A stretch of DNA of 64,000 nt. It comes from Clostridia bacterium (GTDB lineage Bacteria; Bacillota; Clostridia; TANB77; CAG-508). This document shows, piece by piece, positions 1 to 64,000 of this stretch. The notes under the pieces were generated by a model. That model was not told where the DNA came from and searched no databases. It saw only the letters and a list, made by a program, of their open reading frames with translations. Position numbers and translations under genes: made by a program. Position 1 is the first letter of the stretch; the number at the start of each line of letters is the position of its first letter. The stretch covers positions 8,084-72,083 of the forward strand of contig JBJFFE010000072.1 in the NCBI GenBank assembly GCA_051891435.1, read 5' to 3'.

Positions 1-198
1 TTAGGAGATATAGCTCAAATTAGTTTTGATGGGCTAAAATATGCACACTCATTAGTAATAGTAAATATTAAGAAACCTATAAATTTAGATAACATATTAA
101 TAGCGTCACACACCTATGATTCATATAATAAACCAATATCTTCTTACAATTTGAGCAAAGTTAGATTTATTCATATTGAAAAAATAAGAATTTGGTGA
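1..198 (+). CDS. 3' end of a gene entering from upstream of the window; C-terminus resembles 'putative amidase domain' proteins
   Basis: Frame 1 is open from base 1 to TGA at 196-198 (LGDIAQISFDGLKYAHSLVIV...ASHTYDSYNKPISSY...RFIHIEKIRIW*). Family guess is from memory of similar C-termini. Confidence 0.4.
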   Translation, partial: LGDIAQISFDGLKYAHSLVIVNIKKPINLDNILIASHTYDSYNKPISSYNLSKVRFIHIEKIRIW

Positions 199-327
199 CA
201 ATTTTATTGTAAAGTAATAAAGCATATGATAAAATACAACAATGAGAAAAGTCTGAAGTTACATATGCTTAATAAATGACTTTTAAGGGTATTATAAATA
301 TGAATTAGTGATAGTGGAGGATTTCCA

Positions 328-894
328 GTGAATAAAACAAAAAGAAGAATTTTTAATACTGCTATAAAAATATTTTCAGAAAAAGGTTATGATAATTCAA
401 GTGTAGAGGAAATAACAGCAATTGCAGGGGTTGCAAAAGGGTCATTGTATTATCATTTCTCTAAAAAAGAAGATATTTTTGATATGCTTTTAGATGAAGG
501 ATTAAAATTATTAAAAAATAATATTGAAATTAAAACAAAAGACTGCACAACTGCATTGGAAAAAATAAAAGCAGTTATATTAATACAAATAAAAATTAGT
601 GTAAAATATGAAGATTTTCTTAATGTTGTTTTATCTCAAATATGGGGAGAAGAAGAAAAAAATAAAAAATGTAAAAAAGCAGTTTTTGAGTATATAAAAA
701 TAATTGAGAAAATTATAAAAGAAGGTATTGAAAACAACGAATTTTATGATGGAAATGTAGAAGCAATTGCATCCGGTATTGTTGGTGTTACAGCTTCAAG
801 TTTAATTTTTAGATTAAAAAAGAATAGAGAAGTTGATGTTCAGAGTGTATATGATGGGTTTATTAATACAGTAGTCAGAGGAATTAGTAAATAA
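328..894 (+). CDS. TetR/AcrR family transcriptional regulator
   Basis: GTG start with GGAGG 7 nt upstream. N-terminal TetR HTH (FNTAIKIFSEKGYDNSSVEEITAIAGVAKGSLYYHFSKKEDIF). Confidence 0.85.
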   Translation: MNKTKRRIFNTAIKIFSEKGYDNSSVEEITAIAGVAKGSLYYHFSKKEDIFDMLLDEGLKLLKNNIEIKTKDCTTALEKIKAVILIQIKISVKYEDFLNVVLSQIWGEEEKNKKCKKAVFEYIKIIEKIIKEGIENNEFYDGNVEAIASGIVGVTASSLIFRLKKNREVDVQSVYDGFINTVVRGISK

Positions 895-1005
895 AACATA
901 AGAAAATATATCTATTATTTTAAAGAAACTGACCACTCAGACTAAAGACATTTTAATTTTTTTGTGATATAACTATATAAACTAAAAGAATGAAAGAGGT
1001 TATTT

Positions 1006-2730
1006 ATGAAAGATGTAAAAATTTTTAAAGCAACAGAATTTAAAAACATTAAGGAAATTATTTATAATTCTGTAAAATTATATGGTGAAAAAGCTGCATA
1101 TGTAATAAAACATAAAGAAAAAAAGGAAGTTGTTTACGAGAACATAACATATAAAAAATTATTAGAAGATGTAAATAAACTTGGAACAGCTTTTTTTGAT
1201 ATGGGATTTCAAAAAAAGAGAATTGCTATAATAGGAAAAAATAGATATGAGTGGGCATTGGCACATCTAGCAAATATGTTAGGAGGAATAATATCAGTTC
1301 CACTAGATAAAGACTTACAATATGACGAATTAGAAAATTCACTAATAAGAAGTAAAGCAGAATGTATAGTTTTTGATGAAAAATTAGCAGACCAAATATC
1401 AGAAATTGAAAAGAACGGGAAAACAAATTTAAAAGAATTTATATGTATGAGTAAAATTGATGGAAGAACATCAGTGCAACAACTTGTTAGTAAAGGAGAA
1501 GACTTACTAAAACAGGGTAAAAAAGAATATTTAGATGTAAAAATAGATGAAAATACAATGAGTATATTATTATTTACATCTGGAACCACATCAAGCTCAA
1601 AAGCTGTAATGCTTTCTCAAAAAAATATTGCATCTAATATATACGCAATGCAACGTGTAGAAGATATTAGAAGCACAGATACAAATATAGCATTTTTACC
1701 ATTTCACCATATATTTGGTTCAACATGTATGATAATGATGCTTGCTCAAGGTGTAAAAACAGTATTTCCAGATGGTTTAAGATACATAAAACAAAACCTA
1801 AACGAGTATAAAGTATCGTTATTTGTTGGTGTACCCGTTCTAGTAGAAGCTATTTATAAAACAATAATGAAGGAAATAGACAAGCAGGGAAAAACTAAAT
1901 TAATAAAAACTGCTATGAAAATAAGTAACTTCTTAATGAAACTTCATATTGATGTAAGAAGAAAATTATTTAAACAAGTATTAGATGCACTTGGTGGAGA
2001 GCTAAGACTAGTTATTTCTGGTGGAGCTCCTGCAGATCCACAAATTTCAAAAGGCTTTACTGATTTAGGTGTAGATATAATTCAAGGATATGGCTTAACT
2101 GAAACAGCTCCTGTTATATGTGCTGAAACGAAAGTAGCACTAAGGAACGGTTCTGTTGGTGTTCCAATGTTAAATGATACAATTGAAATTGAAAATCCAG
2201 ACGAAAACGGAATAGGGGAAATAAAAATAAAAGGACCAAACGTAATGCTAGGTTATTATGAGATGCCAGAAGAAACAAATGCAGTTTTACAAGATGGATG
2301 GTTTTATACAGGTGACTTAGGATATTTTGACAAAGACGGATTTTTATTTATAACTGGTAGAAATAAAAATATGATAGTACTAAAAAATGGTAAAAAAGTA
2401 TTCCCTGAAGAATTAGAAACACTAGTAAATAGAATTGATCTAGTAGAAGAATCTATGGTTTTTGGTTTACCAGATGAAAAAGATAAAAATGATGTTATGC
2501 TATCTGTAAAGATTGTATATAATGAAGAAGAAGCCAAGGAAAAATATGAAGGAAAAACAGAAAAAGAACTATATGAGATAATATGGAACAAAATAAAAGA
2601 ATTAAACAAAACTTTTCCAAGGTATAAACATATTCAAAAAATGATATTAACAAAAGAAGAATTAATAAAAACTACAACCAAGAAAGTAAAAAGACAAGAA
2701 GAAATGAAAAGGATATTGGCAGAAATTTAA
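1006..2730 (+). CDS. AMP-dependent synthetase/ligase (long-chain fatty acid-CoA ligase-like)
   Basis: AMP-binding motifs LLFTSGTTSSSKAVMLSQKN, GYGLTETAP, GWFYTGDLG; 574 aa; follows the TetR gene. Confidence 0.85.
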   Translation: MKDVKIFKATEFKNIKEIIYNSVKLYGEKAAYVIKHKEKKEVVYENITYKKLLEDVNKLGTAFFDMGFQKKRIAIIGKNRYEWALAHLANMLGGIISVPLDKDLQYDELENSLIRSKAECIVFDEKLADQISEIEKNGKTNLKEFICMSKIDGRTSVQQLVSKGEDLLKQGKKEYLDVKIDENTMSILLFTSGTTSSSKAVMLSQKNIASNIYAMQRVEDIRSTDTNIAFLPFHHIFGSTCMIMMLAQGVKTVFPDGLRYIKQNLNEYKVSLFVGVPVLVEAIYKTIMKEIDKQGKTKLIKTAMKISNFLMKLHIDVRRKLFKQVLDALGGELRLVISGGAPADPQISKGFTDLGVDIIQGYGLTETAPVICAETKVALRNGSVGVPMLNDTIEIENPDENGIGEIKIKGPNVMLGYYEMPEETNAVLQDGWFYTGDLGYFDKDGFLFITGRNKNMIVLKNGKKVFPEELETLVNRIDLVEESMVFGLPDEKDKNDVMLSVKIVYNEEEAKEKYEGKTEKELYEIIWNKIKELNKTFPRYKHIQKMILTKEELIKTTTKKVKRQEEMKRILAEI

Positions 2731-2739
2731 AATTTGTAA

Positions 2740-2761
2740 GGGCAGGGTTTCACCCCTGCCC
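2740..2761 (+). terminator. GC-rich hairpin after the CoA-ligase gene
   Basis: GGGCAGGG-tttcac-CCCTGCCC, 8-bp stem, 10 nt after the stop. Lies between convergent genes. Confidence 0.6.
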
Positions 2762-2797
2762 GAATTAATTAATTCCATTAAAACATAAAATTTTTAT

Positions 2798-3337
2798 TTA
2801 ATAAATCACGGCTGTTGGCACATATGTATCATCTGGAGGAGAAACTTGTGCATCTTCTGGCTCATCTACAGTAGAAATTTTTGTAATTTTAAGAATTGGA
2901 ATTTCTCCGTGATAATTTCCTTTTTCAATAGTGCCTGTAATTTCAATCCAAGTTCCATCTGCAAAATTTTTAGCATCTTTATATGAACATAAAAAACCTA
3001 CTACTAAGGTTTCATTGTAATGGCTAGTTTGCATGTCTCTTGCTAATACAAATTTATCTTCTTCAAAATCAGAGTTCCTATAAACATATCCGGTAAAGCA
3101 AATATTTTGCCCAATATAATCATCTAAATTTTCATAAACAGATTTTAAAACATTGGTATAATTGTTTGCTTCAATAACTGAAACCTCTGGAGCAGGCATT
3201 TCATCACGCACTCTAAAACTTTCTGATAAAATTTTATAAATTGAAATAATAAAGAAAATAGTAATAATAATAGCCATAATTATAAATACTATTTTAACAA
3301 TATTTTTTGAATTTAATTTAACATTACAAACAAACAT
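2798..3337 (-). CDS. membrane-anchored hypothetical protein (C-terminal domain reminiscent of DUF1980/TIGR03943-type proteins)
   Basis: One N-terminal TM helix (IVKIVFIIMAIIITIFFIISIY) followed by a soluble domain. Family similarity is weak and from memory. Confidence 0.6.
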   Translation of the reverse strand: MFVCNVKLNSKNIVKIVFIIMAIIITIFFIISIYKILSESFRVRDEMPAPEVSVIEANNYTNVLKSVYENLDDYIGQNICFTGYVYRNSDFEEDKFVLARDMQTSHYNETLVVGFLCSYKDAKNFADGTWIEITGTIEKGNYHGEIPILKITKISTVDEPEDAQVSPPDDTYVPTAVIY

Positions 3338-3448
3338 TAGATCCTCCCTTTATATTACATTAAAATTTTATTCCTTTTATTGCAATATATGCTAATTCGT
3401 GATATATTATGAAAATGAATTAAAAAAAGAAAGGATGATTTATTCGCC

Positions 3449-6196
3449 ATGGGATTAATGAGTAAAGTATTTGGAACTTACAGTGAAAGAGAAGTAAAAA
3501 GAGTAAAACCTCTTGTAAATAAAATAAACAGTTTAGAACCAGAAATGCAAAAACTAACTGATGTAGAATTAAAAGAAAAAACAAATGAATTTAAAAATAG
3601 ATTAGAAAATGGAGAAACCTTAGACGATTTGCTTCCAGAAGCTTTTGCAGTTGTAAGAGAAGCATCAAATAGAGTACTTGGGATGAGACATTTTGATGTG
3701 CAATTAATAGGTGGAATTATTCTTCACCAAGGTAGAATTGCGGAAATGAAAACAGGAGAAGGAAAAACACTTGTTGCAACACTTCCAGTTTACTTAAATG
3801 CTTTAACAGGAAAAGGTGTACACGTAGTTACAGTAAACGATTATTTAGCAAAAAGAGATAGCGAATGGATGGGTAAATTATATAAATTTTTAGGATTATC
3901 TGTTGGATTAGTTATTGCTGGTATGAAACCAGAACAAAAAAGAGAAGCTTATAATTCAGACGTAACTTATGGAACAAATAATGAATTTGGATTTGATTAT
4001 TTAAGAGATAACATGGTTATATATAAAAATCAACTAGTTCAAAGAGAATTAAATTATGCTATTGTTGACGAGATAGACAGTATCTTAATAGATGAGGCAC
4101 GTACACCACTTATTATTTCAGGAACAGCTGAGGCATCATCAGACTTGTACAAAAAAGCAAATGATTTTGTAAAAAGATTACAATCAAAAGTTTTAGTAGA
4201 AGAAGATGTAAAAGATGAAGAACAAGCAGAAGATAATGAAAAATATGATTATATTATAGATTTAAAAGCAAAATCAGCAACACTAACAGCTAAAGGTATA
4301 AAAAAAGCAGAAGATTATTTTAAACTAGAAAATTTAAATGATATAGATAACTCAGAAATAGTTCATCATATAAACCAAGCATTAAAAGCTAATGGAATAA
4401 TGAAAAAAGATATTGACTACATAGTAAAAGATGGAGAAGTTTTGATTGTAGATGAATTTACAGGAAGAATTATGTATGGAAGAAGATACAATGATGGACT
4501 TCATCAAGCAATTGAGGCTAAAGAAAATGTAAAAATTGCAAATGAATCTAAAACATTAGCAACAATTACTTTCCAAAACTATTTTAGAATGTATGATAAA
4601 CTTTCTGGTATGACTGGTACTGCCATGACAGAAGAAGACGAATTTAGAGAAATATATAATTTGGATGTTATTAGTATACCAACAAATAAGCCAATGATAA
4701 GGGTAGATAATAATGATATTATTTACAAAAATGAACGTGCTAAATTTAAGGCAGTAGTAAATGATATTAAAGAAAGTTATCAAAAAGGGCAACCAGTATT
4801 AGTTGGTACTGTTTCCATCGAAAATTCCGAAAAATTAAGCAATATCTTAAATAAAGAAGGAATTAAACATCAAGTTTTAAATGCAAAATATCACGAAAAA
4901 GAAGCACAAATCATAGCGCAAGCAGGTAAATATGGAGCAGTTACAATAGCAACAAATATGGCTGGGCGTGGTACGGATATTATGCTTGGTGGTAACACAG
5001 AATTCATGGCTAAACAAGAAATGAGAAAACAAGGAGTAAGCGAAGAATTAATAGAACAATCTACAACTCATAACGAAACAACTGATGAAGATGTTTTAAA
5101 TGCTAGAAAATTATTTAATGAATTAGAAAGCAAAATGGCAGACAGCATAAAGGAAGAAAAAGAAAAAGTAATTGCTGCTGGTGGTTTAAAGATAATTGGT
5201 ACCGAAAGACATGAATCAAGAAGAATTGATAATCAGCTTCGTGGACGTAGTGGACGTCAAGGAGATATTGGTGAATCTAGATTTTATATAGCCCTTGATG
5301 ATGACCTAATGAAAATATTCGGTGGAGATATGATTACAAATCTTTATAATACTTTAAAAGCAGATGAAGATATGCCAATACAAGCAGGATTTTTATCTAA
5401 AGCAGTTGAAACAGCTCAAAAGAAAGTAGAAGGCAAACACTTTAGCATAAGAAAACATGTATTGCAATATGATGATGTAATGAACGTACAAAGAGAAATT
5501 ATTTATAAACAAAGAAGAGAAGTTTTAGATGGTAAAAACTTAAAAGACTATATTTCAAATATGATGAATTCAGTGGCTCAAAATATAGTATTTGCTCATA
5601 TGAATGGAGAAGAAGGAGCTAACCCAGAAGGACTATTATTAGATGCTAAAAACATTTTAAATATTGAAACAATTGATAGCATCAACTCAAATGATACACA
5701 AAAAATTATTGAAGAGTTAGAAAACAAAGTACATGAAATGTATAGCAAAAAAGAAACTGAATTTGGAGAAAATGATTTAAGAGAATTAGAAAGAGTAGTT
5801 CTTTTAAAAGTAGTTGACCAAAAATGGATGAACCATATAGATGCAATGGACGAATTAAAAAATGGTATAGGCTTAAGAGCATATGGTCAAAAAAATCCAG
5901 TTGACCAATACAGAGCAGAAGGTTCTGAAATGTTTGAACAAATGGTAGACGACATAAAAACTGATGTTGTAAAAATATTATTACATTTAAACAAAGTAAC
6001 TAAAGTAGAAAGAACATCTAATGTAAAAATAACAAGCCAAGGACTTGAAGGAGTAAATACAGGAGTACCTCAAACAGCAAAGCCAAACACAACAGTAAAC
6101 CGTACACCAGTAAAAAATGATGGACCACAAATAGGAAGAAACGACCCTTGCCCATGTGGCTCAGGTAAAAAGTATAAGAACTGTTGTGGAAAGTAA
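3449..6196 (+). CDS. secA: preprotein translocase ATPase SecA
   Basis: 915 aa with DEAD-motor motifs ([44 protein letters not shown]). C-terminal zinc-binding tail [15 protein letters not shown]. Confidence 0.97.
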
Positions 6197-6263
6197 TACA
6201 TAACTCCATAAATAAAGTAGTTTAAAAAGAAAAAATAATGATTTAAATTTTTAAGAGGTTATT

Positions 6264-6899
6264 ATGGAATTTTTATTTACATTTATAGAAGGTTTTGCAA
6301 GTTTTATATCTCCATGCTTATTGCCAATGATACCTATTTATATTTCATATTTTGCAGGAAAAAATGATAAAAAAATTAGTAAAACACTAATAAACGCGTG
6401 TGGATTTGTTTTAGGTTTTACAGCTGTATTTATTTTATTAGCTATTTTTGCAAGTGAACTTGGAATAATACTTAGTGAGAATATTAAATATATAAAAATT
6501 ATTTTTGGAATAATAATTATTCTTCTAGGTTTAAACTATATGGAAGTTCTTAAAATTAATTTTTTAAATAAAACTCATATTAAGAAATCAGATAGTAAAA
6601 ATTTAAATTTTATAAAGTCTTTTGTTTTTGGAATTCTATTTTCTATTAGTTGGACACCCTGTATTGGAACCTTCCTAAGTTCAGCCCTTTTAATGGTTGC
6701 AAAAGAGCAAGAAATGCTTAAAGGTATTTTACTTATGCTTGCGTATTCAATCGGATTAGGGATACCTTTTATAATATCAGCAATACTAATAGAAAAACTA
6801 AAAGAAGTTTTTAATTTTATAAAAAAGAATTATAAAATTGTTAAAAAAATATCTGGAGTAATATTGATTTTAATGGGAATATATATGTTCATATCTTAG
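6264..6899 (+). CDS. ccdA: cytochrome c biogenesis protein CcdA / DsbD-family thiol-disulfide electron transporter
   Basis: Six-TM protein with the two conserved Cys motifs (FISPCLLPMIP and SWTPCIGT). Confidence 0.85.
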   Translation: MEFLFTFIEGFASFISPCLLPMIPIYISYFAGKNDKKISKTLINACGFVLGFTAVFILLAIFASELGIILSENIKYIKIIFGIIIILLGLNYMEVLKINFLNKTHIKKSDSKNLNFIKSFVFGILFSISWTPCIGTFLSSALLMVAKEQEMLKGILLMLAYSIGLGIPFIISAILIEKLKEVFNFIKKNYKIVKKISGVILILMGIYMFIS

Positions 6900-6912
6900 A
6901 ACGGAGGTATCA

Positions 6913-7362
6913 ATGAGAAATAAAATTATTTTAATAGTATTAATTATTGCTTTTATTGGTATAATGTTGTTATTAAATAATGTTTTACAAAACAAAACAG
7001 ATAAAAAACTTTTTTCGGAAAATGTAGCTTTAGATAATCAAGAGGAGGTAAAAGAAATGGTTATTAAGGTAAATAGTGAAAATTTTGAAACAGAGGTTTT
7101 AAATAGTGAGAAAACCGTATTAATTGATTTTTATGCAGATTGGTGTGGACCTTGCAAAATGTTGTCTCCAATAGTAGAACAAGTTGCAAGTGAAAATACT
7201 AATGTGAAAGTAGTTAAAATAAATATAGATGATGAACAAGACTTAGCAATAAATTATGGTGTAATGTCTATTCCTACATTAGTAGTAATAAAAAACGGAC
7301 AAGAAACAGATAGAGTTGTGGGATTAATTGAAAAAAGCGAAGTAGAGAAACTTATAAAATAA
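6913..7362 (+). CDS. membrane-anchored thioredoxin
   Basis: N-terminal TM helix plus thioredoxin fold with WCGPC active site. 13 nt downstream of ccdA. Confidence 0.88.
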   Translation: MRNKIILIVLIIAFIGIMLLLNNVLQNKTDKKLFSENVALDNQEEVKEMVIKVNSENFETEVLNSEKTVLIDFYADWCGPCKMLSPIVEQVASENTNVKVVKINIDDEQDLAINYGVMSIPTLVVIKNGQETDRVVGLIEKSEVEKLIK

Positions 7363-7380
7363 TGTAACAAGGTGATAGTA

Positions 7381-7566
7381 ATGAATGGTTATAGAATAAA
7401 TCCTGATATAGAATATGTTAATAAAATAATAAATGGTCTAATGAAGAAAAATGGACATTGCCCATGTAAAGTAGGGGAATTAGAAAAAAATTTATGCCCT
7501 TGTAATGAATTTATTGAAACTAAGGTATGCCATTGTAAACTGTTTATACCAGAAGAGAAAGATTAA
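7381..7566 (+). CDS. ferredoxin-thioredoxin reductase catalytic-subunit-like small protein
   Basis: CPC...CPC...CHC Cys pattern (HCPCKVGELEKNLCPCNEFIETKVCHCKLF). ATG 7381 is preferred over ORF-track GTG 7372 because AAGGTGAT lies 5 nt upstream. Confidence 0.7.
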   Translation: MNGYRINPDIEYVNKIINGLMKKNGHCPCKVGELEKNLCPCNEFIETKVCHCKLFIPEEKD

Positions 7567-7579
7567 TTGAGGTGAATAT

Positions 7580-8684
7580 ATGTTAGAATTAGAAGAAAAC
7601 AAACGTAATTTAAATTCTTTAGAAGAAAAAGTAAAAAGTGTAGGTGATTCACTTTGACATTGCTAGTTTAGAAAATAAATTAGTAAGTTTACAAGAAGAA
7701 ACAAATAAACTCGGTTTTTGGGATGACATTAAAAAATCTACTGCAGTTTTATCTGAATTAAAAACAGTCCAAAATAAAGTAAATAAATACAATAAAATAA
7801 AAGAAAATCTTCAAAATTTATTAGATTTAAATGAATTATTAAACCTAGAACAAGATGCAGAATTAGTAAAAGATCTATTAAAAGATACTATAAAATTAGA
7901 AAATGAAGTTGAAAGCTTAGAAATTGAAACTTTATTCTGCGGTAAATATGACAAAAATAATGCGATTTTAACCATTCATCCAGGTGCAGGAGGAACAGAG
8001 TCTCAAGACTGGGCAGAAATGCTATACAGAATGTACTCAAAATGGGCAGCAAGTAATGGATTTGATTTAAAAGAACTAGATTACTTAGAAGGTGACGAAG
8101 CAGGGCTAAAAAGCGTTACATTTTTAATTTCTGGAACAAATGCTTATGGATATTTAAAATCAGAAATGGGAGTACATAGATTAGTTAGAATATCACCTTT
8201 TGACGCTGGTGGAAGAAGGCATACATCATTTGCTTCATTAGAGGTTTTGCCAGAAATAACTGAAGATATTGAAATAGAAATAAACCCAGATGATTTAAGA
8301 GTTGATACATATAGAGCATCCGGAGCAGGAGGGCAACATATAAATAAGACTTCTTCTGCTGTTAGAATAACCCATATTCCTACAAATATTGTAGTAGCTT
8401 GCCAATCTGAGCGTTCTCAAATTCAAAACAGAGAAACAGCAATGAAAATGCTAAAATCTAAACTATTTGAATTAAAAGAGAAAGAGCAAAAGGACAAGAT
8501 AGAGGATTTAAAAGGAACACAAATGGACATTGCTTGGGGAAGCCAAATTCGTTCGTATGTATTTTGCCCCTATACTCTTGTAAAAGACCACAGAACAGGT
8601 TATGAAGTAGGAAATGTGCAAGCAGTAATGGATGGGGACTTAAACGGGTTCATATATGCGTACTTAAGACAAAATTTGACATAA
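7580..8684 (+). CDS. prfB: peptide chain release factor 2, requires programmed +1 frameshift
   Basis: ATG 7580 opens a 25-codon frame (MLELEENKRNLNSLEEKVKSVGDSL) ending at in-frame TGA 7655-7657. The main body is in +1 (ORF-track 7644..8684), with SPF and GGQ motifs (RISPFDAGGRRHTSF, RASGAGGQHINK). Confidence 0.95.
7643..7658 (+). promoter_or_regulatory. prfB autoregulatory +1 frameshift site
   Basis: GGTGAT (SD-like) - TCA - CTT TGA C; same architecture as the canonical AGGGGG-UAU-CUU-UGA-C. Confidence 0.9.
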
Positions 8685-8704
8685 AAAGAAAAAAGTGTTA
8701 TAAT
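8676..8704 (+). promoter_or_regulatory. consensus sigma-A promoter overlapping the prfB stop codon
   Basis: TTGACA (8676-8681), 17-nt spacer, TATAAT (8699-8704), with TG extension at 8696-8697. Confidence 0.75.
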
Positions 8705-8710
8705 AGATTT

Positions 8711-9172
8711 ATGTTAAGCGGAAGCTTCAACAAATTTAACAAGAAAGGATTTGCAATCGATGCTAAATCGGTATCCTACAGGATTTGTCTAGCAAATAGA
8801 CATTCTAGTCACCAGACATGCAAAACTAAGATGTAACGCCATATAAATTGAGGAGAAACAAAACAACAACCCCTCACCGCCCACTAGGCTCATACCACAT
8901 ATGCGCCGCAGAATGCGACGTCAGAGGGATGCCAACAAAGGGCATTGTGCCACAGGGGGACCAAAAATATTCTCTTCAGGGAGGTTAGAGTGAATTATGC
9001 GGTTCACGACAGGTTTTACCTAGTAATCCTAGCAATATTTCTAAACAAAGCAAAGGAGTAACAAAAAATGCGGAGTTTTTCAACTGGTTTCGTCTAGTTA
9101 CTCTAGACAAATCTAAAAAATTCTTGTAAAATGCGCCGGCCCCAGACTGGGACCGGCGTACTTTTTGTCTTT
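8711..9172 (+). ncRNA. candidate ~460-nt structured non-coding RNA of unknown family
   Basis: Bounded by the consensus promoter and a strong intrinsic terminator. No ORF of 60 aa or more on either strand. Locally much more G+C than flanking DNA. Several short hairpins and tandem ~71-nt modules. Confidence 0.6.
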
Positions 9173-9173
9173 T
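9133..9173 (+). terminator. intrinsic terminator of the candidate ncRNA
   Basis: CGCCGG(c)CCC-loop-GGG(a)CCGGCG stem (9134-9158) followed by TACTTTTTGTCTTTT. Confidence 0.8.
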
Positions 9174-9197
9174 ATAAAATTAATATATATAAATTGT

Positions 9198-9275
9198 GTA
9201 GGGGCTGCAGTCCTCGGCAGCCCGTAAGAATGTGAAATATACATTCTGCGGGTCGCCCAGGAGTGCGACCCCTAC
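9198..9275. repeat. GC-rich compound palindromic repeat (three consecutive hairpins), copy 1
   Basis: GTAGGGG...CCCCTAC ends enclose GGGCTGC/GCAGCCC, AGAATGT/ACATTCT and GGGTCGC/GCGACCC hairpins. Reverse complement aligns with 26421-26505. Confidence 0.8.
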
Positions 9276-9376
9276 AATTTTTTTGAAAACAATATATAAT
9301 TAACACATTTTTGTTCTAAACTAGACAAGTTCTGAATATTATATCATATACCAATAAATTAAGGAGTGTTAGATAT

Positions 9377-9673
9377 ATGGTGTATGAAGATAAAAAAACT
9401 ATGACTAGTAATGTTATTCAAAATTTAATATTAGAGAACCGAGAAAAGTTAAATATAACAGGAGTTTTAGATGTATTAAGTTTTGATGACCAAATAGTTA
9501 TAGTTGAAACTGAACTTGGATTACTTACTGTTAAAGGAGATAATTTAAGAATTAATAAATTAAGTACAGATACCGAGGAAGTATGTGTAGAAGGTAATAT
9601 CTTTAATTTATCTTATTCGGAGAAAAGTAACGTAGGTAAAGAAGGCTCGTTCTTTAGTAAGATATTTAAATAA
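9377..9673 (+). CDS. yabP: sporulation protein YabP
   Basis: 98 aa, AAGGAG RBS. Characteristic NREKLNITGV...SFDDQIVIVETELGLLTVKGDNLRINKL pattern, followed by yabQ and divIC as in Bacillus/Clostridium. Confidence 0.85.
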   Translation: MVYEDKKTMTSNVIQNLILENREKLNITGVLDVLSFDDQIVIVETELGLLTVKGDNLRINKLSTDTEEVCVEGNIFNLSYSEKSNVGKEGSFFSKIFK

Positions 9674-9682
9674 GGTGATAAT

Positions 9683-10156
9683 TTGCAAAATCAAATGTAT
9701 GTTTTTATAGCTTTTATATTAAATGGTTTCTTAATAGGCATAATTTTTGATTGTTTTAGAATTTTAAGAAAAAGTTTTAAAACGCCAGATTTCGTTACAT
9801 ATATAGAAGATATTTTATTTGGAATTATTACTGGATTATTAATATTATATTCTATTTTTAAATTCAATCATGGAGAATTAAGATTTTATTTATTTTTAGG
9901 AATATTTATAGGGCTTCTACTATATCTACTTATATTTAGTAAAGTATTTATAAAAATATGCGTATTTATAATTTCTATCATAAAGAAGATAGTTAATTTT
10001 ATGATAATTATACCTATTAAATTTATATGTAAATTATTTAAAAAGATATTTTTTAAACCAATTGTGTTTATCTGTATTAGTTTTAAAAAGGGTTTAAAGA
10101 AAATAAAATTACCGTCATTTAAAATAAAACATAAAAAGGTAAATACACAAGAATAA
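9683..10156 (+). CDS. yabQ: spore cortex biosynthesis protein YabQ
   Basis: Small multi-TM protein immediately after yabP, with the FDCFRILRK motif typical of YabQ. Start codon uncertain (TTG 9683 or ATG 9695). Confidence 0.75.
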   Translation: MQNQMYVFIAFILNGFLIGIIFDCFRILRKSFKTPDFVTYIEDILFGIITGLLILYSIFKFNHGELRFYLFLGIFIGLLLYLLIFSKVFIKICVFIISIIKKIVNFMIIIPIKFICKLFKKIFFKPIVFICISFKKGLKKIKLPSFKIKHKKVNTQE

Positions 10157-10201
10157 CATAGAATTTATGAAAATGATTGTAGTTATACCAATTGTTGATA
10201 T

Positions 10202-10234
10202 CTTGTAAGGACGTATTATTGCGTCTTCTACAAG
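10202..10234 (+). terminator. hairpin after yabQ
   Basis: CTTGTA..GACG / CGTC..TACAAG imperfect stem followed by TTTAATT. Confidence 0.4.
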
Positions 10235-10351
10235 TTTAATTAAAACATACAATTTTCCCCTAAATTCTTACAAAAATATTAAAAAATAAAAAGGATTTAG
10301 GGTAATTTTGTTGAATTATATATTAGAGATTTTATTTTCGGAGAGAAACAA

Positions 10352-10636
10352 ATGAAAAAGAAAACTAACAAAATAAACTTAATAAAAAAAATATGTTTTA
10401 TTGGAATTACAATATATGTAATGTGTATATTTTTAAATCAACAAAAAACATTAAATTCTTATAAAGCATCACAAGAATATTATCAAGAAGAAATAGAAAC
10501 AAAACTAGCATACCAAGAAACATTAAAAGAAACAAAAAGTAATATTAATTCAGAAGAATACATAGAAGAAGTAGCACGAGAAAAATTAGATATGTATTTA
10601 CCAAACGAAAAAGTATATATAGATAAAAATAAATAA
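10352..10636 (+). CDS. divIC: septum formation initiator (DivIC/FtsB family)
   Basis: 94 aa with an N-terminal TM helix then a coiled coil. Conserved position after yabPQ. Confidence 0.75.
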   Translation: MKKKTNKINLIKKICFIGITIYVMCIFLNQQKTLNSYKASQEYYQEEIETKLAYQETLKETKSNINSEEYIEEVAREKLDMYLPNEKVYIDKNK

Positions 10637-10743
10637 TAATAGGGTAGGTGACAAGCCTACCTTATATGTAGTATTAAATCTAAAATTTTAAATTCTTTGA
10701 AATTTCCATGAACATAAAAATTATATATAGGGGGCAAATATTT

Positions 10744-12057
10744 ATGAATTATGAGGAGCTGTCTTTACAAGAATTAAAAGATTTAGCAAAAGAGAAAGGA
10801 TTGAAAAATATTTCTAAGTTAAAAAAGGAAGACTTAATTAATTTTTTAAATGAAGTGGAGGAAGAGCAAAAACCAGAAGAAAAAACTCCATTTGTTGAAA
10901 CAGTTACAGAAGAAGGGTATAAGCTTACAAGCGAGGGAGACGAAGTAGTGGAAGGTATTTTGGAAGTTTTACCTGATGGCTACGGATTTTTAAGAGGAGA
11001 TAATTACCTTCCTACACCAAAAGACGTATATGTATCACCTGTTCAAATAAAAAGATTTAGATTAGATACTGGTGACAAAGTAAAAGGAATAAAAAGGACT
11101 CCAAAAGAAGGAGAAAAGTTCCCAGCATTAATTTTTGTTGGAGCTGTAAATGGACAACATCCAGAAAATGCAATGAAAAGAACTAAATTTGATGATTTAA
11201 TTCCAATATATCCAGATAAAAGATTGAAATTAGAAACCAACCCAGAAGAATATACTATGAGATTAATGGATTTATTATCACCTATTGGAAAAGGTCAAAG
11301 AGGTATGATTGTCGCTCCTCCAAAAGCAGGAAAAACCACCATCTTAAAGAAAATAGCAAATAGTATTACAGCAAATAATCCAGAAGTAGAACTTATTGTT
11401 CTTCTTATAGATGAAAGACCTGAAGAGGTAACAGATATGAGACGTTCAATAAAAGGAGATGTTATTTATTCAACTTTTGATGAATTACCAGAACATCATG
11501 TAAAAGTTGCTGAAATGGTTCTAGAAAGAGCGAAAAGACTAACTGAGCAAAAAAAGGATGTTGTAATTTTATTAGATAGCATAACAAGACTTGCAAGAGC
11601 ATATAACTTAGTTATTCCTTCATCTGGAAGGACTTTATCTGGTGGTTTAGATCCTAGTGCTTTACATAAACCAAAAAGATTTTTTGGTGCAGCTAGAAAT
11701 ACAGAAAATGCTGGAAGTTTGACAATACTTGCTACTGCATTAGTAGAAACAGGAAGTAGGATGGATGACGTAATTTTCGAAGAATTTAAGGGTACAGGTA
11801 ATATGGAGGTACACTTAGATAGAAAATTATCTGAAAAACGTATATTCCCAGCAATAGACATTAATAAATCTGGAACAAGAAAAGAAGAATTATTATTAAA
11901 TCCTGAGGAATTAGATATAGTATTTAATTTAAGGAAAACTATGGCAAATATGTCTGCACAAGAAATGACAGAACAATTAATAGAACAAATAGTAACAACA
12001 AAATCAAATGAAGAATTTTTACAAAGAATGAAAATCTTTTTTAAGAATAATAAATAA
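10744..12057 (+). CDS. rho: transcription termination factor Rho
   Basis: Rho N-terminal (SLQELKDLAKEKGL), CSD-like (GILEVLPDGYGFLR) and RecA-type ATPase (GQRGMIVAPPKAGKT) regions. ATG 10744 is preferred (AGGGGG 8 nt upstream) over ORF-track 10708. Confidence 0.95.
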   Translation: MNYEELSLQELKDLAKEKGLKNISKLKKEDLINFLNEVEEEQKPEEKTPFVETVTEEGYKLTSEGDEVVEGILEVLPDGYGFLRGDNYLPTPKDVYVSPVQIKRFRLDTGDKVKGIKRTPKEGEKFPALIFVGAVNGQHPENAMKRTKFDDLIPIYPDKRLKLETNPEEYTMRLMDLLSPIGKGQRGMIVAPPKAGKTTILKKIANSITANNPEVELIVLLIDERPEEVTDMRRSIKGDVIYSTFDELPEHHVKVAEMVLERAKRLTEQKKDVVILLDSITRLARAYNLVIPSSGRTLSGGLDPSALHKPKRFFGAARNTENAGSLTILATALVETGSRMDDVIFEEFKGTGNMEVHLDRKLSEKRIFPAIDINKSGTRKEELLLNPEELDIVFNLRKTMANMSAQEMTEQLIEQIVTTKSNEEFLQRMKIFFKNNK

Positions 12058-12428
12058 TTTAGTAGGGAACGATGAGAGCGTCGTTCCTCAAAAGAGCGGA
12101 ACAACATTGCGCAAAATCAAAGTTTTGTGCAATTTGATATAGGGGTTAAATATAAAATGGTCAAAAACCTCTACTTTTACATATCCAATGCTTTCAACCA
12201 CTTTATACATACTAATATATAATTTTATTACATTACTTATATAATTTATTATTACTATTATAATATCTTATATTACTTATTATATAAACATTTATATGGC
12301 TTTCTAAAATCTATTTCTAGCCATTTTTTTATTTTGTCTTTATAATTTTATATCTAATTATATTTTTAATCTAAATATAAAATTTTGTTCTTATAATTAT
12401 ATTATAAATTTTCAAAAATTCTAAAAAT

Positions 12429-12516
12429 GCCTATTTCTCCGTATTTGCCATATTTTACTGACAACAAACTATATGCCCTTAAAATAAAAACGGCTTAAAA
12501 TCGATTCTCGTGCGTC
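12429..12516 (+). repeat. ~85-bp direct repeat, copy 1 (left flank of the hydrolase/Fic islet)
   Basis: GCCTATTTC..ACAACAAACT..CTTAAAATCGATTCTCGTGCGTC aligns with 15098-15176. Contains the 12-bp palindrome AAAATCGATTTT (degenerate in this copy). Confidence 0.7.
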
Positions 12517-12664
12517 GTTTTTTTAGCACTTTTTTAGGTATTTTTAATAAACTACAAAATTACTTATATTTAAGTCCTTTTGCAGATTTTTATATTATAT
12601 TTAATATCATTTGTATAATTGTATTATTTTATAATATAAATTTTATATTTGATTTGTAAAATTG

Positions 12665-12685
12665 TTTTAAAATCGATTTTGGTGC
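12665..12685 (+). repeat. short third copy of the TTAAAATCGATTTTGGTGC motif
   Basis: TTTTAAAATCGATTTTGGTGC followed by TTTATAAAAT. Confidence 0.6.
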
Positions 12686-13151
12686 TTTATAAAATATAAA
12701 TATATATTAAGTTTTATACAATTTTATTAATAATAAATTTCTACTCAAATTTTGTTATGAGTTTTAATATAATTAATATTTTTTGAGTTTAATTCTAATT
12801 ATAAAATCATAAATTCTTAAAAATAAATTTTTTAAATTTCTATATAACAAATGTTCGATTTTTAATAATTCTTATAAAGTTAAAACTTTGCACAAAATTC
12901 AAATATAATTTTTTGATTTATAATTATTTAAAAAAATTTTAAAATTATTAATTTAATTTTAGAAATTTTATACTTATCATTTTTTGCAATTTATTATTTT
13001 AAAAAATTTAATTTAACTTTTTATTTATGAATTTTTATTATATTTTATTTTTAATAAATTTGTTAGAATTTTGTATTATTCAAAATATGCTTATTCCCCT
13101 ATTCCCTATTGATTGTTTCTATATATTTCGGAACACATCTTATAGAATAAA

Positions 13152-13180
13152 AGTAGATAATTAATAACTAATTATCTACT
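13152..13180 (-). terminator. AT-rich perfect hairpin downstream of the hydrolase gene
   Basis: AGTAGATAATTA-ataac-TAATTATCTACT. On the minus strand it is followed by a T-rich run. Confidence 0.55.
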
Positions 13181-13194
13181 ATATAACTTGTAAT

Positions 13195-13869
13195 TTATCT
13201 TTCTAAAAATTCTTTTAATTTATCATACCACTTACAATTAATCATATAGCTAAAATGTCCTTCTTTTTCTAGGATTAGCAATTCTGAATTTTTAATATTA
13301 TTTGAAATATATTTTGCTTCATTTGTAGGTACTATATCTTTTTTTCCACCATTTACAATCAAAGTTGGTACAACTATTTTTTCAAAATCTGTTTTGTCTA
13401 ATGTTTTCATAGTATTATTTAAATTTTCAAACATTTCATTTTCTTTCTTGCCTGGATAATATGGGATTTTCTCCATTATTTTAGCATATGTAGGTTTATG
13501 AATAATTCCATTTCTTGCTACACCACTACAGCAAATTAATTTTGAAATACTATTTGGATATTGAATTGCAACATTTAATGCAACCGTTGCTCCTCCACTA
13601 GATCCTAGTAGATATGGTTTATCAATATTTAATTTATTTATAAATTCAAATACATCTTTTGCACTTTCCTCATAACTCAAAATACAATTTTTTTCACTTT
13701 TGCCACAACATCTCCTATCAAATAAATAAACTTGAAAGTCTTGTGATAACTTATTTGCAATGAATTTCATTGCATTTGTATTTGTACTATTCGGATTTAA
13801 CAATATTATTGGTTTACCATTACCAATAATTTCATAATGTATATTTATATTATTTACTATAATCTCCAT
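13195..13869 (-). CDS. alpha/beta hydrolase
   Basis: 224 aa with nucleophile elbow LLGSSGGA and the typical N-terminal beta-strand/oxyanion region (KPIILLNPNS). Confidence 0.8.
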   Translation of the reverse strand: MEIIVNNINIHYEIIGNGKPIILLNPNSTNTNAMKFIANKLSQDFQVYLFDRRCCGKSEKNCILSYEESAKDVFEFINKLNIDKPYLLGSSGGATVALNVAIQYPNSISKLICCSGVARNGIIHKPTYAKIMEKIPYYPGKKENEMFENLNNTMKTLDKTDFEKIVVPTLIVNGGKKDIVPTNEAKYISNNIKNSELLILEKEGHFSYMINCKWYDKLKEFLER

Positions 13870-13949
13870 TAAAAAATCTCCCCTATAACTTACTATTTTT
13901 CACTTAGTTTATTTTTTTATAAAATCAATATTCTATTACTAACATTGCT

Positions 13950-14903
13950 TTAATCGTTATTTAAAAAATTCATTACTAAATCAATTATAACATCTTTCTC
14001 TTTCGGATTTGATTCAGCAATTAATAAAGTTAATGCAGTTAACGTATTGTTATCAATTATTTGCTGATTATTTTTATATAATATTCCATAATAATTTAAG
14101 AAATATATGAACAATGTTGCAGCAATTCTTTTATTTCCATCTATAAATACATGATTTTTAACTATTAAGTACAAAAAGTTTGCAGCTTTTTCTTCAATAC
14201 TATTGTATATGTCTTGATTATCAAAACTTTGATAAATATCATTAATTATAGATTCTAGTCCTTTATCTCTTTCTATTCCAAATATTTCACTTTTTTCATT
14301 AAATTTTAATTTATGTATAATATCTAAACAATCTTGATATTGAATAATTCTATCGTCTGTAGTTCCTTTAATCTTTTTTAAAGTCCTGTGGTCATAATCA
14401 TCTAATAAATCTAATGCTTTTGAATAGCTTCCTATTACTTTTAGAATCTCTTTTGCATCATTTCCTTCTAACCTTTCATCTATTCTATTTGCTATATCAA
14501 TTAATTTAATTGTTTTTTCTAAATACTCTAATCTTCTTTGATTTACAGCATAACCTTTTAACATATAATCTTTTAATATTTTGTTTGCCCATTTTCTGAA
14601 AGCAATACCTTGTTTACTATTTACTCTATATCCAACAGAAATAACCATATCTAAATTGTAATATTGAACTTTATACTTTTTTCCATCTTCCGCAGTATGC
14701 TCAAAAAATGAGCATACTGAATTTTCATCTAATTCATTATCTTTAAAGATATTTTGAATATGTCTTGTAATTGTTCTTCTATCTTTACTAAACAACTCAG
14801 CCATCTGTTTTTGCGTTAACCATACAGTTTCATCTTTTAAATTTACTTCTAATTTAACATCTTGATTTTCAAATAAAACAATTTCATTTTTATTATCTTT
14901 CAT
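13950..14903 (-). CDS. RhuM-family N-terminal domain fused to a Fic/DOC (death-on-curing-type) domain
   Basis: N-terminus VWLTQKQMAELFSKDRRTITRHIQNIF...YYNLDMVISVGYRVNSKQGIAFRKWA (RhuM-like). C-terminus HVFIDGNKRIAATLF (Fic/Doc HxFxDGNKR motif). Confidence 0.8.
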   Translation of the reverse strand: MKDNKNEIVLFENQDVKLEVNLKDETVWLTQKQMAELFSKDRRTITRHIQNIFKDNELDENSVCSFFEHTAEDGKKYKVQYYNLDMVISVGYRVNSKQGIAFRKWANKILKDYMLKGYAVNQRRLEYLEKTIKLIDIANRIDERLEGNDAKEILKVIGSYSKALDLLDDYDHRTLKKIKGTTDDRIIQYQDCLDIIHKLKFNEKSEIFGIERDKGLESIINDIYQSFDNQDIYNSIEEKAANFLYLIVKNHVFIDGNKRIAATLFIYFLNYYGILYKNNQQIIDNNTLTALTLLIAESNPKEKDVIIDLVMNFLNND

Positions 14904-15097
14904 TTTATTATCACACCCTTTTGCAAATTTTATATTATTTTATCATAAAATTATAGAAAATAAAGTTTATTTTTAAAAATTTAAATCTTTTTAAAAGGTG
15001 TCTATTATGAAACTTTTGTTCAAAAAGGAATAGGAGTAAAATATAAAACCTTACAAAATGGTCCCCCCTTCAAAATCTCGCTATTCCTTGCCATTAC

Positions 15098-15182
15098 GCC
15101 TATTTCAGCTTATTATTCCAACAACAAACTTGTTAGATAAAATATTAAAATGTCTTAAAATCGATTTTGGTGCGTCTATAAT
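15098..15182 (+). repeat. ~85-bp direct repeat, copy 2 (right flank of the islet), ending in a TATAAT
   Basis: GCCTATTTC..ACAACAAACT..CTTAAAATCGATTTTGGTGCGTC followed immediately by TATAAT (15177-15182). Confidence 0.7.
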
Positions 15183-15293
15183 ATGAAATTATATTATAAA
15201 TTAGTAATCTAAATTTATATAATTATTATACAATGATTTTATAAATGTAAACAATTTGAAAATTTGAGTCTATATGTTTTCTTATAAAAATAA

Positions 15294-15327
15294 AAACTAT
15301 ATTACCAAATTTGTAGTAATATAGTTT
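15294..15327. terminator. bidirectional hairpin terminator (3' of the histidine-kinase gene)
   Basis: AAACTATATTA / TAATATAGTTT 11-bp stem with T-runs on both sides. Confidence 0.6.
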
Positions 15328-15346
15328 ATTTATTTTAATTATAATT

Positions 15347-17965
15347 TTATTCTTTATATCTTTCATTAATATTTTTAATTTTTTCTCTTACATTCATAAA
15401 AACATTGACTACTTTAGGATCAAAGGCTTTTTCGCTTTGTGAAATGATATATTCTTCTGCCTCTTCATATGGCATAGCCTTTTTATATATTCTTTCATTA
15501 ACCAAAGCATCATATACATCAATTATTGACATTATTCTAGATAGAATATTTATTTCATCTCCTTTTAATCCATCTGGATATCCTGTTCCATCATATTTTT
15601 CATGATGATGTAATGTTATTTCTTTTGCATATTCTAAAACATCATCCGATAGCTTATCACTACTTGTATTCTCTAGTATTTGGCGTCCTATTATAACATG
15701 CTCTTTAATTTTATTATACTCTTCTTCTGTAAGTTTACCTGGCTTATTTAAAATATCATCCGATATACCTACTTTTCCTATATCATGTAATGTTGCTGCT
15801 ACACCTATATCTTCTATTTTTTTCTGATTTTCAAATTCTCCTGTTTGGAAAGTTCTTTCATATTCTTGTAACATTATTTTTATATATTCTTTTGTTCTCA
15901 TTAGGTGAGCACCAGTTTCTTTGCTTCTTACAGATGTAAGATTAACTAGACTATCATATAAAAATTTGTATACTTCTGAAATTTCTTCATTATATCCTTC
16001 TATTGTACTATCAATATTATACTCTTTGGTTTTTTTATTAATCATTTCTAATAATATATAACTTATATTATTAATATCATCTATTTTCTTTATATATCCA
16101 TCCATATTAGTAATTGTTATATTCTCTTGTTTATTATTAATAATATCATATTTTAAAATTAGTTGTAAAACTTCTTTAGTATTAATTAAATATCCTTCAT
16201 ATGTATTATTATCACTTTGGTCTATTATAACAGCTGTAACTTTTTTTGTTTGTAGTATAATGTCTATATCTTTAGGATTTACAGTACATATTACATTAAA
16301 ATTATTATTTAAGTTTTCAATTATTTCCCAATTTTTTATTTGATCAGCTATTACTAAGATAGTCTCTCTCTTAGTATTTTGCTGAACTACATTAGTTGTA
16401 TTTTTCATAATTTGTTTTATTATATTTTTTAGCTCTTCTGGTTTAACAGGCTTTTGTATATATGAATGTATATAATCTTTATTTTCCTCTATTACATTTT
16501 CTGTTATGTTAGTTGCTGTTAAAGCAACTATAGGTGTTTTAATATGTAAATCTTGTTTCATTATTCTAGAAATATCATAACCATTATATTTAGGCATATG
16601 TATATCCATAAGAATTAAAGAATAATAATTGTTTCCTTTTTCTTCAATCTTTTTTATTGCTTCCATCCCATCATTTGCTACATCGCACTCTATATCTATC
16701 TCTTTTAGTATCTTCGCTGTAATCTCGTTAATAGTCTTGTTATCATCAACTAACAACACCTTATTTGTTTCAGGTAGTACATTATTCTCTTTTATTAAAT
16801 CATTAGATATTTCCAATTTATCTTCTATTATATTTATATTCTTGTTATTCTTTAATAAATTTAATTCAAAGAAAAATTTACTTCCTAATCCATAGCTACT
16901 TTCTACCCAGATTTTTCCTTCCATACTTTCTATTATTTTTTTTACTAGAGGCAATCCTAGTCCAAATCCTTCTTTTTCTTTTATTGTAGGATCTGAATTT
17001 TGTTCAAATTCTTTAAAAATTTTAATAGTATCTTCTTTTTTTATTCCTGCTCCTGTGTCTTTTATACAAAACCTTAAATGATATGAATTTATATCTTCAC
17101 CAATTTTTTTAACCTGTAATTCTATATATCCTTTTTCTGTATATTTTACAGCATTGCTTATTAAATTAATAAATATTTGTTCTAATCTAGTTTTGTCTTC
17201 AAATATTTCTATATTAAGATCCATATCTGATTCTATTGACCATTGAACATTCTTTTCTTCTAATTCTTCTTTAAACATTAAATATACTTTATCTATTAAA
17301 TCTTTTAATACGAATGGTTCTTTTGTGTTTATTGAATTTGTTACTTTAGTACTTCTTGTAACATTTAAAATATTGTTCACTAATTCTGTTAGTAAGTCTG
17401 AAGCTTCTTCTAATCTATTGACATATTCAATTTGTGTTTTATCTAATTTTGTAGATTTTAGGAAATATATCATAGCAACTATAATATTTATTGGAGTTTT
17501 TATTTCATGAGATAAATTTGCTACAAATAATTCCTTATTCCTTAGTTCCTCATTTGATTGATTTAACTTTTCTTTTAAAATATTTTCATTTTTAAAATAT
17601 TTATCTGTGTCTTTAATATATATAATATATTTATTTACAGTTTGAATATAATATATTGCAATATACATAGATGTTCTTTCTTTTTTTCTCATAATTTCTA
17701 TATTATTAGAATAAAACCCCTCTTCTTTAACTATATCCATAATATCATTGTATAATTCTTTATTTTCTTCATAACCTAATAAATCAAATAAATACTCATA
17801 TTTTTTTGACATATCAGGCTTATTGATATAATCTATTTTATAGTTGCTATCTGCTATACATACAATATCTTCTATTTTGTCTATAAATCCTTCTACTACA
17901 TCTTTATTTAGTCCGCTTATAAGTAAATTTTTTTTCCTTTTGAATGGGTTTAAAAAATCAAACAT
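15347..17965 (-). CDS. cytoplasmic hybrid sensor histidine kinase - receiver - degenerate receiver - HD-GYP phosphodiesterase
   Basis: HisKA (FVANLSHEIKTPINII), HATPase_c (DTGAGI...GFGLGL), REC (VLLVDDN...LMDIHMPKYNGYD...ALTA) and C-terminal HD-GYP (AATLHDIGKVGISDDILNKPGKLT...HHHEKYDGTGYPDGLKG). No TM segment. Confidence 0.85.
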   Translation of the reverse strand: MFDFLNPFKRKKNLLISGLNKDVVEGFIDKIEDIVCIADSNYKIDYINKPDMSKKYEYLFDLLGYEENKELYNDIMDIVKEEGFYSNNIEIMRKKERTSMYIAIYYIQTVNKYIIYIKDTDKYFKNENILKEKLNQSNEELRNKELFVANLSHEIKTPINIIVAMIYFLKSTKLDKTQIEYVNRLEEASDLLTELVNNILNVTRSTKVTNSINTKEPFVLKDLIDKVYLMFKEELEEKNVQWSIESDMDLNIEIFEDKTRLEQIFINLISNAVKYTEKGYIELQVKKIGEDINSYHLRFCIKDTGAGIKKEDTIKIFKEFEQNSDPTIKEKEGFGLGLPLVKKIIESMEGKIWVESSYGLGSKFFFELNLLKNNKNINIIEDKLEISNDLIKENNVLPETNKVLLVDDNKTINEITAKILKEIDIECDVANDGMEAIKKIEEKGNNYYSLILMDIHMPKYNGYDISRIMKQDLHIKTPIVALTATNITENVIEENKDYIHSYIQKPVKPEELKNIIKQIMKNTTNVVQQNTKRETILVIADQIKNWEIIENLNNNFNVICTVNPKDIDIILQTKKVTAVIIDQSDNNTYEGYLINTKEVLQLILKYDIINNKQENITITNMDGYIKKIDDINNISYILLEMINKKTKEYNIDSTIEGYNEEISEVYKFLYDSLVNLTSVRSKETGAHLMRTKEYIKIMLQEYERTFQTGEFENQKKIEDIGVAATLHDIGKVGISDDILNKPGKLTEEEYNKIKEHVIIGRQILENTSSDKLSDDVLEYAKEITLHHHEKYDGTGYPDGLKGDEINILSRIMSIIDVYDALVNERIYKKAMPYEEAEEYIISQSEKAFDPKVVNVFMNVREKIKNINERYKE

Positions 17966-18010
17966 ATTTCCTCCTCATTAGTTTTTTATATTATTACTAT
18001 ATAAATTGTA

Positions 18011-18550
18011 TTATCTAAATATTGAATATATAATTTTATTTTCTGCTAATCCTGTTTTTATATTTATTTTTCTATTATGTAAAACAGCTTCTTTAGTCAT
18101 TCCTACATTTTCTAAAATATTGCTTTTGATTTTTGTTATCATCTCACATCCATCATAAAATTCTGAAATAAGAACATCAAATTTTTTTACATTAAGTAAA
18201 TAATCAATTACAACTTTTAAAGCTTCTTCCATATATCCAGAATATACTTTGTTTAAAGCAATTCCAAATTTAAACTTACATACTTTATTTATGTCAGATC
18301 TTTCAAAAGCATTAATAAATCCAATTACTTCAGATTCAGCTTTGTCTTCAATAGCCCATATTAACTCATTCATTTCATATTCTTTTATTAAAGAAGCTAC
18401 CATTACTTCTGTTTCATGCATAGTTTTATGTATATTATATCCCAAGCACTCTGTTAATTTACTTTCTGTTGCTAAATTTTTATGAACATCTTCTACATCT
18501 TCCATTCTAAATTTTCTAATTTTCAAATTTTTTGTTTCAAAATCTCTCAT
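18011..18550 (-). CDS. GNAT family N-acetyltransferase
   Basis: RimJ/RimL-like pattern (LKIRKFRMEDVEDV...). ATG 18550 is preferred (GGAGGAAAAA-ATG) over the ORF-track start 18607. Confidence 0.75.
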   Translation of the reverse strand: MRDFETKNLKIRKFRMEDVEDVHKNLATESKLTECLGYNIHKTMHETEVMVASLIKEYEMNELIWAIEDKAESEVIGFINAFERSDINKVCKFKFGIALNKVYSGYMEEALKVVIDYLLNVKKFDVLISEFYDGCEMITKIKSNILENVGMTKEAVLHNRKINIKTGLAENKIIYSIFR

Positions 18551-18714
18551 TTTTTCCTCCATATAAATTTTAATTATTACATCATATATCAGATTATATG
18601 TTATCACAAAATAAAATAATTATCAATAAAAATTTTTGTATTCAAAAAGGTAGGTTTTTATTAAAAAATCTTGTATAATATATATATCTTGGAATTACTT
18701 ATTTTACAACTTAT

Positions 18715-19695
18715 TTGAAGGGTGTGATTGCTTTGATTAATAGAGATGATAATCCAGAATTTTTAAATGCTTTTTTAGATTATAATATTACTATTTTAAA
18801 TAAATCTCCTAATACTGTAAAGGAATATAATTATGATATTTCAAATTTTTTAAAATTCATTAAATCTGGAAAAAAAAATGATTTTAAAGATATTGATATT
18901 TCTAAAATGACACTTGATGAAATAAAACGTATCAAATTAGAAGATATTCATTCTTATATTGCATACATGGCTACTGACTTAGATAGCAAGCCAACTACTC
19001 GTGCTAGAAAAGTATCTAGTATAAGAGTATTTTTTAATTATTTACTTAAAAATGCTAAGTTGATTGAAAATAATCCGGCACAATATTTAGAAACTCCTAA
19101 ACTTGGTAAGCGCATTCCTAAATATTTAAGTTTAGATGAAAGTAAAAAATTATTAGATATTGCTAAAGATGAAAACAATCGAAATAATAAAAGGGATTTT
19201 GCAATAACTACTTTATTTTTAAATTGTGGCATGCGTTTATCTGAACTGGTAGGAATTAATATTACAGATATTAATTTTAGTGAATGTAAACTTAATGTTA
19301 TTGGTAAAGGAAATAAAGAAAGAACTATTTATTTAAATAAGTCTTGTATAAATGCAATTAAGGATTATTTGGAAGTAAGACCTAAAATTGTCGTAAAATA
19401 TAATTCAAAAGATGCCTTATTTTTAAGTGAACGTAAAGAACGCATTAGTAATAGAACTGTTCAAACAATTATTAGAAAAGAACTTTTAAAAGCTGGATTA
19501 GATATTAATAAATACTCAGTACATAAATTAAGACATACTGCGGCCACATTAATGTATCAATATGGTAATGTTGATATACGAGCTCTTCAAGAATTATTAG
19601 GGCATGAAAGTATATCAACAACTGAAATTTATACCCACGTAGATGACATTCAAGTTAGAAATGCAGTTGAAAGTAATCCATTAGCAAATTTATAA
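18715..19695 (+). CDS. tyrosine recombinase (XerC-like site-specific integrase)
   Basis: C-terminal catalytic signature HKLRHTAATLMYQ...LLGHESISTTEIYTHV. N-terminal SAM-like domain. Start uncertain (TTG 18715 or TTG 18733). Confidence 0.85.
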   Translation: MKGVIALINRDDNPEFLNAFLDYNITILNKSPNTVKEYNYDISNFLKFIKSGKKNDFKDIDISKMTLDEIKRIKLEDIHSYIAYMATDLDSKPTTRARKVSSIRVFFNYLLKNAKLIENNPAQYLETPKLGKRIPKYLSLDESKKLLDIAKDENNRNNKRDFAITTLFLNCGMRLSELVGINITDINFSECKLNVIGKGNKERTIYLNKSCINAIKDYLEVRPKIVVKYNSKDALFLSERKERISNRTVQTIIRKELLKAGLDINKYSVHKLRHTAATLMYQYGNVDIRALQELLGHESISTTEIYTHVDDIQVRNAVESNPLANL

Positions 19696-19701
19696 TTATA
19701 T

Positions 19702-19724
19702 GGGTCGCAGGTCTTCAGCGACCC
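19702..19724. terminator. GC-rich hairpin between convergent genes; same stem as the GC-rich repeat family
   Basis: GGGTCGC-aggtcttca-GCGACCC followed by GTTTTGATTTTTT. Confidence 0.75.
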
Positions 19725-19740
19725 GTTTTGATTTTTTATT

Positions 19741-20037
19741 CTATGCAGCTGGTATGTACAATTCTTGATTAATATATAATGTACTATTATTTAATTTATT
19801 TATTTCTTTCAAATCCCCTATTATATATCTAACATCTTTTCCCTCATAATAAGAATTATTTTTTTGTAGATCGATTGCTATACTCCAAAGAGTATCTCCA
19901 GATTTTACATACATTGTTTTGTATTCATGAGTTGTATAAGATAATGTTGATTTAACTATTATTAAAGATAATATAAATGTAACTCCTAATACTATTAGTA
20001 TGCTTCTTATAAATTTTTTTACATTTTTTATTTTCAT
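19741..20037 (-). CDS. small membrane-anchored LysM-domain protein (YneA-like candidate SOS cell-division inhibitor)
   Basis: N-terminal TM helix plus LysM (YVKSGDTLWSIAIDL...INQELYIP). GGAGG RBS. LexA-type box in its promoter. Confidence 0.8.
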   Translation of the reverse strand: MKIKNVKKFIRSILIVLGVTFILSLIIVKSTLSYTTHEYKTMYVKSGDTLWSIAIDLQKNNSYYEGKDVRYIIGDLKEINKLNNSTLYINQELYIPAA

Positions 20038-20052
20038 ATCTATTCCTCCGTA

Positions 20053-20105
20053 CGAACATTTATTTGATATACATATATTATAAACAGTTGTTCGTATTTT
20101 GTCAA
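20053..20105 (-). promoter_or_regulatory. consensus promoter with overlapping LexA (Cheo/SOS) box
   Basis: Minus strand reads TTGACA (20105-20100), 17 nt, TATAAT (20082-20077). CGAACAACTGTTTA (20094-20081) = GAAC-N4-GTTT overlaps the spacer and -10. A second half-site GTTCG lies at 20057-20053. Confidence 0.6.
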
Positions 20106-20274
20106 TAGATTTTTTAAAATATTTTAAAAATCAAGTTAATGTTCAGTAAGTGTTTTGCCAGACTACCTTTTGTATGATTTTCTAAATTAATAGGGACACA
20201 ATCATGCACCCCTACTAAATAATAAAAACCCATCTACTAATAATTAATGTAGATAGGTCTTAGTATATAAAAAT

Positions 20275-20943
20275 TTATTCATTTCTTCCATCATCTGAAT
20301 TGCTAGTGCTTCTAGGATGACTAGGATGGTTAGGACTCTTTCTTGCTTCATATAAAGTATAATCATATTCTGCTTCAAAACCATCTGGAGTTTGGAAAAA
20401 GTCTATGTGATGCAAATTAAATTCTATTGGAATGGAACTTTTAGATTCATCTTCTTTTAATAAATCCCATATTGATTGTTTAACTCTTATTATTAGTTCT
20501 TCTTTAGATTGCGCAGTTACACATTTTCTTTCTATCTTTTCTCTTTTTCCATATTCTTGTTCCAATACATGCATATGTCCATTAGAAGAATGAACCTTGT
20601 TCTTTAAATGTTCTAAGTGATGTCTTTGTTTTGCTATATTTTCAGCTATTTTTTGACGTTCTTCAAAAGAAGAAGTAAGTAAATCATAGTAATGCATTTT
20701 AAAATCTATCTTAGCAGCAGTATTTCCGTTTGCTAATTTATAAAAAATATCTTCTCCACTCATAGAAAGATGTTGGGGTATTATATCTAATGTAGACATG
20801 AAGTCAAATAATCCATTCTTGGCAAATTGAATTTTTTTTGCTAGTAATTCTTCATTGTCTGACGTGTATCCTTTCGAAAAGGCTATTACAGCCTTTCTCA
20901 ATCGATTAATTAATAGTAATCTTTCTTTATTTTTATCAATCAT
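20275..20943 (-). CDS. hypothetical protein
   Basis: 222 aa, 11 nt downstream of xerD on the same strand. Charged/His-rich C-terminus. No motif recognised. Confidence 0.6.
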   Translation of the reverse strand: MIDKNKERLLLINRLRKAVIAFSKGYTSDNEELLAKKIQFAKNGLFDFMSTLDIIPQHLSMSGEDIFYKLANGNTAAKIDFKMHYYDLLTSSFEERQKIAENIAKQRHHLEHLKNKVHSSNGHMHVLEQEYGKREKIERKCVTAQSKEELIIRVKQSIWDLLKEDESKSSIPIEFNLHHIDFFQTPDGFEAEYDYTLYEARKSPNHPSHPRSTSNSDDGRNE

Positions 20944-20954
20944 TATCTTCTATC

Positions 20955-21836
20955 CTATGCCCTTGGGTGTGCCTTTCTATATATATTTTTTAAACTTTCA
21001 TCTTGAAACTGCATATATACTTGTGTTGAAGATATATCTGAATGTCCAAGCATTGTTTGTATTGATTTTAAATCTGCTCCATTTTGTAATAAATGTGTTG
21101 CAAAAGAATGTCTTAAAACATGTGGTGTAATTTCTTTTGTTATATGTGCTTGTTCTTTATAAAATTTAACAATTTTCCAAACACCTTGTCTTGTTAATCT
21201 CTTACCATTTATATTAACAAATAGAGCTTTTTCATTTTCATCTTTTATTAATACATTTCTTACATTATCAACATATTCTTTAAGAGCATTTAAAGATATT
21301 TTCCCAAGAGGAATTGTTCTTGTTTTTGTTCTTGATTTACAATTTACAACTCCTTCTTCTAAATTAACATCTTCAATATTTAAAGAAATTATTTCTGTAA
21401 CTCTCATTCCTGTAGCATAGGCAAATTCTAACATTGCCTTATCACGAATTCCCTTTAAATCAACATTTTTAGGTTGATTTAAAAGAAGTGTTACTTCTTC
21501 AGATGTTAATATACTTGGAGCTTTTTTATCAATTTTTGGCGCTTGTACATGTGCTGTTGGATCTTCTTTAACTTTTTGATTTTTTAATAAGTACTGATAA
21601 AATAATCTAATTGAAGCAAGATGTCTTGAAATTGTAGTTGGTTTCTTATTTAAACTATCTAAATAAGTTAAATAATTTTTTACATCTTTTTCACTTGCTT
21701 TAATATAATCTATGTTATTAGAATCTATATAATTTTGGTATTGTAAAATATCTCTTTTATATGATTGAAAAGTATTGTCTGATAGTTTTTTTTCATTTCT
21801 TATAAAATTTAAAAAAAGTTCAATTTGTTTTTCCAT
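20955..21836 (-). CDS. xerD: site-specific tyrosine recombinase XerD
   Basis: 293 aa with FLNFIRNEKKLSDNTFQSYKRDI N-terminus. Catalytic HVLRHSFATHLLQNGADLKSIQTMLGHSDISSTQVY. Confidence 0.9.
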   Translation of the reverse strand: MEKQIELFLNFIRNEKKLSDNTFQSYKRDILQYQNYIDSNNIDYIKASEKDVKNYLTYLDSLNKKPTTISRHLASIRLFYQYLLKNQKVKEDPTAHVQAPKIDKKAPSILTSEEVTLLLNQPKNVDLKGIRDKAMLEFAYATGMRVTEIISLNIEDVNLEEGVVNCKSRTKTRTIPLGKISLNALKEYVDNVRNVLIKDENEKALFVNINGKRLTRQGVWKIVKFYKEQAHITKEITPHVLRHSFATHLLQNGADLKSIQTMLGHSDISSTQVYMQFQDESLKNIYRKAHPRA

Positions 21837-21933
21837 TTTTTTTGCTCCTTTTATATTATTTTGTATACATAATAATTTATGTATATTGTTATATCAAATT
21901 AAACAAAAATTGTAAATAGATTTTTGATATTTT

Positions 21934-22578
21934 TTAAAGATATTTTGAAACTATATATATTAAACTTGTCGAAACATATGCTTCAATAGTTGCAGAAAAT
22001 AATAGCAATAGCATTACTATTGCACAATATACGCTATATTTTATTGTTACATATTTAATATTACTATTTTTATTTACTAATTCAGTACGAAATTTTAAAC
22101 CTTGAACAATTAAAAAAATAATAGCTGGTATAGTAATAATATTCTGCAATAGCATAGTTGAACAAAAGAATAATATGCCCTTAAAAAAAGTAAAAATTAA
22201 CATCAGTGAAGATATAGTATATCCAAATGTTATACCTAAGAATAAAGCAACCATATATAATAAAAAATTACCAAAAAAAGTTAAACCAAGTAACCAAAGA
22301 ACTACAACAGTTATAATACTTTTTATTATAGATTGTTTTAATACACTATTTTTAGAGATTTCGTTACCATTTTTTAAATATTCAATAGACGTATTTATAT
22401 ATTCACTAATATTATTTGCTTGCGCATCTGGTAAACTATTAACTACCATAACTCCAATACAAATTCCTACTATAAATATAGTTAACACAATAATATATCT
22501 ACTCATATTTGAACTTATGTGGTTTAATATTAAATTTCTATTAGTTAATTTATAGTGTTTTTTATATGACCTTTTCAT
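21934..22578 (-). CDS. spoIIM: stage II sporulation protein M
   Basis: Polytopic membrane protein of SpoIIM size and topology. Conserved position next to xerD in Firmicutes. Confidence 0.75.
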   Translation of the reverse strand: MKRSYKKHYKLTNRNLILNHISSNMSRYIIVLTIFIVGICIGVMVVNSLPDAQANNISEYINTSIEYLKNGNEISKNSVLKQSIIKSIITVVVLWLLGLTFFGNFLLYMVALFLGITFGYTISSLMLIFTFFKGILFFCSTMLLQNIITIPAIIFLIVQGLKFRTELVNKNSNIKYVTIKYSVYCAIVMLLLLFSATIEAYVSTSLIYIVSKYL

Positions 22579-22659
22579 CCTATGTTCTTTTCCCCCTTTT
22601 TGTATATCTAATTTGTATTCTGGAAAAGAACAAAAAAGAACAAGCTTTGTTTATTTTAA

Positions 22660-23856
22660 TTAATTTTTCAATTCAACCTTCCCATACACGCCACCTCCAC
22701 CAGCATGTATATTTAGCTTTCCTTCTCTTGCCAAAATAATAGAATGTGCAATTTTTGAACCAACTAGGGCTTCAATGTCGTCATTTGTAATTTTATGTAA
22801 TATATTCATTTCAGTTCCAAAAGTAGATAATAGTTTTTCTATTGATTTGGAACCTAGTCCTGGAATAAATACTAATGGTATTTGATATATGTATTCAGGT
22901 CTATTTTGGGGACTAATAGTAGTTTTTTTGTCCTTTATTACCGTAACCCTATCCCAAACACCTATAGTTATATTTTTACTATCACAAGTATCACATTTAT
23001 ATATTGGTGCATCACCTAAAAGGACTTTGTTGCAAGTTTCACAGTAACTTCTATGGTATTTTCCTAGTTGTGGATTTAGTCCGTAATTTGAAATAATTTT
23101 TCTACCATCTTCATTTTTTAATGCTTTTACTAACTCCTTAAAGCTTATATCATCTACTAAAATTTTATTATATTCTCTAGCAATTTTTGGTAACGAATGA
23201 GCATCTGAATTTGTTAAAAATGCTTTGTTTTCTAGTTCAGATATCATGTCTGCCATAAATGTATCAGAACTTAATCCTAATTCTATTGCTAAAATATCAT
23301 CATATTTCTCTTTGAAAATTTTTTCTAATCTATCAGTACAATTTCCGTAAAAACTTTTATGAGGGGTAAAACAATGTGCTGGTATTAAAATTCCATTATA
23401 TTTTTTTACAATATCTATTAATTCATAGGCTGATATATCAGCACGTTGAGAACTTAAAGTTATGTTTTTTATATGTTTACTCATTTCGTTTGAAAAAGCT
23501 TTTATGTCTGACAAATGAGGAAAAAAGCATAAATTATGAGCACTTCCGCAATGCCCATTTAGTCCTATTTCTGATGTTTCAATCTCGCTTCCTAATATTA
23601 TGCAAATCTTATCTTTATATATAATTCCCCCGTCTTTAATTTCATATGCTTCTCCTGTTTTTAAAAATTCTTCAATATCTCTTATAACATATGGAGATGC
23701 ACAGTCTATAATTCCAACAATATCAATACCTTTTCTTTCATTGCATTCTTTTGCAATATTAGCAAAATTCAAAGATTTTGCAGCTGTAATTTTTATTGGT
23801 TTATTATTTTGGCTTCTACCAATGTGCACATGTAAATCTGCAAATACTTCGTACAT
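22660..23856 (-). CDS. PHP-domain endonuclease Q family protein (TIGR00375-like)
   Basis: N-terminal PHP metal motif ADLHVHIGRS, internal zinc ribbon (CETCNKV...YKCDTCDS), C-terminal helix-hairpin-helix-like GLGSKSIEKLL. Confidence 0.65.
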   Translation of the reverse strand: MYEVFADLHVHIGRSQNNKPIKITAAKSLNFANIAKECNERKGIDIVGIIDCASPYVIRDIEEFLKTGEAYEIKDGGIIYKDKICIILGSEIETSEIGLNGHCGSAHNLCFFPHLSDIKAFSNEMSKHIKNITLSSQRADISAYELIDIVKKYNGILIPAHCFTPHKSFYGNCTDRLEKIFKEKYDDILAIELGLSSDTFMADMISELENKAFLTNSDAHSLPKIAREYNKILVDDISFKELVKALKNEDGRKIISNYGLNPQLGKYHRSYCETCNKVLLGDAPIYKCDTCDSKNITIGVWDRVTVIKDKKTTISPQNRPEYIYQIPLVFIPGLGSKSIEKLLSTFGTEMNILHKITNDDIEALVGSKIAHSIILAREGKLNIHAGGGGVYGKVELKN

Positions 23857-23858
23857 AA

Positions 23859-24011
23859 TTAGCCTTCTTTCTTTTTACTTTCAATTTGTGTTATATATTT
23901 TTCTTCTCTGATGCTATAGTTTTGCAACATACTTATTATTGTTATTTCCGGATTGTTTACATCATCAGCTGTTCTAGATATTAAATCAAAAAATCTACCT
24001 TTTCCAATCAT
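23859..24011 (-). CDS. unannotated 50-aa ORF, translationally coupled between two genes
   Basis: ATG overlaps the upstream TGA (ATGA at 24011-24008). Its TAA lies 2 nt before the next gene's ATG. MIGKGRFFDLISRTADDVNNPEITIISMLQNYSIREEKYITQIESKKKEG. Confidence 0.45.
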   Translation of the reverse strand: MIGKGRFFDLISRTADDVNNPEITIISMLQNYSIREEKYITQIESKKKEG

Positions 24012-24547
24012 ACAATAATCTCCATTTCTGTGTTAATAAATTCTTTAAATTTTTCTAAAAAAATATTATCGCATCCTTTTAAGTTCCTGTGTTCTAAAAG
24101 TACAAGTGCTTCATCCAAAGGGAATCCCCTTCTTTCCGCTCTATCTACCATCATTCCGCCAAATTGGTCTACTAATTCTAAAATATCACTTTCTTTTTCT
24201 CTATGAGTGTTATCGTTATAACGATTATGTTCTAAACAAATTTTACAAAATCTTGGAGGAAAACCAAGTTTTGCAAGGTATTCTGCGCCTTCTTTTGCAT
24301 ATGTCTTTACTTTTTCTAAACTTAATGCATCATGACTTTTTTTACAAGAGCATAATAAGCATGCTGTGATTATTAAATTTTTATCTACATCTAAATTCAT
24401 TGTTTCAATAAATAATTTAGCAATTATCGTTTTAAAAATCACTGACTTGTCAAAGTAAATTGGAACTTTTTTTGCAGCATAAGTCATTATGTCAATTTTT
24501 TTATTAAAATCTTTTTCATTTAAAATATATTCTGCAAAAGTTTGCAT
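24008..24547 (-). CDS. hypothetical protein
   Basis: 179-aa helical protein with AGGAGA RBS. No confident motif. Confidence 0.6.
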   Translation of the reverse strand: MQTFAEYILNEKDFNKKIDIMTYAAKKVPIYFDKSVIFKTIIAKLFIETMNLDVDKNLIITACLLCSCKKSHDALSLEKVKTYAKEGAEYLAKLGFPPRFCKICLEHNRYNDNTHREKESDILELVDQFGGMMVDRAERRGFPLDEALVLLEHRNLKGCDNIFLEKFKEFINTEMEIIV

Positions 24548-24661
24548 ATTATCTCCTTTTTTGCAATATTTTAAATAAATTATATTACATAAAAAATATA
24601 TTTTTCAAGTAATTACTAAAATGTTTCAGTAAAGTAATAAAACTGTAATATTTTGGTAATA

Positions 24662-25099
24662 TTACAGTTTTAAAATTGCATTTCTAGCAAGTTCATCACA
24701 TCTATTATTAAATTCATTGTCACTATGCCCTTTTACTTTTATAAACTTTACTTCGTGCTGTTTGACTAATGCATATAATTCAAGCCATAATTCTTTATTT
24801 TTTACTGGCTCTTTTTTAGAGTTTTGCCAATTCTTTTTTATCCAATTTTCTATCCAATGTTGGTTAAATGCATTTACTACATAAGCACTATCACTATATA
24901 TAGAAACTTTACAAGGTTCCTTTAATAGTTTTAATCCTTCTATTACTGCTGTAATTTCCATAACATTATTAGTAGTATCAGGATTACCTCCGCTTATTTC
25001 TTTCTTGGTATCTTTATACATAAGTATAGTTCCCCATCCCCCTGGTCCTGGATTTCCTGAACATGCCCCATCTGTGTAAATGATAACTTCTTTATTCAT
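24662..25099 (-). CDS. rnhA: ribonuclease HI
   Basis: [17 protein letters not shown]...[14 protein letters not shown]...[10 protein letters not shown]...[18 protein letters not shown] (DEDD catalytic pattern). Confidence 0.92.
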
Positions 25100-25190
25100 A
25101 AATTACTCCTTTTAATCACTTGCGTTCATTTTTTCTTTATGATATTATATCAATAAACAATTTATAAAAGCAATAAAATAGGAGATTTTT

Positions 25191-26417
25191 ATGGATAAAA
25201 TTTTAGGAATAATATCTGAATATAATCCTTTTCATTATGGGCATTTATACCATATTAACGAATCAAAAAAATTAGTAAATCCAGATTACACTGTTGCAGT
25301 CATGAGTGGTAATTTTGTAGAACGTGGCGATGCTGCGATTATAGATAAGTGGTCTCGTGCTGAAATGGCTTTAAATAATGGTGTCGATTTAGTAATTGAA
25401 TTACCTTTAATTTACAGTATTTCAAGTGCTGAAAATTTTGCTATGGGTAGTATAAAAATTTTAGATAGTTTAAGCATGGATACAGCCATTTCTTTTGGAA
25501 GTGAATGTGGAAATATTAATATTTTAAATTCAATTGCTCAAGTATTATGTGAAGAACCTAAAGAATATTTATCTATTTTAAACCATGAACTCGACTCTGG
25601 CATTTCTTTTCCTAAAGCACGTGAATATGCTTTATTAATGTATTTAAATGATATTAGGAAATTTGCAAATGTTCTTTCTGAACCTAATAACATTTTAGGT
25701 ATAGAATATTTAAAAGCTATTCAAAAACAAAAAGCAAAATTAAGAGCAACAACAATAGTAAGAAAAGGCGCTAATTATAATGATTTAGATTTAAAAGATA
25801 AATACTCTAGTGCATCTGCAATTCGTCATGGTTTATTAAATAATATAGATATTAAGCCATATATTCCAGAATCTTCTAACAAAATTTTACAAGATAAAAT
25901 ATCCAAGAATGAAATTGTGTATGGATTGAAAACATTTGAACAAGCAATAATCTATAAGTTAAGAACTATGTCACAAGAAGAAATAGCAACCCTTCCGGAT
26001 GTTACTGAAGGTTTAGAGAACAAGATAAAAAAAGCTTCAGATTCTTGTAATAATTTAGCAGATTTAACTAGTATGATTAAATCAAAAAGATATACTATGA
26101 CAAGAATTAATAGAATTTTATTATATGCTTTATTAAATATTACTAAAAAAGACATTGTGGAGTCCTATAAAGTTATTCCTTATATTCGTGTACTTGGTGT
26201 AAATCAAAAAGGAAAAGAACTGCTTTCTAAAATATCAAAAGCAAATAAAAAGATAAACATTGTTACTTCACCAAAGAAATTTTTAGATACAACGAAAAAT
26301 AAGTCCTTAAAGAATATGCTTGAAAAAGATATGTTTGCAAGCAATATTTATACCTTAGGATATAAAAAAAATCCAAAAGCAAATCTGGATTTAACAAATA
26401 AATTAGTAACATTATAA
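25191..26417 (+). CDS. tmcAL: tRNA(Met) cytidine acetate ligase (UPF0348/YlbM nucleotidyltransferase)
   Basis: N-terminal GIISEYNPFHYGHLYHI HxGH nucleotidyltransferase motif; ~400 aa. Confidence 0.8.
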   Translation: MDKILGIISEYNPFHYGHLYHINESKKLVNPDYTVAVMSGNFVERGDAAIIDKWSRAEMALNNGVDLVIELPLIYSISSAENFAMGSIKILDSLSMDTAISFGSECGNINILNSIAQVLCEEPKEYLSILNHELDSGISFPKAREYALLMYLNDIRKFANVLSEPNNILGIEYLKAIQKQKAKLRATTIVRKGANYNDLDLKDKYSSASAIRHGLLNNIDIKPYIPESSNKILQDKISKNEIVYGLKTFEQAIIYKLRTMSQEEIATLPDVTEGLENKIKKASDSCNNLADLTSMIKSKRYTMTRINRILLYALLNITKKDIVESYKVIPYIRVLGVNQKGKELLSKISKANKKINIVTSPKKFLDTTKNKSLKNMLEKDMFASNIYTLGYKKNPKANLDLTNKLVTL

Positions 26418-26420
26418 AGC

Positions 26421-26505
26421 GTAGGGGTCGCACTCCAGGGCGACCCGCAAAAGAATCTAAATATTCTATTATTTATTTCGGGTCGCCGAAGACGGCGCAC
26501 CCTAC
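26421..26505. repeat. GC-rich compound palindromic repeat, copy 2 (inverted relative to copy 1)
   Basis: GTAGGGGTCGCACTCCAGGGCGACCCGC...AGAAT/ATTCT...GGGTCGCC..GGCGCACCCTAC. First 28 nt match the reverse complement of 9248-9275 with 2 mismatches. Confidence 0.8.
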
Positions 26506-26519
26506 AAATATTCTGTATT

Positions 26520-27245
26520 TTATTCTTCCCAGTTATGGAACACTTCTATTACATCATCTAATTCGTCTAATTTTTCTAGTAATAATTCCATTCTTCTTAC
26601 TCCGTTTTCGTCTAATGTAACATATGTACTTGGAACCATTTGGATTTCTGCTTCTACAAAAGTTAAGCCATTATTTTCTAATGCCTCTCTTAATGCAGAA
26701 AATTCTGCTGGTGCACATGTTATTTCATAAATTTCTTCGTCAGTTTCCATATTATCGGCACCATTATCTAAAGCAAGCATCATTAAATCATCTTCGCTTA
26801 AGTTTGTTGCTGCTTTTTCTATAACAATAACACCTTTTCTTTCAAACATATAAGATACACAACCTGCTGTTCCTAAGTTTCCACCAAATTTATCGAATAC
26901 ATGTCTTACATCTGCTGCTGTTCTATTTTTATTATCTGTTGATGCGTTTACAATTATAGCAACACCATTTGGTCCATATCCTTCATATGTAATTTCCTCG
27001 TAATTCTCACTATTATTTGCACCTGCTGCTCTTTTTATTGCACCATTAATTGTATCATTTGGCATGTTATTTGCTTTACATTTTGCAATAACATCTCTTA
27101 ATTTCGCATTTCCCGCTGGATCTGGTCCACCTTGTTTTACAGCCATTAATAATTCTCTACCTAATTTTGTAAATATTTTTCCTCTTGCTGCATCTGCTTT
27201 TCCTTTTTTTGCTTGAATATTATGCCATTTGCTATGTCCTGACAT
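26520..27245 (-). CDS. yebC: YebC/PmpR family DNA-binding transcriptional regulator
   Basis: [31 protein letters not shown] signature. ATG 27245 (AAGGAGG upstream) is preferred over ORF-track 27278. Confidence 0.92.
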
Positions 27246-27367
27246 GGTTAATTCCTCCTTTTTGATTTTCCTTATCAACTTTTTCTATTATAGCACATAT
27301 AAAAAACTTTTGGTAGAGTTTTATAAATATTTTTTATATTTTCCTTTCCTTTTTTTATTACTATATT

Positions 27368-27436
27368 TTAGTGATTTTTCTTATATATAACAATTACTGC
27401 TACAACTATGATTGCTCCTACTACTAATTTTACCAT
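27368..27436 (-). CDS. unannotated 22-aa hydrophobic peptide
   Basis: GGAGGT RBS 8 nt upstream of ATG. MVKLVVGAIIVVAVIVIYKKNH. Paralogous to the adjacent peptide. Confidence 0.5.
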   Translation of the reverse strand: MVKLVVGAIIVVAVIVIYKKNH

Positions 27437-27475
27437 ATTGAATTACCTCCTTTCATATATCATGTTACGTATTAT

Positions 27476-27553
27476 TTATTTGTTTTTCATATAAATAACA
27501 ACACATATAACAGCAACAACTATAATTACACTTATTCCAAATAATTTACCCAT
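27476..27553 (-). CDS. unannotated 25-aa hydrophobic peptide
   Basis: GGAGGT RBS 7 nt upstream of ATG. MGKLFGISVIIVVAVICVVIYMKNK. Confidence 0.5.
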   Translation of the reverse strand: MGKLFGISVIIVVAVICVVIYMKNK

Positions 27554-27600
27554 AATCTTTTACCTCCTATAATTTAGTCATTTGCTCTTTTGATGTTGTT

Positions 27601-27665
27601 ATTATAGCTTGGCAAAGTAAAATTAAGGTTAAATTAAAGTAAAAAAATGGTAAAGTTAAGGTAAA
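27601..27665 (-). promoter_or_regulatory. -10 element preceded by five direct pentamer repeats phased at 11 bp
   Basis: Plus-strand GTAAA/GTTAA at 27617, 27628, 27639, 27650 and 27661 (minus strand TTTAC C/T, TTAACC). TATAAT on the minus strand at 27606-27601, with no good -35. Confidence 0.55.
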
Positions 27666-27676
27666 ATTTTAATATT

Positions 27677-27715
27677 AAAAAAATCATTCTATAAAATATA
27701 TAGAATGATTTTTTA
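27677..27715. terminator. bidirectional hairpin terminator 3' of the ZIP transporter gene
   Basis: AAAAAATCATTCTATA...TATAGAATGATTTTTT, a perfect long inverted repeat flanked by A/T runs. Confidence 0.75.
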
Positions 27716-27732
27716 TTGTTATTTAAAGCAAT

Positions 27733-28509
27733 TTATCCCAAAGTTACGTCTAATATCATCATAATAACAAAGCCAATGGCAACTCCTATTGTTCCAATAT
27801 TTGAGTGTTCTCCTACTTGTGATTCTGGTATCAATTCTTCCACTACAACGTATATCATTGCCCCCGCTGCAAACGATAACAGGTATGGAAGAATTGGAAC
27901 CACTGCCTCTGTAAGTAATATTGTAATTATTGCAGCAATTGGTTCAACTATTCCAGATATAGCGCCATATAAGAAAGCCCTGGGCTTTGATACTCCTTCA
28001 TTTTTTAGTGGCATTGATATAATTGCCCCTTCTGGGAAGTTTTGAATTGCAATACCGATTGCTAAAGCCAACGCTCCTGCCATTGTAATTCCTGTATTCC
28101 CTAAAATAGCACCTGCGAAAGTCACTCCAACTGCCATTCCTTCTGGTATATTATGAAGTGTTACAGCAAATACCATCATTGTTGTTTTCTTTAATTTTGA
28201 TTTAATTCCATCTGGTTTGTCACTTTCTAAGTGCATATGAGGTATTACACTATCTAATATAAGTAAAAATGTTATTCCAAGTAGAAAACCAAGGGCAGCA
28301 GGAAGCCACCCTATTTTTCCCTGCCCTTCTGCCATTTCAATTGATGGTATAAGAAGAGACCATATAGATGCTGCTATCATTACACCTGATGCAAATCCTA
28401 AAAGTATTTTTTCTACTTTTTTATCCATTTCTTTTTTCATTAGAAATACCATTCCAGCCCCCAACACTGTTCCTATAAATGGTATTAATAATCCAATAAA
28501 AATTTTCAT
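27733..28509 (-). CDS. ZIP family metal (zinc) transporter
   Basis: Eight-TM protein with the ZupT-type HNIPEGMAVG and QNFPEG motifs. Confidence 0.88.
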   Translation of the reverse strand: MKIFIGLLIPFIGTVLGAGMVFLMKKEMDKKVEKILLGFASGVMIAASIWSLLIPSIEMAEGQGKIGWLPAALGFLLGITFLLILDSVIPHMHLESDKPDGIKSKLKKTTMMVFAVTLHNIPEGMAVGVTFAGAILGNTGITMAGALALAIGIAIQNFPEGAIISMPLKNEGVSKPRAFLYGAISGIVEPIAAIITILLTEAVVPILPYLLSFAAGAMIYVVVEELIPESQVGEHSNIGTIGVAIGFVIMMILDVTLG

Positions 28510-28532
28510 ATCAAATCACTTTCTTTTTATTA

Positions 28533-29963
28533 TTATATGTGTTTTATGTTTGTATATTTAGAAATATCATTATTTGTAGTAACTATATCATAATTACTTA
28601 AACTATGTATATCATAATTTCCTGTTATTCTTGCAAATGTTTTAAGTTCATCATTTACTACATTAAAATAATTTTCTAATCTTTTGCTACTTTCTTCTAT
28701 ATGAAATCTTTTTCTCAATTCAGGATCTTGTGTTCCAATTCCAACTGGACATTTTCCTGAATTACAAGACCTATATTGTTGACACCCTATTGCAATCATA
28801 GCAGCAGTTGCAATTGCAACTGCATCAGCTCCCATAGCAATTGCTTTTGCAAAATCTCCAGATGTTCTAAGTCCTCCTGTAATAATTAATGAAATATCTT
28901 CATTGTGCTCATCTAAATATTTTCTAGCTCTATATAATGCGTAGATTGTTGGTACTGTAGTAGTATCTTTTATAATTTTAGGGCTTGCTCCTGTTGCTCC
29001 GCCTCTACCATCTATTGTAATAAAATCAGGTTTTGCATAACATGCAAAGTCTAAATCTTCTTCTATATGTCCTGCTGCAATTTTTATACCAATTGGTCTT
29101 CCTTCTGATTTTGTTCTTAATTCTGAAACTAAGTATTTTAAATCTTCTCTGGTTTTAATTTCTTCAAATTTAGATGGACTAATTACATCTTCATGTACAT
29201 TTTTACCTCTTATTTTTGCAATTTCTTCTGTTACTTTTTCTCCTGGAAGGTGTCCCCCCATTCCTGGTTTTGTTCCTTGACCAATTTTTATTTCAATCGC
29301 ACTTACTTTCTTTAAGTTTTTATCATTTACACTATATTTATTAGGAACATATTCAAAAATATATTGATATGAGTTTTCGAATTCTTCTGGTAGTATTCCA
29401 CCTTCTCCACTACATATAGCAGTTTTTACTCTACTTGTTCCTATTGCTAATGCTGTTTTGGCTTCTTTTGATAGAGCACCAAAAGACATGTGCGATACAA
29501 AAACAGGAGATTCTAATACCATAGGTTTTTTTGCATTTTTTCCTATAATTGTTCTTAAACTTACTTCTTCATCATCAAAAAGAGGCATCTTATTTAGTTG
29601 TCCTCCAAGTATTAAAATATCATTCCAACTAACTACTGGTAATTTTGTCCCCATTGCTGATATAATACTTCTTCCCTCTATTGCCATAGTATGGATATCT
29701 GACATGTTTTTTTCTTTTTCATCAGAATCACGCTTATATTCTTTTAGGTAGCTTTTTAATTTATTCTCCTTATGTTCTCCTTGGTTTGTTTCTTCTTTTT
29801 TGTTTTCTGTATTGTTATTTTCTTCTACTAATTTAAACATATTCTTTGGTGCAAAACACATTGGGCAGGTCCAATCATCTGGTAAATCTTCGAATTTAAC
29901 TCCCTCTTTTTCCTCATCATAAATATGCCCACATAATTGACATTTATACTTTGCCATATTCAT
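28533..29963 (-). CDS. rubredoxin domain fused to FMN-binding glutamate-synthase-like (GltB domain 2) protein
   Basis: N-terminal [10 protein letters not shown]...[10 protein letters not shown] (rubredoxin). C-terminal GEGG...[16 protein letters not shown]...[11 protein letters not shown] (GltS FMN domain). Confidence 0.85.
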
Positions 29964-29972
29964 TCCTCCTTA

Positions 29973-30104
29973 TTATTTATTATTTTTTTCATTGTCATAT
30001 TCTTTTAATGCATTCTTTACTGCCATTTTTATAACAAAATATGCAACAATTGAAATTACAGCTATCACAATTGCATACATAAATAAAGTTGCTATTGCTA
30101 CCAT
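29973..30104 (-). CDS. unannotated 43-aa single-TM protein, first gene of the rubredoxin-GltS operon
   Basis: GAGGGA RBS. MVAIATLFMYAIVIAVISIVAYFVIKMAVKNALKEYDNEKNNK. Its stop codon begins the string TAATAAGGAGGAATG, which supplies the RBS and start of the next gene. Confidence 0.5.
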   Translation of the reverse strand: MVAIATLFMYAIVIAVISIVAYFVIKMAVKNALKEYDNEKNNK

Positions 30105-30160
30105 ATTTTATCCCTCACTTTCATTAATTAAGCTTATAATATTTTCTACATCTTTGTAAT

Positions 30161-30418
30161 TTAATTGACTTTCCACCTTTTTAAAGTCGGAAATAATTTC
30201 TTACAATGTTCTTTCATTTCTTCATTAGTCATGCCTGCTTGTGAACCAAATTGAGAACACATTTCTATATATTCTTCAATTGTAACTTTATCTATAAATT
30301 CCCCATCTTTATAACAATATATGCAATAATCCTCATTTCTACTTCCGTCTTTATTTGTTCCTAATTGTTCATTTGAAGTTATAGGCATTCCACAACTTTG
30401 ACATATTTTGTTTTCCAT
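30161..30418 (-). CDS. zinc-ribbon domain protein
   Basis: CQSCGMPI...YCIYCYKDGEF pattern; 85 aa. Confidence 0.7.
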   Translation of the reverse strand: MENKICQSCGMPITSNEQLGTNKDGSRNEDYCIYCYKDGEFIDKVTIEEYIEMCSQFGSQAGMTNEEMKEHCKKLFPTLKRWKVN

Positions 30419-30419
30419 T

Positions 30420-31256
30420 TTATATTTCCTCCTTAAATTCTATTTTTATTTCTCCAATTCCACCATCTATATCTATATAATTTTTTCCTGTTCCATATAC
30501 TCTATCCATTTCAAGCTTTTGTCCATCAAGTGTAACCGTTCCAATCCCTTTACTTACATTAATAGTATAATTTTCAGCACTATCTAGTAAATCTATATTA
30601 ATAGCCCCAACTCCAGAATCTATTTCATTTTTCCCTGTTAATATACCATTAAAAACAAATTCTCCCATTCCAAGATTTGCTTTTAAATTGTTTATTTCAC
30701 AAGATTTTAATTCTGCTTTACCTACTCCGCCATCAATCTTTGCTTCTTTTGTTACTATTAAATTTTCTATATACACATCTCCAGCACCTAATTCAAGATA
30801 TAAATTTTGTGTATTTAAATTTTCTATATTTATTTTTCCAGCTCCTGTTTCTATTTTCGTTTCATCTATGGCTATCATATCTTCTGGAATATAAATTATT
30901 AAATTACTTTCCTTGTTATTATTGTTTAACCAGTTTCGATTTTCCTCTTTTATTTTTACACTACCATTATCATTTGTAAAAGTTATTTTTGAATTATTAG
31001 TTTCAACTGTAAAATTATCTCCTGCTTTTATGTCTAAATTTGTACACGCTAAATCTATTTTTAATGTTGATACTTCTTTTACTTCACTTGATATTATTTT
31101 TAAATCTTCTGTTATAATATTCTTATTTGTATTAATTAGACCAAATGCACTTAGCAAGGCATATCCACCACTTAATATCGCGGATATTATTGTAACAATT
31201 AAAAATATGGCAAAAGCCAAAGCAAAGTATTTTATTATTTTTTGTGCTGTTGTCAT
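30420..31256 (-). CDS. DUF4097-type beta-strand-repeat ('putative adhesin') protein with N-terminal TM anchor
   Basis: Repeated GxGxhxh beta-strand units (GAGKINIEN, GAGDVYIEN, GVGKAELKS, GMGEFVFNG, GVGAINIDL, GIGEIKIEF). Confidence 0.7.
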   Translation of the reverse strand: MTTAQKIIKYFALAFAIFLIVTIISAILSGGYALLSAFGLINTNKNIITEDLKIISSEVKEVSTLKIDLACTNLDIKAGDNFTVETNNSKITFTNDNGSVKIKEENRNWLNNNNKESNLIIYIPEDMIAIDETKIETGAGKINIENLNTQNLYLELGAGDVYIENLIVTKEAKIDGGVGKAELKSCEINNLKANLGMGEFVFNGILTGKNEIDSGVGAINIDLLDSAENYTINVSKGIGTVTLDGQKLEMDRVYGTGKNYIDIDGGIGEIKIEFKEEI

Positions 31257-31936
31257 TTTATTTCAACACCTCCAAATACCGCTATTCCATTTATATAAAC
31301 TGTATGACTCTTTTCATCTTCTTTTGTATTTGCTTTATTTTCAACTCCTCCAAATATTGATGTTGATTTTGTTTTTATTTTGACATTTGATGGTACATAT
31401 ATTTCAATTCCTCCAAATGTGCTACTTGCATTAATTACTACATCTGAATCTATAATAGCTTTTCTTAAATCACATTTAACTCCACCAAATACAGCTGTTA
31501 AATCTGCTCCTGTAAATTTCTCTCCATCAAAATTTACATTTTGACCTGAAAATGTTGCACAGTACGAATTTTCTCCATTTCTCTTTTCATTTAATTTTTT
31601 AATTTCACTACTTACTTTTCCACCTAAAGTATCTTTAAAAATAATTGACAATCCAATTATTACTAAAATTGTAGGGAATGCTAATTTCCATATTAAATCA
31701 AAATCTAAAACATTTTGGCAACCCAAAAGTAATGCTACTCCAATTAATAGTCCTATTAAATTTCCTGTTTTTTCATTTTCTTTAAATAATCCTATAAAAC
31801 ATGGTATGATAATGAATAATGTCCACCATCCATCAAAAAATATATTGATACTTGTTATGCCAAGGGCATTTCCTCCTATTATTAATCCAAGAATAATTAA
31901 AACTATTCCCCATAATACATTTCCAAATTTTTTCAT
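31253..31936 (-). CDS. LiaF-like membrane protein (cell-wall-active antibiotic response family)
   Basis: Four N-terminal TM helices plus a C-terminal beta-rich domain with FGGVE repeats. 4-nt overlaps with both neighbours. Confidence 0.6.
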   Translation of the reverse strand: MKKFGNVLWGIVLIILGLIIGGNALGITSINIFFDGWWTLFIIIPCFIGLFKENEKTGNLIGLLIGVALLLGCQNVLDFDLIWKLAFPTILVIIGLSIIFKDTLGGKVSSEIKKLNEKRNGENSYCATFSGQNVNFDGEKFTGADLTAVFGGVKCDLRKAIIDSDVVINASSTFGGIEIYVPSNVKIKTKSTSIFGGVENKANTKEDEKSHTVYINGIAVFGGVEIK

Positions 31937-32541
31937 TATTTATTTTCCCCCTTTTTATTTAATACCCATTTATTGTTTGGATCTTCTTCTAATAACATTA
32001 ATGCTTGAAATTCATAAGATAGTAAGTCTTGTATTTGGTTATCTGTTAATTTAATAGTACCATTTGCTACTAATGTAGCAATACCATGGCAGAAAATCCA
32101 CATTTTTGTATGAAAATCCTTTATGTCCTCTTCTTTTAAATTTGCGCTTATCTTTATCAATTTCTCAATTTCTTTATAATCTTTTCCATTTTTTGCAACA
32201 AATGCATCAGGTGTTAAACCTGTATCAGACATAAATAAAGTCTGAAATAATTTTTTCTCTTTTTGGGCAAATTTTATATAATTTATTCCAACTTGTTTAT
32301 ATTTTGGTATTCCTTCTAGCATATTATCTAATAAAAATTTGTAAAAATATTGTTCTATTTTCGTATATAGCTCTTTTTGCATTTCTTCTACATTTTCAAA
32401 TTGATAATATATTGGTCTGATTGAACATTTTAACTTGTTTGCTAATTCTCTATTACTTAATTTTTCCATACCATCTTGTCTTACAATTTCAAATGCAGCA
32501 TCTAATATCATATCTTTTGAAATTTTAATTTTTGTTGGCAT
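31936..32541 (-). CDS. TetR family transcriptional regulator
   Basis: N-terminal HTH (ILDAAFEIVRQDGMEKLSNRELANKLKCSIRPIYYQFENVEEM). Heads the LiaF-like/DUF4097/zinc-ribbon operon. Confidence 0.8.
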   Translation of the reverse strand: MPTKIKISKDMILDAAFEIVRQDGMEKLSNRELANKLKCSIRPIYYQFENVEEMQKELYTKIEQYFYKFLLDNMLEGIPKYKQVGINYIKFAQKEKKLFQTLFMSDTGLTPDAFVAKNGKDYKEIEKLIKISANLKEEDIKDFHTKMWIFCHGIATLVANGTIKLTDNQIQDLLSYEFQALMLLEEDPNNKWVLNKKGENK

Positions 32542-32755
32542 TGCTTTCCTCCTTTCTATATCTTATGATATTGTATCACTTAATACATTATTTGTATATA
32601 GTTTTTTTTAATTTTATAAAAATGCACTTACTTTATTCTTAAAGAACTAGTAAATGCCTGTTTTATCTTTTATTTTAATAATTTTTCAAAACTATTTTTA
32701 TTTAATAAAGTAACTGTCATACTTTCTCTTTGTTTTTCTTACTTTAAATTGTAAG

Positions 32756-33340
32756 TCACATAACTCTTTTAAGTAATCCATCTTTATTGCAATATGCATA
32801 TATAATTCCTTTTCCACGATTAAAAAATCTTACTTCTGCATTTTGTTCTGGATATAATTTTACAAGCTCACACCTATCATTTGTTAAATATGCTATAAAT
32901 GAAACATAATGTTCTTTTGTCATTGGATGATTTATTGAAATAAAATATTCATTTTCTAACATTTCACAATTTATTTTATGATTTTTATCTTCTAATTCTG
33001 CTTCTAAAATAGGTAATGTTATTCTACAGCAAGAAATTAGATTCTCTCCCATTGTATGAATAATATTTCCACATATTGGACAAACAGAAAATTTAGAATT
33101 AGTCATATTGCTTGATATATTTTTATTTGTTATACATTCTCCATTCATAAGTTCTATAATTGATACACCTAATGCTTTAGATAATGGATCTATCAAAGAT
33201 ATATCTGGTAATCCTTTTCCTGTTTCCCACTTACTTATTGTTTTATCACTTACTTCAATCATTTTTGCTAATTCTAATTGAGTTATTTCCTTCTTTTCTC
33301 TTAGCTCCTTTATAATTTTTCCAGTTATATAGTTATTCAT
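32756..33340 (-). CDS. XRE-family HTH fused to a desulfoferrodoxin-like (desulforedoxin + superoxide-reductase-like) module
   Basis: N-terminal HTH_XRE (LRELREKKEITQLELAKMIEVSDKTISKWETGKGLP). CPICGNII...LISCC (Dx-type Cys4). INHPMTKEHYVSFIAYL...IIYAYCNKDGLL parallels the SOR motifs HPxTxEHHIxxIELY and YCNxHGLW. Confidence 0.65.
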   Translation of the reverse strand: MNNYITGKIIKELREKKEITQLELAKMIEVSDKTISKWETGKGLPDISLIDPLSKALGVSIIELMNGECITNKNISSNMTNSKFSVCPICGNIIHTMGENLISCCRITLPILEAELEDKNHKINCEMLENEYFISINHPMTKEHYVSFIAYLTNDRCELVKLYPEQNAEVRFFNRGKGIIYAYCNKDGLLKRVM

Positions 33341-33435
33341 TATAAATCTACCTCCTTTAAAGATTATATCAAATATTAATAAAGATACAACCTACTTATC
33401 GTAGAGTTAAGATTTAACACATGTAATTTTAAATT

Positions 33436-34428
33436 CTAATTTTCAATAAATTTTTGTGTTATAAATATTTTATCTAATGTATTTTGTTTCACAGCATTAA
33501 TTATTATGTCTGCAAGGCTATTTAAATTTTTCTCAATATACCTTTGTAATTCTGCATTATCTAATAGTAATTCATTGCATATTTCTTTATATACTTCATT
33601 TATAATATTCTCAATTTCTGCTTTATCTTTATTCTCAAGCATTAAATATATTTCGTTTAATTCTTCTGTAGAAATCGTTAAATCATGCATATCCCTTTTT
33701 ACCAATTTACAAGCAATCGTTTCCAATAATACAATTTCAAAAATATTGATTATTAGTTCTTGATAATCGTGAGAATATCCATACAATAAATACTTAATCT
33801 TTTCTTCAGAAAATTTTTTACAAAATAGGTTTTCTAAATAAAATGAATTCAAATATTCTTTTATAAATTCTACTCCATCTAGTTTTCCTATTAAATTATT
33901 ATATAAAGGATAATCGGCTGTAATCTTCATATCTTGTGCTTTGAAGTCTGGATCATATATTTTTAAAAATCCCTGAATTCCACCAATGATTGTATCATTA
34001 TAAGTATCATTTTCTATATTAAGTTTGCTTTGCTTTACTTTGATATACATTATTCTAATTATATTTAGCATTCTATCTATTTTTTTTCTTCCTTCTTGAT
34101 ATGCCATTTTTAATCCTTTTTCTTTAACTATTTTTACAGCTTCATCTGGGTTTCTAAAAGTTTTTAAATATATACTTATTATGTAATTATTTGAATTTGA
34201 TATTTCTTCTACAATTTCTTTTCTAATAGAAGTACTATCTACTCCATTATATTTATATACTATTTCATCTAGTAGCTGTAAAATCTGCATTTGTATATCT
34301 ACTATATCATTTTCTGTGAGCATTTGTTCTTCATAAGCCACTTCTATTAAAGTTTTAAAATAATTTCGTTCATCTAAATTTTCTCTTTTTATGGTGCTAA
34401 TTATATCAATTTCATTCATAATCTTCAC
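33436..34428 (-). CDS. hypothetical protein (330 aa, helical)
   Basis: Long intact ORF whose start overlaps the upstream ORF by 17 nt. No motif recognised. Confidence 0.6.
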   Translation of the reverse strand: MKIMNEIDIISTIKRENLDERNYFKTLIEVAYEEQMLTENDIVDIQMQILQLLDEIVYKYNGVDSTSIRKEIVEEISNSNNYIISIYLKTFRNPDEAVKIVKEKGLKMAYQEGRKKIDRMLNIIRIMYIKVKQSKLNIENDTYNDTIIGGIQGFLKIYDPDFKAQDMKITADYPLYNNLIGKLDGVEFIKEYLNSFYLENLFCKKFSEEKIKYLLYGYSHDYQELIINIFEIVLLETIACKLVKRDMHDLTISTEELNEIYLMLENKDKAEIENIINEVYKEICNELLLDNAELQRYIEKNLNSLADIIINAVKQNTLDKIFITQKFIEN

Positions 34429-34888
34429 CTTCTTCTATATAATCTATAGGCTTTCCACTTAATAAATTTTCTCTCATTCTATACATAACTGTTCCTGATA
34501 AATATTCAAGATCTCCTTGGCAAATTCCATCAAAAGATCTTTTCATAAACTCTATTAGCTCATCATCTGTAATTAAGTCCATTGTTTCATTTTTGTATTC
34601 ATAAAACATCTCTATCAATTCATATAAGGTTTCAGCATAGTTTTCTTGGTTTATATATGGTGAATCACCAAATTCTTTTATTAACTTATCTATTATTCCT
34701 TCCCTAAATTCAATTCTACCTGTTTCTTTTAAAGTATCTTTTCTTCTTTCTAATAAATTATTTATTTGATCATCTGATAATATTAATCCATATTGGGTTG
34801 TATATTCATTACATTTCTTTATATTAGCAATTTCAATTTGTTTTCTTTTATTTACTATTTCTAAATAAGACTCTTCCATTTTCAACAC
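34412..34888 (-). CDS. hypothetical protein (158 aa, acidic)
   Basis: Intact ORF with GAGGTG RBS, overlapping the downstream partner. Confidence 0.6.
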   Translation of the reverse strand: MLKMEESYLEIVNKRKQIEIANIKKCNEYTTQYGLILSDDQINNLLERRKDTLKETGRIEFREGIIDKLIKEFGDSPYINQENYAETLYELIEMFYEYKNETMDLITDDELIEFMKRSFDGICQGDLEYLSGTVMYRMRENLLSGKPIDYIEEGEDYE

Positions 34889-34973
34889 CTCTTATTTTAT
34901 ATAACACAATAATAGAGAAAAAAACAGTCTTGAATTTTTTGCAATTTTGTGGTATAGTAAGTATAGTAAATAG

Positions 34974-35007
34974 AAAGGGAAATACTTAGGTATAATAGTA
35001 TTTCCCT
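34974..35007. terminator. hairpin terminator 3' of rsgA
   Basis: AAGGGAAATACT / AGTATTTCCCTT 12-bp stem followed by GTTTTTG on the plus strand. Confidence 0.6.
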
Positions 35008-35172
35008 TGTTTTTGTATATAATTTTATTTTATTGGATGTAATTCTATATATCCTTTTTCTCCTCCATATTATCCCTCCACACTATTTAGATTATATATG
35101 AAGCTCAATTTATAAGCTCGACTTAATTTGCTATTTATATTTTTACATTATAAGAATATCATTGGACTGCTA

Positions 35173-36231
35173 TTAGTGCTTTTTATTTACTTTATTATAT
35201 TTTGCTATCTCTTTGAATTTGTTTCTTTTCTCTTTTAAATAGCTTTCGCTATCATTATTATACTTTGCTTCACTTTGTAATTTAATATAGGAATTAAACC
35301 TATCCTGTGATAACTCTCCATTTTCTATTGCTTCTAATATTTTACAACCTGGTTCATTTGTATGAGTACAATCTGAAAACTTACATTTTCCTAAATATTG
35401 TTCTACATCTTTAAATGTTTTATCTAATCCTTCAGTTACCTCCCACATTCCTAATTCTCTCATTCCTGGTGTATCTATAATCATTGCTCCATTGGGTAGC
35501 ATAATTAAATTTCTTGATGTTGTTGTATGCCTTCCTCTAGAATCTTCTTCCCTAATTTCAGATGTTTTCATTATTTCTTCACCATATAAAGTGTTTACAA
35601 GAGTAGATTTTCCAACACCAGATGAGCCTAGAAATACAATCGTTTTTCCTTTTTCAAAATATTTTCTAATATTTTCTATTCCTTCTCCTGTTTTGCAGCT
35701 TATCGCATAAATATCTACTCCTATTGCTATACTTTCTACCTGGTTTATATAACTTGTGTAATCTTCCACTAAATCTCTTTTGGTAAGAATAATAACGGGA
35801 ATTCCTCCAGATTGCCAAGATAACGTTAAATATCTTTCTAGCCTATGCAAGTTAAAATTATCATTTAGAGATTGCATTATAAACACATAATCAAAATTTG
35901 CTGCAACAAGTTGTTCATGTTGTTTATGTAATTCATGGTTTTTGTCACTCGAAGATGCCACTCTTGAAAATGAGCTTTCCCTTCTTAATGTTTCCGTTAT
36001 CATACTTTCTCCATTTTCATTCCATTCAATTAATACAAAATCTCCTGTTGTTGGATAAACTGAATTTGGATTATCATAAAAACATCCTCTTTTAATTTTT
36101 GCAAATCCACTTCCCTTATCACATACAATTTCATATCTTTCTTTATGTGTAGCTATTATTCTTGCTGGAATTTTTCCATTGCTATTATCTCTTATTAAAT
36201 TTTCTTTAAATCCATAATCTTTTATAGTCAT
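35173..36231 (-). CDS. rsgA: ribosome small-subunit-dependent GTPase A
   Basis: Circularly permuted GTPase (TKRDL...GSSGVGKSTLVN...DTPGMRE) with C-terminal zinc knuckle CKFSDCTHTNEPGC. Confidence 0.9.
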   Translation of the reverse strand: MTIKDYGFKENLIRDNSNGKIPARIIATHKERYEIVCDKGSGFAKIKRGCFYDNPNSVYPTTGDFVLIEWNENGESMITETLRRESSFSRVASSSDKNHELHKQHEQLVAANFDYVFIMQSLNDNFNLHRLERYLTLSWQSGGIPVIILTKRDLVEDYTSYINQVESIAIGVDIYAISCKTGEGIENIRKYFEKGKTIVFLGSSGVGKSTLVNTLYGEEIMKTSEIREEDSRGRHTTTSRNLIMLPNGAMIIDTPGMRELGMWEVTEGLDKTFKDVEQYLGKCKFSDCTHTNEPGCKILEAIENGELSQDRFNSYIKLQSEAKYNNDSESYLKEKRNKFKEIAKYNKVNKKH

Positions 36232-36347
36232 TTTTTTTCCTCCATCTTAACTGAAATTTCTTTAATTAAGATACTTCGGAATCCATTTTCAACTTAATAT
36301 TTTTCAAAAAGTTTCTCCTTATTATACATATTTTTATTTTAAAATGA

Positions 36348-37145
36348 TTAAACAAGCTCTTTTTTATCATAATGAATTGTAGTTAAAATCATAAATGCTA
36401 TTGTAATTCCAATTGATAATAATACCATTAAAGGGTTGATAGCTACATTTACAATTACATTTCGAATATCTGCCAACGTAAATACTGATATATATTTTAA
36501 AAATTCTGTGCTTTCTCCCATTTCTGATATGATTTTTAAAAAGTAACTTGCAAATACAATTCCTAAACTTATTCCTATTGTTTTCTTAGTTTTATGTGTG
36601 AAGGTTGATAAGAACAAACATAAAGCAAAGATAACTATTGAAGAAAACAATGGTGTTATACTTAATAATAAATAAGATTTTTTATCAAAATCACCACTCA
36701 AGTCTAATCCTACAAAATTAAATATTCCAACAGTTAGTACCATCAAAACAATATATATAATTCCACATAATATTTTATTAATTACAATCTTTTTTCTTGT
36801 TACTGGAACACTATTTAAATATTCTATTGTTTTATCACTTTCTTCTTTTAATAAAATGTTTGAACCTAGAATTCCACTATAAATTCCTGTAATTAAAAGA
36901 ACAAAGACAAATCCTTCTGTTTTTAACCATCCAAAAGCTGTATCTATACTTGAAATGTCCATATTAAATGCTTTTAACATTTCTTCTGGAAATATTTCCA
37001 TCATTTCGTCTAACATTTGCATATTCTCACTCTTTATAATTGATGGATACACTAAAAATACTACTAAGAATAATATTATTAAAATAGATGTCCAAATAAT
37101 AAAACTTTTTAAATTTATTTTCATTTCTCTTTTAAACATTTTCAT
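36348..37145 (-). CDS. ABC-2 family transporter permease
   Basis: Six-TM protein directly downstream of an ABC ATPase. Confidence 0.75.
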   Translation of the reverse strand: MKMFKREMKINLKSFIIWTSILIILFLVVFLVYPSIIKSENMQMLDEMMEIFPEEMLKAFNMDISSIDTAFGWLKTEGFVFVLLITGIYSGILGSNILLKEESDKTIEYLNSVPVTRKKIVINKILCGIIYIVLMVLTVGIFNFVGLDLSGDFDKKSYLLLSITPLFSSIVIFALCLFLSTFTHKTKKTIGISLGIVFASYFLKIISEMGESTEFLKYISVFTLADIRNVIVNVAINPLMVLLSIGITIAFMILTTIHYDKKELV

Positions 37146-37153
37146 TTTCCTTT

Positions 37154-38029
37154 CTATTGATAATAATGTAAAAACATATCTTCTAGTGTTGCTTCTTCAA
37201 TTAAAATTCTATCAATTTTATATTTTGCAAGTTTCTTAATTAATTCATCATGTGGTAACTTATTTCCAAATTTAATGGTATTTCCATCTCTAGAAACAAC
37301 ATTTACTTTTAAATTTTTTTCTATTTCTTCTATTTGTTCTGATGTTATAGTAACAAATGTTAGATTTTTATTAGATAATTCGTCTATTTTTTCAACTTTT
37401 ATTAATTTTCCATCTTTTATAATTCCAACTCTATCACATATTTTAGATACTTCACTTAAAATATGTGTTGAATAAAATATGGTATTTCCCTTTGCTTTTT
37501 CTTCTTTTAATAAATCGTAAAATACATTTTGCATAATTGGGTCTAAACCGCTTGTTGGCTCATCTAATATTAATATTTTAGGCTCATGCACCAATGCTAA
37601 AATAATACCTAACTTTTTTAAATTACCTAAAGACAAATCTTCTATTTTCTTTTTTTCATCTATTTGTAATCTTTGGACCAATTCTTTTCTTCTATTATGG
37701 ATATTTTTTTTATAGAAACTTTCGTGATAATCTAGCATTTCTCTTACTGTTAAATCATCATATAAATAAATTTCACTTGGCAAATACCCTATTTTTTCTT
37801 TTATTTCTATATCATCTTTATTAAATTCTTTATCTTCTATTATAACCTTCCCACTTGTTTTATTAATTAAATTCATAACCCCACGAATTGTAGTAGATTT
37901 TCCTGCTCCATTTGGTCCAATAAATCCAAATATTTCTCCTTCTTCTAATTTTAAAGATAAATTTTCTACACCTTTTATTTTGCCATAATACTTTGTTAAA
38001 TTCTGAATTTCAAGAATGTTTTTCACCAT
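37154..38029 (-). CDS. ABC transporter ATP-binding protein
   Basis: Walker A GPNGAGKST, signature LSLGNLKKLG, Walker B ILILDEPTSGLD. Confidence 0.92.
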   Translation of the reverse strand: MVKNILEIQNLTKYYGKIKGVENLSLKLEEGEIFGFIGPNGAGKSTTIRGVMNLINKTSGKVIIEDKEFNKDDIEIKEKIGYLPSEIYLYDDLTVREMLDYHESFYKKNIHNRRKELVQRLQIDEKKKIEDLSLGNLKKLGIILALVHEPKILILDEPTSGLDPIMQNVFYDLLKEEKAKGNTIFYSTHILSEVSKICDRVGIIKDGKLIKVEKIDELSNKNLTFVTITSEQIEEIEKNLKVNVVSRDGNTIKFGNKLPHDELIKKLAKYKIDRILIEEATLEDMFLHYYQ

Positions 38030-38242
38030 AAAATTCTCTCCCTATTAATTATTTTTCTCAATATTGTATTCTTTCAAAGCATTTATTTTCAAGTACGTTA
38101 TTATTTTAAAACAGTTAGTTGTATTTATCAAGTAAAAATCAAAAATAAAATATTAAAAGTCAAAAAATTATACATGTTTTAAAAGCATATATAATTTTCT
38201 AAAAAGTAAAGTGTGGACACTGGGACATGTGGCGCCACACAT

Positions 38243-38279
38243 AAAAGCAGATAATTAGCGAGGCTAACTATCTGCTTTT
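38243..38279. terminator. hairpin terminator 3' of hsp20
   Basis: AAAAGCAGATAATTAGC...GCTAACTATCTGCTTTT long stem. Confidence 0.75.
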
Positions 38280-38303
38280 ATAACTTGTAATTTAATCCAT
38301 ATA

Positions 38304-38729
38304 TTATTCTCCATCAATTGGAATATATTTCTTTTCTGGTAATGCTTTTTGTTCTTCCTTCTTTGGAATTTCTAGTTGTAAAGTTCCGTTTTTTAAAGAT
38401 GCTTTTATATCTTCCTCTTTAATCTCTTCTCCTATATAGAAACTTCTTGAGCATTCACCAAGATATCTTTCTTTACGTACAAATTTTCCTTCCTCTTTTT
38501 CTTCTTTTTGTGAATTTGTTGTAGCATGAACTGTTAAGTAACCATCTTCAATTTCTATTTTGATATTTTCTTTTTCGTAACCAGGTAAATCAATGTTAAC
38601 TAGATATTTGTCTTTCTTCTCTTTAATATCTGTTTTCATTAATTTAGTTTCTCCCTCTGTAAAAAATGGATCTCTAAACATTTCATCCCATAAATCAAAA
38701 TCATTTCTCCTTCTTGGTATCATCATCAT
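38304..38729 (-). CDS. Hsp20/alpha-crystallin family small heat-shock protein
   Basis: 141 aa alpha-crystallin domain (DIKEKKDKYLVNIDLPGYEKENIKIEIEDGYLTV...GTLQLEIPK). Confidence 0.92.
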   Translation of the reverse strand: MMMIPRRRNDFDLWDEMFRDPFFTEGETKLMKTDIKEKKDKYLVNIDLPGYEKENIKIEIEDGYLTVHATTNSQKEEKEEGKFVRKERYLGECSRSFYIGEEIKEEDIKASLKNGTLQLEIPKKEEQKALPEKKYIPIDGE

Positions 38730-38824
38730 AATAAATCAACTCCCTTTCTTTTTATGTGTTGACACCATTTTGCTGGTAGCACATATATTTTTTATAAAAA
38801 GTATTATTTACTTTTTACATTTAT

Positions 38825-38866
38825 ATTATACACCTATTTTTAGCAATGTCAATAGGAGAGTGCTAA
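38825..38866 (-). promoter_or_regulatory. hsp20 promoter with overlapping CIRCE-like (HrcA operator) inverted repeat
   Basis: Minus strand reads TTAGCACTC-N9-CATTGCTAA (38866-38840) versus the CIRCE consensus TTAGCACTC-N9-GAGTGCTAA. TTGACA (38852-38847) and TGTATAAT (38832-38825) are embedded in or adjacent to it. Confidence 0.6.
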
Positions 38867-38881
38867 TTTTTTAAAATTTTT

Positions 38882-39856
38882 TTAATTTTGTATTTTTATT
38901 TGTTCTTCTTTTATTAATGGATATCTTATAAGTTTATCTCCATCTAAGTTTTCTTTATGCATATCTACTGCAGTGATTTGATGATTATCATATGTTGTAT
39001 AATAATAAATTCCTTTATTTGTATTACAACACGATGTATAAAGTGTTATCTCATATTTATCATCACCTAAATTGCAACATCCTCTTTGTTGATCAACTGA
39101 ATTAAGTATGTGGAAAAATTGACTAACGCTTTCTTTTTCTCCTTCTCCAGAAATTGAATTCATTTTTGTAAATGCTACTCTTACAAATCTAGATTGTGAT
39201 GATAAATCTCCTGGAAGACCTATTGCTCCCATTCCTCGACTATATCTTTCTAAATTTAAGCCTTGAGCAAAAGTGTTCTTAGGTGGTTTTGTTGATAAAT
39301 GCATATAATTATTTAAGCTAAACATTTGCTTATCAAAAGGAGGATTATTTGTTAAAACTCCTACTGGATTTTCATATATTTTAATTCCTTCTTTTACAGA
39401 TTCTACCGTTATAGATTCTTCACTATCTGAAATAATCCAATGTAGCTCCGCTAATGGCAACTTATCATTAAATGGCATATTTAAGAAATTCATTTTTTCT
39501 ACCAAATTTTGTGCTTCTTTTACCGTAGCACATTGGCTAAGAATCCAAGGAATAAATTCAAATTGTGTTATATTATCTTTTCCTTCTACTTCATCTTTAT
39601 AGACTGTATTTCCTACAAAATTTAATCCTGCAATGCCTAATCCTTTTTCATTTATAGCATCGTAATATAAAGGATAATCTTCTACTACATACGCCATACC
39701 AATTATTGCATAATGAATATTTATATCCCCTTTTTTTCTAAAATGAAATGGATAATTTCGTGGGGTTATTGTAACCTCATCTCCATAAGAAAATTCGTAA
39801 TCTAATGTACGTCCAAAATAAAAATCTTTTGTTTTATAAGTTGCCGCTGTACACAT
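38882..39856 (-). CDS. bsh: choloylglycine (bile salt) hydrolase family, Ntn-hydrolase
   Basis: Starts MCTAATYKTKDFYFGRTLDYEFSYGDEVTITPRNYPF (Cys2 nucleophile, typical BSH N-terminus); 324 aa. Confidence 0.85.
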   Translation of the reverse strand: MCTAATYKTKDFYFGRTLDYEFSYGDEVTITPRNYPFHFRKKGDINIHYAIIGMAYVVEDYPLYYDAINEKGLGIAGLNFVGNTVYKDEVEGKDNITQFEFIPWILSQCATVKEAQNLVEKMNFLNMPFNDKLPLAELHWIISDSEESITVESVKEGIKIYENPVGVLTNNPPFDKQMFSLNNYMHLSTKPPKNTFAQGLNLERYSRGMGAIGLPGDLSSQSRFVRVAFTKMNSISGEGEKESVSQFFHILNSVDQQRGCCNLGDDKYEITLYTSCCNTNKGIYYYTTYDNHQITAVDMHKENLDGDKLIRYPLIKEEQIKIQN

Positions 39857-39888
39857 AATATTCCTCCTTACACACCATGCCTTCTACT

Positions 39889-40689
39889 TTAATTATTAAT
39901 TTCTTCATCAACTTCTCTCCCTTCTTTTTCTGCAGGAATATCTCTAATAATATCTTTAATTACTTCTCCTGCAATAATTAGTCCTGCAACTGCTGGAACA
40001 AAAGAAATACTTCCAGGAACTTGATTTTTAACTGTGTGTTTTCCTTCTGCCCCCTGTGAACATATATTTTCATTTTTACAACTACATTCTAAGCTCTCAT
40101 CTAGTTTTATCGGTTCTTCTTTTGAATATACAACTTTTAATTTTTTTATTCCTCTTGTTCTTAATTCTTTTCTCATAACCTTTGCCAATGGGCATACACT
40201 CGTTTTATAAATATCTGTTACTTCAAAGCCTGTAGGATCCAATTTATTACCCGTTCCCATACTTGATATGATAGGTATATTTAATTTATTTGCTCTCATA
40301 ACAAGTTCTATTTTAGCTGTAACTGTATCTACACAATCTACAATATAATCTACTGTTTCATCTAATATTTCTTTACTGTCTGGCATAAAAAATTCTTGAA
40401 TAGTTTCTACTTTTGCATTTGGATTTATTTCTAAAATTCTTTCTTTTGCAACTTCTACTTTATATCTTCCAATTGTTTTTTGAGTAGCAATTATTTGTCT
40501 ATTTAAATTTGTTAAACAGATTTTATCATTGTCTACTAATATAAAATTTTCCACCCCTGCTCTTACTAGTCCTTCAACTACAAAAGAGCCTACTCCACCA
40601 ATTCCAAATATAGCAACTTTTGCTTTGTGTAGTTTTTCTATTCCATCTTTTCCTATTAATAATTCTGTTCTCGAAAACTGATTTAGCAT
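39889..40689 (-). CDS. tcdA: tRNA threonylcarbamoyladenosine dehydratase (ThiF/E1-like)
   Basis: FSRTELLIGKDGIEKL...VAIFGIGGVGSFVVEGLVRAGV...DNDKICLTNLNRQ. Confidence 0.85.
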   Translation of the reverse strand: MLNQFSRTELLIGKDGIEKLHKAKVAIFGIGGVGSFVVEGLVRAGVENFILVDNDKICLTNLNRQIIATQKTIGRYKVEVAKERILEINPNAKVETIQEFFMPDSKEILDETVDYIVDCVDTVTAKIELVMRANKLNIPIISSMGTGNKLDPTGFEVTDIYKTSVCPLAKVMRKELRTRGIKKLKVVYSKEEPIKLDESLECSCKNENICSQGAEGKHTVKNQVPGSISFVPAVAGLIIAGEVIKDIIRDIPAEKEGREVDEEINN

Positions 40690-40704
40690 TTTATTAATCT
40701 CCTT

Positions 40705-40818
40705 TTATTTTATTATACATCTTGCTTCTTCCATATATCTAATATAATTTGAATGATGGACAACTCCCATTTTATCTGTTTCATAATAATTAATTTTTCT
40801 TTCAAAAATAAAATTCAT
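40705..40818 (-). pseudogene. 37-codon N-terminal remnant of a YbgC/4HBT-type acyl-CoA thioesterase
   Basis: MNFIFERKINYYETDKMGVVHHSNYIRYMEEAR, then premature TAA. A full-length family member would be ~130-140 aa. Confidence 0.55.
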
Positions 40819-40862
40819 ATATTATACCATAAAATTGTGATATTATTGGCAAAAAGGTTCAC
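40812..40862 (-). pseudogene. 16-codon N-terminal remnant of a DUF4160-type gene
   Basis: AGGAGGTG RBS, TTG start, (M)PIISQFYGIIYEFYF*. DUF4160 proteins begin MPxISxFYGIxIxMY. Overlaps the thioesterase remnant in another frame. Confidence 0.4.
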
Positions 40863-40991
40863 CTCCTAGATTATAACATTTGATATTTTACTTTTCAATA
40901 TTTTCTCCTTCTTTTTTTGATTTTTATTTGTATTGTTATTATTCAGTAAATCGCACATTTTTAGCGTTCCAGGTGTGCATATATTTAGTAA

Positions 40992-41321
40992 ATAGACTGG
41001 TATTGGCATGACCAATTATATATAAATGCAAATTATATAAAATTAAACAGAACAAAAATATCAGGTGCCCATGAGATAATATATAATGGTTCTGTAAAAG
41101 AATCTGAATATGTAATAGAACACCTACATAGTTTTACAGAAACACCTACTAAATTTATTTTATACGGAGATGCACATGTTGAAAATAAAGATAGTATTGG
41201 AAGTTTAGGAAAAAAATCTTTATTATCTGAAAACAGTAAAAATATGAAAAAAGTTATAATAAGAAAGAACTTTAAGGATAATAAAAAAATAAAAGAATTA
41301 TTAAGCAAAGCGGTAATTTAA
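40992..41321 (+). pseudogene. start-less open frame, probable 3' gene fragment
   Basis: 109 sense codons with protein-like sequence (..ISGAHEIIYNGSVKESEYVIEHLHSFTETPTKFILYGDAHVENKDSIGSLGKK..) but no start codon or RBS near the 5' end. Confidence 0.35.
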
Positions 41322-41458
41322 ATAAAATTATCAGCTTGTGTATATAAAAACACACTAAGATTTAAAAAATATTTTGAAGTGAACCCAAAATATCAGACAA
41401 AAATACGTTTAATTTGAAGGGTTCATTTTAATGTCAAAATATGATGCAGAGTTTAAAT

Positions 41459-42364
41459 TTATTCATTTTTTAATTTTTCTATCTCTTCAGTTATTAATCC
41501 TGTTGATTTAACAATTATTTCTATATCTACACCCAAATTTAGCAATTTTTTGGCAATTTCTATTTTTTCTTGTTTCATTCCTTGTTTCATGCCTTGTTCT
41601 CTTCCTTCTTGTAACCCCTGCTTAATTGCATATTGCCTTCTTGCGTATTCATCTCTTCTTCCTTTTACTCGTAGTTCTGCTAGTATTCTTAATTCTTCAT
41701 CTTTACTCATTCCTGTTAGTTCTTCTACCGCTTCTTTTATCTTTTCATTTTTTGCCATAATTTCCTTCATCTCCTTTTTATTCGGGTTATCAAGAAATAG
41801 CATCCATTGGCATATTTTATTTTGTTCATTTCCTTTATACAATCTCTTCGCTTTTGGAATTTCTACAATTATTATCTCTAAGAAATCTGTCAATATCCTT
41901 TTTCCCGTTTTATTATCTCTTATTTGCCATTTTGTGCCTAATTCCTCTATTCCCTTTAATTCTTTTATTTCATGGTCTAATATTATTATGCTTATAGTTT
42001 TGTGCAATTTTTCATATTCTTCACTTCTTTGTAGTTGTCTTGAATATGCATCTGCCCAATAATACAAAAATTTTTCATTTTCATAATCTTGTGCTTCTAA
42101 TTGTATTTCTATATTACATTTTGTTCCATCTTCTAATTCTGTTCTTAAGTCCATTACTCCTAATTTTTGCTCTGCTATTTTTATATTTAAATGTCTATTT
42201 AAATCTGTAGTTGCTATTTTTGCTTTTTGACCTAATATATCTGATATTAGGCTTTCTGTTAGATTTTTGTTTTCTTCCCTAAAAAGTGCATGAAACACAA
42301 CATCTACTTTCGGTTTTAGTAATTCTTTAGTTTGTTCTTTTTTTTCTTCAAATATTGTACTCAT
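41459..42364 (-). mobile_element. Rpn (YhgA-like) family recombination-promoting nuclease / putative transposase (PD-(D/E)XK)
   Basis: N-terminal DVVFHALFREEN...LNRHLNIKIAEQKLGVMDLRTELEDGTKCNIEIQL (D...E.Q PD-(D/E)XK core). C-terminal repeated helical region. Confidence 0.75.
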
Positions 42365-42662
42365 TTATCTTTCTCCTTTATTTTAACAAATTGTCAATTT
42401 TTTTGCAATACTTTTTTGACAATTTCTTATATTTACACTTTTGGTTTTAGGCATGAAAATAAAAGCATAGACTCCTTTCCTTAATATTTTTGATTTCTAA
42501 TTCTTTTTTGGATTTTTTTAAGAATTAATTATTCGTGATTTAAAATTTTTTGATTAAAATTATTTAGAAATAATATCACACCTTTATTCAAAGTGTATGT
42601 TTTTCTTATACCATATTTTTCCAGTTTTGTCCACTTTTTTTCATCGACATTTTTCGAGATTC

Positions 42663-42739
42663 GTTAATGTTCAGTAGGACTAATTAAAATTGTATAAAAC
42701 ATTGCCTCTACAAATTTTTATACCCTACTGAACATTAAC
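42663..42739. repeat. 77-bp element with perfect 16-bp terminal inverted repeats
   Basis: GTTAATGTTCAGTAGG (42663-42678) and CCTACTGAACATTAAC (42724-42739). A degenerate copy lies at 20135-20220. Confidence 0.7.
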
Positions 42740-42789
42740 CAGTTTTTATCGAATTTTCATTCAATTGAAACGCGTCCCTTTTGCTTTTT

Positions 42790-44370
42790 TCAATCTATTT
42801 GAAAATTTTCCACTTCAGTTGTTATGCCTTCTCCTGTATGAGGATATATTTTACAGTATATCTTGTCTAGACTAAATAATATTATTAATATTGTACATAC
42901 TGTTATTTTCACTTTTGATGTTAATTTTTGCAGTTTCCTTTCTAAAAATGGAGCTACAATATAAACACATAAACATCCTCCTATACCAAAGAACACACTA
43001 CATTCAAGGCAAACTCTTCCATTTATATTTAAGAATATTCCAGTATAATCCCAATATCTTATGCCTGAAGTTAATTCTATATACCACGATGTAGCGTACT
43101 CTATAACAGTACATAATGTCATTACTACAATGAATGTAAGAAGCGGATTTTTTAGCATTTTTCTAAATGGTTTAAATTTTGTTAGTAATATTATAAGTGT
43201 ACAACCTGTGCCATATATTGGAAGCCATGGTCCATACATAGTTCCTCTATTTACTAGTATACCATCTCTAAATAGATATAGTGCTACTTCCCATAGCCAA
43301 CCAACAAATGAAAATATAAAAAAAAATAATATTATTGATGTTAATTCATATTTTTTATTGTAATCTATTTTTATCTTCTTTCTTTGTATTTCATATGTGT
43401 CAGGGTATTTATCTAAGTCATTTTCTTCAAATAATTTTTCATCATTTAGTAATTCATAATTATATTTTTTATTTTCTATATAATCTTTTCTTAATAAATT
43501 ATATAATTCTGTATAAGTTGCTGTATAGTATGGTGTTACATAAATTCCTGCAATACCAAATGTTAAATATTGTAATATATTCCATCCTAAAAACGACATA
43601 TCTAGCTTAAATGCTTGAAACTTATTCCCTTGCATCATTTCTCTAGACATTTTAATTGCATCTTTTGCTTTTATTGAAGGATTTTCAGCTATTATATATA
43701 CTACCATTTTATATGAATAGTTTTTAATAATTCCACCTATTATTGTAAAATTCCATAATAATTTATACACTTCTTTTAATAGCATTGCTTTTATACTTGA
43801 AAAATATCTTTCTTTTTTAAATGCATATGTTAGTCTTTTTACTTTTGTTCTTTTATAATTTATACTTTCCAAATATACTCTACTTGCACCTATTTGAATT
43901 GGATATGATATAAATACTTTTATTAATAACCCAAATACTGAAGATACTATTAAAATAATACTTGCTATTGCTTCTTTATGTTCATAAATAGCAATGGATC
44001 TTATTAAATTTTGTAATTGAGCTTGTCCTTTTGTTATAACATTAAAAGCTGTAAATACTACTCCTTTTGTAATATTGTGTTCTTCGTTGTATCTATTGAT
44101 AGGACCTATCATATTCCCTGTAAATATTTGTGACATTGCTTTATCTAAATATTCATTTGCTAATTCCTCTTTATCTACTGGGTCTACTATTTCTTGTGTA
44201 TTTTTTTCTTTTTCATATTCATATATTATTTTCAAATTTGAGAAACTGTCTTTATTAACTACATTTTCTCCTATTACAATTGTCATAAACAATCCAATTA
44301 TCATTAGTGTCCATAGATTATTTTTTAGAGTTTTTTTTGCTTTATTTTTTACTTCTTTTATGCTCCACAT
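42790..44370 (-). CDS. polytopic membrane protein: DUF975-like N-terminal region fused to 'putative ABC-transporter type IV' (PF06541-like) C-terminal region
   Basis: MWSIKEVKNKAKKTLKNNLW start typical of DUF975. C-terminal FSFVGWLWEVALYLFRDGILVNRGTMYGPWLPIYG motif. Confidence 0.65.
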   Translation of the reverse strand: MWSIKEVKNKAKKTLKNNLWTLMIIGLFMTIVIGENVVNKDSFSNLKIIYEYEKEKNTQEIVDPVDKEELANEYLDKAMSQIFTGNMIGPINRYNEEHNITKGVVFTAFNVITKGQAQLQNLIRSIAIYEHKEAIASIILIVSSVFGLLIKVFISYPIQIGASRVYLESINYKRTKVKRLTYAFKKERYFSSIKAMLLKEVYKLLWNFTIIGGIIKNYSYKMVVYIIAENPSIKAKDAIKMSREMMQGNKFQAFKLDMSFLGWNILQYLTFGIAGIYVTPYYTATYTELYNLLRKDYIENKKYNYELLNDEKLFEENDLDKYPDTYEIQRKKIKIDYNKKYELTSIILFFFIFSFVGWLWEVALYLFRDGILVNRGTMYGPWLPIYGTGCTLIILLTKFKPFRKMLKNPLLTFIVVMTLCTVIEYATSWYIELTSGIRYWDYTGIFLNINGRVCLECSVFFGIGGCLCVYIVAPFLERKLQKLTSKVKITVCTILIILFSLDKIYCKIYPHTGEGITTEVENFQID

Positions 44371-44385
44371 TTTATCTCCTTTTAA

Positions 44386-45495
44386 TTATTCAACTTCTTC
44401 TTTTACTTTTGTTCTTGTATGTTCCTCAAAAAAATTGTCCTTTACAATTCTAAACAAAGCAGATAATGTTTCTAAAATCATTTTTTTACTTTCTGGATCT
44501 ACAAGTTTATACGAACTTAGCAATATTCTTGCATTTGAGAACCAATGAGCTTTTAGGTCTGAGAAAGTTTCTACTTTAGTTGTATTTATTACTTGAAATA
44601 CAATATCTATTACTTGTTCTCTTCTATTCATATCTATTTGTTCAAGCCAGTCTTTAATTGATTTGTCTATAAATTTACTTCCATTAGTAACCTCCTTCAA
44701 ATAAACGAATTCATTTCCTAATAATTGCCAACTATATAAATCATGCTGCATAACTCCTGTCTGTATACTCTTAACAACCGTATATTTTTCTTTATGATTT
44801 AACAACCTGCCAAAAATAGAATCTTGTGGTATATATGTACTTACTTTTTTTATCATTTCTTTATATTCTTTAGTTTCAACTATGTCGTCATTAAATCCAG
44901 GTCCATCGTTATTATAGATATTTATTATTCTATTTCTGATATCTTTATTTGCAAATACTGCAGCATATACCGCAAGATTACCACCTTTCGAGTGTCCTCC
45001 TATTCTTAATTTATTAGGATATTCTTTAGCTACTTCTTCTAAATATTTTACTGCATCTATTTGAGATGGGATATGACTTTTAAATGTCATATTTAAATCT
45101 TCTTTCCATCCTACTACTGTATTGTCTGTTCCTCTATATGATACATATATTGTATCATCTGGCATTATTATTGTTATAGCTGCAAATTGTTTTTCTTGTT
45201 CTGGGCTTATTTTATTTACATACTTGGTTACCCTCATCTCTCCAAATCTTCTTGATAGCCCCATTGCTGGAAATAAATTTATATCGTCTGCCCATAAAAT
45301 TGGCATTTCATTTATATCTTTTTCTAAAAACCTATCGCTTAGTTCTCTTATTGTTACAACTTCGTTTTCCTTTATTAATTCATCAAAAGGAAAATATGAA
45401 AATCTTGATAAGATTAAATTGTCTATTTCGTTAAATTTATCTTTCGATAAACTTAAATCTCCTCTCCACTCAATATAATCAAATACATTTGCCAT
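44386..45495 (-). CDS. DUF2974 / Mbeg1-like alpha/beta hydrolase (lipase-like)
   Basis: MANVFDYIEWRGDLSLSKDKFNEIDNLILSRFSYFPFD N-terminus. YRGTDNTVVGWKEDLNM and GGHSKGGNLA nucleophile elbow. Confidence 0.75.
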   Translation of the reverse strand: MANVFDYIEWRGDLSLSKDKFNEIDNLILSRFSYFPFDELIKENEVVTIRELSDRFLEKDINEMPILWADDINLFPAMGLSRRFGEMRVTKYVNKISPEQEKQFAAITIIMPDDTIYVSYRGTDNTVVGWKEDLNMTFKSHIPSQIDAVKYLEEVAKEYPNKLRIGGHSKGGNLAVYAAVFANKDIRNRIINIYNNDGPGFNDDIVETKEYKEMIKKVSTYIPQDSIFGRLLNHKEKYTVVKSIQTGVMQHDLYSWQLLGNEFVYLKEVTNGSKFIDKSIKDWLEQIDMNRREQVIDIVFQVINTTKVETFSDLKAHWFSNARILLSSYKLVDPESKKMILETLSALFRIVKDNFFEEHTRTKVKEEVE

Positions 45496-45536
45496 AATTT
45501 TTATCTCCTATCATTAGTTTTTTTAATAATAATATA

Positions 45537-45566
45537 AAAGCAAGTAATTGTCAAACTACTTGCTTA
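45537..45566 (-). terminator. terminator of the glycosyltransferase/acyltransferase operon
   Basis: AAGCAAGTA / TACTTGCTT stem. On the minus strand it is followed by TTTATATTATT. Confidence 0.6.
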
Positions 45567-45653
45567 AAAAAAATTATATTAATATTATAGTTACGTCAGT
45601 AATTGAATTTATACAATATTTGTAAGTGCGCCCCACTATTTCAATAAAGTCCA

Positions 45654-46448
45654 TTAGCTATTTTCTCTCTTGTTTTCTGAGATTTTCTCATATTTAATAT
45701 GTTCTATATTACTGTTTTTGCTTCGTTCCACCATTTTGTTATATATTTGGTCTCTTAAGTTTTGTTTTTGTTCACTTTTAGTTAAGTTTTTATCTGGGAA
45801 AAAAGGTCCATCTATATATGTTACAATTTTTATTTTATCTTTGTTTTTCCCATAACTTTGGTATGTATTTGTCATACAAAATGCTGGTGTATTAAACTCA
45901 ATTGGGTATTTAAATGATACTGTTTTAAAAGGTCTTATTTTTGTGTAATATGGCCAAATATGAGCTTCTGGGTATATTGTAATTGCATGTTTTTTATTAA
46001 CATTTTTTTCTATTGCCTCTAAAAATTTCTTCATAGCTTTTTTATTTGCAGGAATTGGCAAAGCACCTAGTAACTGTACAATATTTCCCAGAAATTTCAT
46101 AGAAACATTTTCAGGATTTACTATAAAAAAATTTCTTTTAGGATATATTGGTAAACTTGGTATAAATGTATCCGCAAAGGGTTGTGTGTGATTTACATAC
46201 ACAAAATAAGCCTCATTTTTATATTGTTTCAATTTTTCTTTTCCAACATATTTAATTCTAAATTTTATTTTTGAGTATAATATTTTAATTGGCATGCTTA
46301 AAATATTTTGCATACAAAAACAAACAAAGTCCCATGGTTTATGATGAATATATTTATAATTTTCATCTATCAATCTTGGGACTATCTTTGCTTTAGAAAA
46401 TTCATCATTTAGTTCATCTTTATAGTAGATAACTTCTTTTGGTTTCAT
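45654..46448 (-). CDS. lysophospholipid (PlsC-family) acyltransferase
   Basis: HX4D-type motif VNHTQPFADT and IYPEAHIW block. ATGA overlap with the upstream gene. Confidence 0.7.
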   Translation of the reverse strand: MKPKEVIYYKDELNDEFSKAKIVPRLIDENYKYIHHKPWDFVCFCMQNILSMPIKILYSKIKFRIKYVGKEKLKQYKNEAYFVYVNHTQPFADTFIPSLPIYPKRNFFIVNPENVSMKFLGNIVQLLGALPIPANKKAMKKFLEAIEKNVNKKHAITIYPEAHIWPYYTKIRPFKTVSFKYPIEFNTPAFCMTNTYQSYGKNKDKIKIVTYIDGPFFPDKNLTKSEQKQNLRDQIYNKMVERSKNSNIEHIKYEKISENKRENS

Positions 46449-47314
46449 ACATTTAAATCCTTCTTTTCAGTAGTATATTCTAATGGTATTTTATAAAAGT
46501 CTTCATATACTTTTTTCCAAACTTCAAAATTTTTTTTCTTCATCGCCTCTGTATTTTCTTTAGCAGATAATGTTTCATCTGGATATATTGGTTCTTCTAT
46601 ATTTATAATATATTGTTGAACTGGGAAACCATCCTCACCTATTATATCAGTATCCTCCATTGTTATAAATATTGGTATAACTGGTACATTATTTCTTGCA
46701 GCTAATCTAAAAGCCCCATTTTTTAATGGCTTTGGTTTCTTATAATTCCACCATAAACTTTGTTCTGGGTAAATTAGTATAAAATCTCCTCTTGCTAAAA
46801 TTGTATCAACAGCTTTTATAAATTCTGTCATAGTTTTTGTATTTGAACTTAATGGTAAGGTATCACAATTTCTAAAGAAGAATCCATATAAGCCAGGGAA
46901 ATTAGTGTAATTTCCTTCTCTTATTACTTTATATAGCTTTTTATTTTTCGATTGACCAGATATTCTAAATACCTCTTCAATCGAAAATGAGTCAAATGGA
47001 TTAAAATGATTACATGTTATCATTGCTCCTGTTTGAACACTTTGTAAAATTTCAATTCCTTTAATTTCTTTTATAATTAGTTTATTATTTTCAAGTAAAT
47101 TATCTAAAAACCTTTCTCCAAGTTTATTTGCAAACCTAGCTTTTAATTTACTTTTCCATTTCGTTTTTAAATAATCCACATTTTCTGGAGTTAAAATAAT
47201 TGTAGGTGGATCATCTTCTGCATCCACATCAAAATGGCCTTCTCTTTCTAGTCTTTCAATTTTCTCTAATATTTCTAACCTTTCCTTGGATTTTTCTATT
47301 TCTTGTTCTTCCAT
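46445..47314 (-). CDS. 1-acyl-sn-glycerol-3-phosphate acyltransferase family protein
   Basis: HX4D motif CNHFNPFDSF, IYPEQSLWW block. Confidence 0.75.
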   Translation of the reverse strand: MEEQEIEKSKERLEILEKIERLEREGHFDVDAEDDPPTIILTPENVDYLKTKWKSKLKARFANKLGERFLDNLLENNKLIIKEIKGIEILQSVQTGAMITCNHFNPFDSFSIEEVFRISGQSKNKKLYKVIREGNYTNFPGLYGFFFRNCDTLPLSSNTKTMTEFIKAVDTILARGDFILIYPEQSLWWNYKKPKPLKNGAFRLAARNNVPVIPIFITMEDTDIIGEDGFPVQQYIINIEEPIYPDETLSAKENTEAMKKKNFEVWKKVYEDFYKIPLEYTTEKKDLNV

Positions 47315-47324
47315 TTTTCATCCC

Positions 47325-48254
47325 CTATTTTCTTCTATCGTCTCCAACGCAGTCAGATTCTTTTTGAGCAAGTTCACGAAGCTGTCTATCTTTTTCTCTA
47401 TCATCAAATTTTTCCTCATCACTATAATTATCTCGAATTTTTAATATTTCATCAAAGAATTCTGTTTTTTGTGCATATCTCCAGAAGTAGTCTTTGTATA
47501 AAATATCTTCAAAATGCCATGGTTTAAATGCCAAATTGTAATGAACTAATTTTAAATCTTTTTCATCTACTTCTACATTAGAAACTGGCATTCTATTCCA
47601 ATTTTTATCAATTAGCTTTACCCTACCTTTGCAAAGTCTATTTAAATAATCTTGGTCTTGAGCTACAGAAAATTTAATTGTTCCTAGTACATATAAGAAT
47701 TTTTCTTGAAAATTATATTTTCTAAGCTCATCTAAATTCATTAGAAGAACCCCTGCATTAAAATAATTTCTGTAGTCAGATACACCAACTACTTTTTCTG
47801 CATATTCTTGAAATACTTCAATTGTTTGTATAACATCGTCTGGAGCTGCTCCTACTAAATTATCCCCTAAGTCTGTATTAAATAATTCTGCTACATCTCT
47901 TAAAAGAACAACATCACTATCTAAATATAATGCTTTATTATATTGAGGATATAGGTTTGGTATAAATAGTCTAAAATATGTTGTTTTAGAGAAATAGTCG
48001 CGTGTATATAATTTATCTTTAATTTCTTCAATATAGTAATTTAAGTCTACAAATTCTATATTTACATTTTCTCTTTCATATTTTTTAATTTTTTCTTTGT
48101 GGTCTTCACTTATATTTGTATATAATACCTTAATTAAATAGTAATAATCTGTAGATGAGTTATCTACTAATGATTGAAGTGTTACTGCTAAAAAAGGTAT
48201 GTATTTATCATCAGCCGCAAAAAATATTGGTAATACTTCTTTATTTTGTTCCAT
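47325..48254 (-). CDS. glycosyltransferase family 8
   Basis: PIFFAADDKYIPFLAVTLQSL..., DxD (LYLDSDVVL), NAGVLLMNL. Confidence 0.85.
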   Translation of the reverse strand: MEQNKEVLPIFFAADDKYIPFLAVTLQSLVDNSSTDYYYLIKVLYTNISEDHKEKIKKYERENVNIEFVDLNYYIEEIKDKLYTRDYFSKTTYFRLFIPNLYPQYNKALYLDSDVVLLRDVAELFNTDLGDNLVGAAPDDVIQTIEVFQEYAEKVVGVSDYRNYFNAGVLLMNLDELRKYNFQEKFLYVLGTIKFSVAQDQDYLNRLCKGRVKLIDKNWNRMPVSNVEVDEKDLKLVHYNLAFKPWHFEDILYKDYFWRYAQKTEFFDEILKIRDNYSDEEKFDDREKDRQLRELAQKESDCVGDDRRK

Positions 48255-49091
48255 TTAAATTCCCTCTTTCATTTTTTCAAATTCATTTTTTAATTTTATA
48301 TATTCGTTTAAGTCATCATCAAAATAATAACATTTTAATACTTTATGTACTTCTTCTACATGCCATTGTTTGTAATTTTCTGTATGTGGATATGGTAAAA
48401 ACATAAGTCTTTTACAAAAATGACAAATTATGGTGTCTTTTTTATTAAATTTTGACTGTTCATTAAAAATTCTAGGAAGTATTTTTTTCTTTGTTGTAGA
48501 CCAGAAAATTGCATCTTGGTCTGCAAATAACATTTTTTTAGTTTTTATTAGTGTTCTTGCTTTTTCTAAAAGTTTTGTTTCTTTTATTTTATTCATATTA
48601 AGTAAAAGCATACCAGCATTTATATAGTCTGGTCTTATAATCCAACAACCATACTTTTCTTTTACTGCTGCATATTCATAATCAGTCACATCAATATTAT
48701 ATAATTTTGAAAGATCTCCTCCCACCATTATGTCTATATCTAAGTATAGTAGCTTGTTTGGAATCTCTGGTATTAAGTCTGCTAATAATCTAAGTAAGGT
48801 ATACGGTGTGCAATATGCATTTTCATTAGCACAATTCATAAATTCTTGCTCATATAAGTTTGTTACATCAACTTTAGTTACTTGATTCTCTGAGTTTTTT
48901 GACTTAACAATTTTATTTAAAAAATCAATTTGTTCATCGCGAATAGCTGTATATTCTGGTTTTAATCTTGTCAAATTCATAGTAAAAATGTAACAATTAA
49001 TTGGTTCTTTTGTTCTATTTGTTATAGATATAAGCTGCGTTAATGCTCCGTCAAAAACCTTCTCATTTCCACATAATAATAAATTTATCAT
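48255..49091 (-). CDS. glycosyltransferase family 8
   Basis: DxD (LYLDIDIMV), INAGMLLLNM. Directly abuts the second GT8 gene. Confidence 0.8.
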   Translation of the reverse strand: MINLLLCGNEKVFDGALTQLISITNRTKEPINCYIFTMNLTRLKPEYTAIRDEQIDFLNKIVKSKNSENQVTKVDVTNLYEQEFMNCANENAYCTPYTLLRLLADLIPEIPNKLLYLDIDIMVGGDLSKLYNIDVTDYEYAAVKEKYGCWIIRPDYINAGMLLLNMNKIKETKLLEKARTLIKTKKMLFADQDAIFWSTTKKKILPRIFNEQSKFNKKDTIICHFCKRLMFLPYPHTENYKQWHVEEVHKVLKCYYFDDDLNEYIKLKNEFEKMKEGI

Positions 49092-49238
49092 ATTTTTACT
49101 TCCTATTATTTTACTTTTTTTAAGTTTGCTTAGATATTTTATCGTAAAATATAAAATTTTGCAAGTAGTTTATGAATATTATGGAAAAGTAACATTTTTT
49201 CCTTAATTTAATATGATAATATTAGAACTATAGAAAGG

Positions 49239-49976
49239 ATGATTAAATTTATGAATAATTTTACTCCAATTTTATATACCATTAGACCTGGTGATACATT
49301 ATATAATTTAGCCTTAATATATGGCACGACTGTACAAGAAATAATTGATACAAATTTAGCTTTAGACCCATATAATTTGCGAGTTGGGCAACAAATTTAT
49401 ATCTACCCTCGTTCTAATAATCCATATGATTATTGGGTTAGTATTAATCAAGTTAATTTAATGCAAAATATGGATTTGGCATGGCTTGAACATATTTTAT
49501 GGACACGTTTGTTTTTAATTAGTGTTGCAGAAAATTTGGGTGATTTAGAAGCTACTAAGGCTCGTTTGTTAGAAAACCCTAGAACTATTGCTAATGTTTT
49601 TAGAAAATATTATGGAAATAATATTGCAAATAAAATTGAAGAACTGATAAAAGAGCATTTAATAATTGGTGGAGATTTAATTGTTGCATTAAAAAATGGA
49701 AATCAAAAATTAGCTCAAGAATTAAATACTAAATGGTATAAAAATGCTGATGATATGGCAGAAGCATTTAGTAGTATAAATCCTTTTTATCCAAAAGAAG
49801 AAGTAAGAAATATGTTATATGAACACTTAAGGCTTACAACTAATGAAGTTTCTGCCCGTTTAAAGAAGGATTATGCTGCAGACATTAAAGCTTATGATAT
49901 GGTTCAAAAAGAAGTTTTAAAAATGTCAGAATTTTTTGTAAATGGAATTGTAAAACAATTTCCTAATTTATTTTAG
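49239..49976 (+). CDS. LysM domain protein with helical C-terminal domain of unknown function
   Basis: YTIRPGDTLYNLALIYGTTVQEIIDTNL...LRVGQQIYIYP (LysM); 245 aa. Confidence 0.8.
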   Translation: MIKFMNNFTPILYTIRPGDTLYNLALIYGTTVQEIIDTNLALDPYNLRVGQQIYIYPRSNNPYDYWVSINQVNLMQNMDLAWLEHILWTRLFLISVAENLGDLEATKARLLENPRTIANVFRKYYGNNIANKIEELIKEHLIIGGDLIVALKNGNQKLAQELNTKWYKNADDMAEAFSSINPFYPKEEVRNMLYEHLRLTTNEVSARLKKDYAADIKAYDMVQKEVLKMSEFFVNGIVKQFPNLF

Positions 49977-49981
49977 TTCGC

Positions 49982-50000
49982 GGGCGAACACTGTTCGCCC
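49982..50000 (+). terminator. GC-rich hairpin after the LysM gene
   Basis: GGGCGAACA-c-TGTTCGCCC followed by ATATTTTATTT. Confidence 0.7.
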
Positions 50001-50130
50001 ATATTTTATTTGTAGCACTTTTTTCCAATGAGACCTTTCTAACAAATTACATTAAAAAGCAACCAGTGATTAATTCTGATTGCTTTGTAATGTAATTTAT
50101 TAGAATCGTGAGTGCACGCTTAGAAGTTCA

Positions 50131-50262
50131 TTATTCTGTTTTGTCTTCTACATTTTCATAATATTCTATCCCTAATTTATAGCTTTCTTTTAACTCTTCA
50201 AGATTTTTCTTCACCTTTTGTTTATCTTTATTTGTTAATTGTTTTTTTTGATTATTACCCAA
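50131..50262 (-). CDS. unannotated 43-aa hydrophilic ORF
   Basis: GGAGG RBS 7 nt before TTG. (M)GNNQKKQLTNKDKQKVKKNLEELKESYKLGIEYYENVEDKTE. Followed by a ~19-bp-stem hairpin at about 50043-50100. Confidence 0.4.
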   Translation of the reverse strand: MGNNQKKQLTNKDKQKVKKNLEELKESYKLGIEYYENVEDKTE

Positions 50263-50351
50263 TTTAAAACCTCCTATGAAATTAGATAATAATATTATGT
50301 GTAATTTTTGTAATTTTAAATTATATTTTTAAAATTTTTTAGATGTTTTAA

Positions 50352-51143
50352 TTAATCTACATTAACACCTTTTTCAAGTTGTTTCTTTCCTATAATATAG
50401 TAAAAAGCTATATAAACTATATATATTCCAATACCTACATACATAACAGATTTAATTGCATCTATATTTATTATGTCTGTAGTGTTAATTAAATTCATAA
50501 CACTAGAATTAAATAACCCAAAAACAAAAATGAGTGCTAAAGTAACTACCTGTGTTATCATATATAATGCGAAACCAATTATAATTGTTTTTACCATTTT
50601 ATTTTGATTTGATTTATGACCTAATATTATTCCTGTATATCCAACTAACACTATAAACATTAATTCTAAAAATATTACAAAAGAAACTAATAATAATAAA
50701 TTTAAAACTGTTGTATTATAAGTTGAAGCGGCAAGTTCAAGTAGTTGTTTTAATACTTGCATATTAGCTTCTGAATAATAACATATAAATAAGCAGGCTA
50801 TTATAATAACTGTTGTTGTAAAAATACATATTAATGCAGAAATTACTTTTGAGGCAAATATTGTTTTCTTTTCTATTGGCAAAGTGTGTGTAAGATATGA
50901 TTCATCTTTATATACATTTCTAATAAATCTTGCCCATAATCTCATTAAACAATTAATTAAACTACTTACCATCATACTTATTGCAAATCCAAATACAATT
51001 TGTGCGACCACCGAAAATATAACTGAATTTTTAATCAAGCTTAAACCTCTACCAATAACTGAAAATATAAATGCTAAAATATAAAAGACTACTACTACTT
51101 TATATACCCATTTCAAGTCATATTTTAATACTTTTCCTAACAT
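50352..51143 (-). CDS. ABC transporter permease-like membrane protein
   Basis: Six or more TM helices. 7-nt overlap with the upstream ATPase gene. Confidence 0.7.
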   Translation of the reverse strand: MLGKVLKYDLKWVYKVVVVFYILAFIFSVIGRGLSLIKNSVIFSVVAQIVFGFAISMMVSSLINCLMRLWARFIRNVYKDESYLTHTLPIEKKTIFASKVISALICIFTTTVIIIACLFICYYSEANMQVLKQLLELAASTYNTTVLNLLLLVSFVIFLELMFIVLVGYTGIILGHKSNQNKMVKTIIIGFALYMITQVVTLALIFVFGLFNSSVMNLINTTDIINIDAIKSVMYVGIGIYIVYIAFYYIIGKKQLEKGVNVD

Positions 51144-51832
51144 TTAAAATACCTCCTAAATATCTCATCTATTGATGTTTTTTCTTTGTTTCTTAATTCA
51201 TCTGCTGATGATGTTAAAATTATTTTTCCTTTATCCACGAAAATAACTTCATCTAATATTCTTTCAATATCTGAAATTAAGTGCGTAGATATTATTACAC
51301 TTGCGCCTTCAAAAAAATTAGAAAGTATTGTATCTAATATATAATCTCTTGTTGCAGGATCAACTCCTCCTAATGGTTCATCTAAAATATAAAGTTCTGC
51401 ATTCCTGCTCATTACAAGTATTAATTGAAGTTTTTCTTGCATTCCTTTTGACATTTTTGATATTTTCTTGTTGATGTCTAAATCTAAATCTTTTAATAAG
51501 TTAATTGCTTTTTGAGAATCAAAATTTTTATAAAATTCTTCAAAATATTTGATGACCTGTTTAATTGTCATTTCCTTATCTAAATATGTTCTTTCTGGTA
51601 AATATGATATAATTTCTTTTGATTGTACTCCGGGGATTTCTCCATTAATTAGTATTTCTCCACTTGTAGGCGTTAGTAAGTCATTTATTAGTTTTATTAA
51701 TGTACTTTTTCCTGCCCCATTTTTCCCTAAAAGACCTATTATTTTTCCTCTTGGAATTTTTAAATTAACATCTTGCAATACTGCTTTATTGTCAAATTCT
51801 TTACATAGGTTTTTACATTCTAATAATTCCAT
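51137..51832 (-). CDS. ABC transporter ATP-binding protein
   Basis: Walker A GKNGAGKST, signature MSKGMQEKL, Walker B LYILDEPLGGVD. Confidence 0.92.
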   Translation of the reverse strand: MELLECKNLCKEFDNKAVLQDVNLKIPRGKIIGLLGKNGAGKSTLIKLINDLLTPTSGEILINGEIPGVQSKEIISYLPERTYLDKEMTIKQVIKYFEEFYKNFDSQKAINLLKDLDLDINKKISKMSKGMQEKLQLILVMSRNAELYILDEPLGGVDPATRDYILDTILSNFFEGASVIISTHLISDIERILDEVIFVDKGKIILTSSADELRNKEKTSIDEIFRRYFKC

Positions 51833-51833
51833 T

Positions 51834-52241
51834 TTATTTCCTTCCTCCTAGTTCTTGCAAGTACTCTACTGCTTCTTTGTAGCTTATACCGATATTTTCC
51901 ATATCTTGAAGGTAATTATTTACTTTTTCTTCTGCCAATTCTTTTTTTATTTTTTCAATTAGTTCTTTGTTAGTAGTTACAAATTTTCCATTTGTTCTTT
52001 CAGTATAAATTAAACCCTCATTTTCTAATTCGACCAATGCTTTTTGCATTGTATTAGGATTAACCCTTGCAGTAAGTGCTAGCTCTCTTACCGAAGGAAT
52101 TCTTTCTCCTGGTTTTAACTTATTAGAAATTATCTCAATCCTTAATTTTTCTACTAATTGAACATAAATTGGTCTATCATTATCAAAAATATAATCCACA
52201 ACTTTTTTCCTTTCTATTATTGTATTACTTGCATAATACAA
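51834..52241 (-). CDS. GntR family (YtrA subfamily) transcriptional regulator
   Basis: PIYVQLVEKLRIEIISNKLKPGERIPSVRELALTARVNPNTMQKALVELENEGLIYT. The true start may be GTG at 52199 (AAAGGA upstream). Confidence 0.85.
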   Translation of the reverse strand: MYYASNTIIERKKVVDYIFDNDRPIYVQLVEKLRIEIISNKLKPGERIPSVRELALTARVNPNTMQKALVELENEGLIYTERTNGKFVTTNKELIEKIKKELAEEKVNNYLQDMENIGISYKEAVEYLQELGGRK

Positions 52242-52301
52242 TAATACTATTTCGTATGTTAGTTGTCAATATTTTTTATTAAAATTTTTCCTCAAAATTA
52301 A

Positions 52302-52452
52302 GTTTAAGGCATAATATATTTATTTTTGCAACACCGCGTAAGCGACCAAACGAGCGATTCCGCGAGTGCGATTGGAGCAACCTACTATTAATCTTTATGT
52401 TTGTAGGTTGCGACACACAAGGTGTAAAAAATAAATATATTATGCCTTAAAC
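52302..52452. mobile_element. 151-bp MITE-like element: ~30-bp terminal inverted repeats around a GC-rich core
   Basis: GTTTAAGGCATAATATATTTATTTTT..ACACC (52302-52335) pairs with GGTGT..AAAAATAAATATATTATGCCTTAAAC (52421-52452), 26 bp perfect plus 5. Inner hairpin GCAACCTAC/GTAGGTTGC (52377-52411). Confidence 0.6.
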
Positions 52453-52501
52453 ATAGTTTTATTTTTATTTTTAGTACGCAATCATGCGCCTATTAAATCA
52501 A

Positions 52502-53047
52502 TTATAAAATCTTATTTATATTTCTCATAAATATTATATTTTCTATTATATCCATAACTGAATATACTATCATTATAATTCCTATTGTAACTATTATAGC
52601 ATTAGAATATATGATTACATATAGTCCACATATAAGCATCAGAATAGCTAATATTAGACCGAAAATCCATGATTTACTTCCAATTCTTTTTATTTGAATT
52701 GCTGAATTAATTCTTACAAAAGATGTATATACAATCCAAACTCCTATTATGATTCTAAATACTGAACCTATTATATTCATATATGCCATGGCAACAATTC
52801 CTATAACAATTGAAGTAAGTCCATATATTAAGTCATAATTGAAAAAGTCATTTTCTCTTTTTGTTACAAAATAATTAATTATTTTGTAAATACCTACTAA
52901 AATAAATACCGTTCCCAATACTCCTGAAATGAATTTAACCGTTCCCTCTGGTTTACAAACTAATACAATTCCTAATATTGCAAATATTAATGATTCTAAT
53001 ATTGAAACCCATCCTGTTTTTTTTAATAAATTTTTCAATTTTTCCAT
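52502..53047 (-). CDS. HdeD/DUF308 family membrane protein
   Basis: 181 aa with six TM helices in three repeated pairs, typical of DUF308. Confidence 0.65.
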   Translation of the reverse strand: MEKLKNLLKKTGWVSILESLIFAILGIVLVCKPEGTVKFISGVLGTVFILVGIYKIINYFVTKRENDFFNYDLIYGLTSIVIGIVAMAYMNIIGSVFRIIIGVWIVYTSFVRINSAIQIKRIGSKSWIFGLILAILMLICGLYVIIYSNAIIVTIGIIMIVYSVMDIIENIIFMRNINKIL

Positions 53048-53150
53048 TTTTTTCTACTCCTTTATATTAATTATTTAATTATGAACTTGGTACGAACTTT
53101 TTTATCTGAATTATTAAATTCATTGTGCATTTTTCTTGTTTTAAAATAAA

Positions 53151-54230
53151 TTATCCATTTATATACTCATTTAAGTTTTTTACTTTAAAGTTTAATTCTC
53201 CAAACTTTTCTGTTGTTACATATCCTGGCTCTGCATTTATTGTATCTGGTATTCTATTTACTACTGTTGCACATGTTAATTCTACTGTTGATGGCTTGTC
53301 CACTGTTATTGTTGTTGTTGGTTCTCCCTCTATAGTCCATACATTTCTATCAAATTCCTCTGGTGCATATACTTTTCCAACACATTCTGTTTCTACTACT
53401 ATTCCCTCTTCTGTTTCAGTTGTAACTACTGCACTCATTCCAGTTGCATCTCCTGCTTTTACTGTCATATTTAATGTTGATGAGAAAATATCTTCTTTAT
53501 ATGTTTGTGGTATACATTTTTGAGTTTGACTTTTTATTGTAAGCCCTAATTTTGAGCATAGCCATCCATTTACATTCCACATATATGATGGCATAAAATT
53601 CCCAGCATCAATTAACTTTTGTCTTTCTTCTGCAGATATATTATCTGCTGATGCAATTTTGTTCTCAAATTCTTCTAAAGATAAACCTGCTCCATGTGCT
53701 TCTGCTAAAGCTATTCCATATTCTTCTACGTTGTAACTTGAGCTTCCTTTTATTCTTGTAATTTTTTGAGTAGAACCTGCAATACTTGTCACTAGTTGTC
53801 CCCAGTATATATCTTGGTATCCGCTTCCAGTTATTGTACAATTATTTTGCTTTGCTAGCTCATCTATTTTCTTTACTAAATTAGGATTAGAATTCATTGG
53901 GAAAAAAGCTTCTTCACAAGTTGTTATTGCATTTATTCCTAATTTTGCGCAAAGCATAAGTGGCTCTTCTAGTTCTCCAATTAAACTCCTTGTTGTAACA
54001 ACACAAATATCTGGTTTTGTTTGTTTTAACATTTCTTCAGCATTTTTGGCATCTGTAACTACTACACCTAAATTTTGTCTACCTAAAATCTCTCCAATAT
54101 CTTTTCCTATAACATTAGGGTTTATATCAATAGCTCCAACTATTTCCACCCCTTTTTCTAGCATATATCTCATTGTATATATGCTCATTTTGCCTACACC
54201 ATATTGCACTGCTTTAATTTTCTTGTCCAT
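53151..54230 (-). CDS. NAD(P)-dependent amine dehydrogenase / DapB-like oxidoreductase (2,4-diaminopentanoate-dehydrogenase-like)
   Basis: N-terminal Rossmann IKAVQYGVGKMS...GAIDINP; ~360 aa. Family assignment from memory; no ornithine-fermentation neighbours. Confidence 0.5.
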   Translation of the reverse strand: MDKKIKAVQYGVGKMSIYTMRYMLEKGVEIVGAIDINPNVIGKDIGEILGRQNLGVVVTDAKNAEEMLKQTKPDICVVTTRSLIGELEEPLMLCAKLGINAITTCEEAFFPMNSNPNLVKKIDELAKQNNCTITGSGYQDIYWGQLVTSIAGSTQKITRIKGSSSYNVEEYGIALAEAHGAGLSLEEFENKIASADNISAEERQKLIDAGNFMPSYMWNVNGWLCSKLGLTIKSQTQKCIPQTYKEDIFSSTLNMTVKAGDATGMSAVVTTETEEGIVVETECVGKVYAPEEFDRNVWTIEGEPTTTITVDKPSTVELTCATVVNRIPDTINAEPGYVTTEKFGELNFKVKNLNEYING

Positions 54231-54292
54231 AAAATAACCTCCTTTTAATATTATGTTTCTTAAATAAATTTATATTCAAAATTTGTATAAAT

Positions 54293-55372
54293 TTAAAAAG
54301 CTTCTTCTATAATATTTGCCAAGCATTGCATACTTAACAAACATTCTTCTAATGTATTCCCTGTTGCTCCAACTTCAATTATGAATGCACCTGGAGTAAC
54401 ATGCTGATTGTATCTTGAATTTCTTACTATTATTGGCCTAAATAATCCTGGGTATAATAAATTAGCAGTTTCTTGTATTTTTATAGCTGTTTTTATATTT
54501 TGTCTCCAATTAGGGTGTTCTAATCCACCTCCATCAGTTCCAACTACTAACATCATTTGTGCCACACTCTGCCCATCTATTTTTACAGTTGGTCCATATG
54601 ATGATCCATCTCCCACCGCGTCTCTATGCAAATCGATAACAATTTGTATATCCTGATTTTCATTTAAAATTTCCTGTATTGTTTCCAAAGAACGTTCATA
54701 TGAACCAGAATATGAAGGATAATCATGATATGATGAATCATGTATCACCTCAAAGCCTTTATTAGTTAAAAACTTTGAAAGTTCTTCTCCCACTCTAACT
54801 ACATTATAATTATTGTCTGTTGTTCTGTAATTTCCGGTCATCGTATAATTATATTGCTCACTAGGAGTATAGCTTTCACATGTATGAGTATGATATATTA
54901 ATATTTTTTTAGTATTTGTTAAATTAAAATCTTCTAAAGAAAGGATATCTTCTGTAAGTTCATAATCACTTTGGTTTCTTATTTTCGTTGTGCCTGTTGT
55001 AAAATTAAAATTTTCTTCAATGTTCTTTTCCGATACAGCTTCAATTGTTGCATTTTTGAATATTATTATGTCATTTTCTTCTTTTAGAATTTCTTCTATC
55101 TCTGGTGCAATTTCATTTTCTTCATCCAATGCCATTACTAAGGGAGAAACTGTTTTTAATATTTCCAATGAATCAACTTCATATTTTTCTTCATTGATAT
55201 TGTAGAAAAACCCCGTGTATACACTACTACAGGTCTCAAATGAAAAAACTTTTTGTAAGTTCTTTACATTTGAAATTAAAAATTTAATCAATAAACTTAA
55301 AAATATTATACTAATTATTAATTTTATAAAACTTTTAGAAATTCCTTTTAAATTTATTATTGCAACATTCAT
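54293..55372 (-). CDS. spoIIP: stage II sporulation protein P
   Basis: N-terminal TM helix. ILIYHTHTCESYTPSE and VIDLHRDAV motifs typical of SpoIIP. Confidence 0.85.
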   Translation of the reverse strand: MNVAIINLKGISKSFIKLIISIIFLSLLIKFLISNVKNLQKVFSFETCSSVYTGFFYNINEEKYEVDSLEILKTVSPLVMALDEENEIAPEIEEILKEENDIIIFKNATIEAVSEKNIEENFNFTTGTTKIRNQSDYELTEDILSLEDFNLTNTKKILIYHTHTCESYTPSEQYNYTMTGNYRTTDNNYNVVRVGEELSKFLTNKGFEVIHDSSYHDYPSYSGSYERSLETIQEILNENQDIQIVIDLHRDAVGDGSSYGPTVKIDGQSVAQMMLVVGTDGGGLEHPNWRQNIKTAIKIQETANLLYPGLFRPIIVRNSRYNQHVTPGAFIIEVGATGNTLEECLLSMQCLANIIEEAF

Positions 55373-55450
55373 CTTTTACCTCTTATAAGATTTATTTTAG
55401 GGAGCTTTTCCCTATTTCAATCTTATTCAAGGTAAAAGAAATTATGAAAT

Positions 55451-57577
55451 TTAAGCACTAATTTCTGTTATATCAATTTTTGTTACTTGTTCTTTTGTAG
55501 AATTATCTAGCAAATTAATTATATAGTTAGTAGTAGTTTTTATTTTTATAAGTTCTGTTTTTCTTAAATCGGCTAACATGTGTGTAGAATAATCCATGCC
55601 GATTGGTAATGTTTTATTTCTATTATTAAAAAATATTATATTACTAAAAGCCAAAAGATTTGAATTAGATTTGAAATTTATTTTATATAATTCAATTTTT
55701 TTATTACTTGTAATTAGTTTTTGTGGATTTATTTCAAGTCTAGTTAATTCATTTTTTGGTTTTTTAGTTGTATATAAAGATATAGTGGTATTAATTTTAC
55801 TTTTTTTAAGTGCTTTTTCAATATTTATTACTATGTTTTCTAATTTTTTAGAGTATTCTTCCAAACTTAAATCCTCTGTAATTTCTAAAATACTTTTTAT
55901 ATTTTTTGTTGTTTCTCTATGAGCTAAAATGGCTTCATCAATATTTATTAATTTTTCATTTTCTTTTAATTTTTGTAAATTTTCTGTAGTAATTCTTTCT
56001 TTATTTATAATTGAATTTATATCATCTAATATTTTTGTTTCTGTTAATAGCAAACTATTTTGTTCTTCTTCTGTTAAACTTTTTCTTTGCATAGAATCCA
56101 AATACTTACCAAATTCTACTAAATCTTCTTTTACATTAAAGTTTTTCTCTATACGAGTTTCATTTTCTGCCTGAATTACTCCTTCAGCTAATTGATTTTT
56201 TTCATCTTTATTAGTGAATTTCCAAAATTCGAAAATACTTTTTTTATGAGATTCTATTTCTTTTATATACAAAGTAGCATTCTCTATTTTTTTCTTCAAT
56301 ACTTCGATTTTTACTGTTAAGTTTTGAATATCTAATCTTGTTGTTGCTGCAATAGTTGTTTTTGTTTTTAATTCTTTACAAACATATATTAAATCTTCAA
56401 TACAATCACCATAAGAAGGCTTTATATATCCAGTATCTTCTATTTCCACATTTTCTTCTATTGTATTTTGTTCTTGAACTGATGATTTCTTTTTACTATA
56501 TTTAAAGAAATATTTCACCCTTCCAAAAAATGTTTTTTTACATTCTAAAAAGGTTGATATTTGTTTTTGTTTTTCCAATAATTCTGAATTTAAACTCTTT
56601 TCTTGAAGTTTTAATTTATTTAATTTTTTCGTTAAAGCTATTTGTATATTTTCTATTTCTTCAATACTTTTTAGATTACGTTTTATTTCATTTGAATAAA
56701 ACTCATTTAAATTAGAATTTGTAATCTCATTGTCCTTAAAATAAAAATGTATTGTCCCTTTTTCATCTAATATAATATCAAATTTAAAATAATTAGCTAA
56801 TTCTGTTTGTATATAAAACAGAGTTTTTACAAGATTATAAAAATCTTTTAATGTATTTTCTTCCGTAAAATGCAATTTATAATCACTTTCAATATTTTCG
56901 TATATATCTACTTGTCCAATAATATCTATAGATAAATTATCATTATTATCATAAACTTCATATATCATTGGCCATTTATTTGTAAAATAAAATAAATTAT
57001 TTTCTAATGTATTTATTTTTGATTTTTCAATATAATTATTCTCATAATCTAAATTACATATTGGAACATATATTTTTTCATTAATATCCTCTATTTTCTT
57101 TTTTAGTATATATATGAAAGCCTGTTGTTCTGTTTCCTGTGTAGGCACTATCATATAATATTTATTAGTTCTTTTTATATAATATATTTGCCATAAATAA
57201 TCTTTTGTATACTTAATTTTAATAGGAACATCTTCTTTGAATTTACCTTCAAATTCTTCAATTTCTTTTATATCCTCAATAGAAGCATTTTGTAATAAGT
57301 TTAACAATGTTTCGTATTCTTCTTCATTTTTTTTATTCAAATAGAAGGATAAATCTTTCATGTTTTCAATTTTTTTAGCTGGTTCATCTAATCTTCTTGC
57401 ATTAGTAAGCACTATGTTTATATCTTTTATTGATACATATTTATATATCTTATAATTTTTTTCATTTCTAATTTCTGTAGATTTAATATCTACATCATCT
57501 ACATTAATTATTGATTTTGGTATTTTCTTTAAATTTAAGTTTAAATATTCTAAAACGCTAGTTTTATTTTTTCTCAT
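55451..57577 (-). CDS. hypothetical 708-aa protein with long coiled-coil central region
   Basis: Intact ORF with GGAGAT RBS. Lys/Glu/Asn-rich. No catalytic motif recognised. Confidence 0.6.
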   Translation of the reverse strand: MRKNKTSVLEYLNLNLKKIPKSIINVDDVDIKSTEIRNEKNYKIYKYVSIKDINIVLTNARRLDEPAKKIENMKDLSFYLNKKNEEEYETLLNLLQNASIEDIKEIEEFEGKFKEDVPIKIKYTKDYLWQIYYIKRTNKYYMIVPTQETEQQAFIYILKKKIEDINEKIYVPICNLDYENNYIEKSKINTLENNLFYFTNKWPMIYEVYDNNDNLSIDIIGQVDIYENIESDYKLHFTEENTLKDFYNLVKTLFYIQTELANYFKFDIILDEKGTIHFYFKDNEITNSNLNEFYSNEIKRNLKSIEEIENIQIALTKKLNKLKLQEKSLNSELLEKQKQISTFLECKKTFFGRVKYFFKYSKKKSSVQEQNTIEENVEIEDTGYIKPSYGDCIEDLIYVCKELKTKTTIAATTRLDIQNLTVKIEVLKKKIENATLYIKEIESHKKSIFEFWKFTNKDEKNQLAEGVIQAENETRIEKNFNVKEDLVEFGKYLDSMQRKSLTEEEQNSLLLTETKILDDINSIINKERITTENLQKLKENEKLINIDEAILAHRETTKNIKSILEITEDLSLEEYSKKLENIVINIEKALKKSKINTTISLYTTKKPKNELTRLEINPQKLITSNKKIELYKINFKSNSNLLAFSNIIFFNNRNKTLPIGMDYSTHMLADLRKTELIKIKTTTNYIINLLDNSTKEQVTKIDITEISA

Positions 57578-57679
57578 AAGTTATCTCCTTATATAACAAA
57601 TTATTATTATATTATCACAATTTTTTAATAAAGTATAGTATATAATAAAAAAATAATAAGGCAAGGTTCCCCCCTTGTC

Positions 57680-57832
57680 TTATTTACTTTTTTCTATTAA
57701 ATTAATCGTTTTTTTCGTTATGTATTTATCTAATTTTTGGCTTTGTTTTAAAATAATTTCATAATTTTTATTTTTCTCAATCATTCTGTTTAACTTAATT
57801 TTATTAAATTTAATGAGCCAATCTAATATCAT
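57680..57832 (-). CDS. unannotated Spo0E-family aspartyl-phosphate phosphatase-like protein (50 aa)
   Basis: GGGGG RBS 8 nt before ATG. MILDWLIKFNKIKLNRMIEKNKNYEIILKQSQKLDKYITKKTINLIEKSK contains the Spo0E-type SQxLDxxI motif. Terminator hairpin AAGACAAGG/CCTTGCCTT begins just inside the stop codon. Confidence 0.6.
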   Translation of the reverse strand: MILDWLIKFNKIKLNRMIEKNKNYEIILKQSQKLDKYITKKTINLIEKSK

Positions 57833-57995
57833 ATGGATCGCCCCCACGATGTTATTATAACATATTTATTTATCTTTTTTTGTTGAAACGTGTCGATTAA
57901 ATAAATTTTCTTTAATTTTCTTAGTTTATATGTTATAATTACCTAAATTGTATAATACATAATTAAAAAATTTTATATGTTTGTGGGAGGATTTT

Positions 57996-64000: not shown

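Follow-up and report, generated by a model that had tools for sequence, protein, structure and literature searches.

The ribosome-stalling leaders of the erm, cat, ABC-F, TnaC and SpeFL systems have conserved C-terminal residues, and sometimes a conserved stop codon, and control the gene directly downstream; stalling leader peptides of 5-19 residues are known from the erm, cat and ABC-F attenuators. Small cistrons are also carried by structured, highly expressed RNAs such as RNAIII/hld, SR1/SR1P and the psm-alpha operon, whose peptides have 20-45 residues. In the psm-alpha operon, several cistrons for leaderless peptides follow one another, and every one of them has a separate SD sequence. Functional leaderless peptides of 8-10 residues translated from SD-led ultrasmall ORFs are known as well, and those of the LCP group (SIP/LCP, with RopB-type receptors) are very hydrophobic (e.g., MWLLLLFL) and encoded by single ORFs beside an RRNPPA receptor gene (PMC10518010).

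Here we report the analysis of an intergenic unit located between the RF2 gene prfB and yabP in a 64,000-nt stretch of Clostridia DNA (the window), and of two diverged homologues, L110 and L122, that occupy the same prfB-yabP site. The neighbourhood comprises secA, a DsbD-like gene, a thioredoxin gene, prfB, yabP, yabQ, divIC and rho, followed farther downstream by genes for a hydrolase, a Fic/RhuM protein and a histidine kinase; yabP-yabQ-divIC is a sporulation/division operon. The unit looks like a new small "dual" RNA rather than a large ornate RNA, and we tentatively propose, as a plausible but by no means secure reading, that it is a dual-function polycistronic micro-peptide RNA whose translated mini-cistrons would form its functional core. 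Its features are listed in Table 1.

Table 1. Features of the prfB-yabP intergenic unit and its neighbour, in window positions
Feature	Positions	Strand	Basis or detail
Sigma-A-type promoter with TG extension	8676-8704	+	score 12/12; kept in L110 and L122
Presence/absence segment, 502 nt	8687-9188	+	strains of the same species with versus without it
Predicted transcript, ~460 nt	8711-9173	+	inferred from promoter and terminator positions
5'-terminal hairpin GUUAAGC-GGAA-GCUU(C)AAC, GNRA loop	8712-8732	+	folds of three homologues
Closing helix P1, 5' strand ACAAGA (partner UCUUGU, 9122-9127)	8739-8744	+	minimum-free-energy folds
Module A: SD AAAGGA 8744-8749, mini-ORF 8760-8792 MLNRYPTGFV-UAG	8744-8801	+	sequence comparison
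Helix P3, 5' strand UGAGGAGAA (partner UUCUCUUCA, 8970-8978)	8849-8857	+	fold; encloses the GC-rich core
GC-rich core closed by P4 (CCCCU 8870-8874 / AGGGG 8954-8958)	8870-8958	+	MAFFT alignment
Module B: SD GGGAGG 8979-8984, mini-ORF 8997-9023 MRFTTGFT-UAG, weak hairpin	8979-9033	+	sequence comparison
Module C: SD AAAGGAG 9052-9058, mini-ORF 9068-9097 MRSFSTGFV-UAG	9052-9113	+	sequence comparison
Alternative long-range helix P2, 3' strand	9103-9113	+	11-nt perfect complement of 8782-8792 (end of mini-ORF A)
Conserved (A)AUCUUGUAA (P1 3' strand), then intrinsic terminator hairpin and U-tract	9121-9173	+	sequence and folding
REP-like GC-rich palindromic element (neighbour, outside the unit)	9197-9277		second copy at 26420-26506

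Judged by its sequence, the unit is predicted to be a self-contained and strongly promoted transcription unit of ~460 nt. An initial annotation had described a textbook promoter overlapping the prfB stop codon, a GC-rich terminator at 9134-9173, no ORF of 60 aa or more on either strand and a G+C content above that of the surroundings, and all of these descriptions held. The promoter consists of the -35 box TTGACA (8676-8681), a 17-nt spacer and the -10 box TATAAT (8699-8704) preceded by TGT; the TG-extended -10 reads TGTTATAAT (8696-8704), with a predicted transcription start at ~8711, and the pattern TTGACATAAAA..17..TG.TATAAT is common to the window, L110 and L122. The -35 box is supplied by the 3' end of prfB, AAT TTG ACA TAA (N-L-T-stop, with the stop codon at 8682-8684). 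Three perfect promoter matches were observed in the 64 kb against 0.24 expected, the other two preceding real genes, one LysM-like and one Hsp20-like. The terminator hairpin, GCGCCGGCCCC/GGGACCGGCG(U) at ~9134-9159 followed by UACUUUUUGUCUUUU, has a predicted energy of -20.7 kcal/mol and was overlooked by a simple scanner because of a bulge. The longest ORF on either strand between 8685 and 9376 has 46 aa. G+C content peaks for the whole window in the 200 nt from 8811 (0.48; mean 0.265, sd 0.051) and is 0.52 in the core (8860-9010). The unit shows what is expected of an independent small RNA gene, namely a promoter and a terminator of its own and the lack of a long ORF, and all three properties are kept in L110 and L122. 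The annotation had also denied that the unit is a simple cis-leader, and this stands: the terminator is followed, in the window only, by the REP-like element and then by a conserved yabP upstream box, apparently yabP's own promoter. The REP-like element is also present in two contigs with empty sites (L083 and L108) and is missing from L110 and L122.

The unit was missing at the same locus in 80 related species-level genomes searched with nhmmer, and even within the species in which it occurs, most contigs are without it. L083 and L108 lack exactly the presence/absence segment, and their empty sites read TTGACATAAAA|TAAATTGT. One contig of an independent assembly from the same sample (L090; Logan SRR30616764) is 100% identical to the window over 5862 nt, unit included. 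An earlier view of the unit as a singleton insertion of foreign DNA, based on nhmmer against the 80 loci, phage and plasmid BLAST, pattern scans of viral and metagenomic sequences, exact ORF look-ups and a six-frame peptide search, was overturned by L110 and L122. These were reached via a peptide-based search, and came to light only because a gene caller had once placed a spurious 41-codon ORF over a homologue. Both are preceded by the end of prfB and followed by the yabP box; the long forms of the unit span 8676-9176 in the window, 71-470 in L110 and 115-596 in L122. The nhmmer E-values are 4e-34 for L110, a 533-nt contig at 3x coverage, and 7e-10 to 4e-12 for L122; together with the window they make up a set of three homologues in all. 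The prfB-RNA-yabP arrangement, whose recurrence the initial annotation had proposed as a check, is thus found in two further lineages, and the conservation in relatives that it had called for is borne out by these two diverged homologues but not by the 80 related genomes.

Identity among the copies is 52-59% overall, compared with 84% in the flanks. The promoter, the 5' hairpin, the P1 strands, the SD sites and the mini-ORFs are kept despite this divergence. In three further contigs (L117, L120 and L123) a deletion remnant is left, consisting of the final ~45 nt of the unit found in L122, and two others (L118 and L004) carry other, shorter units at the same site. A search for further prfB alleles found none ending in ...LT among the prfB C-terminal fragments searched. 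We provisionally regard the unit as a dispensable RNA gene tied to the prfB-yabP locus of a group of uncultured gut Clostridia with AT-rich genomes, which some strains carry and most have lost by deletion or replacement, while granting that this account may well be wrong. The unit escaped synteny searches of 80 species representatives, and because it is invisible to such searches, patchy RNA genes of this kind are easily taken for strain-specific junk.

The strongest conservation of the unit is in the mini-ORFs. Every copy carries two or three conserved ORFs of 7-10 codons, and the three homologues contain seven such SD-led mini-ORFs, all ending in [T/S/V]-G-F-[V/T]-UAG, which are paralogues or orthologues of one another and not independent samples. 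The counterpart of module A is MLMRYPVGFV-UAG in L110 and MRYPTEIQF-UGA, with the GFV tail lost, in L122; modules B and C correspond to a single module, MRFTSGFV-UAG, in L110 and to MLRYTSGFV-UAG and MWFSGFT-UAG in L122. The glycine codons of the seven tails are GGA, GGT, GGT, GGA, GGC, GGG and GGT, with all four codons in use, while phenylalanine is encoded by TTT or TTC, serine by AGC and TCA, and valine by GTC or GTT. The first two positions of the Gly and Phe codons are constant, the third positions are free to vary, and indels between modules are multiples of three. The spacing between SD and AUG is 8-12 nt in all seven mini-ORFs, and all seven stop at UAG, a codon that accounts for 13.5% of the stops in the window's genes, in a genome in which UAA makes up 73%. 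Five of the seven stop codons lie inside or beside a hairpin: that of module A is contained in GUCUA-GCAAA-UAGAC (8787-8801), and the hairpin of module C is GGUUUCGUCUAG-UUACU-CUAGACAAAUC (9086-9113). The block CUCUUCAGGGAGGUU(A)GAGUGAAnUAUGCGGUUCAC of module B has hardly changed in L110 and can still be recognised in L122, and the last mini-ORF is separated from the terminator by 19-34 nt. The unit had been annotated as non-coding, which holds insofar as no ORF exceeds 46 aa; the codon-periodic conservation of seven SD-led mini-ORFs indicates, however, that it is probably not purely non-coding. An unrelated bacterium known from a metagenome (L097) has a related module, MHKVNRLSTGFV-UAG, together with the GAUUUGUCUAG/CUAGACAAAUC hairpin, which hints that such modules are more widespread than the prfB-yabP locus.

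Folding of the whole transcript gives a z-score of -3.95 on the plus strand and -3.10 on the minus strand; the core gives -2.69. The loop of the 5' hairpin is GGAA in the window, GAGA in L110 and GAAA in L122, and its pair G8713-C8731 is replaced by A-U in L122, as read by eye from the alignment against the folds and not counted by a tool. Both strands of P1 are invariant in the three homologues, and the helix is predicted independently in all three minimum-free-energy folds; it shows no covariation because its sequence does not vary. P2 is part of the minimum-free-energy fold and persists in L110, where one G-C pair has become G-U. P3 also persists in L110, although one of its pairs is broken and none covaries, and is unrecognisable in L122. 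Covariation, another check proposed at the outset, was found in P4, which in the MAFFT alignment reads GGGUU/AACCC in L110 with all five pairs kept and four of them changed on both sides; L122 has GGCC/GGUC at this position, shifted by 2-3 columns. The core domain contains internal hairpins at 8903-8921 and 8928-8946, and its interior is unalignable between homologues, the middle of L122 folding differently. The terminator stems of the three copies are unrelated in sequence, with energies from -20.7 to about -25 kcal/mol. The local helices first noted by eye at 8787-8801, 8929-8945 and 9092-9108 are all present, at -7.2 to -10.2 kcal/mol.

No Rfam family reached its gathering score anywhere in the window, a confident match being what would have made the unit a known RNA. 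Searches at E<=10 on 951 nt and 431 nt gave nothing credible, and neither these nor the Rfam searches of L110 and L122 matched OLE, ROOL, GOLLD or raiA; a multi-helix architecture kept across many species, as in those RNAs, was not seen in the three homologues with their unalignable core. The initial annotation had likened the unit to these large RNAs in size and GC contrast; a match to any of them is not supported, and its statement that the family is unknown agrees with these results. Likewise, the absence of hallmarks of RNase P RNA, tmRNA, SRP RNA, 6S RNA, T-boxes and riboswitches, noted by eye, agrees with the Rfam models and with ARAGORN, which found no tRNA or tmRNA. The strings GAGGA.AA, GUGCCACAG and CACGACAG occur in the right order and are, as we presume, RNase-P-like, but this likeness is without covariance-model support at E<=10. 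Weak matches to L20_leader and MIR851 reflect only the shapes of the terminator and of the REP hairpin.

According to the micro-peptide reading, the consensus sigma-A promoter, with its -35 box from the last prfB codons, would make an RNA of ~370-460 nt. The GNRA-capped hairpin would probably shield its 5' end, the ACAAGA/UCUUGU helix would join its 5' and 3' parts and close it, the fast-evolving GC-rich core would be held by the covarying helix, and the strong intrinsic terminator would end it. Ribosomes would load at the two or three good SD sites and translate the 7-10-codon cistrons, of which the C-terminus [T/S]-G-F-[V/T] and the UAG in or beside a hairpin would be the conserved part. The products would be leaderless peptides of 7-10 residues, and RNA structure would set both translation and RNA stability; transcription, translation and any peptide activity are all predicted here from sequence. 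Several observations count against a peptide function: the tail of module A is lost in L122, most strains do without the unit, the peptides lack strong hydrophobicity, and no receptor or exporter gene is adjacent. Should the mini-cistrons be translated, the unit would represent a new bacterial RNA family in which tandem ORFs of 7-10 codons, selected at the peptide level, are built into a structured scaffold, and its hosts would be gut Clostridia that are abundant although uncultured. Two outcomes are conceivable: a class of leaderless micro-peptides that escapes standard gene callers, or a switch dependent on termination at an RF1-only stop codon beside an RF2 gene.

The invariance of UAG and the stop-codon hairpins would be unneeded if the peptide alone mattered, and they suggest that termination itself, or RNA structure, is what counts. 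It is possible, although we consider it rather unlikely, that the unit is an attenuator or a riboregulator coupled to translation termination, with the mini-ORFs serving as sensors without a useful product. Ribosomes reaching or stalling at the RF1-specific UAG after [ST]GF[VT] would open the hairpins at the stop codons, so that the RNA changes between its local hairpins and the long-range helices P2 and P1; this would alter its stability, its termination (with read-through to yabP) or what becomes of the 3' end of prfB. Conservation of both the C-terminal residues and the stop-codon identity fits this scheme, as do the five stop codons in or beside hairpins, the short distance from the last mini-ORF to the terminator and the adjoining RF2 gene; moreover, mini-ORF A ends in a sequence that can pair perfectly with the 3' arm of the hairpin in the last module, which would give two exclusive folds, an arrangement kept in L110. 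What speaks against it is that no regulated gene follows, since the terminator, the REP-like element and the apparent yabP promoter box come next, that no anti-terminator pairing was found, that there are two or three ORF copies and not one, and that the unit is dispensable and patchy. A specific form of the idea, which we hold to be quite doubtful, is a termination sensor next to the RF2 gene, in which the [S/T]-G-F-[V/T] tail and UAG would make ribosomes dwell and refold the hairpins into long-range helices; RF1 activity, or a small molecule or antibiotic acting at termination, would then be coupled to the prfB 3' region or to read-through into yabP-yabQ-divIC. A purely structural RNA of a new class, as first suggested, with the mini-ORFs as by-products of repeated hairpin modules, is unlikely in our estimate. 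The GC maximum, the z-scores of transcript and core, the four compensatory pairs of P4 and the GNRA hairpin and P1 kept in all three homologues agree with it, but the core is unalignable, with a differently folding middle in L122, Rfam gives no match, most relatives are without the unit, and codon-periodic variation, well-spaced SD sites and in-frame indels are unexpected of an RNA motif.

The within-species presence and absence, the deletion remnants, the faster change than in the flanks and the other, shorter units at the same site would also suit a functionless decaying relic, either of a gene cassette or of foreign DNA acquired by illegitimate recombination. This is improbable, given that all three copies retain the 12/12 TG promoter, strong SD sites and intact mini-ORFs that vary synonymously, and that strong terminators have been rebuilt with different stems, which we regard as a signature of purifying selection. 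We give very little credence to a conventional small protein or toxin, for which there are two candidates: a 41-aa ORF (8711-8836), whose AUG coincides with the predicted transcription start and which has 41-codon counterparts at that position in L110 and L118, and a 23-aa hydrophobic type I toxin candidate (GUG 8990). The former is largely refuted because a 2-nt indel between the window and L110 shifts the frame after residue 29, and L122 has AUA for AUG; the latter frame is missing from both L110 and L122. Beyond the nucleotide-level homologue, no homologue and no family came up, and the promoter scan of the unit found no antisense promoter. An assembly artefact or a mobile element, whether a MITE or an IS110- or IS200/605-type mini-element with a guide RNA, is just as hard to credit. 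The indel is a clean one of 502 nt without a long ORF and beside a REP element, and 12 nt separate the -10 box from its left junction; circle-junction promoters of IS110 and IS911 have a similarly placed -10 box. However, there is no target-site duplication, further copies were found neither in the 64 kb nor, away from this site, in 150 loci, complementarity of the interior to the target or circle junction is within chance (P 0.43), which also disposes of an IS110-type bridge RNA, and the homologues occupy the same locus with their own -35 box. The sequence was reproduced by the independent Logan assembly, although from the same sample. A-rich pseudo-inverted repeats AAAAGAAAAAAGT/ACTTTTTGTCTTTT, considered as MITE ends, are within chance. 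Other candidates were rejected as well: local alignment of the GC-rich core to the neighbouring REP element (GTAGGGG...CCCCTAC palindrome) was no better than that of shuffles, a search for trans-acting antisense targets within the window gave AT-rich chance matches only, and GGA is not enriched as in a CsrA-type sponge (ten in the insert against roughly six expected, by a rough estimate).

The unit shares with stalling leaders (erm, cat, ABC-F, TnaC and SpeFL) short SD-led ORFs and C-terminal conservation, and its ORFs may likewise be embedded in alternative hairpins before a terminator, but it has several ORFs, no anti-terminator was found, and it is followed by a terminator and the next gene's own promoter. 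Small cistrons on a structured RNA are common to the unit and to RNAIII/hld, SR1/SR1P and psm-alpha, whereas its peptides have 7-10 residues and no sequence similarity to theirs. Like the LCPs, it has ultrasmall ORFs of ~8-10 codons with their own SD and no signal or leader, is strain-variable and occurs in Firmicutes (PMC10518010). Unlike LCPs, its peptides contain Arg, Thr, Ser and Gly and lack the marked hydrophobicity, no RopB/Rgg-type (RRNPPA) receptor gene is present among the neighbours from secA to the histidine kinase, and two or three tandem ORFs lie on a long structured RNA with conserved UAG and stop-codon hairpins. With OLE, ROOL, GOLLD and raiA the unit has in common a GC-rich island of a few hundred nucleotides in an AT-rich Firmicute, with its own promoter and terminator, and with ROOL and GOLLD also a patchy distribution (PMC12286853, PMC5737381, PMC12968392); in contrast to these RNAs, its core is conserved neither in sequence nor in fold, and its conserved parts are the mini-ORFs.

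The ~460-nt transcription unit predicted between prfB, which encodes RF2, and yabP (8711-9173, plus strand) carries the signals assigned to it in the initial annotation. The claimed lack of any ORF of 60 aa or more holds, the longest within 8685-9376 on either strand being 46 aa. The textbook promoter scores 12/12 (TTGACA, 17 nt, and TATAAT with a TG extension) and overlaps the prfB stop as described, its -35 hexamer lying in the final prfB codons AAT TTG ACA TAA; three such perfect promoters occur in the 64-kb window versus 0.24 expected, and the other two lie upstream of real genes. At the proposed terminator, a hairpin of -20.7 kcal/mol precedes a U-tract, and was overlooked by a simple terminator scanner because of a bulge. 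The unit region is indeed the GC maximum of the window (0.48 versus a mean of 0.265, sd 0.051), with 0.52 in its core; all three small helices named from the sequence are present, and the transcript folds more stably than shuffled sequences (z -3.95). As anticipated, no known RNA family was recognized, either by Rfam (no match at the gathering score, none credible at E<=10) or by ARAGORN. In the 502-nt variable segment (8687-9188), ATGCG occurs five times (8901, 8913, 8997, 9068, 9131) versus 0.3 expected, so that this segment holds 5 of the 13 copies on the plus strand of the window, and CTAG seven times versus 1.4-1.7 expected. Repetition of the modules described below accounts for part, not all, of this excess; two ATGCG copies coincide with the starts of mini-ORFs.

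The relatives of this uncultured AT-rich gut Clostridium are MAGs of the "Clostridium sp. CAG:452/508/567/571" kind. Across 80 species-level genomes, nhmmer detected no trace of the unit at the yabP locus, and the prfB-yabP gap in the nearest relatives is merely 88-105 nt. No match came from BLAST against phages and plasmids, from scanning viral and metagenomic contigs for patterns, from looking up the ORFs exactly or from a peptide search in six frames, and the unit was then read as a singleton insertion. This reading was overturned by two homologues. The 41-codon ORF beginning at the predicted transcription start, used as query in an exhaustive phmmer search, matched a called 41-aa protein, P0245 (E 6e-4), whose contig L110 (533 nt, 3x coverage) holds a diverged copy of the entire unit (nhmmer E 4e-34), flanked by an ORF end ...YLKKKLT-TAA and by the conserved yabP upstream box. 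The 41-codon ORF itself was rejected as a conserved frame: it is broken by a 2-nt indel, and the third long form, contig L122 (E 7e-10 versus the window, 4e-12 versus L110), has AUA for AUG. Positions 1-45 of L110, which precede the final ~11 codons resembling prfB (…FYTIYLKKKLT-TAA), do not read as RF2; the prfB end may be truncated, the DNA rearranged, or this 3x contig in error. The proposed prfB-RNA-yabP synteny extends to the diverged copies in L110 and L122, but not to the locus in the 80 species-level genomes.

Other occupants of the site were also found. A look-up of YabP variants showed that the species with YabP P0019 is polymorphic there. Three contigs (L118, L119, L124) carry a ~190-nt short form with the promoter and 5' hairpin of the long form and different content: the hairpin GUUAAG..CUUAAC and SD-AUGUCC are as in L122, followed by unrelated sequence. 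Three others (L117, L120, L123) are deletion remnants, retaining only the final ~45 nt of the L122 unit (the 3' strand of closing helix P1 and the terminator). In the L004 species, prfB and yabP are uniformly separated by a short stretch of ~190 nt; in L004 itself this stretch contains a different small unit, ~85 nt including AUG-UUA-AUC-UUG-UUU-UUG-UUA-UAA (MLILFLL) and a terminator similar to that of L118. The unit is absent from all contigs read of the species with YabP P0033, P0045 or P0007. Within the species of the window, exactly 8687-9188 is missing from contigs L083 and L108, with the junction TTGACATAAAA|TAAATTGT in both, and the sole other same-sequence copy (L090, one sample) is 100% identical. 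L083 is 95.7% identical to the window on the prfB side (1-232/8455-8686) and 100% on the yabP side (232-762/9189-9719), suggesting that a recombination event had its breakpoint at the variable site. Since homologues occupy the same locus, along with polymorphism, deletion remnants and absence in other species, we conclude that the unit is old, belongs to the prfB-yabP locus, is dispensable and has frequently been lost.

Features of the window and related contigs
Feature	Location	Strand	Remark
Unit promoter	window 8676-8704	+	
Perfect TTGACA-N16-18-TATAAT promoter	window 20077-20105	-	upstream of 98-aa LysM-like ORF (19741-20037)
Perfect TTGACA-N16-18-TATAAT promoter	window 38825-38852	-	upstream of Hsp20-like ORF (38304-38729)
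Terminator hairpin	window ~9134-9159	+	
Mini-ORFs A, B, C	window 8760-8792, 8997-9023, 9068-9097	+	MLNRYPTGFV, MRFTTGFT, MRSFSTGFV
Mini-ORFs	L110		MLMRYPVGFV, MRFTSGFV
Mini-ORFs	L122		MLRYTSGFV, MWFSGFT; also degenerate MRYPTEIQF-UGA
Short unit	L118 1255-1432 (same in L119, L124)		-35 = TTGAC of prfB ...NLT codons
Different small unit	L004 about 2160-2300 (L144-L149)		-35 = TTGAC of prfB ...NLT codons
REP-like elements	window 9197-9277, 26420-26506, also hairpin 2736-2761; L002, L083, L108		
L097 tandem repeat	L097 about 1540-1735	-	2.5 copies of GGTTATCCACAGGATTTGTCTAG-AGTACT-CTAGACAAATCT
RF2 +1 frameshift site	window 7581-7657		AGGTGAT TCA CTT TGA C; prfB AUG at 7581
yabP upstream box	window 9300-9345		TTGTTCTAAACTAGACAAGTyCTGAATATTATATC
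CTTAAAATCGATTnTnGTGC repeat (~36 nt)	window 12481-12516, 12653-12688, 15141-15176		

Comparison of the long forms (n=3) gave 52-59% overall identity versus 84% in the prfB and yabP flanks. All three share the promoter TTGACATAAAA..17..TG.TATAAT, an extreme-5' hairpin with GNRA loops (GGAA, GAGA, GAAA) and, by our reading of homologue alignment A4, one G-C to A-U change in its stem, the strands ACAAGA and UCUUGU, which form the closing helix in all three minimum-free-energy folds, each predicted independently, and AAUCUUGUAA immediately upstream of a terminator whose stem sequences are unrelated. The GC-rich core is unalignable; however, the helix closing it changes from CCCCU/AGGGG in the window to GGGUU/AACCC in L110, with both sides changed in 4 of 5 pairs and all five still paired in an unfitted MAFFT alignment, and L122 has GGCC/GGUC at this position. 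Such covariation, drawn from two or three sequences, is suggestive and not statistically strong.

Three related modules were recognized in the unit (pairwise similarity P 0.001-0.02), differing by indels that are multiples of 3. Each comprises an SD, an AUG 8-12 nt downstream, 7-10 codons and a UAG inside or adjoining a hairpin. In the shared tail, positions 1 and 2 of the Gly and Phe codons are invariant and position 3 varies (GGA, GGT, GGC, GGG; TTT or TTC); the Ser codons include both AGC and TCA, and the module A Arg codon differs between the window (CGG) and L122 (AGA). The stop is UAG in 7/7 tails, which are not independent observations, versus 73% UAA and only 13.5% UAG in window genes. 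With codon positions 1 and 2 fixed, position 3 free and UAG in all seven tails, the pattern matches what purifying selection on a translated sequence would be expected to produce, together with an extra stop-codon constraint.

A possible distant relative emerged from a metagenome motif scan, the 2.4-kb contig L097 with the order yidC, intergenic region, tRNA. Its tandem repeat can also be described as TTATCCACA, which matches a DnaA box perfectly, joined to the hairpin GATTTGTCTAG-AGTACT-CTAGACAAATC with a run of T after it. The two arms of this hairpin have the same sequence as window arms 8770-8792 and 9103-9114, split there by 310 nt, and one copy encodes MHKVNRLSTGFV-UAG. Identity outside the searched pattern amounts to ~14 bits by our estimate; homology to the unit is plausible but unproven, with convergence as the alternative.

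Several neighboring elements were recorded as well. The repeat reported between the unit and yabP was confirmed as a REP-like palindrome with a second copy in the window; it belongs to a family of GC-rich palindromes in this AT-rich lineage (GTAGGGG-hairpin ... hairpin-CCCCTAC), of which L108 has a half copy. Logan contigs L081, L082, L087 and L089 start within it (9246-9249), and thus the element breaks assemblies. The yabP upstream box, 30-70 nt from the gene, is strongly conserved in all relatives (L001-L004, L110, L117-L122) and is probably the yabP sporulation promoter or operator; it contains CTAGACAAG, similar to the module arm CTAGACAAATC. Because of the programmed +1 frameshift in prfB, the ORF finder shows the gene as its downstream frame of 346 aa alone (7644-8684). 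Two of the three CTTAAAATCGATTnTnGTGC copies lie in a 1.1-kb AT-rich gap downstream of rho.

We read the unit, from sequence comparison, as a predicted strongly expressed and structured RNA, whose 5' end would be protected and whose functional core would be translated mini-cistrons. Termination at the UAG that follows the GF[VT] tail might act on the RNA as a switch. This would account for why the stop codon is conserved, why hairpins occur at the stop codons, and why the end of ORF A can pair, in a mutually exclusive manner, with the 3' arm of the last hairpin; but no regulated gene lies downstream of the unit, and we consider such a switch rather unlikely. That the peptides themselves act is a better prospect, if still somewhat short of an even chance: they lack strong hydrophobicity, and the genes near the unit include no receptor. 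Leaderless peptides of this kind of length are known (PMC10518010).

Follow-up and report, generated by a model that had tools for sequence, protein, structure and literature searches.

The window, by which we mean the whole stretch of DNA analysed, 64,000 nt in length (contig C72:8084-72083), belongs to a host assembly of 1.31 Mb in 78 contigs with 28% G+C, and contains a 487-nt spacer between a ZIP-family transporter gene and yebC in which two very short open reading frames, pepA and pepB, follow one another on the minus strand. An earlier note on this DNA had placed two tandem mini-ORFs of 22 and 25 aa at 27368-27553, and these coordinates were confirmed. In the direction of the minus strand, the features of the locus are the following:

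28509..27733, minus strand: ZIP-family transporter gene, identified by Pfam
27676..27714, minus strand: intrinsic terminator of the ZIP gene, a perfect 16-bp stem (arms 27678-27693 and 27699-27714) with a 5-nt loop
27616..27665, minus strand: five direct repeats 11 bp apart (TTTACC, TTTACC, TTTACT, TTAACC, TTTACT)
27606-27601, minus strand: perfect TATAAT -10 box by sequence, with no recognisable -35 hexamer
27567-27562, minus strand: pepA Shine-Dalgarno sequence GGAGGT, exactly 8 nt before the ATG
27553..27476, minus strand: pepA, 25 aa, MGKLFGISVIIVVAVICVVIYMKNK, with a 19-residue apolar stretch, Lys3 on its N-terminal side and a C-terminal KNK
27450-27445, minus strand: pepB Shine-Dalgarno sequence GGAGGT, exactly 8 nt before the ATG, within the pepA-pepB spacer
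27436..27368, minus strand: pepB, 22 aa, MVKLVVGAIIVVAVIVIYKKNH, with a 15-residue apolar stretch, Lys3 on its N-terminal side and a C-terminal KKNH
27279..27367, minus strand: pepB-yebC spacer, with a fold of -8.1 kcal/mol (z = -1.1) and no convincing terminator
27245..26520, minus strand: yebC, identified by Pfam, with its start at 27245

The two peptide genes lie 39 nt apart, and the GGAGGT sequences, ATG starts and suitable spacing that had been attributed to them are present in both, with the same 8-nt distance in each. From base composition, 0.024 copies of GGAGGT per strand are expected in the 487-nt spacer; two are observed, more than chance would give, and an ATG with an open frame follows both at the proper distance. 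The hexamer is the working ribosome-binding site of this organism, since, of its 326 occurrences in the genome, 193 are followed by a start codon at a distance of 4-10 nt and 131 stand before ORFs of at least 50 codons. Genes as short as these fall under the cut-offs of gene finders, and as a result are missing from annotation and from protein databases.

Paralogy, coding constraint and distribution

In a global alignment with BLOSUM62 the two peptides score 48, against 15.3 +/- 6.5 for composition-preserving shuffles (z = 5), and the score of 48 was reached by 1 of 20,000 shuffles. Natural hydrophobic mini-ORFs with ATG starts in the host genome (n = 786) gave best scores of 26-31, far under 48. 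The proposal that the peptides are paralogous and share an IIVVAVI core and a VIY.KN tail was borne out by these scores: pepA and pepB are true paralogues. The duplication extends to the DNA, as a unit with a spacing of 108-117 nt and 72-74% identity that includes the Shine-Dalgarno region.

Eight of the 22 aligned codons are identical, seven differ synonymously and seven non-synonymously, the latter changes clustering at residues 2-8. Nei-Gojobori estimates of pS and pN, and the numbers of differences at codon positions 1/2/3, were as follows:

All 22 codons: pS 0.64, pN 0.21, differences 4/5/11
Core plus tail (IIVVAVI..VIY.KN.): pS 0.76, pN 0.09, differences 1/1/8

Eight of the ten differences in the core and tail are at third positions (binomial P = 0.0034 for at least 8 of 10), and the divergence of the two copies, over n = 22 codons, bears the mark of selection acting on the peptide sequence encoded in this frame. 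Mainly because pepA and pepB have diverged like coding sequence under purifying selection, we judge the ORFs to be translated, and we consider it highly probable that both are real translated genes. The earlier note had made the same claim, which finds support in the coding-type divergence of the copies and in their strong, accessible ribosome-binding sites. Within-genome comparison of paralogues can thus establish coding constraint where orthologues are absent, all of the paralogue statistics resting here on 22 codons.

Between the host and six congeners, yebC shows a pS of 0.07-0.52 and a dS of 0.076-0.87, and the pS of 0.64 between pepA and pepB exceeds the pS of yebC between the host and most congeners. 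On the face of it, the duplication would be older than most of the genus, with the wide error bars that come with 22 codons.

Conservation in related genomes, which the earlier note had named as bearing on the reality of the reading frames, was absent. Six congeneric species yielded no orthologue, whether at the syntenic site or in the rest of the genome: the yebC-upstream syntenic regions of all six are devoid of pepA and pepB, and an HMM built from both peptides gave no match in their genomes. The yebC-upstream region of 20 relatives held no similar mini-ORF, and a pattern combining the ribosome site, M-[GV]-K-L and a Y-[KM]-K-N tail found only the host genome among 400 family genomes. A strict degenerate pattern had no match in 185,579 species genomes or in JGI metagenomes, and a relaxed pattern had 4 and 18 matches, respectively, all of them spurious because they broke the frame, contained stops or lay within other genes; patterns of this kind would miss homologues with a changed M-x-K start or Y-x-K-N-x-stop tail. 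Searches with tblastn against plasmids and phages gave no match, under a low-complexity filter that may hide some; a DNA search with the 441-nt locus in 40 relatives returned short AT-rich chance matches only; and a protein search in 60 relatives returned nothing credible, at a poor sensitivity with which even the paralogue was missed. No significant match to either peptide was obtained in Pfam, NCBIfam, PHROGs, PADLOC or PDB, the best family matches being to DLW-39 (14.6 bits, cut-off 24) and YldA (12.5 bits, cut-off 27), both under the cut-off, and a literature search for IIVVAVI, the core string, returned no paper. At the search sensitivity used, the pair is an orphan. Exact look-ups with the ZIP and YebC proteins recovered one other public contig, and because this is 100% identical over 5.7 kb, it provides no strain variation for an independent test of selection. 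Since no orthologue was found in the relatives and collections searched, the support for real genes comes solely from the comparison of the paralogues.

No congener has kept the arrangement upstream of yebC, where the neighbour differs from one congener to the next. The nearest congener, whose yebC is 99% identical, is without a segment of about 2.7 kb that comprises a rubredoxin-GltS-like gene, the ZIP gene and the peptides (window 27279-29972), and has the 43-aa membrane ORF that lies at 29973-30104 in the window directly upstream of yebC (L030, G006:C4:500-2200); in another congener, the ZIP gene is followed by an unrelated 290-nt spacer before yebC. Kinship of the peptides with this nearby 43-aa membrane ORF was considered and rejected, the similarity being at the level of composition only.

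Orphan status, together with the high variability of the yebC-upstream spacer across the genus, is what would be expected if the two frames were not functional genes, being instead relics or chance products of AT-rich DNA, a duplicated fragment, or young genes without an established function; AT-rich genomes yield many hydrophobic mini-ORFs, as the 786 counted in the host genome illustrate, and the statistics cover 22 codons. However, the concentration of differences at third positions, with pS well above pN and the P value given above for the core, is at odds with such an origin, and neutral decay in DNA of 28% G+C, where stops are expected at about 8% of codons, would break the frames. Because the synonymous divergence of the copies exceeds that of yebC between most congeners (0.64 against 0.07-0.52), the two frames and their two perfect ribosome sites have long been kept, and we regard an absence of function as unlikely.

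Transcription unit, repeat array and RNA structure

The peptide unit is set apart from the ZIP gene by the intrinsic terminator of the latter, which folds with -15.8 kcal/mol (minus strand z = -7.3, plus strand z = -6.2) and whose hairpin (27678-27714) is flanked by T runs on both strands. Ten bases downstream of this hairpin on the gene strand begins the array of direct repeats, whose five units start at 27665, 27654, 27643, 27632 and 27621, in the order given above, and of which the last stops 9 bp short of TATAAT. Conservation of the unit extends to TTTACYTT, and Tandem Repeats Finder assigns the array a period of 11 and 4.7 copies. The TATAAT box was omitted by a simple promoter scan because it has no -35 hexamer; from the sequence only, the predicted transcription start lies near 27594, and the 5' leader would measure about 41 nt.

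In the 1.31-Mb genome, this array is the only site with at least three phased TTTAC(C/T)-type units, and shuffled sequences contained none. Among 100 related genomes, the four-unit pattern was found only in the host genome and in one unrelated tandem repeat, while the reversed control pattern of four units occurred about 14 times, so that phased arrays are not vanishingly rare. A wider regulon of TTWACY sites in the host genome was rejected, as two-unit sites outside the array were at chance level (11, as compared with 18 for the reversed control). In promoters activated by the OmpR/PhoB family, such as those of PhoB and PhoP, repeats spaced by one helical turn take the place of the -35 hexamer. 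By this layout, the five-unit array is a candidate binding array for a winged-helix activator of the OmpR/PhoB type; it could alternatively be a degenerate tandem repeat or curved DNA.

Three OmpR-family regulators are encoded in the host genome (C37:37266-37988, C16:49219-49872 and C16:58933-59604), one of them YycF/WalR-like (328.6 bits against a cut-off of 340) and the other two linked to ABC transporters. Elsewhere in the genome, arrays phased at 11 bp are in wide use but are built of TGTAAY, as in front of the walR-like gene, and assignment of a regulator to the peptide array failed because its hexamer differs from this one. Assignment through co-occurrence was equally uninformative: a kinase 96% identical to that of one candidate system, the second ABC-linked one, is present in the nearest congener, where the peptides are missing.

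Several regulatory features were observed at other sites of the genome. TGTAAY arrays in 11-bp phase lie upstream of many genes (C37:38093 on the minus strand, C30:22328, C30:48066, C51:13192, C61:10729, C71:11567 and others), the array upstream of the walR/yycF-like gene reads TGTAAT-N5-TGTAAT-N5-TGTCAC, and two-unit TGTAAY sites number 58 against 38 in the control; such arrays are probably the regulon of the walR/yycF-like regulator. The sensor kinase gene beside this regulator (C37:36047-37207, minus strand) encodes 386 aa and stops right after the N-box of the ATPase domain (..LSNSVKYTGKRRHNKNICRICI), which suggests a frameshift or an assembly error. At C16:45480-45530, GTCACTT direct repeats with 11-bp spacing lie just upstream of an extended -10 box and precede BceAB-like ABC transporter genes, themselves located before one two-component system, and are likely the operator of the regulator of that adjoining system.

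Downstream of the peptide genes, yebC has its own extended -10 promoter, TGcTATAAT (TG at 27295-27294, TATAAT at 27292-27287), conserved upstream of yebC in congeners, and read-through from pepAB into yebC is possible because no convincing terminator follows pepB. For the predicted pepAB mRNA, folding shows no excess of structure over shuffled sequences (z = -0.09), and the Shine-Dalgarno sequences of both pepA (-1.7 kcal/mol, z = +0.66) and pepB (z = +0.39) are unpaired in the predicted fold. Separately, repeat units at 27644-27671 (TTTACCTT) show partial complementarity to 27425-27439 and 27553-27565 (AGGTAAAA and ATGGTAAA), where the ribosome sites and starts of both peptide genes lie, a complementarity that would matter only with transcripts reading through the ZIP terminator; the idea that, in a longer leader, these units act against the Shine-Dalgarno sites was rejected, as the fold was not significant (z = -0.6).

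These RNA features bear directly on the suggestion of the earlier note that the peptides have the format of type I toxins. In this scenario pepA, pepB or both would damage the membrane and be held in check by an unrecognised antisense RNA, in the manner of Fst, PepA1, Ibs or TxpA. Type I systems consist of a hydrophobic peptide of 20-60 aa and a cis-encoded antisense RNA of 60-200 nt with its own promoter and terminator, the toxin mRNA having a sequestered Shine-Dalgarno sequence, 5' and 3' stem-loops and a terminator (PMC8594479); tandem duplication of type I loci is documented by Fozo et al. 2010, as cited in PMC8594479. In size, single hydrophobic helix, basic tail and tandem arrangement, the pair matches this format. 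A patchy, lineage-restricted distribution with turnover, of the kind seen for pepAB, is typical of toxin-antitoxin cassettes. Weak promoter-like sites do exist on the plus strand, one at 27262-27291 and one, with 10 of 12 matches, at 27545-27573, and transcription from either direction would be terminated by the hairpin at 27678-27714.

What stands of the suggestion is therefore the size, the hydrophobic helix and the basic tail, whereas the RNA and operon features weaken it: the Shine-Dalgarno sites are open in an unstructured mRNA, in the longer leader as well as in the predicted one; no 3' terminator stem-loop follows pepB (z = -1.1); and a single promoter would serve both cistrons, which lie 39 nt apart, where a type I arrangement would give each of them a promoter and an antitoxin of its own. 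On the opposite (plus) strand, the number of promoter-like matches is what chance predicts (14, with 13.4 expected), Rfam gave no family match at the locus, antitoxin families included, and neither Pfam nor NCBIfam gave a match to toxin families. Likewise, comparison with the type I toxins of Firmicutes (Fst, TxpA, BsrG, PepA1/SprA1 and, from PMC7699646, the C. difficile CD0956.2 type) shows a shared small hydrophobic helix with a basic tail and a shared lineage-restricted, often duplicated, intergenic occurrence, but pepAB differs from them in having no Shine-Dalgarno sequestration, structured mRNA, 3' terminator or promoter-like antisense signal above the chance rate, and its operon layout is atypical of them. 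We do not think that the pair is a constitutively repressed toxin, and a type I function in general appears improbable; if the peptides were toxins, they would make up a new family, type I-like but with an unusual operon organisation.

Peptide chemistry, known systems and a possible role

Both peptides are strongly hydrophobic, with GRAVY values of 1.77 for pepA and 1.66 for pepB that rise above 3 in their apolar stretches (19 and 15 residues, respectively). Their hydrophobic moments are low (0.04-0.14, with 0.14 for pepA), and in each peptide the helix is preceded by one Lys and followed by two. By hydropathy and low hydrophobic moment, both have a single transmembrane helix in a protein of fewer than 50 aa, and are predicted to be membrane-spanning helices and not amphipathic, surface-active ones.

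This uniform hydrophobicity also weighs on the idea that the peptides are released to act on other membranes, as a leaderless two-peptide bacteriocin or a surfactant pair switched by a response regulator. The staphylococcal psm-alpha genes are a precedent for such a pair, being tandem paralogous genes of about 20-22 codons with their own ribosome sites and no leader, driven directly by a response regulator. pepAB is alike in consisting of tandem paralogues (about 20-25 codons) that have no signal or leader and a strong ribosome site apiece, and in its candidate regulator-dependent promoter; a species-specific distribution would also suit competition factors. In contrast, the psm-alpha peptides are amphipathic and exported whereas pepA and pepB are uniformly apolar, with moments that favour staying in the membrane, and the psm-alpha system has a LytTR-type regulator with a different repeat spacing as well as a dedicated exporter, for which no counterpart is seen at pepAB. 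The neighbours are the ZIP transporter and YebC genes, with no adjacent exporter, immunity or processing gene, and no family match points to such a function, so that we hold a released pair to be very unlikely; on the same moments and the same lack of an adjacent exporter or immunity gene, membership among the leaderless bacteriocins or phenol-soluble modulins was rejected.

Two further candidates were discarded. SHP/Rgg pheromones do not fit, as no Rgg-type regulator gene is adjacent and the C-termini are basic (KNK, KKNH) and not apolar; KdpF does not fit either, the downstream gene being yebC and not a kdpFABC operon, and no KdpF match having been found in Pfam or NCBIfam. In Clostridioides difficile, some copies of the CD1980.2 family of small proteins are under two-component control; this family comprises proteins of 58-60 aa with a predicted four-helix fold, is partly riboswitch-controlled, and has no sequence similarity to pepA or pepB (PMC13724677).

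A closer parallel in format is offered by enterobacteria. MgrB, PmrR, MgtS and MgtR are tiny single-pass peptides that are expressed from promoters activated by the OmpR/PhoB family and bind a larger membrane protein. They resemble pepAB in peptide format and in the activator-type layout predicted for its promoter, and differ from it in having no sequence relationship to pepA or pepB and a length of about 30-47 aa against 22-25 aa, pepA and pepB being moreover a duplicated bicistronic pair from a different phylum. Of the two formats named in the earlier note, that of a small membrane regulator would fit an activator-type promoter better than that of a type I toxin does.

The explanation that we favour, tentatively and as a whole at somewhat less than an even chance, is that pepA and pepB are genuine translated genes forming one small operon of membrane modulators. 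Transcription would start past the ZIP terminator, from a promoter with a perfect -10 box and without a -35 hexamer, at which the five TTTACYTT units, one helical turn each, would occupy approximately positions -22 to -71, counted from the predicted start; to judge from this layout, the promoter may depend on a response regulator of the OmpR/PhoB family. As both ribosome-binding sites are strong and unstructured, the peptides would be made whenever the promoter fires, and as each is a single non-amphipathic helix with one Lys on the N-terminal side and two on the C-terminal side, insertion into the membrane of the producing cell is to be expected. There, the pair may act as signal-induced small modulators of a larger membrane protein, either a sensor kinase or a transporter, as MgrB, PmrR and MgtS do. 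Regulator-induced modulators of this kind would extend the MgrB/PmrR principle to a reduced-genome clostridial lineage. The locus is a credible, uncharacterised orphan small-protein pair of an uncultured organism, which limits both surprise and testability.

A horizontally acquired cassette from an unsampled source lineage is a further scenario, in which terminator, five-unit array and two diverged helices acting as a heteromer would have arrived together. It would explain how the paralogues can be older than most of the host genus and yet have no orthologue in 185,579 species genomes, and it would imply a new family of membrane-acting peptides, be it a toxin, a competition factor or a kinase modulator; we consider it a rather unlikely origin. 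The membrane-modulator operon remains our preferred reading of the locus.

Other genes for small peptides were observed in the host genome. A five-copy family of very hydrophobic peptides of 35-39 aa, with the consensus M-I-E-x-S-L-L-L-I-I-Y-L-L...I-L-S-K and no match in NCBIfam, is located at C37:16307(+), C45:30665(+), C41:8646(+), C63:3481(-) and C16:51219(+), each copy being preceded by a conserved leader ('gagaataagcag...') and by a strong ribosome site of the GAGGAGGTG type. Another two mini-ORFs in tandem, both with GGAGGT in front, occupy C51:34576-34745 (minus strand) and encode peptides of 38 and 35 aa rich in Cys, Gly and Asn with a central I/L block; this second pair had no match in NCBIfam and is reminiscent of the tiny YjcZ-type membrane proteins of Firmicutes. 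Finally, two copies of a mini-ORF of 22-24 aa with a GGAGGT site and a His-Thr repeat, MLKAVT(I/V)GAVHTHTH(T/I)HT.., were found at C19:3208 and C59:26077, both on the minus strand, and could encode a leader or a metal-binding peptide.

Follow-up and report, generated by a model that had tools for sequence, protein, structure and literature searches.

A five-unit direct-repeat array with the build of an OmpR/PhoB-type operator upstream of two micro-peptide genes in a Clostridia genome

Our analysis points to a tandem operator of an OmpR/PhoB-family response regulator (RR) upstream of two unannotated micro-peptide genes in a Clostridia genome. Five direct repeats at 11-bp phase stand in place of the -35 element of a minus-strand promoter. 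Arrays of this type are linked elsewhere to a two-component system, and the promoter and the operon behind it are homologous to one operon of a metagenomic cluster that includes its own RR and histidine kinase (HK) genes. On sequence evidence, we put the probability that the array is an operator of this kind, at a class II activated promoter, at about 75%.

Results

Five phased half-sites replace the -35 element of a micro-peptide promoter

The window, by which we mean the whole 64,000-nucleotide stretch analysed here, belongs to a 1.31-Mb MAG (28% G+C, ~92% complete) labelled G000 in our comparisons. The minus-strand gene order around the array is zupT, hairpin, array, TATAAT, leader, pep1, pep2 and yebC, with the following features:

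28509..27733, minus strand: zupT
27678..27714, no strand assigned: perfect 16-bp inverted repeat, 100% complementary, with a 5-nt loop and A-run and T-run flanks
27616..27668, minus strand: array of five 11-bp units, TTTTACCTTAA CTTTACCATTT TTTTACTTTAA TTTAACCTTAA TTTTACTTTGC
27665..27661, 27654..27650, 27643..27639, 27632..27628 and 27621..27617, minus strand: half-sites TTTAC/TTAAC
27601..27606, minus strand: -10 hexamer TATAAT, 10 nt past the last pentamer, without a -35 and without a TG extension
27554..27600, minus strand: predicted 5' leader of 47 nt, with Shine-Dalgarno AGGAGG at 27568..27563; its first bases are AACAACAT
27476..27553, minus strand: pep1, 25 aa, MGKLFGISVIIVVAVICVVIYMKNK, a single-helix hydrophobic peptide
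27368..27436, minus strand: pep2, 22 aa, MVKLVVGAIIVVAVIVIYKKNH, with its own GGAGG at 27450..27446
27287..27295, minus strand: yebC's own extended -10, TGCTATAAT

On the plus strand, the pentamers GTAAA, GTTAA, GTAAA, GTAAA and GTAAA begin at 27617, 27628, 27639, 27650 and 27661 (27617-27665 reads GTAAAattaagGTTAAattaaaGTAAAaaaatgGTAAAgttaagGTAAA), and the gene strand carries the hexamers TTTACC, TTTACC, TTTACT, TTAACC and TTTACT. A first-pass annotation of this DNA had listed these pentamers and hexamers, and all of its coordinates proved correct on re-reading. It had also described a TATAAT at 27606-27601 that lacks a -35, which we confirm: the hexamers 16-18 nt upstream (ACCTTA, CCTTAA and AACCTT) are not -35-like. 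Between the fifth array unit and TATAAT, the minus strand reads CAAGC. Tandem Repeats Finder reports the array at period 11, with 4.7 copies, 70% matches and the consensus GTAAAATTAAG.

Class II operators consist of 5-7-bp half-sites in direct repeat at a 10-11 bp period; the proximal half-site overlaps the -35 or stands in for it, and a recognisable -10 follows after a short, constant interval. The window array has five TTWAC half-sites at 11 bp, and both promoter features are present. The sixth base of the half-site is C or T in all five units and A in none; the bases preceding GTWAA are A, G, A, G and G, never T, and T never follows GTAAA either.

Upstream, the inverted repeat is a predicted terminator that would end zupT transcription and shield the array promoter from it. 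Downstream, pep1 and pep2 are paralogous, with direct repeats (D3-D5) between the two genes that are 72-78% identical. Neither peptide could be placed in Pfam or NCBIfam (a YldA-like entry came closest, at E = 0.18), a protein search with a 43-aa miscalled ORF returned only itself, and we found nothing related in the viral collection. The fold of the leader is not unusual (z = -1.3), and no relevant Rfam match was found in the leader and intergenic region.

The array is unique in its genome

GTWAA occurs in the assembly at a frequency of 0.00354 per position, and the numbers of arrays expected by chance in its 1.31 Mb are 0.12 with three phased copies and 1.5e-6 with five. The window array is the sole site in the assembly with at least three phased copies, and relaxed scans of this genome revealed no second promoter of the same build. 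Among 401 genomes of the family, 117 have a site with three phased copies, a rate not above that of a reversed-pattern control. Since three-copy arrays occur at chance level, the significance of the array rests on its five copies, the fixed distance to the -10, and conservation elsewhere.

Three-repeat matches from the family scan in G121, G181, G009, G214, G285, G001 and G333:C26 were set aside, most matches of this kind being unrelated. We also rejected three TTTACT-N5-TTAACA sites in G000 as regulator sites, as they are copies of a repeated intergenic element. This element is ~90 nt long and present in at least four copies in G000 (C69:~34430-34510, C30:~2960-3040, C16:~1930-2010 and C16:~49060-49150), with the sequence …gaggcgggggaagaccYgcgtacgccttggagaatttaattttttagaaaatcatacaaaaggtaggctgac…, and looks like a MITE or REP element.

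The peptide cassette is variable within the genus

Six congeners have a YebC with 89-99% identity. The peptide cassette and its array are missing from all six, where only yebC's own promoter is common upstream of yebC. One congener (G004) also has zupT upstream of yebC, yet without peptides there. Searching for the intergenic DNA in 40 relatives returned low-complexity matches only, and the DNA signature of the peptide C-termini was not found in the congeners or in two other array-bearing genomes, G333 and G337. Because the cassette is absent from all six congeners, it is accessory DNA.

In a comparison with the congener loci L022-L027, the yebC promoter (window 27287-27330; …actacNcaaa…N…TGNTAWAAT) is kept genus-wide while everything upstream of it differs. 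The segment from a 43-aa DUF6019-like gene to yebC (window 27246-29970, compared with L022 and L024-L027) is variable within the genus and contains a rubredoxin-GltS-like gene, zupT and the peptide cassette. G006 lacks the segment altogether; in the remaining congeners, yebC is preceded by unrelated genes.

The same promoter build recurs in other genomes

A scan of the 401 family genomes for two repeats plus a -10 identified true arrays only in G000, G333 (CALXBX010000025.1, uncultured Clostridia bacterium, 97% complete) and G337 (JAZRRK010000015.1); the three-repeat scan of the same genomes exposed one array in G333 and two, a and b, in G337. A fourth array-bearing genome, the MAG L090, labelled Mycoplasma, came from a scan of species genomes. 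Finally, a metagenome scan with the pattern of four repeats, 10 nt and TANNNT yielded L138, whose longer twin L237 (ENA ERZ27245261 k141_338920, 144 kb) was retrieved by protein identity. In all, ten promoters in five genomes (G000, G333, G337 a and b, L090, and L237 arrays 1-5) have 3-6 phased TTTAC(C/T/G) half-sites followed by 10 nt and a -10-like hexamer. The first-pass annotation would take absence of the motif from other promoters as a refutation; the motif is indeed absent from other promoters inside this genome, where the array is a singleton, but not across genomes.

The window, G333 and G337b have the 22-mer TTTAACCTTAATTTTACTTT in common, with one mismatch in G337b. Downstream of the G333 and G337b arrays lie genes for a 103-105-aa charged helical protein and a 132-aa membrane protein, and the L090 array is followed by a 104-aa homologue of the charged helical protein. 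The second G337 array (a) precedes genes for a 217-aa membrane protein and a 446-aa protein. No Pfam family was found for the 103-aa, 132-aa, 217-aa or 446-aa array-driven proteins.

A matrix of 43 units from the ten promoters reads xTTTAC(C16/T21/G5/A1)tTaA, with the pentamer columns partly circular because the pentamer was the search criterion. Three features are not circular: A is nearly absent after TTTAC; T stands two positions further on in 37 of the 43 units; and the -10 distance is identical throughout, including L237 arrays 1 and 5, which were found without a -10 constraint. The base after TTTAC sets these sites apart from TTTACA arrays upstream of PstS-type genes.

The first ORF after arrays matched in metagenomes often encodes an RR, an HK, a PstS-type binding protein, a PstC-like/ABC permease or an HlyD-family adaptor, and among the species genomes, a Na/Pi cotransporter and a PstS-like protein are among the products of the first ORFs that follow them. 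The metagenome scan also yields plain tandem satellites with perfect 11-mers, so the pattern alone is no proof of an operator.

In many genera of the same family, four TTAACT/TTTACT repeats come directly after an OmpR-type RR gene, and a -10 that obeys the 10-nt rule and an ABC transporter come next. At L029, L035 and L051-L056, the RR gene ends in ...WGIGYKL, and the four repeats before the -10 are spaced 11, 11 and 12 bp. The L029-type module continues with a 304-aa ABC ATPase and a permease and is not found in G000; it resembles a resistance unit of the lantibiotic or bacitracin type together with its operator. The promoter of the G000 ABC operon that lies upstream of RR2-HK2 reads TCACT-N6-TCACT-N10-TATAAT (C16:45470-45500), which is the class II geometry of the window array with another half-site.

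A five-array cluster encodes a two-component system

Array b of G337 precedes the closely spaced, co-oriented genes p105-p132-p180-RR(226 aa)-HK(344 aa), the RR being of the OmpR family. In L237, five arrays lie on one strand within 5 kb:

Array 1, 4 repeats: p102, p130
Array 2, 4 repeats: a 19-aa peptide and a CDP-alcohol phosphatidyltransferase (PF01066; PgsA-like)
Array 3, 6 repeats: p417, p76
Array 4, 6 repeats: p46 and two copies of the 26-aa peptide MVAKIVIGVIIAIVVIAAIVIYKKNH
Array 5, 3-4 repeats: p172, an RR (223 aa, PF00072+PF00486) and an HK (353 aa)

An HlyIII-family gene separates the array-4 and array-5 operons, and an HTH_17 excisionase-like gene and a phage-type integrase gene lie downstream of the cluster. 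Identity between L237 and G337 is 57% for the RRs, 43% for the HKs and 35% for p172/p180; these genes form one orthologous module, and in both genomes its operon has an array before it. Both kinases are short, with two N-terminal hydrophobic segments ~ten residues apart (judged by eye), which is reminiscent of the intramembrane-sensing type. The RR-HK pair of the five-promoter cluster points to a membrane or envelope-stress response, and its signal would be a stress of this kind.

The p417 protein is ~31% identical to proteins annotated as alcohol acetyltransferase. On an Anaerotruncus plasmid, a p417 homologue adjoins a hydrolase gene and a diacylglycerol-kinase-family gene, and the plasmid homologues stand in a lipid-metabolism context without a two-component system. 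With the five-array cluster inside it and the excisionase-like and phage-type integrase genes at its boundary, L237:9586-19922 is probably an integrative element with a membrane-stress regulon.

The window cassette is homologous to the array-4 operon of L237

In a pairwise DNA alignment, the five window pentamers line up without any shift with the promoter-proximal five of L237 array 4, and the two promoters contain the identical 19-mer ATTTTACCTTAACTTTACC. The spacers differ (ATTTTT/CAAGC, TTAAT/CTTAAA and CTTAAT/GATAAG), and the leader start AACAACAT is common to both operons. The pep2 gene is conserved in the array-4 operon and homologous to the duplicated 26-aa MVAKIVIGVIIAIVVIAAIVIYKKNH of L138/L237, whose two copies in L237 are paralogous, as are pep1 and pep2. 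The terminator hairpin that follows the peptide genes in L237 is degraded in G000.

We define the array regulon of the p10x-p13x...RR-HK cluster by 3-6 xTTTAC(C/T/G)tTaA units that keep register with a -10 and precede genes for small membrane proteins, together with DNA or protein homology to members of the cluster. By this definition, the window cassette is a member of the regulon.

These observations suggest how the promoter would work. At the window array, successive TTTAC(C/T) half-sites, five in all, are separated by one helical turn, with the proximal one 10 nt upstream of the -10 and replacing the -35. Phosphorylated regulator dimers would bind head-to-tail on the half-sites and recruit RNA polymerase, which would start transcription downstream of the -10 and turn on the operon that encodes the two hydrophobic peptides, of 25 and 22 aa. 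The array would belong to an uncharacterised regulon that elsewhere forms a compact cluster, flanked in L237 by excisionase-like and integrase genes. Under the control of its 3-6-unit arrays would be genes for small membrane proteins and peptides, for a PgsA-like phosphatidyltransferase and for an acetyltransferase-like protein, as well as the cluster's own operon, whose last genes encode the RR and a short histidine kinase with two transmembrane helices. Here, the peptide cassette and operator stand alone, with the cognate kinase and regulator genes absent from the assembly.

The window array is a candidate orphan operator

A cognate winged-helix RR is encoded with the regulon in G337 and L237, and neither G000 nor G333 has an orthologue of it. 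In G333 (97% complete), the array operon is present without the cluster-type RR, so the cluster's RR is a candidate binder. The G000 assembly contains only three OmpR-family regulators: RR1 (C37) is YycF/WalR-like, scoring 328.6 bits against the YycF model (cut-off 340), and RR2 and RR3 each follow an ABC transporter. The best identities of these regulators to the cluster RR are 34-35%, with no orthologue among them, and the same assembly has no orthologue of the cluster HK and no homologue of p102, p130, p417, p222 or p172. Because G000 lacks an orthologue of the cognate two-component system, the window array would be an orphan operator, whether a relic, cross-wired, or served by an unbinned island.

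The only kinase on the window contig is an 872-aa hybrid (window 15347-17965, minus strand) with a histidine kinase, receiver(s) and an HD-GYP-like C-terminus (HD-GYP assigned by eye), and it has no DNA-binding partner close by.

We consider it possible, at well below even odds, that the array is a fossil. The cassette would then have been acquired from, or left behind by, the cluster, with no regulator in this organism recognising it and the peptides made at the basal level of a -35-less promoter or not at all. The missing RR and HK orthologues and the five missing cluster proteins fit this account, as do the absence of the cassette from all six congeners and the degraded terminator hairpin. 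However, nothing is damaged in the five half-sites, the -10, the two Shine-Dalgarno sequences or the two reading frames. In addition, the MAG is ~92% complete and elements of this kind often go unbinned, so the organism itself may possess the two-component system.

It is rather improbable that a resident regulator, either RR1 or RR3 (C16), cross-recognises the GTAAA core. RR1 is the only OmpR-type regulator common to G000, G333 and G337 (the RR1-type proteins G333_C55 and G337_C3 are 73% identical), and its 328.6-bit score against the YycF model also counts in favour. WalR-type sites read TGTWAH-N5-TGTWAH, and they have a GTAA core in common with the array; the recognition helix of RR3, NLEAYLSFIRKKL, is similar to that of CiaR, VVEVYVSKVRKKL. 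Against this, the organism's own enriched motif is TGTAAT-N5-TGTAAT, which we observed 17 times versus 1.8 expected, and with N5 only. Triple TGTAAT sites number four versus 0.0015 expected, and one of them lies upstream of RR1. The TGTAAT motif and the array disagree in the base on either side of the core: with no T before or after GTAAA, the array does not read as a WalR/YycF site. Pairs of GGTAAA or AGTAAA are enriched nowhere, and the RR3 frame breaks ahead of the wing.

The TGTAAT-N5-TGTAAT sites are probably the WalR-type regulon of this organism. Examples of TGTAAT/TGTAAC-N5-TGTAAT sites are C37:38093, C30:22328-22371, C51:13192-13203, C61:10718-10729 and C71:11567-11595. The RR3 frame (C16:59540-59640) breaks before the C-terminal wing, and ...AVRGLGYKLEV resumes in another frame; the WalK-like kinase beside RR1 (C37:35815-36100) is also split over two frames. 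These breaks may be assembly errors or pseudogenes.

DNA curvature, a phosphate response and a plus-strand RNA explain the array poorly

Phased A-tracts upstream of clostridial promoters stimulate transcription, and the AT-rich array holds AAAATT, AAATT and A7 tracts ~11 bp apart. The array could act by intrinsic curvature, as a UP-like element that boosts a -35-less promoter without a specific protein. However, homologous arrays keep the pentamer with its invariant C, not the spacers, and some L237 spacers are G+C-rich (CCAAGC, CCAGTC, GATAAG) and interrupt the A-tracts. The arrays also co-occur with a dedicated two-component system. Curvature alone is an unlikely explanation of the promoter, and we give it little chance, although bending of the AT-rich DNA with its phased A-tracts may contribute.

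Harder still to sustain is a Pho box, that is, a PhoP/PhoB-dependent promoter induced by phosphate limitation. The 11-bp phasing, missing -35 and TTWAC core do resemble Pho-type arrays, and arrays of the same geometry stand upstream of a Na/Pi cotransporter gene (L065) and PstS-type genes (L084, L152). Yet most Pho-linked arrays (L152, L131) are built of TTTACA, whereas the sixth base is C or T in 5/5 units here and A in one of the 43 homologous units. We found no PhoU and no PstS or Na/Pi homologue in G000, and none of its RRs reaches the PhoB score cut-off. A Pho promoter is recognised by a Pho regulator together with phosphate-acquisition genes that have the box upstream, but the genes downstream of the window array encode the two peptides, and the products under array control, in the window and in the homologous clusters alike, are membrane peptides and enzymes of lipid metabolism rather than phosphate functions. 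Of the first-pass proposal, then, the general call of an OmpR/PhoB-family activator array is supported by the ten promoters in five genomes and the RR-HK operon in two of them. Its specifics, a PhoP-like regulator and induction by phosphate limitation, find no support: the sixth base is never A here, and neither the phosphate genes nor an RR above the PhoB cut-off were found.

We can hardly credit a plus-strand RNA of ~140 nt, antisense to the peptide leader, running from TTTACC-17-TATAAT (27545-27573, plus strand) through five GUAAA repeats to the 27678-27714 hairpin: the promoter scan gives 10/12 matches and the hairpin has T-runs on both sides, but the start codon and Shine-Dalgarno of pep1 on the opposite strand dictate the hexamers, promoter-like matches are near chance in such AT-rich DNA (9 found, 5.3 expected), the homologous L237 operon has no equivalent promoter, no Rfam match was found, and the TTTACC-17-TATAAT is probably a chance match.

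Discussion

The array supplies a regulatory context for two unannotated micro-peptide genes and ties them to a previously undescribed two-component regulon. We tentatively propose, as a minority possibility, that this regulon is a mobile membrane-stress module of small-genome gut Clostridia, in which a short HK and an OmpR-type RR would serve up to five adjacent promoters. Each promoter would carry 3-6 phased TTTAC(C/T) half-sites, and the output would be unannotated hydrophobic peptides of 19-26 aa and lipid-modifying enzymes. In the window, the peptide cassette and its operator would have been separated from the module, and the separated cassette may have been re-wired to a resident regulator.

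Our knowledge of how OmpR-family regulators work is unchanged by this array. Its operator code (TTTAC(C/T) at 11-bp phase, with 10 nt before the -10) allows metagenomes to be searched for more members. The array also offers a clean case of an orphan operator, a target promoter without a regulator, in which regulon break-up, cross-wiring and MAG incompleteness are testable. We judge its interest to be moderate, residing in the micro-peptides, the compact integrase-flanked multi-operator cluster, and the array's orphan status here.

Several known systems resemble parts of this build. In enterobacteria, PhoP activates genes for the small membrane peptides MgrB, MgtS and PmrR, and MgrB acts back on PhoQ. 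As in that system, tiny single-helix membrane peptides are made here from what appear to be RR-dependent promoters; the two sets of peptides have no sequence relation. By analogy with MgrB and PhoQ, the window peptides might act back on a membrane kinase, a feedback that is conjecture only. The PhoP boxes of Bacillus subtilis consist of TT(A/T/C)ACA every 11 bp and are like the window array in their multiple 11-bp direct repeats, their TTWAC core and activation without a -35, which we infer here. Unlike those boxes, the array does not have A as its sixth base, no Pho genes or PhoPR were found in this genome, and the targets are unrelated to phosphate.

The box of the Escherichia coli envelope-stress regulator CpxR, GTAAA(N)4-8GTAAA (PMC9603713), has a half-site identical to ours, with our N6 inside the published range and an envelope or membrane theme in both. 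CpxR is a proteobacterial regulator, an orthologue of which is not expected here, and the likeness is one of sequence only. The SaeR site of Staphylococcus aureus, GTTAAN6GTTAA (PMC5083920), has the pentamer-N6 spacing seen on the plus strand of the window, where one of the five units is exactly GTTAA. Unlike in SaeR sites, four of the five units are GTAAA, and our array extends further; there is no relation in organism or in target genes.

The streptococcal CiaR promoters differ from the window promoter in half-site (TTTAAG rather than TTTAC(C/T)), in number of units (two rather than five) and, once the hexamers are aligned, by 1 nt in distance, and no CiaRH orthologue was identified here. 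They are nonetheless similar in layout: the promoter search for CiaR used TTTAAG-N5-TTTAAG at 10 nt from the -10 (PMC3091779), and in both cases direct hexamers at 11-bp phase replace the -35, ~10 nt from a TATAAT (PMC3091779). The products in both are very small (csRNAs there, tiny peptides here), and the regulator, CiaR there and a predicted one here, is of the OmpR family.
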